A stretch of 64,000 nt of DNA from Octopus sinensis (taxonomy: Eukaryota), in assembly GCF_006345805.1 (NCBI RefSeq), contig NC_043007.1, positions 56,172,001 through 56,236,000 of the forward strand, in the 5' to 3' direction. This document shows, piece by piece, positions 1 through 64,000 of this stretch. Under the pieces are notes generated by a model, which was not told where the DNA came from, did not search any database, and saw only the letters and a list, made by a program, of their open reading frames with translations. The translations under genes were made by a program, and so were the position numbers. Each line of letters begins with the position of its first letter. Positions within the stretch are counted from its first letter, which is position 1.

Positions 1-1060
1 GAAAACTAAAATTCTTTACATTGCAGTATGCATGAACATTTATTTGTACACAAGCAAGTAGTAGCATATTAAAAAAAAAAAACAAGGATTTCTGTTCCGT
101 GACATGTGTGTCGATTTGTTCATTCTTAATCGGATGAAAACAAAATAATGGCTTGTTGCTATTGTTTTCTCTTCCTTTTATGAAAGAGCTAAAGTCTTTA
201 GTTACAACACAGACAAGAAATGCAATGAAATAAGATTACTTAGAACTGAATGCATTGAAATTATTTGAAAAAATATTTTTAAATCTAAAACAAAAAACAG
301 AAAAAATTCTGAAAAATGTCAGCATGGGAACACCTTAAGGGAAATTCTAAATTCAGCTTATTTCTATAAAGTCTTTTCAATGTCTTGAGAAATACATGAT
401 TAGAATTCATGATGAAACGATCGTTTCTCATTTAAAAATAAATTCTTTTTGTAACAATATTAAAAATAACGATTTTTAAAATATTTTTCTCGCTCAGAAA
501 GTCGTCATCTTAAATATAATCAGACAATAGAATAATTTTGTTATTCTAATGAATCAGCTTTATTATTTTCCATTGACGCAGAGAGAAAAAACGGAAGATT
601 TGTAATTTTCTTTTTATATCTGGTCTAAAGCGAAGACAAGTTCATTTTGTTCTGATGTTATATATGTAGGCAGTTCAACATGTTATTTGCTTCTAGTGTG
701 GGGCTTAAATAAACTGGATTGATTAGGATAAGGAGGAGTGGGTGAATAAATTTATGCGTTGGGATAGTAAATTATATAAGAAAATAACGAAGGCGTTGCT
801 TGATCATGGTTTTACAAGAAATGTGGAATGAGATTGAGCCGCTCGAGACTGAAAGCTTTTTCAATAATATTAGTAGTGTAAATAAAGTAAATGATAGTTA
901 GACGGTAATTGAAACCAGATCTCAGAATCAACTCGACAAGAATGTACATTCTACTCAACAACTACTTAGAAATGACACAAGAACTATACCATGTATAAAC
1001 ACAATCCCAATTTTGCTGGTAGGGTTATACTTGATTGGATTATTCCTAATATATTACTTA

Positions 1061-1277
1061 AGGTGGTGAGCTGGAAGAATTGTTAGCACACCGGGCAAAA
1101 TGCTTAGCGGCATTCCGTCCGTTTTTACGTTCTGATTTTAAGTGCCGCCGAGGTCGACTTTACCTTTCATCCTTTCAGGGTCTATAAAATAAGTGCTAGT
1201 TGAGCACTGGGGTCGATATAGTCGACTTACCCCTGCTCCGAACCTACTGGCCTTGTGTCAAATTCTGAGACCAATAT
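1061..1277 (+). mobile_element. tRNA-derived SINE, family B (GTCGACTTTGCCTTTCATCCTTTCGGGGTCGATAAAATAAGTACCAG central domain)
   Basis: Head ggtggtgagctggaagaattgttagc, central domain gtcgactttacctttcatcctttcagggtc, tail ggccttgtgtcaaattctga. Near-identical copies recur about 12 times in the window. Confidence 0.85.
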
Positions 1278-1339
1278 GTTACTTGTGCTTATTTTATCAA
1301 GTCCAAAATGATGAACAGTAAAAATATCATGAAAATTAC

Positions 1340-1550
1340 CAAATTTTGGCAAAATGGCAGCAGTTTTAAGGGGTGGGGTAAGTCGATTACATTGACGCTA
1401 GTGTTCAACTGGTACTTATTTTATCGAAAACCGAAAGGATGAAAGGCAAAGTCGACTTCGGCGGAATTTGAACTCAGAACGTGAAGATGGACGAAATGCC
1501 GCTAAGCATTTTGCCTGGCCTGATAACGATTCTGCGAGTTCCCCACTTTC
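1340..1550 (-). mobile_element. SINE family B, inverted relative to the 1061 copy
   Basis: Reverse complement of the family B body (gaaaggatgaaaggcaaagtcgacttcggcggaatttgaactcagaacg). Confidence 0.85.
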
Positions 1551-3134
1551 CAAGCATGACATATTGACATAGCTTTAAATCAAAATTTGCAGATTTTCAA
1601 ACAACATTATTTAATAGCATTCTTTCTATATCTCGACTTCGTTCTCAATCTTAAAATCTCTTGTTAGTTTCGGTGGGCTGACCTTGGCAAAATATATTTC
1701 GGCCAAGGTCATGACATAAATCTAGTGTTAGCATTATCATATATGATAACAATAACAATGATATCATCTAAAATTCTTTATATAAGCATCAAAGCTGAAA
1801 CTCTGGGGGAATAGAATTTGGAAGTTGAGACATTTATGTATTTCCAAAGGACATAATACATAATGATAGTGTCATCATATGGAGCGTGGCCGACTTGATA
1901 AGACAAATGGTTTATCGATTTCTCCATGACAACTTTTCCAACAGTTCATTCTTTACAGAAGCTGAAATGTTGAGTGAACTAGAAATTAGTAGTCGTTATG
2001 GTTATGCAATTCCAAAGTGAGTTGGTCATGTGAATAAATTGCTTCGTATTTCAAATCAAGTTTCAGACTCCTCTTGCTCTTCTTATGCTAGCTTTAAAAT
2101 ATTGACCTCAGAATTGGGAAGAAACCGGAGGCGGAGAAGAAGGTTAACAGAAAACAGTAGGAGAAGGTGGAGGAGAAGGAGAAGAAGAAAAAGAAAGAAT
2201 TTTATTATCATGTTGATGAAAAGGATGAGAAAAAGAAAAATCTCGATGGTAAACAAAAGGCCTGAGTGTTCTGTATTTGAAGTTAAGGATTTATCTTTGT
2301 CACTGGTTAAGAAACAATATTTTCTTTGAACTCAGAGAAGTCAATAGTTTCTACTATCGTGTACTTATTGCATAAATCTTGGTACAGTCCTACACATTTA
2401 ATTCAACTTCACTGGTTAATGGAAATGTCTTCAAAGAAATATATAATATTTCTAACTACAGCTCGTCACCGAAAATTTGGCATAAGAATGACATATGTAG
2501 CTTATATAGATTCTTCAAAGAAAGTAGATTCTTTTGTTTTCATACTTGATTGAATTCACAAATGATGATTTCTGACTAAATGTCTATATAGCACTTTTCA
2601 TAAAACTTTTAATGTGTACGAAAACTTATTCAGTGGATTTATACTTAATCAGAAATCACCTCATTTCTACAGTTGATTATTGTGTTTTAAATTGATCAAA
2701 TAACTGTAAAATGTATAACCTACATATGCTATGTAAATAACAATTTGTATAATACAAACTTATAGATTTTCTACAATTCTCTCTTTCTCTGTATTAGTCG
2801 GTTGGTATATCCCATAATCCACTGGTATGACGAAGTCATTATATTTAGTCTACCGAAGACAAGATTTTTTTACTTTCCAATTCCTTTAAAACTGCGCTGC
2901 AATATAGCTTAGACTGAAGACACTATTATAGTGTGCAAATGGGCACTTTACCAGCGTTATCGAACTAAATGTATTCCTTCTCAGTTTTGGTGTTAGCTAT
3001 TGCAGTTGTGCAATCAATGGAATAACTAGTCATTGAATTAAGGCTGAGTATTCCAGTTACTTATAATATTTACTAGGTTTAGTCAAAAGCTTTTCCGTGT
3101 TTCAAGCTTATAACAAATTACATATGAAAAACAT

Positions 3135-3567
3135 TTATTCATCAAAATATAACCCAACATATTCTATTCCGTGTTGCATTCGATGTTCCAGAAGCTTAAC
3201 TCCAATGTTATAACATTTGGCTGGCTTAGAGGCAAAAAATCCCTGCACCCATTTCTGGGTCAAAATAAAATGCAAACTTCTGTCCAAACCGTCATTATTT
3301 ATCCACAAATTCTGAAGCTTTGCCGGAATGAAAACACTGATATATATTATTAAGATTACGAAAATACATCCAATTTTATCCCCGGTTACAATTCGACGCC
3401 AAAGTAGGCATCTCGAGGATTTGCCAGCAGTTGTTTGCAAATGTTCGCACGTCATTGAGCATGGCCATTGGTCAGTTCATGAAGAGCTTTGCGACTGTTC
3501 ACAAAGACAAGCTTATAGAATCATCGATTGATGGTGCTTTGTGAAGGACCAAGTTCTTCCGATAGTG
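3135..3567 (-). pseudogene. Degenerate, internally deleted mariner transposase fragment
   Basis: Minus strand translates across frameshifts as LSEELGPSQSTINR..HELT..RIVTGDK and KWVQGFFASKP..YNIGVKLLEHR..GIEYVGLYFDE, matching the mariner HTH end, first catalytic D and C-terminus. Confidence 0.7.
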
Positions 3568-3789
3568 TACACGTCAGGCGGTAACTTTTAGCACGGATGG
3601 TGTGGCTATTTTGTGTGTATGTATGTGGGGGGGGAGTGAGGAGAGTAGTTGCAGGTGATAATCATTGGGGCCGTTCTTGTGTGCCCTTGATATTTTCCGT
3701 ATTCTCCATATTCTCCTTGACATTTTTTCCATACAATCGCATGAAATTTCGCCGATAAAATGGGAAATTATTAAGCCAGTAACCTGTTA

Positions 3790-5236
3790 TGAGGTCTGGT
3801 CCTGAGGATTACCTGTTGGACATTTTCCGTGGACTGTTTCCAACATTTCGCCATCTATTTCATATGCCTTTTGCTGGACATGCTTGCAATAGTCCTGTTT
3901 CCGTTCTTTTAGCTATATAGCTTGATTGTTGAATCGATCATTTGCTTCCCATACCGATTTCCAGTAGCCCTCACCCTGATCTTTTGTGGGGGTGTCTTTT
4001 ACAGAGACTGAGCCTTTTGCATTGAAGTTGCGATGAGCTGACATATCATTTATTGAGCAATTACGGTTTATATGCTCTAAATTGTTTCTTTAGTTTTCAG
4101 CCGTAGCTGTGAGATGTTGCAGGCGGTGCTGTTTGGCGTTTAGGTTTTTCAATCCTGTATCACCAAATCGCTTCTCTAGTTTATTTTTCGTAGTTCCTCT
4201 TAATGCCCCATGAAGTTGTTCTCTGTTACATTTCATAACTACAATGATCTGTGAGATACTTCTTCCCATGAATAAAATTTTATTTTTCAAGTTACATGAC
4301 CATGCTGGATTAGGCTTTCTGCCTGTATATCTCGATTGTGTGGTTGAGACATATATAAAAAGGTTTATGGTTGCCTATGATTCACATCAAGATTTTGGAT
4401 TTGTTGAAGCATATCATCCCAGATCACTTGTAAGGCATCCACGAGTTTTAGTGTTCTTCTGTTTGTACAATATAGCTATGGCTTTCAGTTAAATTGTTGG
4501 TGTATTGTTCACTACAAGATTTAGCCGACCGTTTTATCTGTTCGTCAGTGCAGGAGGGATGATTATCTTCAATGGCTAGGCTTATAGTTCCAGCCTTCTT
4601 TAAATCAGACATTGCCGTTACATGTACCAATTCACACCTAATGACACGTTGGGCTTTTGGGGAAAATTGTAATTCTGGGTGTTTGGAGTTACACAAATAT
4701 TTTAGCCTTTGCATAGAACCGAACTTTTCGGTGTCACATTGTACACATATTTCATAGATAATGTCAATGCGGTTGCACAGACGATGTGTAGGACAGGCTG
4801 GACCAGCTATAATGGGTCTTAGCTGAAGGTCTTTTGGTTGTAGTAGTTTTATGTATTCACTGCCTTGTTTCTTGATAACGTTTTCTCTTTCTTTTCACTT
4901 ATGTATTTTAGGTAAGCCTTAGAAGTTGCTGGATTTCGACTCAAAATTGGTAATATAGTCCCTTTCATTAGGAGTGAGGGAATTATTATGTTTTGAGACT
5001 GTACAAAACTTAAGAAGTCAGTCATTTTACTACAGATGTCAAGAACTCAAATGTCAATTAAATACATTTTGAAATCGATGATTACTACGAACGTATGAAA
5101 GCGCTAATTGAAATTTATGAACATTACAAAATATTTTTTAATGTTTAACACACTTCAACATTGTAAACAATTTTATATTTTTTGAAATACCATAATAAAA
5201 AACGTGAAAACCAGACCGTGTTTTAAATTTATTCAA
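3790..5236 (-). mobile_element. Penelope-like element remnant (RT N-terminal fragment about 4770-4995, degenerate coding 3790-4770, probable inverted pseudo-LTR about 5000-5236)
   Basis: Minus strand ESKSSNF*GLPKIHK...LQLRPIIAGPACPTHRLCNRIDI is the PLE RT motif 1/2 region. A hammerhead-like core lies on the plus strand at 5073-5110. Confidence 0.65.
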
Positions 5237-5341
5237 CTGATGTATGTATGTATGTATGTATGTATGTATGTATGTATGTATGTATGTATGTATGTATGTA
5301 TGTATGTATGTATGTATGTATTTATGCACGTATGTATGAAA

Positions 5342-5619
5342 TGTAGTACAAGTAGAAAGACATATTTTGCAAAGCGTAAGTACTGATAGAACAGCATATA
5401 TACAGGATAAAATCTTTACTGAACAGAAAATGTTTTTCAGCAACCAGTCATGAGACTTTACCATGGTAAAGCACTTTGACCGTAAACTGAAGGGATGTGA
5501 GTTCGAGTTTCATAGCTGGCTGCTGACAAATTTTTCTACTCTGTAAGGATTTTATCCTATATATGCTGTTCTATCAGTACTACGCGTTGAAAAAAATATA
5601 TCTTTCTACTTGTAGTACA
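5342..5619. repeat. Imperfect fold-back (about 115-bp arms) with tRNA-like loop
   Basis: tgtagtacaagtagaaaga...gtactgatagaacagcatata...ccagtcatgagact pairs with agtttcatagctgg...tatatgctgttctatcagtac...tctttctacttgtagtaca. Confidence 0.85.
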
Positions 5620-5996
5620 ATACATTTTAGCGCTTCAAAAACAAACTTACGTTTGTTTACATATGATATAATTTGTATGTATGTATATAAATAATCCAAA
5701 TTTAGGGAAAGGAGCCGGTAAATTCCAAGCAGAACCTCAAAAGTAGTAATTGCTCAAAGGAGAGGTACTCCTCTAGGTACTTATCAGGTCGAAGATATCT
5801 TAGTCAAATGAAGGTTACATTGTCGTTAAGGAATCCCAAGTAAACTCGCAGGGGATTTGATCAAAAATGCATTTTCGATCAAATCTCCTGCTTGGCTACG
5901 GGGACATAGAACAAAGCAAGTGGTGAGGAGGCACAAAACACACACACACTCACACACACACACACATGCACACACACGCACACACGCACACACACA

Positions 5997-6034
<38 letters not shown>

Positions 6035-6294
6035 TATACACCACTGGCTTCTTTCTGTTTCCGTCTACTAAATCCACTCAGGAGGCTTTGGCTGAGCAGC
6101 AAACCACACATCCATACGCACAGACACATACATGCACGCCCACCCACTCATGTGCCCACACACGCACGAACACACACACATTAACACAATTGCTTTTATC
6201 CATACACATCCATATTTATATATAGATCGATGGATGTGCATGTGTGGGTGCGCACACGCATAGGTGTGGATGTCTTATATTTTACTTGGATCAG

Positions 6295-6900
6295 TTCAGG
6301 AAAGGCATTTCAAAAAAGAATGCTAAGACTGGACGGACGAAGTGAAAACGCGTGTAATTCTGAGGAAACTAGCAACGATAGAGCATGAAAAATATTGTAA
6401 GTTTATATTGCCTAAAAAAGTTTCTGATATACATTTCACGGACACAATTTTCATTTTATGTAGGATGTTCATTGCAAAAACGTATTTGAACACTGAAGAA
6501 AGCGATGACGAAATATTTAACACATATGCGGGTAGAGTGAGCAGAGGGTGCGAGATTTAAACTAGATAAACTAACTCCAGACTCGTTCAAAGTGTCTGAG
6601 TTTTGCTCAGAAACTTACTGCCTCGAAGGTGACTCCTTTTTCTTCTGGGTCATATTTAAATTCATTTATTGAATTCGCTACATGGTTTGGCGGAAACGTA
6701 TTTTCCGGTTTTGTTACCAACTTCATTAGTTGCATCATTTGTTGCTAAAACATTTGTTGTTCTTGTTGTTCTTTGAGTTGTTGTGGTTGCTGTTTTTGCA
6801 ATATGTACAGCAAAAATGTTTGTTACTTCTCTGTCACGTTTTTAATTTCTCCACGTGAAAAGTTTTTCAATGTCGACTGCGTAAATGGCTTATTTTCAAC
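6295..6900. pseudogene. Ty3/Gypsy gag remnant split by an inversion
   Basis: Minus strand 6900-6615: QQQ-rich then NSINEFKYDPEEKGVTFEA. Plus strand 6300-6600: WTDEVKTRVILRKLATIEHEKYCKFILPKK...TYAGRV...FKLDKLTPDSFK. Both are typical of invertebrate Gypsy gag. Confidence 0.7.
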
Positions 6901-6958
6901 GTTGTCCACGTGAATTGTTTATATCCTCGTCACCATGTGGATCCTCGTGCACATTATA

Positions 6959-6991
<33 letters not shown>

Positions 6992-6994
6992 CAT

Positions 6995-7205
6995 ATTTTG
7001 TGTGTGTCTGTGTTTGTCGCCCCCACCACCATCACTAGTCAACTGATGTTGGTGTGTTTACGATTCTGTAACTTAGCGGTTCTGCAAAAGAGCCCGATAA
7101 AATCAGTACTAGGCGTACAAAGAATAAGTACTGGGGTCGATTTGTTTGACTAAAGGCGGTGCTCCAGCATGGCCGCATCCAAATAACTGAAACAAGTAAA
7201 AGGAT
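6995..7205 (+). mobile_element. SINE family A, 3' half
   Basis: tttgtc..ccaccatc..gtaacttagcggttc..aagaataagtactggggtcgatttgtttgactaaaggcggtgctccagcatggcc..ctgaaacaagtaaaagg. Confidence 0.85.
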
Positions 7206-7211
7206 AAAATT

Positions 7212-10200
7212 ATATCTTTCTTTATTAGCCACACGGGACCGAACACAGAGGGGACAAAATACAATGTAGAGCTTTTCCATTTTACAAGGAATGACCGTTA
7301 GGCGGTAAATTATGGTCGACGAGAGGAACACATTGGCCACCTTCGCCCTCCCTTTCAAAGATAGCCACCACCAAGACCAGGTCTTGACTACGAGGGTCAC
7401 CTTGTTCGATATCTGTTCTTTTCTATCTGGAGATCTGGGCCAAACTAGACTCCTAGTAACTTAACTGGACTCTCCGTCCAACATCCCACGACGCTATCCG
7501 AAGGCATCCACTTTCCCCTCCAGGTGTCGAGTTAATCTTTGTTAATTTTCCCGGTTAATCTTTTTCCAGGTTAATCTTTGCTCCTGCCACCGTCTCGTAA
7601 ACCTTGATGGTTTCACCTACCCCCTATAGGTCACGATGATGGTAATGTCCGCATATGCTAAAACCGATCCTCCACAACCTGACTTCGCCGGGATGCCACT
7701 CATCTTTTACTGTAACGGCTCAAGAGCCATCACATACAAAAGTGGTGAGAGTGGATATCCTTGGCGAATCGAACGTTTGATGCAGAACAGCTTTGAGAGA
7801 AAACAGTTCACCCGAACAATCGAGTCAATGTTGTCGTACAATTGTATGATCCACCTAAGGAAGCCAAGACCTAGTCCGAACTGCGCGAAAACGGATACCA
7901 GGTAATGATAGTCTACCCTATCGAATGCTTTAGCTTGGTCTAAATGGACCAGTGCCCCACCCTTGCCAGGATCACTACCAAACCCTTCTATGGTGTAGCG
8001 TAGAAGATGCAGATTATCCTGGATTCTTCTGCCGAGGATAGCACATGTCTGTGCTTCCTCGATCAGACTATCATCGACACGCGTCAATCTTTTTGCTAAC
8101 ATCTTGGCCAAAATCTTCAGCTCTGCGTTTAGCAGAGAGAGGAATTTAAAGTTCTCTATTTTATCCCCTTGGGTCCTTTCTGACCAGCGTCACCACTCCT
8201 CGGCGTACAGATCTGGGAATCATCCCATTCTACTACTAGTTCGTGTAAACACTAGCCAGTAGGCGCCTGAGCAAGTCTGGCATACTCATTTATAATTCGT
8301 AAGGCAGACTATCAAGACCCGGTGCCTTACCAACACCGATATCCGCTAGAGCCTCTATCACTTCTTCAGGTGTAATCGACCCTTCACAGCACTCCACATC
8401 CCACCTTGGGAGACGCAGAAACCCGGCGAGGAAGTCTGTATGGTCCAACCTACTGTCCGGTTCGTCGCTCCGCCCGAAAAGCTGGGCGAAGTGCTCCAGA
8501 AAAGTCTTACACATTTCCTTGTAGATTCGTCAACAATCGGACTGCTGAATCATTTCCACGTTCGGCTTCCACCATTCGGGTCCATCCAGCGGCCCTGATC
8601 CCCTCGCAAACTATTGCACGAAGTCTAGCCCTGACAATACAGCCATTGTGCTTGGCTTCGAAGTGCTGGTTTAATTCCAGTCTCTTTGCCTTCACCTGGG
8701 ATGCACTGCCAGTTCTCATGCCTTTCTCTAGGGCCTTAACTACTTCTTCCCTCCTACGTTCTCTAGTCACTAAAGCTATGCTATATCAAATAGACTCAAA
8801 TTTAATCGCTCTTTTTAGGACATACCACCACTTGTTGTTAATAATGGTACCGGTCATTGCCCTCTGTATCAAGAACTTAATCCGGTTCCTGTACAATTCA
8901 ATCTCCAAAAGGGATGTATTGAGTTTCCAGTAGCCGGAACCTTTACTATATAGCTTATCTAGGTTCAGCTTACAAGTGACAAACTTGTGATCACTGTAGC
9001 TGACTGGGTGAAACTGGGCACTTAGCTATATCTTTATCAGTCTTTCTAATTAGAATTATATCTATGTAAGACCTTAAAGACCCGTCGCCGCTTGACTATG
9101 TCCACAATGGGGCGTTCGGGAATTCTAGTCCGTATGGATCTACTAGCTGAAAACGACTTAGTAGATCCCGGAAGTCAGGATTTGTTTTCCTATCCGTATT
9201 CGAGACAACACTATCCACGCCTGCATCGCGAATAGTGTTAAAGTTTCCTAACAGAACTAATGAATGTGACGTGCCCAGAAACTTCTCTACGTCACGAAAA
9301 TAATCAGTCTGACTGGAATTGGGTGCGTAAATTTCAACTAGTCTGATTATCACACCACAGCTGAACGTCAAATCCAAAACGACAAGCGTACCTTCTGGAT
9401 CAACAAAAATCAACTTTTTCTCTGAAACTCGGTTTCTTTTTAATAGATCCAACACCCAACATCCGCCCGCAGGCCGGCCTAGAGAAATAAATTTCTCGTA
9501 ACCGTCCAGGAGCGGGAGCAGATCTCTTGGCCCTTTTAACCAGGTTTCAGTAACAACAACAACATCTAAGTTCCGTGCCCTAACGTCATTCAGGAAACTC
9601 TTGCTTCCAATTCGACGTTAGGCCACGTACATTCACACAATTTACGTGAACAGCCATAAAGTCTTATCTTGCTTCGTCGGTTACTGGAGATGGTGGTGGT
9701 GGTGAATCTGGTACCCTTTCTTTTTAACGGACTCGTGGAGTCGGATTGAGTAGGCCATTGTAGATTACAAGTGAGATGTATAGTCTCAGGGAACCTACAT
9801 CATTCCTGAGCTCGCTCGCAAGTATGTTGTAGTTTTTTGAGTCGATGTGATAAATCGCAAAACCTTCTTCACATTTCTCTTCTTCCATTTGCTTGGCGTG
9901 GATAGTGTTCAGGCTGTTCATTAGTCTGCTGTTTGAGACCCGTACCGCCATGTAACTGTCTTATTTCTCTTCGGTTTTTATTGGCAAAGATTGCCTTTTT
10001 AAATGTCCTGTTATTGCTTTTTTCTGGGCAGGTTGGTTTTATTTTATTTTTATTCACGAACCACTCCTTCCCTTCATTGTCGTTTACTGGTGTTCCGCTG
10101 CTGGTTTCTGTCTCTTCCTGCGTTTCTTGTTCTTTTACATCTTTTTCTTTTGTTTCTTTTCTGGGAGGATTACACATGGCTTTTTTTTCTTCCTATAGTT

Positions 10201-10492
10201 AAAACACTGTGGTTGCCTCCTCTCGACCATTACCTGGTCTCTCCTACTTGTATAATTTCTGGAATTTTTTCCAGAGTCAGGGCTCGGCTTGAATAGTAAT
10301 TTTAACACCTTGTCTCTGCCAGATTCTATCTTCTATTACCACTGCCTCCAGCAGTGTGATCTTTTCTTCTAGTCCCAATGTTAATGCCGCGACTAGCTAA
10401 TCTACATTAACCTCTGGTGGTATATTGCTTATATTGATCTTCGAAGTTCTCTATATGGGCAGGAGCACCACTTCATCGGTTCTTAATGGACA
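7212..10492 (-). mobile_element. Degenerate Tx1 (L1-clade) non-LTR retrotransposon: partial ORF1, APE endonuclease, RT, internal deletion, 3' UTR
   Basis: ORF2 starts at ATG 9657 (MAVHVNCVNVRGL..VVVTETW). Motifs IYAPN, LGNFN, KAPGLDSLPYEL, LDQAKAFDRVD, SIRQGYPLSPLLY, LSLKGRAKVAN. The 3' end matches the other Tx1 copies (tgtcccctctgtg..gtgtggctaataaagaa). ORF1 remnant about 9700-10490. Confidence 0.9.
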
Positions 10493-10604
10493 AAAGCTTT
10501 GTGAGTGGATATGGTGGACCGAAACTGAAAGAAATCCGTGGTATGTACATATACATAAATACATACACGTATGTGAGCTTGTGTGTTTGTGTGTGTGTGT
10601 GTGT

Positions 10605-10661
<57 letters not shown>

Positions 10662-10865
10662 TTCTTTGTGCCAGTGTTTGTCCCCCACCATCGTTTGACC
10701 ACCGGTATTGGTGTCCCTAGCAGCTCGGCAAAAGATATCGAAAGAATAAGTACCAAGCTTTAAAAAAAGCACTGGAGTCGATTAAGTCGATTACAAATTC
10801 TTCAAGGCGGTGTCTCAGCATGGCCGCAGTCGAATGACTTAAAAAATAAAAGGCAAAAGATAAAA
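10493..10865 (+). mobile_element. SINE family A (headless) with internal (TG)n, abutting the Tx1 ORF1
   Basis: gtgagtggatatggtggaccgaaactgaaagaa, (TG)n, and tail aaggcggtgtctcagcatggccgcagtcgaatgact. Confidence 0.85.
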
Positions 10866-10979
10866 AAAAGATTTTAAAAACTCGTGCATAGTTCTATAGA
10901 AAATATGAAAAATGTGGTCATATTCTTGATCTAAGGGAATGTTGCATGATGCTCGTTATGTTGTAATTATTATTCTTGT

Positions 10980-11150
10980 ATTTCGCCTGTCTTTACGTTC
11001 TGAGTTCTAATTCCGGCAAGGTCAACTTTGCCTTTCATCCTTTGAAGGTCGATAAAATAAGTACCAGTAAAACACTGGATCGACGTATTCGACTAGTCCC
11101 TTCCCCAACAAAGTTTCAGGCCTTGTGTCTTTAGTAGGAAGGATTAATAT
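10980..11150 (+). mobile_element. SINE family B (partial)
   Basis: ttacgttctgagttc..gtcaactttgcctttcatcctttg..gtcgataaaataagtaccag. Confidence 0.8.
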
Positions 11151-11297
11151 TCTTGATACTGCAGTTTGTATTGTTCTCACAAGCGATATTTAATTACAGC
11201 TGTTGTAACGCTAAGAGTTTATTATCGCAGCTACTGCTGCTGATGTTGATGAACATGATCATGTTACAGATGACGATGAGAACGGCAGCAAACCACG

Positions 11298-11650
<353 letters not shown>

Positions 11651-12479
11651 ATGCAGAGGAAAAGGAGGTGGAAAATCTTGTTTTGACTTCAGTGTTAAAC
11701 GACTTTGACCTTTCAGTTTGATTACCATTTTCTCAGTGCTATATTGTCAATCAAAATTATTTGACTATTGTCTCGAATTCTCCACACAGTTCCACCGAGA
11801 GATTTAAATGTCGAAGCAGGTTGAAATCTTTTGTCCAGATCACAAGGTTTTCGCGTATATTGGAAGAAATAGAACAAAAAAGTTGGTCCAATGCTGTCAT
11901 GCTAGAGCAACACCAAAGGTAGATACTAGGCATGTAAAACCGCCCCCATAGACACACACAAACACACACACATACACAGATGCACATGCATACACATACA
12001 TACACATACAAGTACATACGCACACAGATACGCGCCCATATTCAGAAATGTCTGCGTTTTCAGAGTGTTGGAGCAAAACTCGCTCTCTTCCCTCCGTGAC
12101 GTCTACTTGTGAAAACAACTTGCTTGTCCTCCTAACAAGATGCTGCATTACTTCTGGACTACTTCGCCAGTGGTCGCCTACACTGATCGATTTGCCATCA
12201 AAAGCTATATCGATCTAAAATACTGCATTGCAAAGCTTTGATGTTGTCAGTGCAGTAAATTGATTATGAAAGATTTTTTTAATGAATTCCTAGAAAAAAA
12301 ATATATAGACGACCTTGTTAGTTTATGATGAGGGGAGAATTTGTGGTGAGTCGAGTAGTGAATTTTGATTTTTTTGTTTGATTTTAGTAGGGTGGGGATT
12401 ATATCATTGATTAACTGATTGATTGCTGCCTGTAGTTTATTACAAACAACTGGTTTGTGTTTTGGTTTGATTTGCAGTT

Positions 12480-12520
<41 letters not shown>

Positions 12521-13249
12521 CGCGCGCGCATGTGTGGTGCGGTGGTATTGGACTTTGATCAAGACAAAAAATTCTTAGTGTCTACAATCATTATTCTATA
12601 TCCATGGAAAGAAGAGAAAAGTTTTTCTGTCTTAACACACTTCAAGCTGAGACAGATGCACATTCTAAAGCTCGTCGAATTAACATAATTTATATTTTAA
12701 GGCTCGTTTTATAGGTAGGCTGAGAACTGAGGAGGAATATTGTAGACTAAAGATGGGTTCCAATCGTGCCAAGTCAGCTGTAGTCAGGTTTTAATTTTCG
12801 CGTGTAGGTCTTACATTTTACATATATTGCGACTCATTATCGTCACGGACGTCATTTCTCTTTGTTTAAAGTTAATACGAGTTCAAAGTTAATACAGTAA
12901 CCAACGTTGATAAATAAAGCTAAACGCGAATAAGTATGCAGAAAATAAACAACATATATTTCTCGATTTCATATAAATTAATAAATATAGAAGGAAAATC
13001 TCTCTAAAAGTAATTATAACCTATCAACCTTCTTTCGGTCAAATCACTGCAAACACCAGGCAGCTTTGCTAGTATAATTGTCATATGAAACATATAATTT
13101 ATCGTTGGCTGTAAATTACATTAGGTTTTCTTTTATCTAGTTTCATAGTCGTTTGAGTGCCATCCAGTCCTTGCTCTATTTCCACGTTGAGCCTTTCTGT
13201 TTGATATTATAAACCTGCGATTCCCCATCGCAATATTTTTTTTATATAT

Positions 13250-13692
13250 GAAAGCTGTGAACTGGCAGAACCGTCTGTACGCTGGGCAAAATCCTGAGCA
13301 GAATTTCGTTCCTCAGTACGTTCTGAGTTCAAATTCTGCTGAGGTAGACTTTACCTTTCATCCTTTCAGGGTCGATAAAATATGTACCAGTTGAACACTG
13401 GAGTCGATGTAATCGACTGATCCCCTTCCCCTGAAATTTCTGGCCTTGTGCCAAAATTTGAAACCAATATTTGTTGCATAAGAAGGCAGCGAACTTGGCA
13501 GAATCGTTAGCACGTTGGGCTAAATGCATTCGTCCGTCTTCACGTTCTGAGTTCAAATTCCGCAGGAGTCGACTTTGCTTTTCATTCTTTCGTGGTCGAT
13601 AAAGTAAGTACCATTTGAGGGCTGGGATCGACATAATCGACTTATTCTATCCCTCAAGATTACTGGCCTTGTACCAAAATTTGAAATCAGTA
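13250..13692 (+). mobile_element. Two tandem SINE family B copies (13250-13470, 13483-13692)
   Basis: Two successive head/central/tail units, each ending ggccttgt(g/a)ccaaaatttgaaa. Confidence 0.85.
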
Positions 13693-14516
13693 TTTGCTAT
13701 ATAAGATAAGGCCAGTCTTGATCAGTTAATTATAAATTGCTAGGGGCACAGAAAGATAATTAAATTTAAGATTTAATGTAATGGTGCAACGGATGAAGTC
13801 TACCTATAGCATTGATTCATCAAAACCTAATGATGTTTTGTGCTTAAGGAGTCATAAATTTACCTTGGGGTAATTGATTATATATGAGATCAATGTTATC
13901 TGGAACTTTAACTTCAAACTGATAGCTTAAATTTTAAAATAAATTTCTTTTGAAATTTAACAAGTTAATTGATACTAAAATTCTTTAAGTGAAAAAGTGC
14001 ATTTATCCTATTATCAACTGTTAGTAATTAGTGTGTTGACACCACTTAATATAACTTTTAATTCCAGTACTATTATGAAAGACAGTGGTAGCTGTAACAC
14101 GTCTGTTATATTTGGGAGCGTCTTTGGGTTTTTGAAATGATGTTATAAAGAATAAGTTTCAAATACATTTTATAGGTTAATGATTCAGATTAGATATTAA
14201 AATTATCAATGAATTATAACAAAATGATTTTAAAACATAGCACTTTTCCCTCAATGTGAATGACCCAGATAAATTAAACAATCACATGCACATACACACA
14301 CACACACATCTATGCAATTATTTTTATGTACGTGTGTATACCTGTGTATATGTATGTATATGTACCTATATGTGTGTGTATATATATATATATATATATA
14401 CACTTATAAATTGAGGATATAATCATTAACCTGGTTATGTCAGTGGCTAGCGCATGAAAAATGACCATAAAGGTACAATTAATTTTTAAGTATATAAATA
14501 TATAAAAATAATTATA

Positions 14517-15315
14517 GGCGCAGGAGTGGCTGTGTGATAAGTAGCTTGCTTACCAACCACATGGTTCCGGATTCAGTCCCACTGCGTGGCACTTTGGGCA
14601 GATGTCTCCTACTATATCCACGGGCCGACCAATACCTTGTGAGTGGATTTGGTAGACGGAAACACACACACACACGCACACATATATATGTGTGCGTGTG
14701 TGTGTGTGTGTGCTTGTGTATATATTTGTGTCTGTGTTTGTCCCCCATCCAACATCGCTTGATAGCCGATGCTGGTGTGTTTACGTCCCCGTAGCTTAGT
14801 TGTTCGGCAAAAGATACCAAAAGATATAGGCGTAGGAGTGGCTGTGTGGTAAGTAGCTTGCTAACCAACCACACGGTTGCGGGTTCAGTCCCACTGCGTG
14901 GCATCTTGGGCAAGTGTCTTCTGCTATAGCCCCGGGCCGACCAATGCCTTGTGAGTGGATTTGGTAGACAGAAACTGAAAGAAGCCTGTCGTATATATGT
15001 ATATATATATGTATATGTGTGTGTGTGTTTGTGTGTCTGTATTTGTCCCCCTAGCATTGCTTGACAACCGATGCTGGTGTGTTTACGTCCCCGTCACTTA
15101 GCGGTTCGGCAAAAAGAGACCGATAGAATAAGTACTAAAAGGTGGTGCTCCAGCATGGCCGCAGTCAAATGACTGAAACAAGTAAAAGAGTAAAGAGTAA
15201 AAGAGTAATAGAATAAGTACTAGGCTTACAAAGAATAAGTCCTTGGGTCGATTTGCTCGACTAAACATGGTGCTCCAACATGGCCGCAGTCAAATGAGTG
15301 AAATAAGTAAAAGAG
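14517..15315 (+). mobile_element. Two tandem SINE family A copies (tRNA head, CORE-like block, internal microsatellite, LINE-derived tail), tail duplicated
   Basis: ggcgcaggagtggctgtgtg..gttcagtcccactgcgtggca (A/B boxes), ttgggcaagtgtcttctgctatagcc (CORE-like), tail ggtgctccagcatggccgcagtcaaatgactgaaacaagtaaaagag. Confidence 0.9.
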
Positions 15316-15654
15316 TATAATTATTATGAAGGGCACATAATTATAATTAAAGGACAAAAATGTCAAAACTTTATCGGTATGCATTCGTATTTTTAATTTA
15401 TGTATTGTCGTTTTATATCTACTTAGGAGTGCAAAGTAATCTTCATTACAGAGCACGAAATCTTAATATATAGGTGTATCGGAGATTTGTAAATCTTCTT
15501 GCTCATTTCCTCGCACTCTCGGCCTTGGGTTATAAATAGAGAAGAAATTTAGAGTGGATTGTAGGTATTTGACAACTGCTTCCAGCGTATAGGCGCTGAT
15601 ATTCCAGTGCCCTTAATTATAATTATATTTTGAGAATTATACATATATATACAT

Positions 15655-15703
<49 letters not shown>

Positions 15704-15731
15704 ATATATATATAATATATATATATATATA

Positions 15732-15774
<43 letters not shown>

Positions 15775-15775
15775 A

Positions 15776-15807
<32 letters not shown>

Positions 15808-15842
15808 TATACATAAATATATATATATACATACATACATAC

Positions 15843-16312
15843 AGGTATGGCTGTGTGGTAAGAAACTTGCTTCCTAACCATATGGTTTCGGTTTCAGTCC
15901 CACCACGACATCTTGGGTAACTGTCTTCTACTGTAGCCTTGGGCCGACCAAAGCCTTGTGAGTAGATTTTGTAAACGGAATCTGAAAGAAGCCTGTTGCG
16001 TATGTATATTTATGTATATGTATATATGTATATGTAAATTTTAATGATATAATAAAGATAAAATCATTCATGATTTTCTCAGGAGGCCAACACGAAAATA
16101 AAAACCTTATAGGTAAGTTTTCTAAATATTATATTATAATAAGGGATTGGCAAAACGCCTCACCACGCGCTGAAAATAGACGCCAAAGGCGCTAGGACGT
16201 CCTTAAAATGACTCCTCGACTACATCCTGTGTTTTGGGGGAGTTTTAAGGAGGTTTTAGCGCCTTTGGCGTCTAGTTTCGGCGCCTGGTGAGGCGATTTG
16301 CCAATCCCTTTT

Positions 16313-16344
<32 letters not shown>

Positions 16345-16630
16345 TGTATGTATGTATGTTATGTATGTATGTATGTATGTATGTATGTATGTATGTATGT
16401 ATGTATGCATGTATGTATGTATGTATGCATGCATGTGTTTGTGTGTCTGTATTTGCCCCCTACCATCGCTTGACAACCGTTGTTGGTGTGTTTATATCAC
16501 CGTAACCTAGCGGTTCGGTAAAAGAGACCGATAGAATAAGTGCTAGGCTTATAAAGAATAAGCCCTGCGGTGTTCCAGCATGGCTGCAGTCAAATGACTG
16601 AAACAAGTAAAAAATGAAAGAATAAAAGAA
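15843..16630 (+). mobile_element. SINE family A interrupted within its internal microsatellite by a fold-back insertion
   Basis: Head/CORE 15843-16000, 3' half 16435-16630, and an unrelated palindrome at 16141-16310 in between. Confidence 0.8.
16141..16310. repeat. Imperfect fold-back (about 75-bp arms)
   Basis: aagggattggcaaaacgcctcacca..tagacgccaaaggcgcta..ccttaaaa pairs with ttttaagg..tagcgcctttggcgtcta..tggtgaggcgatttgccaatccctt. Confidence 0.9.
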
Positions 16631-17853
16631 ATACATATATATGTATGTATGTGTGTGTGTGTGAGTGTGTGTGTGTGTGTGTATGTATTTTACCCTTTTT
16701 GTGGTCTAACAACCCTCCATGTTTGTTTTCGTTCGGTTTCCTTGTATTTCTCCACTGTCCTGTTTTTTTCCCCAATTTTGACCCTCCATAAATCTCAAAT
16801 TTTACTGTGGTACTAATGGGTCAAATGTCTTTGAAGACTCATGCTGTTGCTCAATGTTCGAAATGAGGAGTAGGTAAGACAGTCAGCAACCGATGAAAGG
16901 TCGTTCTTTGTGTTACTTGTCCTGTTTTCTATTTGTTTCTCTCGTTGTTTGCGTATTTCCTGTTATTTACTCTTGGTGACGAACTGTACCCATATATGCA
17001 TATGTACATATATATATTATCAGTGGCGTGCAGTCGAGACATATTAGTCATGCACTGCAAGTCCATTGATTTTTATATAACTCATAAATCAATGTAAGAA
17101 CGTAATGTATTTAGAACCACATTGAAAAGTTGTCCAAAGCACTGGAAACTGAGCTAAAATACTTACTTTATTTGAAAGGAAACCCGCCCAGATTGATACT
17201 TCGCTGTGTTTCCATTTTGCTTCCACTAGGTTTGCTTAAAGAAAACACATGAATGTTTTTGTCCTCTCCGACTTCCTATCTTTCTATAACTATCATTTCA
17301 ATACCTGTTTTTAATTTTAATTAAATTCCATTTCCCTTTGATATGATTAAATACTGTAAGTTTATGGATAATTTTCGGTTATAAGTTGGCGGATTTTTAT
17401 TGTAGCCAGCGAAGGACTGCGTATGCGCAGTAAAATTTGAAAAGTTAGTTCGTATAAACACGAGACAGGTAGTCTTGTTTGTCTCGTGTGGATATGTTTA
17501 ACCCTAGGTTGGACCTGCTGAAAAAAATCAAACCTTTTGAGTTCTCCTTAACTCGCTAAAAGATGATTAGAAACCAATTGGTCCAGGAAACTAGATGGTA
17601 AATGTTTTTCATTTCCAAATTTATTCCTGTCGAATTTTATCCGTAATTTTTGTAGTTACAGAACCTAGCTGTTCTTTCTATCGTGTAGAATCCCTATAAG
17701 TGGATTCCTTATGTGTTTAAATATACACTATATCATATATATAGTCTTTTTGACTAAATATTTTTACACGTTAGACCACTGGAAATGTAAATTTTGATTG
17801 AATGTTTTTAATTTTAATTAAATTCCATTTCCCTTTGATATGATATATACATA

Positions 17854-17955
<102 letters not shown>

Positions 17956-19402
17956 TTATATGTGCAGATACATTTATATTTATCACACACACACACATAT
18001 ATATATATATACACAAAAGAAAAAGATATTAAAAATCCAGTGAATACTGTATAAGCACTCTGTAGTAAGCAAATTTGGCTAATTAAAAACCATTGCAATC
18101 TCCATAGGCCGTAAAATTACTTTCTGCTGCCCATCCAATTTGTAAATCCGAAGTTCAAACACAGAATAAATTTAGCATAGTAAAAAAAAAAACTATAGAG
18201 TATCATACATTCTTTACTCGCCTACGTGCGTTTTGGATAGGTTGGCAACTCCCAAAATTCTGCCATGCAATAACGATGCATATTAACCGATCCTATATTT
18301 CTCGGCGATATTTCTACAGAGATAGAAAATTTAACGCCTACTTAACTTTACCAAAACTATACCACACTGCTTGGAGTAGAGAACAATTTAAGTGGGTTGG
18401 ACAGTAGTAAAGCATATAATATTCGACCCGTATAAGTGATAAGGAAGTATCTCATCAGACCTACTTAGGAATTGTATTTATCAGCAGATCATGCTAGAAA
18501 TGTAATGTAGTGCATAGTTTCTTCATCACTGCCCATCAACTTGAAGAATGATTATTGCAAAATTCCTACCCCAGTTAAACTAATATTGACCAGTTTAAAT
18601 ACAGATAGGAGGTGTGTAGAACCAAGTAATTCAGTATATAATTAATTAGGGCACGTTAAAATGTCCTTTGATCAGTATTAATTCGAAATATAATCTATGA
18701 GTAAAAGGTAAATTGAGTTAATGAGAATTTTAAAGGAAAATAACCCATACATTCACTGAAAAAATAATGTGTTTCAGAAAAATTGTTTTACTTAAGAGAA
18801 TAAATATTTAAAAATTAAAATAATTGTTATATGATCAAGATGTAATAATATGAAAAATACATTAAGATTAAATTGAAAATAAATTAATAAATATAGAAAA
18901 ATAAACAAATAGTCTAATTACAGAAGAGGATGAGAAAGTAAAACGTTCAAAAGATTGAAACTAAAACAATCACGACGAAGACACAAGCCCATATATATCA
19001 ATGTCTAAAACTGATAATTCCTGTAGAAGACTACAAAGTAGAACAATTGAAATATTGTGAGCAAAGCAACAAAGACGAAGACATTAGTCTGATTATATCA
19101 TTATATAAGAAATATCTGAAGAAGGCCAACGACCGAAATGTTGTGACAAACAAAAACAAAGCGGAAAACATTAATCTGACTCGTATATCAAAGCATAATA
19201 ATGATATTTTCTTGTCTTTACTTTTCTGTAAAAGGTCTTTTCAGTGGATATTCATGCATATACGAACATGCATGCGTATACACATTCGCAAAACATACAT
19301 ACATACACACACACTCACACTCTCTCTCACACACACACACATCCATAAACGCGCGCACATCTGGGTGCGCAAATATATTCGTTCCATTGCATATCTTATC
19401 TT

Positions 19403-19693
19403 TTACTTGTATCAGCAACCATACTGAGACACCATTTTGAAGGGTTCAGTCGATCGAATCGACCCCAGTACTTGCTTTGTTTTAAGCCTGGTAATTATTC
19501 TATCATTTTCCCCAACCGAACCGTTATATAGACGAAGGGCTTCTTTCAGTTTCAGTCTACCAAATTCATTCACATGGCTTCGGCCGGCCTGGGTCTAAAG
19601 TAGAAGACACTTGTCCAAGGTTCCACGCAGAGGGACTGACCCCGGTATCATGTGTTTGGGAAGTAAACTTCTTACCACACAGCCACACCTGCG
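19403..19693 (-). mobile_element. SINE family A
   Basis: Reverse complement of head (cttaccacacagccacacctgcgc), CORE-like block and tail. Confidence 0.8.
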
Positions 19694-19720
19694 CTTAAAG
19701 AGGAAGAGATTGCTTTAGAT

Positions 19721-19987
19721 CAGTGGTTCTCAACCATTTCTTACCGCTAGATCCCTTCGATTTTTATTTTACGCGGGTGGACCCTTAGAGCCTTTCGATG
19801 CTTAAAAAATCTTATTATAATTTTATAATTAAGGAATCGTATTAAGAAATTGTTAAAATATTTTATGTATTGGTTCTGGGTTCAGTCCCACTGCGTGGCA
19901 CCCTGGGCAAGTGTCTTCTACTATAGCCTCGGGACGACCAAAGTCTTGTGAGTGGATTTGGTAGACGGAAACTGAAAGAATCCCGTC

Positions 19988-20057
<70 letters not shown>

Positions 20058-20300
20058 AACATCGCTTGACAACCAATGCTGGTGTGTTTACGTCCCCGTA
20101 ACTTAGCGGTTCGGCAAAAGAGACCGATAGAATAAGAACTAGGCTTACAAAGAATAAGTCCTGGGGTCGATGTAATCGACTAAAGGTGGTGCTAGAACAT
20201 GGCACAGTCAAACGCCTGAAACAAGTAAAAGAGTAAAAGAGTATTGTCGAAGTTTACCCAATTTATTGCAGATAAATTTTAACAACAAAATCTTGTTTTA
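19721..20300 (+). mobile_element. hAT-type MITE remnant with a SINE family A copy nested at about 19870-20241
   Basis: Starts cagtggttctcaacc, a typical hAT/Charlie terminus. The nested SINE has B box, CORE, (TA)n(TG)n and a (GTAAAAGA)2 tail. Confidence 0.55.
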
Positions 20301-20587
20301 GAGTAATCCCAATCTCTCTTCCCAATCTCGCTCTCCCTCTCTCTCAAGTATATAACCCCTTCTTGCAGTTTACATCTTTTTATTTTCAATTAATTAAAAA
20401 AAGCATACGCATGTACCAACAAACATATACAGACCCTTCACACGCTCTTAGTATATATCATACATACGTACTTGCGAGTTTCCCCACTTTCTGTGTAACT
20501 TCTCAGTATTGAAAGAGAAAACCATTAGGCAATCAACTGACGTGCTAGAAATACCAACCATATCTCCTTCGTATCATAATAACTTTA

Positions 20588-21078
20588 CATGGTGGCTTCC
20601 CCGTCGTTATCGAGTATGGCCATTGCACGAAGCTTAAAGTGAAGAAAGGCTGTGCAACAGCAGTCATAATCCGAAAAGAAGAACAAGTCAACATCATCGG
20701 TAACCACTGAGCCGCAGGTTTTATATCGGAGTTATCCCAGTTACCTGAGTTACCTTCTCCTAGAAGGATGCCCTAACAAAGGCTAGGAGTCCTTCATTCC
20801 CAATTGTTTAACCGCGCGATCAGGTATTCAGTCCGATTATTTCTATGTCCCCGCGCATGATACATCCTTAAGACATTTATTGGATGGCCGTTGACTCTCA
20901 AGAGTTCCTCCGCCCTTTGACGGGTTTTGTTTTTCATCCCGCATGGTGTACAATAAACACCCTCCTCACCAAGCAAGCTTGGTGGGGTTACCGGTTTAGT
21001 CGCCGACGACCCGACCATGCAACAGGTTGTACTGGGTTACATATTACCAATAGCACTGAAAAGTGACCTGACATAACA
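20588..21078 (-). mobile_element. Non-autonomous RTE-derived element (5' UTR-like segment joined to a probable 3' end)
   Basis: Minus strand carries ggtgaggagggtg..aaacccgtcaaagggcggaggaactcttgagagtcaacggccatcc and gggcatccttctaggagaaggtaactc, motifs I recognise from RTE 5' UTRs. No ORF. Confidence 0.55.
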
Positions 21079-21311
21079 TTCATACATACATACCTACATA
21101 CATACATACATACATACATACATACATACATACATACGTACGTACGTACATGCATACATACATGTACACCACACTCGTAGACCCTGTTGTTGATGTTGAC
21201 ATTCCAAAGAAAGAGCCTTGGATTTAGGTTAGAGACCGGCTCTTTCTCTTTTGACAAGAAATCTTGAAATAAAACGGAACAATGACATGCACATATTTAC
21301 GTGTATATATA

Positions 21312-21408
<97 letters not shown>

Positions 21409-21468
21409 AGAGAGAGAGAGAGACTTATATACATATGTATATATATATATATATATATACATGTATAT

Positions 21469-21532
<64 letters not shown>

Positions 21533-21533
21533 T

Positions 21534-21566
<33 letters not shown>

Positions 21567-21599
21567 ATATATATATATACATTCAATTATTTATTAGAT

Positions 21600-22724
21600 G
21601 TTATAATGTGAATATTTAATATTTAGTAGACGAGCACTTTGTATTTTTAAATGCAAAGACCCTATTAGGCATGTTACTGATCAGATGACGAATATTCTCT
21701 AGCGGAATTTCTTGCCAAGTTTCAAGCAGTAATCTCAAAAGATCTGGCTTTAAAGATGCTTTCTTGTTCTTTTTATGAAGTGTCCTGTCCGTTATATCCC
21801 AGAGGCATTCAATAGGGTTCACATCTGGTCACTGTCTTGGCCATAGAAGCTTTTTAATGCCATTCTCATCCAACAAATCTTAGGTCATTTTAGCCGGGTA
21901 GCAAGGAGCCCCATCTTCCATAAATGATGAGTCTAGTTTAATTAATTCACCACTGGTGAAGATTGGAGGGGTACAATCTGCGATATAGACACATGTTTAT
22001 CTGAGTTTGCTTCCCTTACACTCCACCAGCACTGATCAACCATTGCTCCAAATTGCCCCCCAGACCATCACAGAATGGCTGCCGTGTTTCATTGTTGGCT
22101 GCAATCTTTTCACATGAAATTCTTGATCACAAGTCTCCAGACCTACACTTGATCACTATCAGGAAATACAGCAAATCTGGACCCATCAGAGAATATGTCA
22201 GTGTTCCAAAATGCTAGTGACCTCCCCACCATTTTACTGGCCCAATCTTTTCTCCGTTTGATGTTGGCTGGTCGAAGAAGTGGCTTTCCTTCTTGCTGCC
22301 TTGCCATAGTATGGAGATACCTAACAGCTGTTCTGGGACTGACATCAACTTGTTCTGCTACGTCAGAGGCCGTGCAATGAGGATTATCCTCCACAATTCT
22401 CTTAACAAAATGAAGGGTCCTGTCAAAAGGCCCTAGTTGATCTGGCTGAGGTAATGTGAACTCTTTCCCCTCTCTGGTGTAGAAAGCGGGATCCTAAGGT
22501 TTTCTGCGATTTTACGCTGATTATGTCCACCTTCGGAATGACCCACAATACGGCCTCTTTGAAATTCAGACAGTACCAAGGCTTCTTTTATACATGGCAT
22601 GATTAAACAGTCACATATAGAACCTGATACAAAAATGTCAATTAATAAAAAATAGAAACCTTTACAAATTAGAATAAAAAAAAAGAAATTGTATGGGGGT
22701 GTCTATTTTCTTCTGTCATGTCTG
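21600..22724 (-). mobile_element. Tc1 (DD34E) transposon, degenerate transposase 22600-21616, one TIR visible
   Basis: [53 protein letters not shown]. Terminal cagacatgacagaagaaaatagacaccc at 22724. Confidence 0.85.
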
Positions 22725-22839
22725 TGGATATATCTTTCTTCAATAAATATCATAAACTCTACAATTTCTACGTATAGCAGTCATAAATTAGGCTAGTACA
22801 TTAGCTCGAATATGTGTGTGTGTGTATGTGTGTGTGTGT

Positions 22840-22880
<41 letters not shown>

Positions 22881-23039
22881 CGCTCGCATGTGATGTGTAT
22901 AGTTATGGTATATTTAGTTAAGAACGGAGCAGAGTACAGCATAAAGCTCGTCCACCTTCAGATTTCGTCCCGTGCTATCCAGTAGTAGTTTTATACGTAC
23001 TTCTAGGTTTGCGTTTGGGCTTCTATCCTGTGTGAATAG

Positions 23040-23221
23040 ATAATTGAAAAAATTCGAGTCAACAAGGCGTACGGTTCTCCGGGCATGTAGGTACTTGATT
23101 ATACAACCGTTTCCCTGCATAACCAAGTATTTGCATGCCTGGAGAACTACGTTGCGTAGAAACAATTGTAGTGATTGAAAATATATGTCCAACCGTACTC
23201 TTTGTTGACTCCCTATTTTTC

Positions 23222-23227
<6 letters not shown>
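23040..23227. repeat. Fold-back element with hammerhead-like core in the right arm
   Basis: Outer arms ataattgaaaa..gagtcaacaa..gtacggtt / aaccgtac..ttgttgactc..ttttcaattat; inner arms 23074-23106 / 23116-23148; core at 23139-23170. Confidence 0.75.
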
Positions 23228-23255
<28 letters not shown>

Positions 23256-23518
23256 TGAGAGAGAGAGAAAGAGAGAGAGAGAGGGATAAAGAAAGACTGA
23301 AGAGAGACTGAAGCAGGAGGGAAAACAGAGCTGGAGAGGATGCTTATTGGGACATCATATCTTAGATTGTATTTATGTTTTATATTATAGATTACGAGAG
23401 GTAATGGTGTCAATAAGACCCAAAGGTGTCGGGTAATGCTGAGTAAGCGCTATGGACAGACTATAGTTAAGTTCCAGGTTCGATGATTATGCAAATGAGT
23501 CCAACGTAGGTCATAAAT

Positions 23519-24196
23519 CAGCATGTATATATATATAAAAATTTTCAGAAAGCGATAAAAATCCAAGGCTATGAAAGATTTTAGAACCTTATCATCTTTT
23601 TAAACTCTCATATCTTACTCTCTCTATCCCCCTCACCTACCCATTCCTACTATCAATTTATCTTGACTGACCACTAACTAGTACACTTTCCCTCTTTTCA
23701 TCTCTTTATTATCTCTCTCCTCGCTTTTACCTTTCTTTTTTTTACTTCTCCTTTCTTTTTCTTTTCTTTATTCCTCTCTTCCTGTTTTCGATTTGACCTT
23801 ACATTCCCAACTTTTAAATCACTTCAAATAAAACCCGCGGTTCAATAACACTGTGTATAAACTCTATACTTGGAATGACCAATTTTAAATACTATTGGAA
23901 CTTACTCATAAGGTATTGGAATCTTATATGTATAGTATTCTGCCTAAATAATGGATCTACAGATGCAATATCCCTGCATATCTCACGTCTATTTTCATTC
24001 CTCCACTTCACTCTCTATTTCATATCTTATCTAAAATAATTATTGCTCAACAATTTTCTCACACCGTCTCCAATGAAGAGATATATAAAATATCCCAGAA
24101 ACAGTTGTAAGACCTTCCCTTTATAAATGTTCTAAAATCTTTCACAGCCTTGGATTTTTATCTCATTCTGAAATTTTTATATATATACACATGCTG
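23519..24196 (+). mobile_element. Penelope-type pseudo-LTR remnant with inverted terminal copy and degenerate minimal hammerhead ribozyme
   Basis: 23519-23587 is an inverted copy of 24129-24196. At 24066-24113: gtct-ccaatga-a-gagatat..atatccc-a-gaaa-cagttg-ta-agac. Confidence 0.7.
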
Positions 24197-24502
24197 TTTT
24201 ATATTATACTAATACTCCTGTTCAACCTCCGTCTATTTTCCATGTTAAATTTTTCCTAGACTCTTACGGTCATTTGTTTGTAATTTCTCACAATTTCTCC
24301 AAGTAAATATACTGTGAGATGGCGACTAACAATATATAAGGTTTTTGTGTTGTTAATTTTGTTGATTCTCTATGAAAGACAGACACAGTAAACTGAAGTT
24401 TATAGAGAGAAATGAAGGACATAACTTCTTTAACGAAGGTTTGACAATATCGCAATATCGCCTACTTGGTAATATTTATTAAATTCAGTATTACGAGTAA
24501 TT

Positions 24503-24922
24503 AAGGCGGCAAGCTGGCCGGGGAAAATGCTTATCGGCATTTCTTCCGACTCTCCGTTCTGAGTTCAAATGCCGCCGGGGCCCACTTTGCCTTTCAGCCT
24601 TTCGCGTCAATAAAATAAGTACCAGTCGAGTACTGAAGTCGATGTAATCGACCTACTCCCTCCCCAGAAATTATTGGCTTTGAGTGAAAATCTGAAATTC
24701 CTATTGCGAGTAATCCGAAGGCAGAATTGTTAGCACGTTGGGCAAAATACTAAGCAGTATTTCATCCGCCTTTACGTTCTGCGTTCAAATTGTACTGCAG
24801 TCGACTTTGTCTTTCATCCTACTGAGATCGACAAAATAAGTACCCGTCGAACACTGCATTCAATATAACCGACTTATCTCCTACCACGAAATTTCAGGCT
24901 TGTGCCAAAATTTGAAATCAAT
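24503..24922 (+). mobile_element. Two tandem SINE family B copies
   Basis: Units at 24503-24700 and 24718-24922 with the family B central domain and tail. Confidence 0.8.
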
Positions 24923-27063
24923 ATTACAAGTAGTTCTATCTCGCTGTCTCTTTTGATATTTTTTTCTTATTACTCAGCTTATAAAAAGCCTGAAATTTAC
25001 ATTGTAGATAAGGTATTGGCATTCCTTCTTGAGTCCTGGGTCCTGAATCTGTCAATGTGCTCGTCACACTTCAGTGAAATCTTTTCACCAAATATATGAC
25101 TAAGAAAGAATATTAGAGCGGGCGAGAAAGTGTGAATGTGTGTGTGCTTGTGTGAGACAAAGAGAGAGAGGCGGGAGGGATGAGAAAGGGAGAGAAAGAG
25201 AGAAGGGAGCGACTCGTACCCATCTTACTGGAAATTGCTTAATTCATCTTGTATGTAGTCCGATTCGGATATTGTATTAGATATCAAGTATATATTCTAA
25301 AATTGGCTTCAGATTGGACAGAAGGACATTATCGCTTTCAGAAAGGCATTGGTGCTTTCGTGAAAGGAATTCACTTCAAAACTGACTCACCGATCAGTTC
25401 AACGAGGAAATTACTTCACACACACACACACAAGCACACACACACACACGCACAAAAGCACGCGCACACACACACACACGCACAAAAGCACGCGCACACA
25501 CACACACACAAAAGCACGCGCGCACACACACACAAAAGCATGCGCAAACGTATTCGTAAACATCTACTCACGCACACAGATGTATATTGCATATCTTTTA
25601 CTTTGCAATACGCACGCGCGAATACACACACGCGCACACACGCACGCACACACACGCACAATGCAGATCTCTTGTTTTACGTTCATGTCATAAACACGGT
25701 ATAACATACTGATATAAAAATTTTATGTGGTTAATACAACTAGAAATAATCCATACAATCTTATTTTACGATGTTGGGGAAATTACTGAAAGGTTATGCA
25801 GTGATATTACACAGATATTCTATGATTAACATCAAAATATGACCAAACTAGATCGATATCTCTCTGTGTGTAAGAGCTGTAAGACTAACATGATGCAATT
25901 TTATATTGATTTTAATATTCACACTGACAAGAATGATATTCTGCTGGGGAATTCATTTTTTTTTTTTTAACTAAAAAAGAAAGGGTCGATTCGATAATGA
26001 ATAAAACACATACAAAAAAACAAAAAAAAGCAAGCAAAGCAACAATAATTTGGAAGCATGGAGTAAGGTGTTACTTTTGAGTTTGTGATTTGGAATCTGA
26101 ATCAATGCTCTTTTTATGTGATACAGTTTGTATTATGCTCTGTTATTTCCTTACGGTTTATTTATGGTAATTTACGTTGCTATATTTATGAATTGATAGT
26201 ATTTATCCTAACTAGTTTGATTTGCACGAAGCAATTGTTTTAGTTTCAATGCATACTCTAAGATCAAATTACTTGTCAAACAAATGCAACAAAGAGACGG
26301 CATTTTCATGAGTCATTGTTTAAACAATCAAACATTGCTGGACTAATTCACCTCCTGTATTTATCGCTTCATTGTCTCGACTCTTGTCTTTCTATGTCTG
26401 CTTATAATACTAATGTTTGTTTTATTTCAGTTCCAAAGTAGAACTCCAACTCGAAACACTGAGTTTCAAATCTTAAATCACTGCTCGAGAACTTCGAGGA
26501 ACATTGCTCTATCACGACTGACTGGTTTCAGGTTCAGCCTCGCTACGCGGCTCCGTGAATAACTACAATAACTTCGGTACTACTAATGCCTGGTGAGAGA
26601 AATTGATTGAGGGAAACAGTAGAAGTCTGTCGTATCTATAAACACACATATTTAACTTGTATGTTAGTGAAAAGGAGATTCCAGCCTTGTCACACATGGT
26701 GTCACGCTGATTCTGCCCGATGATTATGTCAAGTATTTCACGCGTCTGTGAAATACTTAGACATATATTGATTCAGGAAGAGGAGATAATTCAGTGAACC
26801 TTATGTCAAACGAAGGAATCCAACGCCATCACCAACACTGCCACCTCCATGTCACATCCTTCTTGAATAAAATGGATTATCTGGAATTCTGGAATGCACA
26901 GTAGATCATTCTCTTATTGTGGCATATTATTCCAAATTCCAGCGTTTTAAGAAATTTGGTCATGTATGAATATAAATCGACGAATTTATATCAAATTTTG
27001 TCTTTAATATTATTAAAACCCGTTAACTACGTTACTACAGGTACTCCACGGTCATGTTCAGTG

Positions 27064-27237
27064 GTCACCAAATTATACAGAAAGAGGATACTGTTAAAAT
27101 GAGTAAAGAATGCGACAAGGAGTCAACATGGGAATTAAACTTTTTCCAAATATGTGAAAAGTTTAATTCCCATGTTGACTCCTTGTCGCATTCTTTACTC
27201 ATTTTAACAGTATCCTCTTTCTGTATAATTTGGTGAC
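27064..27237. repeat. Perfect inverted repeat: 81-bp arms, 12-nt spacer
   Basis: 27064-27144 is the exact reverse complement of 27157-27237 (checked base by base). Confidence 0.97.
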
Positions 27238-27259
27238 GATCACGCTAAATGTCTTTGAT

Positions 27260-27560
27260 CTAGTAGGTGTAAATTCATTTTATGCTGTCGTCTTCCAATG
27301 AAGTCAGTACAGCTTGTAACTCTATCGAGTCGAAAACTTTCTTGTAATCGATTATTTAAATGCTATAGTATACGCTTCAATCAGCTGACTGATGTTGTGT
27401 CGTATGTAGTCGCTGAAGGGGAAACCGTTTCTAAATCCTACCTGTTCCCATGGCTGCTTGTTATCTAGAGTCCTTTCGATTCTTTCGGTAAGTATGCATG
27501 TCAACAGCTTGTACAAATTTAACAATAATTTTATTGGCAATTGTCCTTGAAGTTTCATTT
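27260..27560 (-). pseudogene. RTE-clade LINE RT fragment
   Basis: PIKLLLNLYKLLTCILTERIERTLDNKQPWEQVGFRNGF and IDYKKVFDSIE. Confidence 0.75.
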
Positions 27561-28360
27561 GCTTCATTTTTTGAAGACTGTCGTTTCCTCTTCCCACTGT
27601 TCCCGTATTTTACCTTTGTTGACTCACACTGAGTATCATTTGGCAAGCTATCTCTTTGTAAGTTCATCTCTTTGTAAGTTCATCTCTCAACGACGGTGTC
27701 ATGATGTTGTCCTGGGGATTTACTTTTGTCGTGCTTTGAATCTTTATTTGCATCACAGTTGATAATATCAAGCGTGTGCTCGTGAATGTTTTACATCTCA
27801 AATGGTGTGTTCGACCACAGAAGTAGAAGACCATCTCTCTCTCTCTTTCTCTCTCTCTCTCCCTCTCTCTCACTAATAATTTTTTTGTAAAATTCCTCCA
27901 CTCACATCATAATTTTATTCTAATCACAAAGTCTCTGTCATCTTTGCCGTACAATCAAATAATTCTATCTATCTCTGCAATACCAAACTTCTGTTCTTTA
28001 TTGCCCTTCATGAGATATACACATTTTGTACCTTACTAGGGTTTTCACCAAGTTGATCCTAGTCTCATCACAGACGATTTTTCCAAGAAACAGAGACAAA
28101 CAGAAGAGAGAGAGAGAGGGAGAGAGAGAGGGAGAGAGAGAGAGAGAGATAGGAGAAAGAAGGGAAGAGACAGAGAAGTTGAAGACAGACAGACAAAAAG
28201 AATTTGCAGAATCATCGTCAGTGTAAGACTGTTACTTTATGGACCTCTACATAACATAATTTAAACCTACCTCGGCCATATATGTTAACAAAGAGCCGGA
28301 GCGAATACCACAGAATAATCTCTCTGACTATCTAAGAACTTTGCCAATTCGTCTCCTGAA

Positions 28361-28393
28361 ATACATACATACATACATACACACACACACTCA

Positions 28394-28440
<47 letters not shown>

Positions 28441-28463
28441 TACATACAACATACATACATACA

Positions 28464-28494
<31 letters not shown>

Positions 28495-28627
28495 CATACA
28501 TACATACATACATACATACATACATACATACATACATACATACATACATACATACATACATACAACATACATACATACAACATACATACATACATACATT
28601 ACATACATACATACATACATACATACA

Positions 28628-28658
<31 letters not shown>

Positions 28659-28741
28659 CATACATACATACATACATACATACATACATACATACATACA
28701 TACATACATACATACATACATACATTACATACATACATACA

Positions 28742-28772
<31 letters not shown>

Positions 28773-28850
28773 CATACATACATACATACATACATACATA
28801 CATACATACATACATACATACATACATACATACATACATACATACATACG
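28361..28850. repeat. Long (CA)n/(CATA)n microsatellite
   Basis: About 490 bp of near-pure repeats. Confidence 0.97.
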
Positions 28851-29304
28851 AACGTACATTATGCATGTATTTAATGTATAATGCATGTTTGCGTGTGTGT
28901 ACGTCTTTGGGATATATTTCAGGGATTTCCTTTGCATATTTCAAGCCGATTATTAACAAAGTGGCAACGCTCTTTTGTTCAAGTCAAGACAAGCTCTTGG
29001 AGTTAGTGGTTACCTACGTTCATTAATATATGTATATATGTGTATGCGTGTGGATAAATTTGTATACGAAAAGTGGATGTGCATGTTACGTCAGAACACA
29101 TGGGTGTATGCATCATTACTGTTTATGTATGCGTGTATTAGGTATTCCATATGCTCGTCCAACAAGTAGACAACCATCATTATATATGTGTGCGTGCGTG
29201 TGCGTGCGTATGTGTGGCGCGCGCGTGCTATACCTATAACCTGAAATTCTACGACTTTCTCTGACTTTTACTCATATCCTAATTCTTCAAATGCCGAAAC
29301 TTAA

Positions 29305-30320
29305 TATTGGGTTAAAATTTTGGCACAATGCCTGCAATTTTAGGGGAGGTATAAATCGATTACATCGACATTAGTATTCAACTGGTACTTATTCTATCAA
29401 CCCCGAGAAGATGAAGGGCAGAAGTCGACCTTGGCAGAATTTGAACTCAAAACGTAAAAGACGGATGAAATGCTGCAAATCATTTTGCCCGTCAGCAAAC
29501 GATTCTGCCAGTTCACTGCCTTAGATGACACTTAATATTGCAAAACAGTTAGTCTTCCAACTTAAGATCTATTTGGCAGAAATTCACTTTATTTTCCTTC
29601 TTGACTTTTCTCTGTAAGAGATATTGGATACAATCCTGTTACTTATTTATACTTATTTACTTCATCTTTCTTTTCGGGATTTCGAATTATACATCAATCA
29701 GATACTAAAAATTATTGAGTTCATTGTTTTACCATTTTTACACTTTTATGTAAATTGTTGCGAAAATATCGCTAAGATACGAGGTTTCAATTTGATGAAG
29801 GAAATGGATTGCGATTCTTGTATAACTGAAAGATAATTTATTCTCAGATTATGTCGGGCGAATTGCCATGCAGTAGTACTCCCGGGTGTTTATATGCTCC
29901 TGAGTCCAAATCCCGCCGAGATCAATTTTGACTTTCATACTCCCGGAGTCGATAAAATAAAGTACCACTCAAGGATTAGGGTCGTTTGCATCATCTAACC
30001 TCGTCTTCCGTTCAAAGGTTGCTGGTTTTGTGCCTAAATTAGAAGTTATTATTTTATAATTAAATATTGGAGATGGAGTGCTGCTCCTTACAAGAACTTT
30101 TAAAATAACAAGTTATGAGATTTGTTAAATTCTTAATTATAGTATTTTGTTTGAAGAAACCTCTGAGAGGAAATTGATTTATTACTCGATTACTACTTTA
30201 TTTTATTGACACTTGAGAGGTGAAAAACAAAATTGATCTCAGAGAAGTCTGAACTCAGAACGTAAAGAGGCATAACTAAATACCGCAAAGTATTTTTCGG
30301 ACGCTCTTCAACTCTGTCCC
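29305..30320. mobile_element. Cluster of SINE family B copies (29305-29522 -, about 29855-30050 +, about 30170-30320 -)
   Basis: Central-domain and B-box motifs on both strands. Confidence 0.7.
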
Positions 30321-30450
30321 CCTCATCATTGACTTTGCTGATATCCATAATATATCACACTAATTATATTTTTATTTCATGATCGATTGAAATTTAATGG
30401 GAATAAATTCCTTCAGTTATACATTTTCTCAACGTAACATACAACTTGTG

Positions 30451-30706
30451 CAGGCGCGTGGCCCAGGGGTTAGGCTGTTGCACTTACGATCGCTAGATCG
30501 TGAGTTCCATTCCCTAATTGGGCGACGGGTTGTGTTTAGTAAAACACTTCATTTCACGTTGCTCCAGTCCCCGCTTCGATCTGTAGAGAATGCTGGCCTG
30601 CTCGCCTAGCAAGCGGGGTTGAGTTATTTAAAGCTAAAACAATGCAAAACGCATTGTGACCAGCAATGTCTAACATTTGATAGTCTGGTCGGTCACGTGA
30701 TCACGT
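30451..30706 (+). mobile_element. Third tRNA-derived SINE family (C)
   Basis: Head ggcgcgtggcccaggggttagg..gtgagttccattccc, CORE-like aaaacacttcatttcacgttgctccagtcc, end ggtcggtcacgtgatcacgt. Confidence 0.6.
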
Positions 30707-32266
30707 AAATATACAACTTGTTTCAGTTCAAAACAAATAAATATTATCTTTAAGTGTTTTCATATTATCTTCAGGTGTTTCCATATTATCTTCAGTTGTT
30801 TTAACACCCAGTGCTCAATAGGGGTCGTCTCCAGAGCGCTGACCGCAGCGAAACGGCGAACAAGCGAAACATAATCAATTCAATATGTGCGGTCGATAAT
30901 GTTTACAACACTAGTGTTGCTTCTAATTTATAATTGGATTTGTTCTTAGGTATACATTATCGTGATAAACCAACAAATGATTATTACACTATTTTTATAT
31001 AGTTATTGACTGGCGATTCAGGTCATCCTATGTCCGATTTAGGTATATGATATTGATAAACCACAAACATGACAAAATATCGCTATCCATCGTTCCTGAA
31101 AGTGATTGGAGCCGAGTTGTCTCGCCTGTTTAAGAGGAAATCGTCCCTTTGTCACTATACCGCAGTGAACTGGTGAACAAGCAAACTACATACGTTGAAT
31201 AAGTGCGGTCGGTAATGTGCCTCATTTAAATCACAATCCAAAGATTATCTTACGTTAGTAGTTTTGTGCTAATATAAGAACATTTTATCGGCTGCTAAAT
31301 ACATACCATCACGTGAAAACCAAAATATACATTACGAAAATTAAAAAAAATTTTTTTTTTTCTTTTTAATAGCAGAAAGTATTAAAGAAAATTCACTTCG
31401 CGATTTTGAAAAGCTGCAATGTTTTACCACTATTTAAAAACAAACTATACAAAATACACAAGTTATAATGATAGTGACTAAGGAATTTCAAAGTACATTG
31501 CCAGAATGCTATGAATTTAGCTAGTAGACTAATGTACTCTAACGCATTCTAAAATACTTCCAAAGTGTGATTATTTAGCAAAGCGAACAAAAATTAATTA
31601 AATCACCCCGCATACTAATTCTGTTCAAGCTAAACTTTCTAAAACAGCAGAGTTATCCCACGTACGTTAAAAATAAAACTTTAAGAGTTCTCTCCCTTGA
31701 AACAGTCGTTTCACAGATGACAATAAAATACATTTTATATTAACAGTGGCAATGAAACTGGAATGATTAATTTACTGGAATTATTAAAATCTAACAAACA
31801 TTCTCTGTTTAACATTAACAATCTCTTATTTATGTGCTTAGATTAAAGAGAGTTTTATCGATACCGAATATTATTAAGATTTGGCTATGTGTAATATCTA
31901 AGTTGACTTCAGCAGTGTTCGAGCTTTTAAAAATAGCCTCGCTTATCTTTGTCAACATTCTGGCAAGATGAGGTGTTTTCCCTCAGTCTTATTGCTGGTA
32001 TTCTTAATTAGCGTCACTTTTTTTCCAGATTCGACGTAAGTTTTGCAAACTGTTAATATCTACATTTAGCATCATACGTAAGCGCGCGCGCACATATATA
32101 CACACACGCACACACAAACACACACACAGCAACATACACACACAGCCACACACACAGACACACAGACAGACAGACAGACACACACACACACACAAACCTA
32201 TGTATGCATGTACTTATGTATATATGTTTATTTGTAATATATATATTGCCAAGATAATTCATTATA

Positions 32267-32433
32267 GGCGCAGGAGTGGCTATGTAGCTTGCTTACCAAC
32301 CACATGGTTCCGGGTTCAATCCCACTGCGTGGCACCTTCGGCGAGTGTCTTCTACTATAGCCTCGGGCCTTGTGAGTGGATTTGGTAGAGGTAAATTGAA
32401 AGAAACCCGCCGTATATATATATATATATATAT

Positions 32434-32516
<83 letters not shown>

Positions 32517-32550
32517 CATATATATATATATGTCAGTGTGTGTGTGTGTG

Positions 32551-32583
<33 letters not shown>

Positions 32584-32695
32584 TGTTTGTTTGTCCCCCT
32601 ACCATCGCTTGACAACCGATGGTGGTGTGTTTACGTCCCTGTAACTTAGCGATTCGGCAAAACAGACCGATTGAATAAATACTAGACTTATGAAA

Positions 32696-32770
<75 letters not shown>

Positions 32771-33015
32771 TTTTATTCTTTTATTTGTTTCAGTCATTTG
32801 ACTGCAGCCAAACTGGAGCACCACCTTACAGGGTGTTTTAGTAGAAGAAAATCACCCCAGGACTTCTTTGTAAGCCTACTACTTATTCTATCGGTCCTCT
32901 TGCCGAACGGCTAAGTTACGGGGACGTAAACATACTGACTTCGTTTGTCAAGCGATGGTGGGAGACATACACAGACACAAATACATACATACATATGTAT
33001 ATATATATATATATA

Positions 33016-33061
<46 letters not shown>

Positions 33062-33429
33062 CACAGATATGTACTTGCATAACAAGTGACTTGATCTGAG
33101 GTCATGTGCTGAAACAAACACATGCAGTACGAGGTTTTGTGTGTTCTTAAATAGCTTGTAATGTCTTCCACGCTGCAATTGTTGATATTCTTTTATCGTT
33201 TTTATTCTTTTACTTGTTTCAGTCATTTGAATGAGGCCATACTGGAGCACCGCCTTTAGTCGAACAAATTGACCCCACGACTCATTCTTTGTTAGTTTAG
33301 TACGTATTCTATCGGTCTCTTTTGCTAAACCGCTACGTTATGGAGGCGTAAAAACGCCAACATCGGTTGTGAAGCGATGTTGGGGTGGGGACAAACACAA
33401 ACACATACATACATACATACATACATACA

Positions 33430-33514
<85 letters not shown>

Positions 33515-33765
33515 ACATACATAAAAAAAGAAACAAAAAATGGGACAAGAACGCAACAGGCGACAACAAAATATCCAGACAGTTAGATGATATAAAAAGG
33601 GACTCGACTGACTTCTTTCTATTTCTGTCTACCAAATCCACTCACAAGGCTTTGGTCGGTCCGAAGTTATAGTAGAAGACATTTGACAAAAGTGCTACAC
33701 AGTGGGACTCAACCCACCCAGAACGATGTAGTTGGTAAGGAAGCTCCTTACGACACAGCCACTCA
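32267..33765. mobile_element. Cluster of SINE family A copies (32267-32690 +, 32765-32985 -, 33190-33765 -)
   Basis: Heads, CORE-like blocks, internal TA/TG/CATA tracts and tails recognisable on both strands. Confidence 0.85.
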
Positions 33766-33786
33766 TATATATATATATATATATAT

Positions 33787-34197
33787 GGAACCTGCTGGCA
33801 TGGAGAAACAGGGGAAGGATGCAGGTTCGCTCATCCCAGGCCCTATGGAAATTGCATCAAACCCACTCGACCAAAATGCCTTAACCAAAACCAGAACAAA
33901 TACAAGCTGCCCCAGAAATATGCAGACATAGTGCGTAATGCCCCAACAAGGAGAAGGCGCACATTTGCAGAGGAAATGCAGACGGCGGCAGCAGAACAAA
34001 GAAATTTTGTGGAAATGGCAGAGAAAATTGTGGGACAACTGGCCTGGATACATCGTCTTCAGAGCCAGGGGCACTCACAACAGCACTCAAGACCACCACA
34101 ATCAAGGGACCCAGGGTGGCCACCGCTGACGCCGGCCCAGGTGCCACACCGTCAGCCTTTATTGACACCCCGGCTGTCTCACCAGTGCTTCTGCTGA
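33787..34197 (+). CDS. LINE ORF1, C-terminal part (CCCH-type zinc finger remnant)
   Basis: Open frame GTCWHGETGEGCRFAHP...RNFVEMAEK...HQCFC*, with no stop from the truncation point to 34197. Confidence 0.7.
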   Translation, partial: GTCWHGETGEGCRFAHPRPYGNCIKPTRPKCLNQNQNKYKLPQKYADIVRNAPTRRRRTFAEEMQTAAAEQRNFVEMAEKIVGQLAWIHRLQSQGHSQQHSRPPQSRDPGWPPLTPAQVPHRQPLLTPRLSHQCFC

Positions 34198-37138
34198 ATG
34201 TCAGAGGTCTGGTGAAACCCACTAATATGGGTAAAATTCCTTACCTTAGGGACTTGAGCACAAGCAACCATGCAATATGCATAGCGCTGACTGAAACGCA
34301 CCTGTCAAGCAGTATAGCAGATGCAGAAATACACATACCGAAGTATACTGTTTTTCGGTCGGACAGGAAGGAAAGAACTCATGGTGGGGTTGCCCTGTAC
34401 GTCCGTGAAGATGTCACACCCATAGTACTGTTGACACACTCAAACTCAGTCTGTGACACACTGATAGTACACATGAAACAACCGAAAATAGTAATATGTG
34501 TCACATATCGGCCACCAGACACCCCTAGTCATGAAGGAGTGTTTGAAGATAGCCTCAGAAGAATAGAAGAAGTCCTGGACAAACTGGACCAGGGTAACAC
34601 CATTCTACTGCTGGGAGATTTTAACCTTCCGAAAGTCAAATGGCCAGATGGCCATCTCCTCCCTGGAATGACATCACTTGAACAGAGACAGACAGAGTCC
34701 TTGTTGGCTCTCACACGCAAGTTTTTCATGGAGCAAGCAGTGCTTTGGCCAACAAGAGGTGAGAATGTCTTGGACCTCTGTTTCACAAGCAACCCGATGC
34801 TCATCCACAACATAATGGTAACACCAACAATTCTCTCAGACCACAACTTAGTAGAGGTAATGATATGTGGTATGAGAGAGTTAGTTGAGACGCAGCCATT
34901 AGAAAATACCACAGGCCTATCCAGTCTAAACTTCCATAAGGCAAACTGGAAGAAGATCAACGAAGAGATCCGAAAACATGACTGGAGTGACTTCATCACC
35001 ACACAAGACACCAACACACATTTCCAACATTTCATGACAACAATACAGAACATATGCCATAAGTTTGTCCCGGAGAAAAAAGCCAGCGGGCATAGGAACG
35101 TTATTCCCAGAGACAGGAAAATACTTATGAGGCGAAGAGCTAAGCTCTCGAAGCAACTGAATGCACGGCAGAGAAACAATGAGGGACTCCACCTGAAACT
35201 TTTTGAAACGGAAACTGCACTCAAACTTTCCTATGAGAAGGAGAGGGCAGAGAGAGAAGCCAGGGCCATAGAGAATATTAAAACAAACCCTAAAGCCTTC
35301 TTTAAATTTGCGAAAGAAACCACCTCGGTACACTGCAAGATTGGCCCACTCTTTGATAAAAAGGGCTCTCTAACTGAGGACCCCCAAGGGATAAGTGAAA
35401 TACTAAAGGAACAGTATAAAAGTGTGTTCACATCCCCTCTGGGGCACATGCAAATCACAAACCCAGAAGTTTTCTTTGATGCCACAACACTCCAAAACCA
35501 AACAACAACCATCGACCACATAGACATAACAGAGAGGGATGTAATATCTGCCATAGAAGAAATGAGAATAAACTCAGCTGCTGGACCAGATGGATTCCCA
35601 GCAGTCCTCCTAAAAACATGCAGGCATGCCCTAGCGGGACCACTGAAGAAGCTCTTCAGTGGTTCCTTGGCTAACGGTAAACTGCCCAGGGCGCTAAAAG
35701 AAGGCACCATATGCCCTATCCACAAAGGAGGGAGTAGAGCAGAGGCCAAAAACTACAGGCCAGTCTCCCTGACGTCACACATAAGTAAGGTCATGGAACG
35801 AATCATCAGAAAAAAACTGATCACGTTCCTCGAAGAAACTAACCGTCTCACTGACACACAGCATGGCTTTCGCCCAGGAAGAAGCTGCCTTACGCAGCTG
35901 TTACAACACTACGACTGGGTACTGAAACAACTACTGGATCGCTCACAGGTAGATGTGGTATATCTCGACTTTGCGAAGGCCTTTGACAAAGTCGACCACG
36001 GAGTGATATGTCACAAATTACTCAGACTCGGCATAACAGGAAAAGTAGGTGAGTGGATACATGACTTCCTGAAGGACAGAAGCCAGATGGTTGCAGCCAA
36101 TGGAGCCCTCTCGGAAAGACACCAATAGCAAGCGGGGTGCCACAGGGCACAGTCTTGGGACCCTTGCTGTTTTTGGTGGCGCTCTCTGACATGCCCTTGG
36201 TAGCACAAACAACATCCCTCACTAGCTATGCTGATGACACAAAGGTAGCACAGGCAATCAAAAACCCAGCTGATGCTGACCTTTTACAACAAGATCTGGA
36301 TGCCATATACAAATGGGCTGAAGACAACAACATGCAATTTAATGCTGGTAAATTTCAAGCCTTACAATATCAAGCTGTAAACACATATACATTACAACAC
36401 AACTATACTGGTCCAGGAGGGATCGAAATCCCAGTATCGAAATCAATACGGGACCTGGGGATAGACATGAGTGACGATGCATCTTTTTCTTCACACATCG
36501 CGAAGGTGGCGACAATGTGCAGACGACTCACTGGCTGGATCCTGAGGACATTCCGGACAAGAGACTGCGAGACCATGTTGACACTATGGAGGACATTTGT
36601 CCTAAGCCGCCTGGACTACTGCTCCCAACTGTGGTCACCGCATAGTGTCAAACTAACCACAGAGCTTGAGACAATCCAAAGACATTTCACCAAGAGGATT
36701 TCCACCATGAAAGAAAAGAACTATTGGGAGAGGCTTAGGGAACTCAATTTGTACTCCTTGGAACGAAGACGAGAGAGATATGCAGTGATATACATATGGA
36801 AAATCCTGGAGGGACTAGCACCAAATTTTGGAATTGAGAGCTGTTCCAATCCCCGTACAGGACGTCACTGTGTGGTGCCAAAGGTCCCGTCTTCCACATC
36901 CAGGGTAAGGAGCAGATACTGTAATAGCCTGGGGTTCAGGGGCCCTCAGCTGTTCAACAAACTGCCAAGAAAACTAAGAGATCTACATGATGCGGATGTG
37001 GACATTTTCAAAAAACATCTAGACAAGCTGCTTTCCGGGATCCCAGATGAACCCACTGCAAGGTACGAAGGTAACCTAAGGGCAGCAGCTACAAACTATC
37101 TCTTAGATCAGTGGCCAGCCACGGCAAACTGGACTTAG
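33939..37138 (+). pseudogene. LINE ORF2 (APE endonuclease + reverse transcriptase), one frameshift at about 36125
   Basis: EN: LLNVRGL, LTETHL, GGVALYV, YRPP, GDFNLP, LDLCF, SDHNLV. RT: AGPDG, NYRPVSLTS, QHGFRPGRSC, YLDFAKAFDKVDH, then after the shift SGVPQGTVLGPLLF, YADD, RRRERYAVIY. Confidence 0.92.
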
Positions 37139-37653
37139 AGAGGGTAGCAACAAGGGCGGTGCCCCAGCATGGCCTCAGCCGGATGGCTGAAACAAGTAAA
37201 AGAGTAAAAGAGATATATATGTGTGTGTGTGGTGTGTGTACATATATATATGCATATACACATGCATGCATATATAAATATACATATATATGTGTTTGAG
37301 TCCACGTATGTATGTGTTTATGCATGTCTGTCTGTATGTATGCAATTTAACGTCCACTTCTTTCCCCGTCGCATGCGTTAGATGGAATTTGTTGAGGCAG
37401 ATTTTTTACAGCCCGGTAACTTTCCTGTCGCCAATCATTACTTGCTTCTAAATAAAGTAGTTTTTCGTGATGACACACTGATGTCAAGAAAGCAGACACA
37501 AACATACACACAACACACATATTCACACAGATGCACACACACTTTCTGATTCCGTCTTGCAAATTCTGCCATAAGAATTTGGTTGCTCCGGGGTTTGAAT
37601 TAAAATTACTTGCCCAAAATGCCATACAATCAGGTTGAACCCGAAGCAAAGTA

Positions 37654-37985
37654 AAAGTTAACTATGATAAACGTTTTAGATCGTGGTGGTTGCCCTCAGG
37701 AATAAGCCAGACGGTTTATGTGATTTTGTGTATGTTATTTTTGTTATATTCATTCATTTTATAGTGTTCTGTATCTGCAATATTTTGTGTTGTGGAATGT
37801 GAGAAAATTCTAACGGTTCTTGTGGTTAAGAGTAAATCCTTATTTAATTTTAGGTGTATTTGTCTTAATCTTCTTGCATAAGATACGTTGAACCAAGTTA
37901 AATTCCATTTTCTCTTTTTAATATTTCTATTTTGGCCATGTGCAGAAGTATTTCTTGTTGGAAAAATATCGTAGTTAACTCTTTT
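37654..37985 (-). mobile_element. Probable Penelope-like remnant bounded by a short inverted repeat
   Basis: Minus strand KRKWNLTWFN resembles the PLE linker RxIxWFNPP. Ends aaaagttaactatgata / tatcgtagttaactctttt. Confidence 0.4.
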
Positions 37986-38049
37986 TGAAGACGTGCTTCG
38001 AAATATTCAGTTTTAGATATGTCAAAATGGATTATGTTATTTCTTACCT

Positions 38050-39422
38050 TAGGAATCCCAAGCAATTATCGAATCAATTTATCATTGGAGACACTTTCTT
38101 CTAGGTAGACATTTCACATTAATTACTGACCAACGCTCTGTTGCATTTATGTATAATTATAAAGCGACGAGCGAAATGAAAAATGATAAAATTATGGGAT
38201 GGCGCATTCCGTTATCTCCATACTCATATGATATTCACTATCGCCCAGGATCCAGTGACATCGCTCTGGATGCATTCACTAGGGTACAGCTCACATTCAC
38301 TTTATGAGTTACATGCAGCACTGTGTCATCCCGGTGTAATACGCCTCCATCATTTTGTCCGCAGTACAAACCTTCCATATTCGTTGGAGAACGTGAAACA
38401 AATTTGTTGGAATTGCTCTATATGTCAAGAAGTGAAGCCACAATATTATAAATCAAGCTTAGTTAACTTGATTAAGGCCACGCAGCCATTCGAGCGAATT
38501 TCAATCGATTTCAAAGGCCTGATTCTTTCCACGAATCATCCTTATTTTCTAACAATCGTTGATGAATACTCTGTGTCTGTTTGGTTATCCAGTATCTGAC
38601 ACAGCTCAGACTGTAATAAAATGTTTTACGGACTTGCTTTTTGTTTTCGGTATACCCAGATACGTACATTCCCATCGTGGAACTGCCTTTATGCCTATAA
38701 AATTGAGAGAATGGCTCCTTGCAACATGTAGAACACCGTACAATCCCACCGGGAACAGTCAAGTAGAAAGATATAATAGTATTATTTGGAAATCAGTGCT
38801 ACTCTCTTTGAAAACTCGTGCCCTTCCAGCATCTACATGAGAAATAGTTCTTCCAGATGCGCTGCATTCAATCAGATCTCTACTTTGTCCGTCCACCAAC
38901 GCCACTCCTCATGAACGTCTCTTTAAACTATCAAAGACGTTCAGGAACATCTATGCCATCATCTCAACCCAGGACCTGTGTTTGTGCAAAGGAACAATCA
39001 CTGTAGCAAGTATGACCCTATCGTTGACCAAGTTGATTTAATCGAAGCCAAACCACTATACGCTCGCGTTCGTTACCCAGACGGTCGCGAAACCATAGTA
39101 CTTACGAAACAATTGGCATCACCAGGAAAATTAACCCAACTGATGACTTAACCCAGACATTTGTGGTCTCTTAAGAGCCAGACAGTGAGCTAACTGAAAT
39201 GTCTTCGCCTCTTAGAGATAACCCTCTAAAACAAAACGAATAATCTCTTTAGCTGCGTCGATCTCAAAGAATTTGGGAAACCCCAAAAATGCTTGGTCTA
39301 CAAAATAAAAACAAATTTTTTTTTTTTTTAGGTGGGAGTGAATGATATGCAAATTAGTGTTAGGCAAATTGTGTTATGATTTGAGTGACTTCCCTTGATA
39401 TGAAAGGCATGTGCATTTGATG

Positions 39423-39490
<68 letters not shown>

Positions 39491-39592
39491 AGCCATTTTG
39501 AATAACAAATGACATTATAAGACGCTTTACCGTTGTGAACTATGACTGGAAATTAGTTTCTTTGAACCACGAATTACCGGTGATACATAGCA
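38050..39592 (+). mobile_element. Ty3/Gypsy 3' remnant: RNase H end, integrase, PPT and 3' LTR (about 39343-39592)
   Basis: HWRHFLLGRHFTLITDQRSVAFM, HHCC (LHAALCHPG..CWNCSIC), QPFERISIDFKG, HSHRG, PYNPTGNSQVERYN. PPT aggtgggagtgaa, then tgatatg...catagca. Confidence 0.85.
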
Positions 39593-39626
39593 CCTTGTAA
39601 GTTAGAATTTTTAATATTAGTATTAC

Positions 39627-39875
39627 GCATGACCACAGCCGCATGGCTGAAACTAGCAAAAGCGTAAAAGAGCAAAAGGCGGTGAACTGGCAGAATCATC
39701 AGTACGCCGGGCAAAATGCTTACCAGTATTTCGTCAGCCTTTACATTTTGAGTTCAAATTTCGCCGAGATTCCTTTTGGGTCACTAAAACAAGTACTAAT
39801 TGGGCAGTAAGGTCGATGTAACCGACTTTACCTTCCCCCGAAATTGCTGGCCTTGTGCTAAAGTTTGAAACTAAT
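39627..39875 (+). mobile_element. Isolated CR1-group LINE 3' tail (39627-39672) followed by SINE family B
   Basis: gcatgaccacagccgcatggctgaaactagcaaaagcgtaaaagag carries the LINE-type cagcc/ggctg stem; then ggcggtgaactggcagaatc. Confidence 0.7.
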
Positions 39876-39888
39876 AATCATTATATAC

Positions 39889-39945
<57 letters not shown>

Positions 39946-40900
39946 TATATATATATACAGTTCTTAACTCCATGTTTAACATATTCTCTCACAAGAGTTT
40001 TGCTTTCATTAATTCCATTCTTTAATTTTATTACATTTTCCGTTATATCTCTAGAGATATGTTTTGTTTATCTTTTATCTTGTTCCACTTATTTGACTGC
40101 GGCCAAGCTGGAGCACGTTTTGAAGGAATTAGTCGAACAAATCCTTATGCTGATATCAGGGTTTTTATCACTTTTATTTGTAGAGCTTTTGCTACTTATA
40201 TTAGCATTATGGTTAATTATATTACATGCAATTATATTAATATTATCAACTATCCGTTTATTTGCGATATTTACTTGATTAGAAGGTTGAGTGAAATGTT
40301 TTTGTGGTATATTAATGTTTCGTATGTTTACTTAAAGAATGAACACTAAATTTAGAGTTATTTCCATCAGTGGATGTAAGGAATTTGATTTTATCCGCAA
40401 ATCCACCTTTTAATAGAGCCTAATTTTAATATTTGCAGATATTAAGTTTTCCTGTATTTGAGAACAGATTGGATATTTTAAAGGAAATATTCTTTACAAG
40501 ATAACCTATTATAGCTTTTGGTCGATTAGAATTTTTGTGTCTGTAATTAAGATTGGGATCCGAGACACATAATACATACATGCATTCACACACACACACG
40601 CACAAACACTCGCATATACCTTTCCTATATTGTCAATGTGCTAATGGAAGTGGAATGGTGTCTCCTGACGAAGAGGATCCCGTATAATTGACTGCTTTTC
40701 GGAGAAGACCTATACAGCTTCCTTACCCAGTCAAGAGCACAGGTCAGCTGCTGCACATATAAAGAAGTTATGACGAGCTTACCAATGTTATGGGTAGCCA
40801 AGTTTGGTTATCTGTGTTTTTGTGAGGTCGTATTAATTGAAAACTATCTGTGCACTTGCACCACAGCATAAATCAGGGAAGTGATATATATATATATATA

Positions 40901-41052
40901 TATTAATATTTAACAGGAGTAACAGAGTGATTCGATGTCCAAGAGTTTTGTGCGTTGGTACTTATTAAACTTATCAACTAGATTTTGATAAGTGCTTGCG
41001 CAAGAAACTCGCTAATCTTGAATCACTCTGTTGCTTCTGCTAAATATTAATA
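40901..41052. repeat. Imperfect fold-back with degenerate hammerhead-like core in the right arm
   Basis: tattaatatttaacaggagtaacagagtgattc / gaatcactctgttgcttctgctaaatattaata; core at 40980-41018. Confidence 0.8.
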
Positions 41053-41118
41053 AAAAATACATATAACTCATATTTTGAGTTCTATTTTTCCTGTTTGCAC
41101 CAACATACCTATGTGTGT

Positions 41119-41167
<49 letters not shown>

Positions 41168-41218
41168 TGTGTGTGTGAGTGTGTGTGTATGTGCATGTGT
41201 ACATACATATATACATAC

Positions 41219-41284
<66 letters not shown>

Positions 41285-41688
41285 CAATTTCTTAATAGCT
41301 GTGTAAATTACAATGCATATTCCTATAACTGCTTGATGATATTTCCAATAGAACATTGCATTCAGGTTGTATCAAATTCCTCTCTTAAAATGGTATATCA
41401 GATAAAAATATAATATTAGCCGCATTAACTTTCTCTTATTATCCTAGTTCCGTAGTTTACTTAAGCCTAAATATATTTTGGACATTTCCGCCTTTTACCT
41501 TAGATAAACAATTAACACAATCTATCTAACCAATTATTTAATTTCAGACATCTGAAGAAAAGTCGGTTCTATGATCAAATCTGTCTGCATACCTGACTGC
41601 CAGTTTGTCTGTAAGCCAGTTCACCTCTTCGTTTGTTTAAGTGTTGTCAGTTCTTTCCTCTTCATTCTATTAGTCATTGCCACCCAGC

Positions 41689-41776
<88 letters not shown>

Positions 41777-41856
41777 AATATCTATCTATCTATCTATCCG
41801 CTTGTCAGTTTGTCTATCTGATGGTCTTATGGTCTGACCAACTAACCAAACATAGA

Positions 41857-41919
<63 letters not shown>

Positions 41920-42282
41920 CACACACTATTTAACACACCTTTTCTTTTTAACTAAACTACCAGACTGTTTACGTATATCTGTGGCTCCATATATACTTAT
42001 AGTCGGCTTTTTAATTATCTAAACTTGCGTTTGTGCCACAAGTTTATTTATCTGTCAAATTAAATTTCTTTCTTTTTTATAAGTATTATTTTGATTTCGT
42101 TTCTTTCTACTTCCATTTCACCGAACTGACTTCCAAACACTGATTAGTCTAAACATAATTTCTTATTGGAGGATTACTGGGAAACCTCAAAACAGGTGGC
42201 CACAGCTCGGATCACATATGTTGCTATCGATTTAAACCAACAACGAAAACGATAAAACAACGTATGTATGTATGTATGTATG

Positions 42283-42316
<34 letters not shown>

Positions 42317-42344
42317 TGTATGTATGTATGTATGTATGCATGTA

Positions 42345-42551
42345 TAGACGTAACTGTGTGGTAAGAAGTTTGCTTCTCAACCACATAGTTCCGGGTTCAG
42401 TCTCAATGCGTGGCACCTTGGGCAAGTGTGTGGATTCAATAAACGGAAACTGAAAGAAGCCCGTGACATATTTATATGTACGAGTGTGTATGTGTGTGTG
42501 TGTGTGTATGTGTGTGTGTGTGTGTGTATGTGTGCGCGTGTATGTGTGCGC

Positions 42552-42584
<33 letters not shown>

Positions 42585-42805
42585 TCTTTGTGTCTGTGTT
42601 TGTCTCCCACCCACCACCGCTTGACAACTGTGTTGCTGTGTTTGCGCCCCAGTAAATTAACGGTTCGGTTTAAGAGAACGATAGAATAAGTATTAGGCTT
42701 TAAAAAAGTCAGTCCTGGCGTCGATTTGTTCGTCTAAAATCCTTGAAGGTGATGCCCCAGCAAGGCCACAATCAAATGACTGAAACAAGTGAAAGACAAA
42801 AAGAT
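42345..42805 (+). mobile_element. SINE family A
   Basis: Head, CORE-like ccttgggcaagtg, internal (TG)n(GA)n, tail ggtgatgccccagc..aaatgactgaaacaagt. Confidence 0.85.
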
Positions 42806-42936
42806 ATGTATGTGTGATTCTCAATTCGAGCGTGTGTGTGTGTATGCAATAAATTTAGAAACGATGTCGAGTGACAATTCTGTAAATAATTATCATATTT
42901 TTATATAAGCTTAAAACTTAAAAGCGATCATTGTTC

Positions 42937-43089
42937 ATTGACTAATGAAAATAGTCTAGTATTGGGGTAAATAAGTCCTCGACGGAAAAAGTGGGTTTTC
43001 CATACGCATGGGACTCGAATCTACGGAAAATCCGCTATTTCCGTCGAGGGCTTATGTGCTCCAATACTAGACTGTTTTCTTTAGTTAAT
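42937..43089. repeat. Imperfect fold-back with tRNA T-arm-like apex
   Basis: attgactaatgaaaatagtctagtattgggg..cctcgacggaaa / tttccgtcgagg..ccaatactagactgttttctttagttaat; apex minus strand gtagattcgagtcccatgcg. Confidence 0.85.
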
Positions 43090-44435
43090 ACGCAGTGTTG
43101 AGCTGGGTGGTGCTGTGTTCAAATCCCACCGTGATCTATTGCTTTTTTTATCCTTTAAGAGTTGCTTAAGCAATCAACAAAAGTCACCTCAATCATACAT
43201 ATATTGGTTATAAATTTTGCCACAAAGTCAGCAATTATGAAGAAAGGTGCAAGCCGACTACATCGACCCCAAGGGCATTTGAGCTCGGAACGTAATGTCG
43301 GAAGAAATGCTTCTAAGCATGTTTTCTGGTGTGGTAATTATTTTGTCACCTCGCCGCTTTTAGGAGTTACATATATTATTTGAACAAGCTTGTATCGGCC
43401 CCATGCAACCTTGAGCTTTGTAGCCTCGTCACAGCAGGACTCTTGCTCGTCTGAGTCCGACAAGCAAGGTTCATGTGACGAGCTTGTGAAACTTGAAGTC
43501 GATTGGTGCACGAATCAAACTGCTTTGTAGATAACTATATATTTTTCAACCCGAAGAGCTAGCTTAATATCTGAATTAATTCAAGCATTGCTTATATTAA
43601 TTCAGACATGTAAGTAATTATAAAAAATAATAAAACAAATTATATATGCATGTCTTACTAAGTTGCAAAACAATTATCATTATACAAGGATTTCCAATTA
43701 CTAACTAAATTGTATACTATATTTCTCTCGGTATATATGACTTTATATATATAGATATATATATGTGTGTGTGTGTGTGTGTGCGTGTGTGTGTGTGTGT
43801 GTGTGTGCGTGTGTGTATGCATGTATTTATGCATGTACTTATATACATACATATATATGTGTGTGTACTTAACACTTCCGATAAAATAAGTATTCCGATA
43901 AAATAAGTATAAGGCTTAATAGACAATAAGTACGAGGCCTATTCGTCCGACTAAAAATTTACCAAAACGGTACCCCAGCATGGACGCAGTGTAATGAGTG
44001 AAAAAATATATATATATATATACTAGAATCGCACTTGACACTCAAGAGTATATTATATATATATATAATATATATATATATATATTATATTGTGTGTGTT
44101 GTGTGTGTGTGTGTATATATGTATGTATATATATATATATATAAAACATACATGCGTATATATACTTACATATATATGTATATACATATTCATATATATG
44201 TATGTATATATGTATATGTATATATATATATTATATATATATATATATATAGGCGCAGGAGTGGCTGTATGGTAAGTGGCTTGCTTACCATATATATATA
44301 TATGTATGTGTGTGTGTGTGTGTATATATATGTATGTATATATGTATGTATATATATATATATATATATATAAAACATACATGCGTATATATACTTACAT
44401 ATATATGTATATACATATTCATATATATGTATGTA

Positions 44436-44510
<75 letters not shown>

Positions 44511-44513
<3 letters not shown>

Positions 44514-44890
44514 CGCAGGAGTGGCTGTATGGTAAGTGGCTTGCTTACCAACCACATAGCTCTGGGTTCAGTCCCACCGCATGGCACCTTGGCCAAATGT
44601 CTTCTACTATAGCCTTGGGCCAATCAAACCATTGTGTGTGTGTTTGGTAGACGGAAACTGAAAGAAGCCCGTCGTATATGTGTACGTGTGTGTGTTTGTG
44701 TGTCTGTGTTTGTTTCTCAACATCGCTTGACAACCGATGATGGTGTGTTTACGTCCATGTTCGGAAGGAAAACCCATAGAATAAGTACTAAGCTTACAAT
44801 GACTAAGTCGTGGGATCGATTTGCTCGACTAAAGACAGTACTCGAACATATCTGCAGTCAAATGGCTGAAAGATATAAAAGAATAAAAAA
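44511..44890 (+). mobile_element. SINE family A (head duplicated at 44251-44290)
   Basis: Full head-CORE-SSR-tail structure directly after (TA)n. Confidence 0.85.
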
Positions 44891-45014
44891 TATACATACA
44901 TTGTACCCTGACTTTTAACAATATGTATATATATATATATAATATAATATATATATATATATATATTATATTATATATATATATATTATAATATATATAT
45001 AATATAATATAATA

Positions 45015-45413
45015 TAATATAAATCCCGTCCGGTCTCTGTGTGTGTAAAAGTTCATAACGGCTATATTTTTCAACTGATTTTCTCCAAACTGGGAACATA
45101 CATTACCTATGTTCCAGAGATGGTTTTAAACTTTTAAAATTATTCACATAATGAGTAACGGTTCTTCTAGAGGCAGAAAAATTCCGTTCCTGGGTTCCGT
45201 GGATAAGGGAGGTAACTCTTTGCAAAGTAATTTTCAGAAATTGATTGTTTCCCTTACATCCATTGGTCAAAAAATTATCACAATCTCATCTAATATATAA
45301 TAGGGATGTGTGTATTCGCTTTTCACGCGTATCTCTATCTCTCTATATCTCTCTGTCCATCTCTATCTTTATATTTATCTACCCCCCTCTCTCTCTCTCT
45401 CTCTTTCTCGCTA

Positions 45414-45484
<71 letters not shown>

Positions 45485-46797
45485 TTAGCTATCTTATTTG
45501 TCTAACTAGCTAGCTCTTTCTTCCTCTCCTCCTCCTCTCTCAATATTTCACTTAGTCTGTTGTTTTCACCTTCATTTTTCAGACGCTATTGTTTTCACTG
45601 TAAGTTTTCAATCGCTATTTACAAACAACAACGACAAATTATTGACAGAAAGCAGTTCACAATTACTGATGAAAGTAATCTCATACAAAATTTACTGACA
45701 GAAGTAACTTCATAAATTTAATTTCAGTCAATACACTTCGTTAAATTTTCCTGCAAATTTCTTATTTACTTAGGCAACATTTTGTGTTTTTTTTGTTGTT
45801 GACGGAATTACTGATAAAAGTAAGTTTATAAATAACTGACAGAAGTAACTTCAAAAATTTCTTTACACTTCGTTAATTTTCCGAAAAGTCTCTCATTTAC
45901 TTCTGCAACGGGATTTTTGTTTTCCTGTTGTTAACAGGTTTTTTATGGTTCGTTCTATACTGGCTTTTTGGTTCACTAAGTGACAAATTTCGCTTCAGCA
46001 TGTACAATTCTTTATTTTCCGTAAAAATTTCTTATTTACTTTCTGTCCGTCGTATTAAGTAATATAATTTCCGCTACCCAGTTATTTCATTGTTTACTAC
46101 CTTCTGTATACGTATATAGCCATGCCTAGAAGGAAAGTGTCAGATTTGTCTACAATGTCCAGGTCAGCCAAATGAATGTCCCTGTCCAGTGTAAGAGAGA
46201 CAGCTGCAGAAATGGAAGCATACCAAGAAACGAACAGACTGTGCACTACAAAAGCCAGAGCAAAGTGATGAACAGAGGTATGCATTGCTGAATAGGAATA
46301 TAATCTCCACTACAGAACGAAGAGCAGTTGCAGTAGCTTAGAGAAGCAACTTCCATGACGCAACTTTCAATTATGACCCAGTAGTTCATTATGCAGATGA
46401 CACTAGAGTTTCCATTGGTGCAATGACAACTCAGTGCATACACTGTAAAGCAAAGAGGTAGCCTGGAGAGACAACTTCACTGTGCTGCAGTGGTGGAAAG
46501 TTTAAACTCGCTGCAATCCCCCAAACTCCAGAGCCATTGAAGAAACTGTTGTCATCAATTGACCAAGATTCCAAACACTTCCAAAACAAAATTAGACAAT
46601 GCAATACAGTACTACAGATTACATCATTTGGAGCCACAAGATTCATGCAAACTTTTAAGATCCAAGTTTAGCTTCATCATCAGATTGGCTTTCTACTACC
46701 TGTCAAATGAATCATCAAAATTGGTCTTTCATTGTTTATACTCTATAATAAATTTCATTATTCTCTTTAACCCGGCAAACGCTGGCTATATCTGCTA

Positions 46798-46798
<1 letters not shown>
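45015..46798 (+). mobile_element. Internally deleted Helitron with N-terminal RepHel fragment (about 46120-46650)
   Basis: FNYDP..IGAMTTQCIHCKAKR*PGETTSLCCSGGKFKL..PEPLKKLL..SKHFQNKIRQ..ITSFGAT. The 3' end ccggcaaacgctgg..tgCTAG is a hairpin plus CTRR. Confidence 0.85.
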
Positions 46799-46847
<49 letters not shown>

Positions 46848-47300
46848 GTATAAAGTCATCTTTCTCACCACCACAAAATGCATTCTCCTTTACTGAAAAG
46901 AAAGACTTGATCTACCATGCTTTAATGAAAGAGTTAGCGATTAGGGTAGTATGGTTCAGAATCATCATTCCAGACGTCACTGTCCAGAACTCAAATTCCA
47001 TTGACCTCAACTTTGTAAGTTCAATGTTAACCTCTCTCTCTCTCCCTCTCCCTCTCTCTCTTCTACTCTCTTTCTGGATTGTACCTCTGATTCATGGGTC
47101 CAATCTCATCCCGCTGACAGGAGCTGTGAATTACATTAAGGGTATACCTATATTATTTCTTTGACGGGACACCCACTTACATATCAATATTCTAATTTTA
47201 CGATAACGTAATTCGTTTGTTCAAACTACTGAATCCACATCGTCGATGTATACGCGCGCGCGCACACACGTACACACATACATACACACATACACACACG

Positions 47301-47347
<47 letters not shown>

Positions 47348-47758
47348 ACACGCAAGTACAGAGTGAGTGAGAGAGAGACAAGGTTGAGAGAGAAGGGAAA
47401 CAGAGAAAGTCCAATGTGTTATTTGAAAGATCACTTTGCGTTGTATGCTACATAAAGAGTCCATAATTCTACCAACAATTATCTCCCCATACATACGTAC
47501 ATTCATTCAATACATGCAAATATACAAATCTGCACATATACACACATACATACACGCAGCAAACCTAGTCGGTATCAATGCTTTCTATAACGACGTGTAT
47601 CAGAAAACCAGTCTCTATAAATTACGAGAGCCCTGTTACATAACGAACCAAGCCGATAAGCATTATTGGCAATGAATATATTTTGTATTTTCTTAGGCTC
47701 TCGGAACTGAGATTGGCTGGCTTTCTGAAACCTCTGAAACACGAGCGCTCCAGCGTGT

Positions 47759-47814
<56 letters not shown>

Positions 47815-47819
47815 TTGTA

Positions 47820-48704
47820 TTGGGTCATCCCATAAATAATGTGTTTTTTTAAAGACTATTTTTATCTTTTAAAACAGGTAAACAAAGTTTTTCTTTAATC
47901 TAAAATATCCTCTCCTGCATTTTCTACATCTATCTGCTAGACTTCCAAGACCCCTCTTCCAAAATTCACTTGCCCGTGTCGAAAAATGCTCCTCCAGTAC
48001 GTATTTTTTCGTTCAAATAATTTTGAAGACTGCGGAACAGATGATAACCAGATGGGCCAATGTCCGGCGAATATGTGGGTGGTGCTTCGTTTCCCATTCA
48101 AACTATTCCAGCGTTTGGAATGTCATCTCCGCTGTATGTGGCCGAGTATTGTCCTGATGGAAGAACACCTTTCGTCATACAACCAAAGATGGTCGTTTTT
48201 CTTCTAGCGCTAACTTGAATGACCAGTTGAATGACCAAATCCGAGCTTCTCTGCTAATTCCTCAACAGTTACAATGGGATTTTTTTCCACCATGATTTAC
48301 AGGACGTCCTCGTGGAGCTCTACAGATCTTCCAGAACAAGGCTCGTCTTCTCGGTTGTAGTTTCCGGTTCGGAATTTCTGGAATTACCGTTGACACTTGC
48401 TTACGCTTATAGCCCGATACCCATATTCTGCATTAATATTCCTCGCACTTTCCGTTGCGCTGTTGACTTTATTAAAATTATAAAGCAAAATATGCCGAAT
48501 ATACTCCTTTGTCACTTCCATTATAGCTTTGAAAAAATAACTGTTAAAATCGAACATCAATCTTCAAAACTTGCACTAAGAATAAGTACAAGGTAAAATT
48601 ACTACTTGCTTTTTTAGTAACTTGGTGCAGGTAGGTTATCCCTTAACCCTCTGACTTTTAGTTCATGCAATTGAAAAAAAGGTATCATTTATGGGATGAC
48701 CCAA
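47820..48704 (-). mobile_element. Internally deleted mariner element with both TIRs and TA target duplication
   Basis: TA|ttgggtcatcccataaat ... atttatgggatgacccaa|TA. Minus strand MEVTKEYIRHILLY..SGRS, HQDNTRPH, then the YSPD-region remnant. Confidence 0.9.
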
Positions 48705-48716
48705 TACACACGCGCG

Positions 48717-48788
<72 letters not shown>

Positions 48789-48981
48789 TGCATATTTGTG
48801 TGTGTGTGTGTGTGCGTGTGTGTTTGTGTGTGTGTGTCTTTGTGTCTGTGCTTGTTCCCTCATCTCCGCTTGACAACCGTTGATAGAATAAGTACTAGGC
48901 CTAAGGCGGTGCTCTAGCACGGCCGCAGTGACAAGTTAAAAAATAAAAGAATACATGTATGCATGTGTGTGTATGCGTATG

Positions 48982-49037
<56 letters not shown>

Positions 49038-49630
49038 ATATATATAATATATATATATATTGTGTGTGTGTGTGTGTGGTGTGTGTGTGTGTATGTTTAT
49101 ATATAATTTTGTAATTTTAAACATGATGCCAAAATATCAGCTACAGATTAATAACAATTTACCATATGACATATGATATGAAACATAATAGGAAAAAGTA
49201 AATAAAATCTGTGGGTTATGGTATTATAGCCAACGAGACGAGTGAATCCAACTAAAAAGCGAAACTGTGTGGTCAACTTGTTTTGTTGAAACTTCAACCC
49301 TATTCAACTGCACACTGATAGGTAAAATACAGTTGTCTCCCTTACATACTGGAAGCATGCTAACTTCAGCTACGCTTTCCAATGAATATAGTTTATGACA
49401 TTTACAGAAAAGTGAAACTGATCAAATATATGGAAGTTCATATATGAACATAAACAGTCTGCTAGTTCGGCTAAAGAAGAACAGGTTTGTTAAATAAAAA
49501 GAGAGAAAATAAAGTTTAGTTGGCTGCTGGTAATGGTCAGACTACGGATGGTTAGGTAAACAGATAGATAAGAAGACAGATAGACAAACAGAGAAACAGC
49601 GACAAAGACAAACAGACAGTTAGATAGATA

Positions 49631-51886
49631 TATTAAGCCACACAAGGCCGAATACAAAGGGGACGAATACAATGTAGAGGTTTACTTTTCGTAGAAAAAG
49701 AGGAGGAAAAAATTCTGATCAAAAGGGATCGTGTATCAGAACAGAATAAAAATGTAAAAAACAGATTAGGTTTGTCCGTGGAAATAAAATCCTACGAAAA
49801 AGACTACCGTAACCTCAGGCAAGGAGGGAAAAAACACATGAGAGCAAAGTGTTCTCTCTCTCTCCCTCTTTTGGATTTACAGGATCATGCTCAAAGTGGT
49901 TTCGTCATTCGAGGGTACCATCTTTGCTACATTCACTCACCTTTTATCGCATCTTTCATGAGACAAAACTTTCCTCTCTATCTTACCTTCCTTTTCATGT
50001 AAAAGTTGATGAACTATTGGCTAGAGACGAAAGTGTTTGTCTCTAAATCTTTCGCTCGAGTCCACCACACACATTCTTTCACAATGGCCACCAGTACGAT
50101 GAAAACTGCATTGCCTTCTCGCTTAAGAGAAGGTGGCGGGGCAATTTTCACGATAGACTCGACCGACAACCGATTTCGTCTCACATGTGACAGTAGCAGC
50201 CATTCGGCATAAGCCCACAGGTCCGAAATGGTTGGACACTGCACGAATGCGTGCAGAACGTTTTCATCGCTCTGACCGCATCTCGGGCAAGTCGGTCCGG
50301 TGTATCTCGAACGGGCAATGCTACCCGATAGCACTTCCAGGCCAGGGATCTCTGGTGATTCTCCATAGGTCCCAGCCAGAAAGTTGTCCTGAACAGACGG
50401 GTCAGGTGTTCTTCGTCGACGCCCAGATTCTCCCCGAGAACGTCGTCGCTCTTCCCCTCCACTAATCCTCTATAGAACGCCTTCGTGGAATTGAAGTCGC
50501 ATAAGTTTGGTCCCGGACGGTAGGGTTGCGGGAAAGCGTGCCTGACAAACGGCGACTACACCTGTTCACCGTCGTCTATGAAGCGCCGGAGATATCGCAG
50601 TCTCGGTGCATGTCTGTGCATCATCAACCACGACATGCCCAGCCCTCCATTTAGTGGGTGTTGACCGCAAATGGATCGCCTAACCATCGGAACGCTTCCC
50701 TTCCACAAAAAGCGGAAGAGTATATGTTCCAGTTTGGTGATGGAAGAGTATACGTTGCAGTTTGGTAACGCTCAGAGGGTAATTGATGACGGATGCGATG
50801 TACACATTCGCTACCTTCGTCCGATCTTTTAGGAATAGCTTCCTCTCGGCCACACTACTCGTTATCTCGTCCCAGTTCTTCTCCATTTGGAGGTCCGGTC
50901 CGAACCAGACCCCTAGCAATTTAACCGGTCCGTCGGTCCAGCGTCCCACGATGGAGACGTTCTTGGACGGCAATGGGCTTGCTTCTCCGGGTGCCGAGCC
51001 GCAAGCCCACTGACTTTTCCCAGTTAATTTTCGCTCCCATTACCGCTTTGTATTCTTTTAGTGTCTCGCCGACCAGGTCGATATGCCGGGTGACGTATGC
51101 AGACACGCTCCTACAGCATCCCAGTTCTCGCGGGATACGACTCAGCGTCGCCAGCTTCTGCAATAGTGGCTCTAGAGTTAATACATACAGAAGCGACGAG
51201 AGGGTGCATCCTTGACGGACAGAACGCGTGATGTTAAATGGTCTGGACAGGTAACCATTTACGCAAACTGCCGAGCGGATGTCACTGTTTCAGGCAGCGA
51301 TCCAACCGCGGAAGATAGCACCGAAATCAGCCGCTCTAAGGACAGCCTCCAAGTAGTGATGGTCGACTCTATCGAAAGCTTTTGATTGATCCAAATTGAT
51401 TAGCGCTCCACCCATGCCAGGTTCCCAATCTATGATGTAACGCATCAAATGGAGGTTGTCATGGATATTCCTGCTCGGCACGGTGCATGTTTGCTCCTTG
51501 TTGACCAGTTTCTCGATGACAAGCGCCAACCTCCAGGTTAGCACTTTGGCCAAAATCTTCAAATCTGCTTTCAGCAGAGTGATGGGCCTGCAGTTATCTA
51601 TGACGTTCCCCTTGTTTGGATCTTTGTTTAACAGTGCCACTGCTCCTCTCTTCATAGAAACGAGGATACTTCCGTTTTGCTGCCAGTTGCAGTAGACTGC
51701 TGCCAAGACACCTCCAAACAAGTCTGGCAAGTGACAATAGAGCTCATAGGGCAGACCATCCAAGTCTTGTCTCCCGCGCAGCCTGCTATCGCATCCCGTA
51801 CGTCCGCGGCCGTGATGGATCTTTCACAACACTCCGCCTCTCTTGCTGAGAGTCGTGGCAGGCCATGCAGGTAGGCACTAAAGTCC

Positions 51887-51887
<1 letters not shown>
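49631..51887 (-). mobile_element. 5'-truncated degenerate Tx1 LINE flanked by (GATA)n
   Basis: DGLPYELY, RPITLL, LDQSKAFDRVDH, CPRCGQSDENVLHAFVQC. (GATA)n at 51888-51968 and degenerate GATA/GACA at 49560-49630. Confidence 0.92.
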
Positions 51888-51969
<82 letters not shown>

Positions 51970-53214
51970 CAGACAGACAAACAGACAGACAGATAGACAA
52001 ACAGACGGACAGACTGGTGTGTGGAGAGGAGTATAGAGTAGTAAGAATGAGCAGATTACACGTAAATAAACGGGGACTTGACAAGGCTTGAAGAATAGCT
52101 GATTGGATAGACAAACAAGCACTAGTGGCATCCGTCGATAATCAATAGTTTTGATAAAACTAAGGGTGAAAATGCGCCATGAGTGGAAGCAAGCGAGGTC
52201 ATTGAATAACTGACGTGAAATTCGTTAGTTGGCAGTATTAAGTTGATATTCTCCGGCAAAAAAATGCTGTTTGAGGATTCATGAATGTTTAGAGATGAGA
52301 AGGGATCCGTATGTTGCAACAATGTCCGTTAGAAAGATCTTTCACACCGTATAATGATTTTCCAACCAATAAACTGAATCGGAGTGTGTGTAGGTATGTG
52401 TATTGTGTGCGCGTGTGTGCGGGTGTGTATGTGTGTGTGCGCGCGCACACGTGCGTATGTGTATGTATGTGTGGGTAGGTATGTGTGTGAGTGTGTGTGT
52501 GTATAGGTGTAGGTGTGTAGTAGGGTGTGAGTGCGTATTCCCAACCAATAAACTGAAATATGCACTGTAATTATCGAGATCGTTGCCCTCGAATTTCAAA
52601 ATCTGTAGAACAATTCTAGATGTGTACATTATCCCTGACTGGATTCGAACTAAGAATTTATAACTCTAATTAGTAGTAGTGCCGATATCTACCTTAAGAG
52701 GTAAGTACCGACATTACTACTACTGATATATCAAACCAACATAGGATAGATATTGTAAATATCGTATAAATATAAATAACTATTAGCATAAAGCTAATAG
52801 TCAGGTGATAGAAATTAGTTTTCTACATTTGATATATAGGGTCAACCTTAAGGATACACGTTAAGTGTACCTCTGTGAGTGGAATACTGAACCTCTTATA
52901 AGCTAATTTAACGAAGAGGAACTCAGCTGGCTAAACAACTGAATGAATGCAGACACACACACACACATTTTCTTTAGTTTTATTTGCTGAGTGTGACGGA
53001 AACGACGGAGATGAATATGCTTGATCTGTTTAAATTGTTGCAGGTAATTACCAGCAGGAAAGACATGAGCATGAGGAGATTCCAGCGAGACGGTGATCAG
53101 GGTGGAAGGACTGGGAACCGACTAAGGGGTGGTTCAGTGCAACAGCGGTTACGAGAGAGAGAGGAAGGTTACAAGAAGAGGTACGAGAAAGCCTACTCCC
53201 TGGAACACAGAGCA

Positions 53215-53380
53215 TTATGTTCAGTACTCAACTGGTACTTAGGTACTTATTTTAACTACTCTGAAAAGATGAAAAACAAAGTCAGCCTCCGCGGAATTTG
53301 AACTCAGACCGTAAAGATGGAAAAAATGCTGCTGTGCATTTTACTCGGCGTGCTAACGATTCTGTCAGCTCGTCGCCTTC
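53215..53380 (-). mobile_element. SINE family B
   Basis: aactggtactt..gaaaagatgaaa..gcggaatttgaactcag..gctaacgattctgtcagctcgtcgcc. Confidence 0.75.
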
Positions 53381-53913
53381 CCATCGCATGTAACCAAAAT
53401 ATTATTAATTTTGCTGGAATCATTGATATTCAATTTAAGAACAAATTCTAGCAACATTAATTAGTATCCTATGCCGGCACATCCGACGTGGTCCGCTCTA
53501 AAATCAAAACATCGTCCACGAATAACTGATCAGCGACGTATCAAACCTGCACTGACTTCAGAATCATGTCATACCTCGGACACTTCCTTCAATGTAACCG
53601 TATCAATCTTGCCTTTTTCAACAAGTATCCATAATTGCTTCTCATATCAGATATCATCATACCCGAATCCTTAAACATGAGGAACATCCAATAGTTTCTG
53701 CACTTGCTCCAATTGTTTGGCTCTTTTCTTCTGGTCCAAAAAAACAATTCGCTCATTATCAACTGCTGACATTCTACAGATCTCATCTGAAACGCACAAT
53801 TGTGTGTTTCCACATTTGGGACCGTGTTGTTAATACTACGTACATACCTATTGTTGGTCACATCTAGAGAAAGGCCACTCGACTATACGCATAAAATTAA
53901 TCCCAGATTAATT

Positions 53914-56692
<2,779 letters not shown>

Positions 56693-56724
56693 ATATCTAT
56701 CTATCTATCTATGTATCTACCTAC

Positions 56725-56773
<49 letters not shown>

Positions 56774-56810
56774 ATCTATCTATCTATCTATCTATCTATC
56801 TACTTATCTA

Positions 56811-56873
<63 letters not shown>

Positions 56874-57364
56874 TTCTGTTATGATTCTGAAATTAAATAC
56901 ATACATATCAACACAAAGCATATCGGTGGAGAACAAGCTCAAGCAAAACATGTCTGATATTGTTATAGAGCACAGCAAAGAAAAGCCCTACGTCGTCAAA
57001 AAAAGCAGTTGCTGTTAACATCTCTTCCAATATCCGAGTGAAGAGTAAGGAATATTTATCGATATCTACTTCCAGGGCTGGTCCTCACGTTTACACCAAT
57101 GGTTTTGACGAATTTTGCCACTTTTCAAAATGTCTAATTCAAAATGTGAAAAGGCTAGGATTTTCAGGCAAAGAACGAGACAACCCAGCACACACAATAC
57201 AAGTACAACCTGTATGTTTAACAATAAAAATATGCAGGACTTTCTAAAATTCAACATGCATTGATGTTATTCAAAGTTCTAGCGATGGAGCTTTGTTTGT
57301 TTTTTAGTAAGCTGCTCATTGATCCTAGGTGTGTGGTATAAAGATGGCATCTAAATAACATGGC

Positions 57365-57465
57365 TGCAGGGCAAGTGTTTTCTACTATAGCCTCGGGCCG
57401 ACCAAAACTTTGTGAGTGGATTTAGGAGACGGTAACTGAGAGAAGCCCATCGTATGTGTGTGTGG

Positions 57466-57499
<34 letters not shown>

Positions 57500-57695
57500 A
57501 GTGTGTGTGTTTGTCCCCCAGCACCGCTTGACAACAGGTGTTGATTTGTTTACACTCCTGTAACTTAAGGGTTCGGCAGAAGCGAGTGATAGAATAAGTA
57601 TCAAGCTTTAAAAAAAGCCGATTCATTCGAGTAAAATTCTTCAAGGCGTAGCCCCAGCATGGCCGCAGTCTAATGACTGATACAGATAGAAAAGA
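57365..57695 (+). mobile_element. SINE family A (headless)
   Basis: gggcaagtgttttctactatagcctcgggccgacc, (TG)n, tail ccccagcatggccgcagtctaatgactga. Confidence 0.85.
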
Positions 57696-58072
57696 TATTT
57701 GAGGTTTTATTTCATCAGTTTCAGTGTCAATGAAATAAGTACTGTGTTTTGAAATGAAGTTGACGATACATTACTTCAGTAAGTATAATAACATAGTGGG
57801 GACATCTCAGGTAGTTATGTGACAAAGAGAAACATTTTCTCAGCTTACTTTAATCAGGACATGAAGAAACTGGGACCCGAGGGTTGCATGTAGCCCTTTT
57901 GACTTTCTGTGTGCTATAATATTCATGATTAACAATATTTCACGTGGCCTGCAAATAGGAAATGCCTAGTTTAGTTCAACATGTTACTGAGATTAGGAGA
58001 AAGGATATCACTCTTCCATCATCCCTATCCTAAAATACTAAACATGTGTGTCATATCAGAAAAAAATACTGT

Positions 58073-58119
<47 letters not shown>

Positions 58120-59547
58120 TCTAAGAATTACATTTAATTTCTACAAGTGATTCACAGCACCTGGTTTCGCTGTTCATTTTTTTCCCCAACGTTCAGCCAC
58201 TGTTCGTGTTTCTTGATCGTTTATCTAGGAATGTGTTGATCAATGCCATCAGCTGTTCTTTTCTCAAATTTAATATCTACAGAATTTTCTTTGAAACGAT
58301 GCTAGCGGTGGCAAAAGGAAACATGCGTCTTAGATAGGAAATTATGGTGAAGCCTAAACATTTTGATATTATAATACAACGAAACTATGATTAAAATTAT
58401 TTGAATGGCTTTTCTAGGTGATAACATATATCGACTGCATGGAAGCACTTTAACATAAAAGTAGAACACGAATGAATCATCACCTCTACTACCACTACCA
58501 TTATGGCTATCATCATGGTCTGTATCACCACCACCATCGTCGTCGTTGCCGTTATCCTCATCACCGTCATCAGTTCATCGTTATTATTATTTCATTTTTA
58601 GGATATTGGATTTGCAAAACAGTAGTACCGATAATATATTCTTCTTAAATGGAAAAGGCAATCAGGGAAGGCATCGAGAAGTAACCTTAACCATTTCTTC
58701 AAAGCAAAAATCGAAAATTACGTTTTCAAAGGATAAGACACGTTCCAAAACGTGAAAGGATAATAATCAATAGATGGTGGGGTGCGACTGTGGAGATGCG
58801 GTGAGGCAAATAACTCACAATTTGATTTTTGACGGGTCTGAATGAGCGTGTCCTTGAGGGAGTCCATGCATATATGTGCAACTTTCTTGCAAGAATTTAC
58901 TCAGCTGTTCGTGGAGGCTGGTGATCGAGAAAAGACAAACCATCTCATAATCTACTTCAACGGCCTGCTTTACATCTATGCTACCGAGGTGGGCTTTAAC
59001 CTTTCATCATTTCGGGATCGATAAATTAAGTACCAGTCAAGTACTGGGGTCGATATGATCGACTTTCCCATCCCCGTCCCTGTAGCAGAAACGATTATAA
59101 TTATTGTTGTTGCTGTTGTTGATAATGTTGATTTTCATGGTGTAGAGACGAATTTTCTTCTCTGTGATGAAATTATTTTTAGGCAATACAAATGAAAATT
59201 TATTTCTAGTATTTGCCAAAAAGGATTCTAATTACCATAGGATGCGTCGATACCTGACAGGAGCAGGCAAAAAACTTGCTTTTATAGGCTATATTTTATC
59301 TCGCTACATCAAAATACTTTATATATACGCATGCTGTAAAAATTAAATATTGCAACAGCAAAGAACATGAAAAAACAGCATAAGAACAAATTGCACAAGA
59401 GATAAAAAAAAAATAGTGAACATTTCACTGAAAAATAAAAGAAATAATTCAAGAAGTCTAACAAATAACTTTGAAGATAGTGATAACACTGGGACTACGT
59501 TTCAAATCGTTCATATATTAGTTGTGCAAAAATTTACTTATATAATA

Positions 59548-60555
59548 ACTAGCATTATGACCCGTCGTTGTCGGGTCATAGTGCTAGTGTATGTATATAT
59601 GTGTGTATATATATATGTGTACATATTACATGTACATCTATATATATACATCTACACATAAAATACAAAATACAAAGTTATATACTCAAAATATATAACA
59701 GACTGGAATTGTAAGCCCGTCTCTTGCAATTTCGATCAATTGTATCTTGTCCTCCCTCTTGTATAGAAGTGTGGCTACAATCCAGCCTACCTCAACTTCT
59801 GGTGGGGGGTCCTTTTTAATTTTTATCCGGTACGTCCTACGTCCCAGATATAAAGGTAAAAATAAAATATTTCCACTTTGCAAGTTCGAGTCCAGTACCC
59901 CCTTGCACGCTCCGTTGACTCGAACCTTGCTTCTATTGTGGCGAATTTACCGCCTCTGGTTAGATATCTTTCATAGTCGCACCAAGACACTTTTCGATGG
60001 TGCTTTCCTCCAGGTCTTCAAATCTTCTTTTTTCTCTACATTGTATACTTTATAGACAATAGTCTTTTCTTTAATTCAATTTTTTATATTCCATTTCTGC
60101 ACGCTAATTTTATTTTTAATTTATTCCCATTCATGTGAAACCACTTATTCAAGTTCAAGTCATTGATGCAATTTTATACCAATTGCTATTTTTACTTTTG
60201 TTATGCTACGATTATATTATACTTTAGTTTGATTTTAATCATTACTTACTACATATAATTCAATTGTTATTATTATTTTTACTGTTAAAGTGAAAGTATC
60301 TGACATAAAATAGAGAAATGTTTTTGTTTCACTTTTAACACGTAATACTGAAATAGTGGAGAAGATATGATATTGCTATGGGCTCGCTCTAGGCAAGAAG
60401 TTGAACATTTTTTGCCCATGAAACTACATGGACCCTAAGTAAGGCATGTGCAAAATTTGAATGAAATTTGAATGAAATTTGAATGTAGTTCTCAAGTTTT
60501 AGGGAAACACACAGACAGACAGACAGACACATGCTCAGTTTTATATAGAGAGAGA
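59548..60555 (-). mobile_element. Non-autonomous Helitron containing a Tx1 ORF1 fragment (about 59690-60070)
   Basis: Minus 5' end tctctctatataaaactgagcatgtgtctgtctgtc; 3' hairpin gacccgacaacgacgggtc..gCTAG|t; internal LFLPLYLGRRTYRIKIK..PPEVEVGWIVA. Confidence 0.7.
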
Positions 60556-60614
<59 letters not shown>

Positions 60615-60617
<3 letters not shown>

Positions 60618-62308
60618 ATAAGACAAAAAAGAATGAAGAAACTACAGAAGGCTTGTGTTATATAGTTAAAGAATATATTTAAATCGTTATGTTAGAGAAA
60701 TGTTATAAAATGTTGTGTATAGTGACATAGTTTTTGGAGAAATAACTGGTTTCGTATTTTCCTTTCAAATTTCTCAAATTTCTTTACCTATATCTTGTCA
60801 TGTATTCGCTATGTTGTGAAATATGGAGTTCCAGGCAGGGGAAGGTAATCAGGGATCTTTTCCAGTATAAGGGAGATAATCAAAGATGTTGGGAATGACT
60901 AGGCTTGATTAATTTAACATGATTTGGTTTAGAAGGAATAGAATGTTACAAGTGGTTAGGTTTTGCTTTATATTTTTTTCAATGAGGTGAGTTTCCTTAT
61001 TTAAAAATGTTAGAAATGGTTAAATTTTGGCTTATATTTTTCAATGAAGAATGTTTCCTTGTTTAATCTAACTTGTGTTGGGGTTCCAATAGCACATTGA
61101 TAGAATGGAAAGATTACAAATTGTGGTAGCAGTTGCTTTGCACATTTCTCAATATGTTCACTAAAGGGTATCATTCTATATTCTGGGAATGCAATCTGCT
61201 GTCGATGCAGAGTGCATCTGCATCTGAGTGATAATCCCGTGAATCCTATGTAGTTTTGGTGGCAGCCCGAGCATCTTATGACATAAATCAGGTTTTCTAA
61301 AGCACAAGTAAAGTCAGATTTTGAATTTTTGTCCCTCTTTGAAAAGGAATTCTGATCCTTCTAGAAAGTTTGGGCATGCTGTGCAATTTGGTCTACCACA
61401 TTTTTTAACTTTTGCATCCGTTATTTTAGAAAATAATTTTACCTTTGTGAGGATCTTTGTTCGTGATTTAGGTTGTTTGTAGCTTTTAATGATTTTATGT
61501 ATGTGTAAAATTTCCTTTAATTTGGTGTCCTTATGTAGCATTGATAAATTTTGGGTGATGATGGTGAAGGCTTCTTTTGTTTCTGGGGTTGCATGTGGAT
61601 ATGTACGGCAGTATTTTCGGAGAAGGTGTGCTGCTGTGTTGAACTATTCTTAAGGTTTCTATGTCGATTTGTGTTGCACGTCTGATTCCATCCTCTATGA
61701 GTTGGACTGGGTAGTGTCTGTCAATTAGGGTGTTTTTGAGTTCTTGCAGTCTAAAGTTTCTGGTATTTTGTTCTGACACTATTGTGCATAGCCTTCTTGC
61801 AAGGTTGAAGGGGATGTTTGTTTTGGTGTGTCTTGGGTGACATGAATTAAATAGCAGATACTGTTTGGCGTTCGTGGTTTTGTAGAATATGTCTGTTTCT
61901 ATTTTTAGGTTTATATTTTTAATTAGTATATCTAAGAATGGGAGCCCCTTTTGGTGAACTGTATGTTTGGGTTGACGCTGTTCAATAGTCTTTTGAATTT
62001 CAGGAGTTTATATGTGGTTTCATTTCAGAGTATGAAGCAGTCGTCTAGGAAACTTTTCCAATTTTCTTTTATGTATTGGGAAAGGTAGTTTCCAAAGGTA
62101 GATAATGATTCCTGGTATATTATTACCTCCAGGTAGTCCATTGTTAGGTTCGCAATGATTGGTGCTGCCCTAGTACCCATAGCAATTCCGGATTTTTGTC
62201 GGTAAAACGTATTGTCAAACATGAAGTGGTTATTTTGTAGGATGAATTCAACCGATTTAGTTATGAATTCTTTACTGATTCTTTTTGGTATTTCTTCCGG
62301 AAATTGGG
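60615..62308 (-). mobile_element. Penelope-like element (Neptune-like): RT C-half, GIY-YIG endonuclease, 3' pseudo-LTR
   Basis: NHFMFDNTFYRQKSGIAMGTRAAP, FLDDCF, LPFLDI, YLLFNSCHPRHTK.NIPFNLARR, CGRPNCTAC, NLIYVIRCSGCHQNYIGFTG. Inserted between (TG)n and (TA)n. Confidence 0.92.
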
Positions 62309-62384
62309 CATATATATATATGCACACGCATCCATATACACAGTTGTGTATGTATCCCCCCTCTCTCTCTCTCTCTCTCTCTTC

Positions 62385-62416
<32 letters not shown>

Positions 62417-62589
62417 TTCGAGGAGTGAAGCAAATAAATATAAGACGTGTGTCTGTGTGTGTCTCTGTGTGTGTACGTATGGAGAATGACAAGTATGCAT
62501 ATGTGTGTAATATATATATATATATATAGTATGAAAATAATGTGTTTAGATATTCTGTCCGTCATATGCAAAAGTATATGTCAATGGGT

Positions 62590-62790
62590 GGGAGGATCGG
62601 TAGAATGCCTAACAAACTGCTTACGATATTTAGCTACATGTGTATGCGTTCTGAGTCCAAATCTCGTTAAAATCAGTTTGGTTTTTCACCCATTCAGGAT
62701 CAATGAAACTAGTGTGATTATTGGGGATGATTTAACCAGTTTTCCTTCGGTTAAAATGAATGGCACTCCGCCAATGTTAGAAATCCTTAT
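62590..62790 (+). mobile_element. Degenerate SINE family B
   Basis: gcgttctgagtccaaatc..ttttcacccattcaggatcaatgaaactag. Confidence 0.55.
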
Positions 62791-64000
62791 TGTCAGTAGT
62801 AGTCATAGTTTTAAAGGGTCGATTATTAGTATGAAGTGTGGAATACAGTCCCGCGCCCAGTTAAGAAAAGGTTGATTTTTCCTGTCGTTTCCATGCAATC
62901 ACCAGTCCACCTTAATGTTATAGCAATTGTATAATTGCACTTCAATTATAGATTAACATTCAATATATCTGAAGATAGTGCTAGAAGGTTCATGATAATG
63001 CATAATCTTATTTCGGTAACCTTAACATTTTACTTAGGTTTTTACTCCAATCTATCTTCTCAGCAATACTAGGCATGATACAGTATCATATAGTCTCATA
63101 GGTTGTATATCTGAAGAAAATACAAAATTACATAGTAAATCTTCTGATGCCTAAAAGATATTTGGCTGTGGACTTTCTCATTTTCATGCACTTTAGTGAT
63201 GGTGGTGATGGTAGTGGTGGTGGTGGTGGAGTAATGTTTATTTATATTCATAATTAAATAAATATGTAGCTATAGGATGACAAGTGTTAAGGGCCGTGAA
63301 ATGTCTCTTAGGTTATTGACTGACAAAACGCATGATAATGATTTTCCAATGATTTTACCATGACTTTGTAGTGTGTATGGGTGGCAACAGGATATTAATT
63401 AAATTTATTAGCTAAGTCTTTGACAGACGAGGGAAAATAACCCTGAGTGTAAATAACATTAAGTTATCAACAAGTCACCAGGGTGTCCAGAGCGTGCCAT
63501 ATCTGTCCAAAAATTGTTGCCATTCCTAAACGTTTCAATGTAAGTATACCCGGCACATCAACCTATACAATAGTTTTATTATGAAAAACGTCGATTTTCT
63601 GTGTAGTTTACATTGTAATTTCATATAGTAATAGCAATGTTCCCATTAATACCTAATAAATCATTACCCTCCTGATGTCTCCTTCCGATAACGGTATATG
63701 AATGTCAGATGCATTGACTGACAAAGGTATGGACATATATGCATCACTTAAAACGTATATGCTACTGAATACGTGAATATGATACGTTTCTATATGCATA
63801 CATAAATACATACATACATACATACATACATACATACATACATACATACATACATGCATGCATACATACATACATACATACATACATACATACATACATA
63901 CATACATACATACATACATGCATGCATACATATATGTACAAACATATATAAACACACAAATAGTTGTCAAAACTAAAGCGGGTCGTGGAAAAACATTAAC

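What the first reader, a model, noticed from the sequence alone, without database searches (positions are those of the whole stretch)
37152..37212. The LINE 3' tail matches the tail of the dominant SINE, with a compensatory base-pair change
Seen: the LINE ends aagggcggtgccccagcatggcct-CAGCC-ggat-GGCTG-aaacaa(gtaaaaga)2. SINE-A copies (e.g. 15138-15207, and more degenerately 16570-16610, 7152-7205 and 20181-20241) end aaggyggtgctccagcatggccg-CAGTC-aaat-GACTG-aaacaa(gtaaaaga)n. The C-G pair of the stem has become T-A with pairing preserved. Known: CR1/L2-group RTs recognise a 3' stem-loop plus terminal repeat, and SINEs acquire that tail to be mobilised. Inference: this LINE or a close relative is the autonomous partner of this SINE family, and a near-intact copy sits beside its parasites.
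Basis: partly seen in the sequence, partly recalled or inferred. Interest (0 to 1): 0.72.

Follow-up and report, generated by a model that had tools for sequence, protein, structure and literature searches.

The report
Octopus LINE and SINE share tail
A young jumping gene (LINE) in an octopus-like genome ends in the same two-hairpin tail and 8-base repeat as the genome's commonest short repeat (SINE), which likely borrows this LINE lineage's enzyme to copy itself; this is a textbook kind of partnership, here in a new animal.

Summary
The LINE at 33787-37212 ends in a roughly 60-base tail that the dominant SINE also carries. It matches 53 of 58 bases in an older SINE subfamily and 51 of 58 in the young one.

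The tail belongs to the LINE: 30 of 30 other genomic copies end the same way. It folds into two adjacent hairpins, followed by AAACAA and (GTAAAAGA)n.

The C-G to T-A change in the second hairpin is real and fixed in each family. Sister LINE families (62-66% protein identity) share the first hairpin unchanged. Their second hairpin varies but keeps its pairing.

The partnership is likely but not shown. This is the only LINE family found with the SINE's linker and repeat. Both are young, and both land in (TA)n repeats.

Three results count against it. No LINE with the SINE's own stem was found. The hairpin loop also differs (GGAT against AAAT). The only upstream ATG is out of frame in 16 of 17 copies.

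The LINE's clade (CR1, L2 or RTE) could not be tested. Shared tails with compensatory hairpin changes are already described for other LINE-SINE pairs. This is a new member of a known kind.

By-sequence look-ups of the scan's earlier notes found nothing like this stretch. Notes on other LINE-SINE tail pairs in this genome do exist.

The parts
33787..37212 (+). Full-length copy of a young LINE family (about 3.43 kb), flanked by TA-rich microsatellite on both sides
   Evidence: 18 of the 19 other 5'-end copies start to match the window at 33785, within TA-repeat flank (one starts at 33806). 30 of 30 other 3' ends stop at the same tail. The 3' probe gave 2,584 first-look candidates and the 5' probe 119, which fits 5' truncation.
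33939..36128 (+). First reading frame of the single long ORF: endonuclease (about 34245-34844) and the N-terminal half of the reverse transcriptase (about 35718-36086)
   Evidence: Pfam: Exo_endo_phos_2 E=7.5e-13, Exo_endo_phos E=6.4e-10, RVT_1 profile positions 1-107 E=8.1e-15.
36112..36114 (+). Frameshift site of this copy: a G run one base shorter than in most copies
   Evidence: 23 of 25 other copies covering the site carry one more base here. In a direct anchor count, 20 of 23 copies have the longer form.
36065..37138 (+). Second reading frame of the same ORF: the C-terminal half of the reverse transcriptase (about 36101-36367) and the C-terminal region, with the stop codon at 37136-37138
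   Evidence: RVT_1 profile positions 108-193, E=3.7e-10. Sister LINE families align to residues 18-355 at 62-66% identity.
37154..37175 (+). Tail hairpin 1: GGGC-G-GUGC / CCCA loop / GCAU-G-GCCU. Its sequence is almost invariant across all tail families.
   Evidence: ViennaRNA folds, RNAalifold consensus and pair counts. The outermost pair covaries among LINE families: U-A, C-G and G.U.
37176..37189 (+).
   Evidence: Pair 4 is C-G here and U-A in the SINE. Pair 5 is C-G or U-A among LINE families.
37190..37212 (+). Linker AAACAA followed by the terminal repeat (GTAAAAGA)2 plus G
   Evidence: genomic copies carry 2-3 units. The SINE has the same linker and repeat.
14829..15207 (+). Young SINE-A copy with a tRNA-like head, an internal microsatellite and the LINE-like tail (hairpin 1 at 15140-15161, hairpin 2 at 15162-15175, linker and repeats at 15176-15207)
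   Evidence: The 3' 168 bases have at least 40 genomic copies at 98-100% identity. Full-length young copies measure 331-347 bases.
7158..7205 (+). Degenerate SINE-A tail (CATCC-AAAT-AACTG)
16569..16625 (+). SINE-A tail (CAGTC-AAAT-GACTG) with decayed repeats
20181..20243 (+). Degenerate SINE-A tail
33213..33251 (-). Older SINE-A tail just upstream of the LINE, in the opposite orientation
42757..42789 (+). Older SINE tail (CAATC-AAAT-GACTG)

Best explanation
The roughly 60-base tail at 37152-37212 is the LINE's own 3' end, and the dominant SINE, which carries the same tail, is likely copied in trans by the reverse transcriptase of this LINE lineage.

**Shown**
- The tail is intrinsic to a young, high-copy, single-ORF endonuclease and reverse-transcriptase LINE.
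- It consists of two adjacent hairpins, a linker and an 8-base repeat.
- The SINE shares all of these.
- All sequence differences from the older SINE subfamily fall in hairpin 2 or at the junction before it.
- The stem differences keep the pairing.

**Inferred, by analogy with stringent-type LINEs**
- The LINE protein would bind the hairpins on the RNA.
- It would nick AT-rich (TA)n DNA.
- It would prime reverse transcription on the terminal repeat.
- A SINE RNA carrying the same tail would be accepted as a template.

**Not decided**
- Whether the present family or an earlier member of its lineage does the work.
For: 1. **The tail is intrinsic to the LINE.** 30 of 30 other copies, at least 97.9% identical over up to 2 kb, end with the same tail at unrelated loci.
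2. **The tails are homologous.** 53 of 58 bases are identical to an older SINE-A copy and 51 of 58 to the young copy. The AAACAA linker and the GTAAAAGA repeat are identical.
3. **The structure is supported.** Single-sequence folds and RNAalifold both give two hairpins. On 20 family representatives, 95% of cells pair, against 20.8-44.6% when the 3' partners are slid by 1-3 columns. Three pairs change on both sides.
4. **The tail is a module of a LINE lineage.** Sister families with CAGCT-loop-AGCTG (8,610 exact tails) or CAGCC-TTCG-GGCTG have ORFs 62-66% identical to this one, ending just before the tail. Each has its own linker and repeat. Only this family shares the SINE's.
5. **Abundant variants are paired.** With stem position 4 fixed as C and the rest free, 96 of 100 listed tails are Watson-Crick paired (8,666 in all). 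With position 4 as A or G there are only 187 tails, and 95 of the 100 listed are unpaired at that pair.
6. **Both families are young.** LINE copies are 97.9-99.9% identical to the window copy. SINE copies are 98-99% identical.
7. **Both share a target preference.** (TA)4 lies within 25 bases 3' of the tail in 20 of 30 LINE copies and 10 of 26 SINE copies. The background is 6.1% of 20,000 random positions.
8. **There is precedent.** Hairpin plus microsatellite is held to be the recognition site of CR1 (PMC8665684, passages). The cognate ORF2 protein recognises the stem generally and the loop specifically in zebrafish L2 (PMC4176376, abstract). Compensatory changes occur in LINE and SINE tail hairpins of plant L1 and RTE pairs (PMC3747384 and PMC6007223, passages).
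Against: 1. **No LINE with the SINE's own hairpin 2 was found.**
   - LINE 3'UTR context followed by CAGTC gave 1 genomic match.
   - 28 of 30 sampled GGTGCCCC...CAGTC....GACTG loci lie behind recognisable SINE body. One is a tail-only copy, one has an unclear upstream stretch, and none shows LINE coding context.
   - 0 of 85 SINE-type tails in 659 kb of held DNA have LINE ORF sequence upstream.
2. **The loop differs** at 2 of 4 bases, GGAT against AAAT. If the loop sets specificity, as reported for ZfL2, this LINE may not accept the SINE.
3. **No transitional forms were seen.** The single-change intermediates (T.G 1,546; C.A 1,306) carry loops other than the LINE's, mostly AAAT or TAAT. None of the 100 listed in either call has the LINE's GGAT loop. 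Their near-equal numbers look like neutral decay of dead SINE copies.
4. **The copy numbers are lopsided.** There are about 460 LINE tails (61% of 758) against 98,844 SINE tails. Old SINE subfamilies already carry T-A.
5. **Autonomy is doubtful.** The only ATG upstream of the endonuclease is one base out of frame with the long ORF in 16 of 17 copies.
6. **The single comparison is weak on its own.** Random substitutions give a compensated double change with all stems still paired in about 1.5-1.7% of trials. The fold z-scores are modest, -1.56 for the LINE and -2.45 for the SINE.
7. **The family alignment is partly circular.** For most rows, the search patterns themselves demanded hairpin 2 pairing.
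Confidence: 0.68

Rival explanations
1. The SINE took its tail from an older LINE family of the same lineage, now extinct or unsampled, and that family or another living one drives it. On this reading the LINE in the window is only the closest surviving relative of the donor and does not itself mobilise the SINE.
For: - Old SINE subfamilies with TAAT or CAAT loops already carry the T-A pair.
- Every LINE family sampled has C-G at that pair.
- The LINE family is very young and small, about 460 tails against 98,844.
- The loop differs.
- No intermediates carry the GGAT loop.
Against: - No other LINE with the AAACAAG linker and the GTAAAAGA repeat was seen in any sample.
- Young SINE copies at 98-99% identity imply a driver that is active now.
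- This LINE is the only young family found with a matching terminal repeat.
Confidence: 0.22
2. The compensatory change carries no functional meaning. The two tails share ancestry, and the paired C-to-T and G-to-A transitions arose by chance. On this reading the hairpin is not what the enzyme recognises.
For: - The single LINE-SINE comparison has a chance probability of about 0.015-0.017.
- The fold z-scores are modest.
- The single-change intermediates occur in near-equal numbers, as neutral decay predicts.
Against: - Independent double changes at pair 5 (C-G or T-A) and at the outer pair of hairpin 1 (U-A, C-G, G.U) occur among LINE families only 62-66% identical in protein.
- All abundant variants are paired. 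Transversion variants are rare and unpaired.
- Sliding the 3' partners drops pairing from 95% to 20.8-44.6%.
Confidence: 0.07
3. The LINE family is itself non-autonomous. It lacks an in-frame start codon, and a related intact LINE mobilises both it and the SINE in trans.
For: - The only upstream ATG is out of frame in 16 of 17 copies.
- Many copies carry frame breaks.
Against: - 7 of 30 sampled 3' copies are open over all 645 codons held.
- The window and one other copy are open over 620 codons from the 5' side.
- Relatives at 60-62% identity are complete ORFs of 1,033-1,041 residues beginning with Met.
- Non-AUG initiation or a frameshift at the C run was not tested.
Confidence: 0.15

Closest known systems
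Stringent-type LINE/SINE pairs with a common 3' tail: eel UnaL2/UnaSINE1 and zebrafish ZfL2 (Okada laboratory; PMC4176376 abstract, PMC3747384 passages)
   Same: - The SINE's 3' end is homologous to the LINE's 3' end.
- A stem-loop is followed by short tandem repeats.
- The LINE is a single-ORF endonuclease and reverse-transcriptase element of about 3.4 kb. The comparable size of UnaL2 is recalled, not checked.
- Both the LINE and the SINE carry the same terminal repeat.
   Different: - The tail here has two adjacent hairpins. The first is invariant across at least five sister LINE families. The second varies by family.
- The repeat unit is 8 bases.
- The SINE's second hairpin matches no LINE found.
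- Nothing has been tested at the bench.
CR1 LINEs of amniotes: 3' hairpin plus octamer microsatellite (PMC8665684, passages citing Suh 2015)
   Same: A hairpin lies immediately upstream of an 8-base microsatellite at the very 3' end. The endonuclease and reverse transcriptase lie in one ORF. Copies are heavily 5'-truncated.
   Different: - No ORF1 was found.
- The element is about 1 kb shorter than the typical CR1 size that I recall.
- The repeat motif is different.
- Phylogenetic placement was not tested.
- The insertions favour (TA)n microsatellites.
RTE-clade LINEs with Au-like and other SINEs (PMC6007223, passages)
   Same: - A single ORF and a very short 3'UTR ending in microsatellite-like repeats.
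- SINEs share the 3' end.
- Compensatory changes between the SINE and LINE hairpins are described there.
- A link between the 3' repeat and the target site is proposed there.
   Different: - The endonuclease here also matches Pfam Exo_endo_phos_2. I recall that profile from Jockey/CR1-type proteins, which is recall and not a test.
- The octopus RTE-2_OV described in PMC9115989 (passages) has a 1,109-residue ORF, UTRs of about 600 bases and a microsatellite starting at the ORF end. That does not match this element.
Mollusc CORE and other conserved-domain SINEs with L2, CR1, CR1-Zenon or Nimb tails (PMC4758252 and PMC11481361, passages); octopus OR2 SINE (Ohshima and Okada 1994, seen only as a citation)
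   Same: These are tRNA-headed mollusc SINEs with 35-61 bases of LINE-derived tail at 72-95% identity. The values here, 58 bases at 88-91%, fall in that range.
   Different: - No LINE partner for an octopus SINE is named in any of the passages, abstracts or listings I saw.
- Whether SINE-A is OR2 or carries a CORE domain was not tested.

Membership tests
Stringent-type LINE/SINE partnership (shared 3' tail) | The SINE's 3' end is homologous to the 3' end of a LINE in the same genome | tested here: met
   53 of 58 bases (older SINE-A) and 51 of 58 (young SINE-A) are identical, including the linker and repeat.
Stringent-type LINE/SINE partnership (shared 3' tail) | The tail is the LINE's own end in all copies | tested here: met
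   30 of 30 other genomic copies end the same way.
Stringent-type LINE/SINE partnership (shared 3' tail) | A conserved stem-loop supported by compensatory changes | tested here: met
   Caveat: most rows of the family alignment were gathered with patterns that demanded pairing.
Stringent-type LINE/SINE partnership (shared 3' tail) | The LINE protein mobilises the SINE in trans through the tail | not testable with these tools
   This needs a retrotransposition assay.
Stringent-type LINE/SINE partnership (shared 3' tail) | An identical recognition hairpin in the LINE and the SINE | tested here: not met
   Hairpin 2 differs at one base pair and at 2 of 4 loop bases. No LINE with the SINE version was found.
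CR1 clade | A 3' hairpin followed by an octamer microsatellite | tested here: met
   The definition comes from PMC8665684 (passages).
CR1 clade | The reverse transcriptase groups with CR1 in a phylogeny | not testable with these tools
   No named clade references were available. The homologue and atlas searches returned no clade names.
CR1 clade | An ORF1 upstream of ORF2 (recalled as typical) | tested here: not met
   The element is 3.43 kb. Upstream of the endonuclease there is only a 135-codon open frame without a known domain, and it was not examined further.
L2 clade (UnaL2/ZfL2 type) | A stem-loop plus short tandem repeats at the 3' end, with a single ORF possible | tested here: met
   Placement in the clade by phylogeny could not be tested.
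RTE clade | A single ORF of about 1,000 residues, an element of about 3.3 kb, and a very short 3'UTR with microsatellite-like repeats | tested here: met
   The 3'UTR is 13 bases, then the tail. Phylogenetic placement could not be tested, so membership stays open.
CORE-SINE / octopus OR2 | A tRNA-derived head and a CORE domain | tested here: inconclusive
   A-box-like and B-box-like motifs are visible by eye. ARAGORN and Rfam report nothing. No CORE reference sequence was available.

The most novel reading that the evidence does not exclude
Octopus genomes hold a LINE lineage whose 3' end is a two-part address. The first hairpin is invariant and is read by all members. The second hairpin and the microsatellite are hypervariable and set family identity.

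The genome's dominant SINE, with about 100,000 intact tails, keeps the invariant part but has evolved a private second hairpin that no LINE carries. That would mean the enzyme reads the second hairpin only as a shape.

The sharp class of tail-only retrocopies, a third or more of insertions, would mark a programmed stop or template switch at the base of hairpin 1. That would be the step by which SINEs capture LINE tails.
Probability: 0.3. Interest if true: 0.55.

Novelty: new member of a known kind. Interest (0 to 1): 0.4.

Why it matters
SINEs make up about 40% of the transposable-element content of octopus genomes (PMC8967140, passage). Their expansion has been linked to octopus genome evolution. 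No LINE partner was named in any of the cephalopod abstracts and passages that my searches brought up.

A concrete candidate driver, with a defined two-hairpin tail and natural variants, gives a directly testable system. It could show how stringent LINE enzymes choose their templates. It could also date SINE bursts against LINE activity.

The principle itself is textbook knowledge.

Tried and rejected
- **Rfam and ARAGORN on the window:** no matches.
- **Clade assignment:**
  - The homologue search gave 228 relatives, nearly all unnamed.
  - The ESM Atlas gave only "hypothetical protein, RVT_1".
  - Neither can place the LINE in CR1, L2 or RTE.
- **Hairpin-1 motif scan of metagenome contigs:**
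  - It returned 5 stretches, all apparently chance matches in GC-rich contigs.
  - None has hairpin 2 or the AAAC linker.
  - It gave no cross-species evidence.
- **Sequencing runs:**
  - 20 runs hold the LINE's 3' region, 16 of them under two organism labels.
  - Only contigs could be laid, so nothing can be said about expression, strand or ends.
- **A family-wide frameshift in the reverse transcriptase:** my first indel screen suggested one. I rejected it because the break is nearly private to the window copy.
- **A 2-base deletion at 33882:** one search flagged one. Among the seven copies I printed, only one differed there, by a block insertion. I take the signal to be an artefact of that subfamily.
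- **Wobble excess as a sign of selection:** T.G at 1,546 against C.A at 1,306 is too close to be evidence either way.
- **Earlier notes of this scan:** by-sequence and nearby look-ups found nothing for this LINE or SINE. Notes on other LINE-SINE tails in the genome concern a Tx1-type LINE and were not tested here.
- **Papers not held:** Ohshima and Okada 1994, Gilbert and Labuda 1999, and the id I tried for the octopus genome paper. Repbase and Dfam could not be consulted and may already list this pair.

Full report
**The observation**

So does the SINE tail at 15138-15207.

A 33-base degenerate tail pattern occurs 8 times in the window. It occurred 0 times in each of 100 shuffles.

The window is G000:C11:56172001-56236000, in a 2.72-Gb genome of 13,516 contigs. 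One related protein bears the source name Octopus sinensis, and the repeats look octopod.

**Is the tail the LINE's own?**

Yes. A 513-base probe ending at the tail found 40 scored matches at 99-100% identity, from 2,584 first-look candidates. In all 30 other loci fetched, the LINE ends with the same tail, followed by 2-3 GTAAAAGA units and unrelated flanks.

**The LINE**

- 18 of the 19 other 5'-end copies begin to match the window at 33785, inside TA-repeat flank. One begins at 33806. The element is about 3.43 kb, at 33787-37212.
- The 5' probe had 119 first-look candidates against 2,584 for the 3' probe. That is the usual sign of 5' truncation.
- One long reading frame carries an endonuclease and a reverse transcriptase.
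- The stop codon is at 37136-37138, so the 3'UTR is 13 bases plus the tail.
- In this copy the frame breaks in a G run at 36112-36114. The run is one base shorter than in 23 of 25 other copies.
- Four substitutions are private to this copy: 34174, 34841, 34867 and 37098. The last is confirmed by contigs of four public runs.
- So "near-intact" is fair.
- The only ATG upstream of the endonuclease, at 33938, is one base out of frame with the long ORF in 16 of 17 copies. Relatives at 60-62% identity start with Met at the corresponding place.
- 7 of 30 sampled 3' copies are open over all 645 codons held.
- No second ORF with a known domain was seen.

**The tail structure**

Folding gives two adjacent hairpins in the LINE, in the SINE and in sister LINE families.
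- Hairpin 1 is at 37154-37175.

RNAalifold on 20 family representatives predicts both hairpins. The fold energies are only modestly better than shuffles: z = -1.56 for the LINE and -2.45 for the SINE.

**A whole LINE lineage shares the tail**

An unconstrained scan of held loci turned up tails with CAGCT-loop-AGCTG. Genome-wide there are 8,610 exact tails of that kind, 758 with CAGCC....GGCTG and 98,844 with CAGTC....GACTG. The reversed-pattern controls were 0 in every case.

The contexts show several LINE families. Each has its own hairpin-2 loop:
- CGTG, CATG, CATA, CATT, CAAG or TGTG;
- TTCG;
- TTAG;
- TCAA.

Each also has its own terminal repeat, among them (ATAAA)n, (AATC)n, (AAAATC)n, (AAACA)n and ATTTTTAAGG.

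Their ORFs end just before the tail and are 62-66% identical to this LINE's C-terminal 330 residues. Hairpin 1 is nearly invariant in all of them.

**Covariation**

On the 20 representatives, 95% of cells pair. When the 3' partners are slid by 1-3 columns, pairing drops to 20.8-44.6%. Three pairs change on both sides:

| Pair | States seen (of 20 rows) |
|---|---|
| Outermost pair of hairpin 1 | U-A 10, C-G 2, G.U 1, U.G 1, unpaired 6 |
| Pair 4 of hairpin 2 | C-G 16, U-A 4 |
| Pair 5 of hairpin 2 | C-G 11, U-A 9 |

Caveat: most rows were collected with patterns that required hairpin 2 to pair. Three less biased views agree.
- With position 4 fixed as C and everything else in the stem free, 96 of 100 listed tails are Watson-Crick paired, 1 has a wobble and 3 are mismatched (8,666 in all).
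- With position 4 as A or G there are only 187 tails. Of the 100 listed, 95 are unpaired at pair 4 (my count of the rows).
- The outer pair of hairpin 1 and the base before hairpin 2 were never constrained by any pattern.

For the single LINE-SINE comparison taken alone, random substitutions give a compensated double change with all stems still paired in about 1.5-1.7% of trials.

**How close are the LINE and SINE tails?**

Against an older SINE-A copy, 53 of 58 bases are identical. All five differences lie in hairpin 2 (one base pair, two loop bases) or at the base before it. Hairpin 1, the linker and the repeat are identical.

The young SINE-A copy adds two C-to-T changes. One turns a C-G pair of hairpin 1 into U.G. 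The other lies in the loop of hairpin 1.

Among the LINE families seen, only this one shares the SINE's AAACAAG linker and GTAAAAGA repeat.

**Searches for a LINE with the SINE's stem**

- LINE 3'UTR context followed by CAGTC gave 1 genomic match, in a sister-family context.
- GGTGCCCC...CAGTC....GACTG gave 3,622 matches. Of the 30 sampled loci, 28 lie behind recognisable SINE body. One is a tail-only copy and one has an unclear upstream stretch. None shows LINE coding context.
- 0 of 85 SINE-type tails in 659 kb of held DNA have LINE ORF similarity in the 450 bases upstream.
- Single-change intermediates number 1,546 (T.G) and 1,306 (C.A). They carry loops other than the LINE's, mostly AAAT or TAAT. 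None of the 100 listed in either call has GGAT.

These intermediates look like neutral decay of dead SINE copies, not steps between the two hairpins. The T-A pair is old in the SINE and has no LINE counterpart in my samples.

**Other support for shared machinery**

Both families are young. Both are enriched next to (TA)n. (TA)4 lies within 25 bases 3' of the tail in 20 of 30 LINE copies and 10 of 26 SINE copies, against 6.1% of 20,000 random positions in the same loci. Sister LINE families also land in TA repeats, so this argues for the lineage and not for this one family.

**Comparison with what is known**

- Shared LINE and SINE tails, stem-loops and terminal repeats define stringent-type LINEs (PMC3747384, passages).
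- For zebrafish L2 elements, the cognate ORF2 protein was reported to read the stem generally and the loop specifically (PMC4176376, abstract).
- CR1 elements carry a hairpin plus an octamer microsatellite that is held to be the recognition site (PMC8665684, passages).
- Compensatory changes between SINE and LINE hairpins are described for plant L1 pairs and RTE pairs (PMC3747384 and PMC6007223, passages).
- Mollusc SINE tails match L2, CR1, CR1-Zenon and Nimb LINEs over 35-61 bases at 72-95% identity (PMC4758252 and PMC11481361, passages).
- Octopus SINEs are reported as mostly the tRNA-Core and tRNA-Deu classes, about 40% of transposable-element content (PMC8967140, passages).
- Octopus OR2 is listed as a CORE SINE (PMC4758252, passage).
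- My searches and the passages I read named no LINE partner for an octopus SINE. Repbase and Dfam could not be consulted.
- The octopus RTE-2_OV of PMC9115989 (passages) does not match this element in ORF length or UTRs.

**Verdict**

This is an ordinary kind of LINE-SINE tail sharing in a new host. The structural evidence is good, and the LINE lineage is a likely driver (about 0.68). Four things remain open:
- which family does the work;
- whether the differing loop matters;
- whether this LINE family can start translation;
- which clade it belongs to.

Noticed in passing
L081-L140 (genomic loci); example L122, L139, L140 for this LINE family: Many insertions consist of nothing but the roughly 50-base two-hairpin tail plus the repeat. 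This holds for 6 of 20 sampled tails of this LINE family and 13 of 30 of the CAGCT-type families. Their 5' ends cluster within a few bases of the start of hairpin 1, which is also where LINE-SINE homology begins. This could mark a fixed stop or template switch of the reverse transcriptase.
   Followed up: partly
window 33770-33786 and 37213-37260; L001-L060: The LINE, the SINE and the sister LINE families sit preferentially in (TA)n or other AT-rich microsatellites, often with the repeat on both sides. (TA)4 lies next to 20 of 30 LINE tails and 10 of 26 SINE tails, against a 6.1% background.
   Followed up: partly
window 33936-33945: The only ATG upstream of the endonuclease overlaps a TAA stop and is followed by a run of four C. 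It lies one base out of frame with the long ORF in 16 of 17 copies. Relatives start with Met at the matching place. Non-AUG initiation, slippage on the C run or a non-autonomous family are all possible.
   Followed up: partly
window 33787-34197: A frame open from the element's first base for about 135 codons begins with a Cys/His-rich stretch. It overlaps the start of the endonuclease frame. No domain search was run on it.
   Followed up: no
window 14640-14828 and 15208-15310: The young SINE-A copy at 14829-15207 appears to be inserted inside the 3' part of an older SINE-A copy. The older body continues on both sides. Earlier notes of this scan describe SINE-in-SINE nesting elsewhere in this genome.
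   Followed up: no
window 14985-15045: SINE-A carries an internal TA/TG microsatellite between its 5' and 3' halves. Young full-length copies still measure a tight 331-347 bases.
   Followed up: no
L103 versus L118, L124, L134: Within one sister LINE family (TTCG loop, ATTTTTAAGG repeat), hairpin 2 occurs as both CAGCC/GGCTG and CAGCT/AGCTG. That is a second compensatory switch inside a single family. The CAGCT form was seen in one fetched copy only.
   Followed up: partly
window 37098: The window copy has A where 29 of 29 other genomic copies differ. Contigs from four public runs, under two organism labels, read C at this place. The LINE's 3' region is held at a word share of 0.92 by runs under both labels.
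   Followed up: partly
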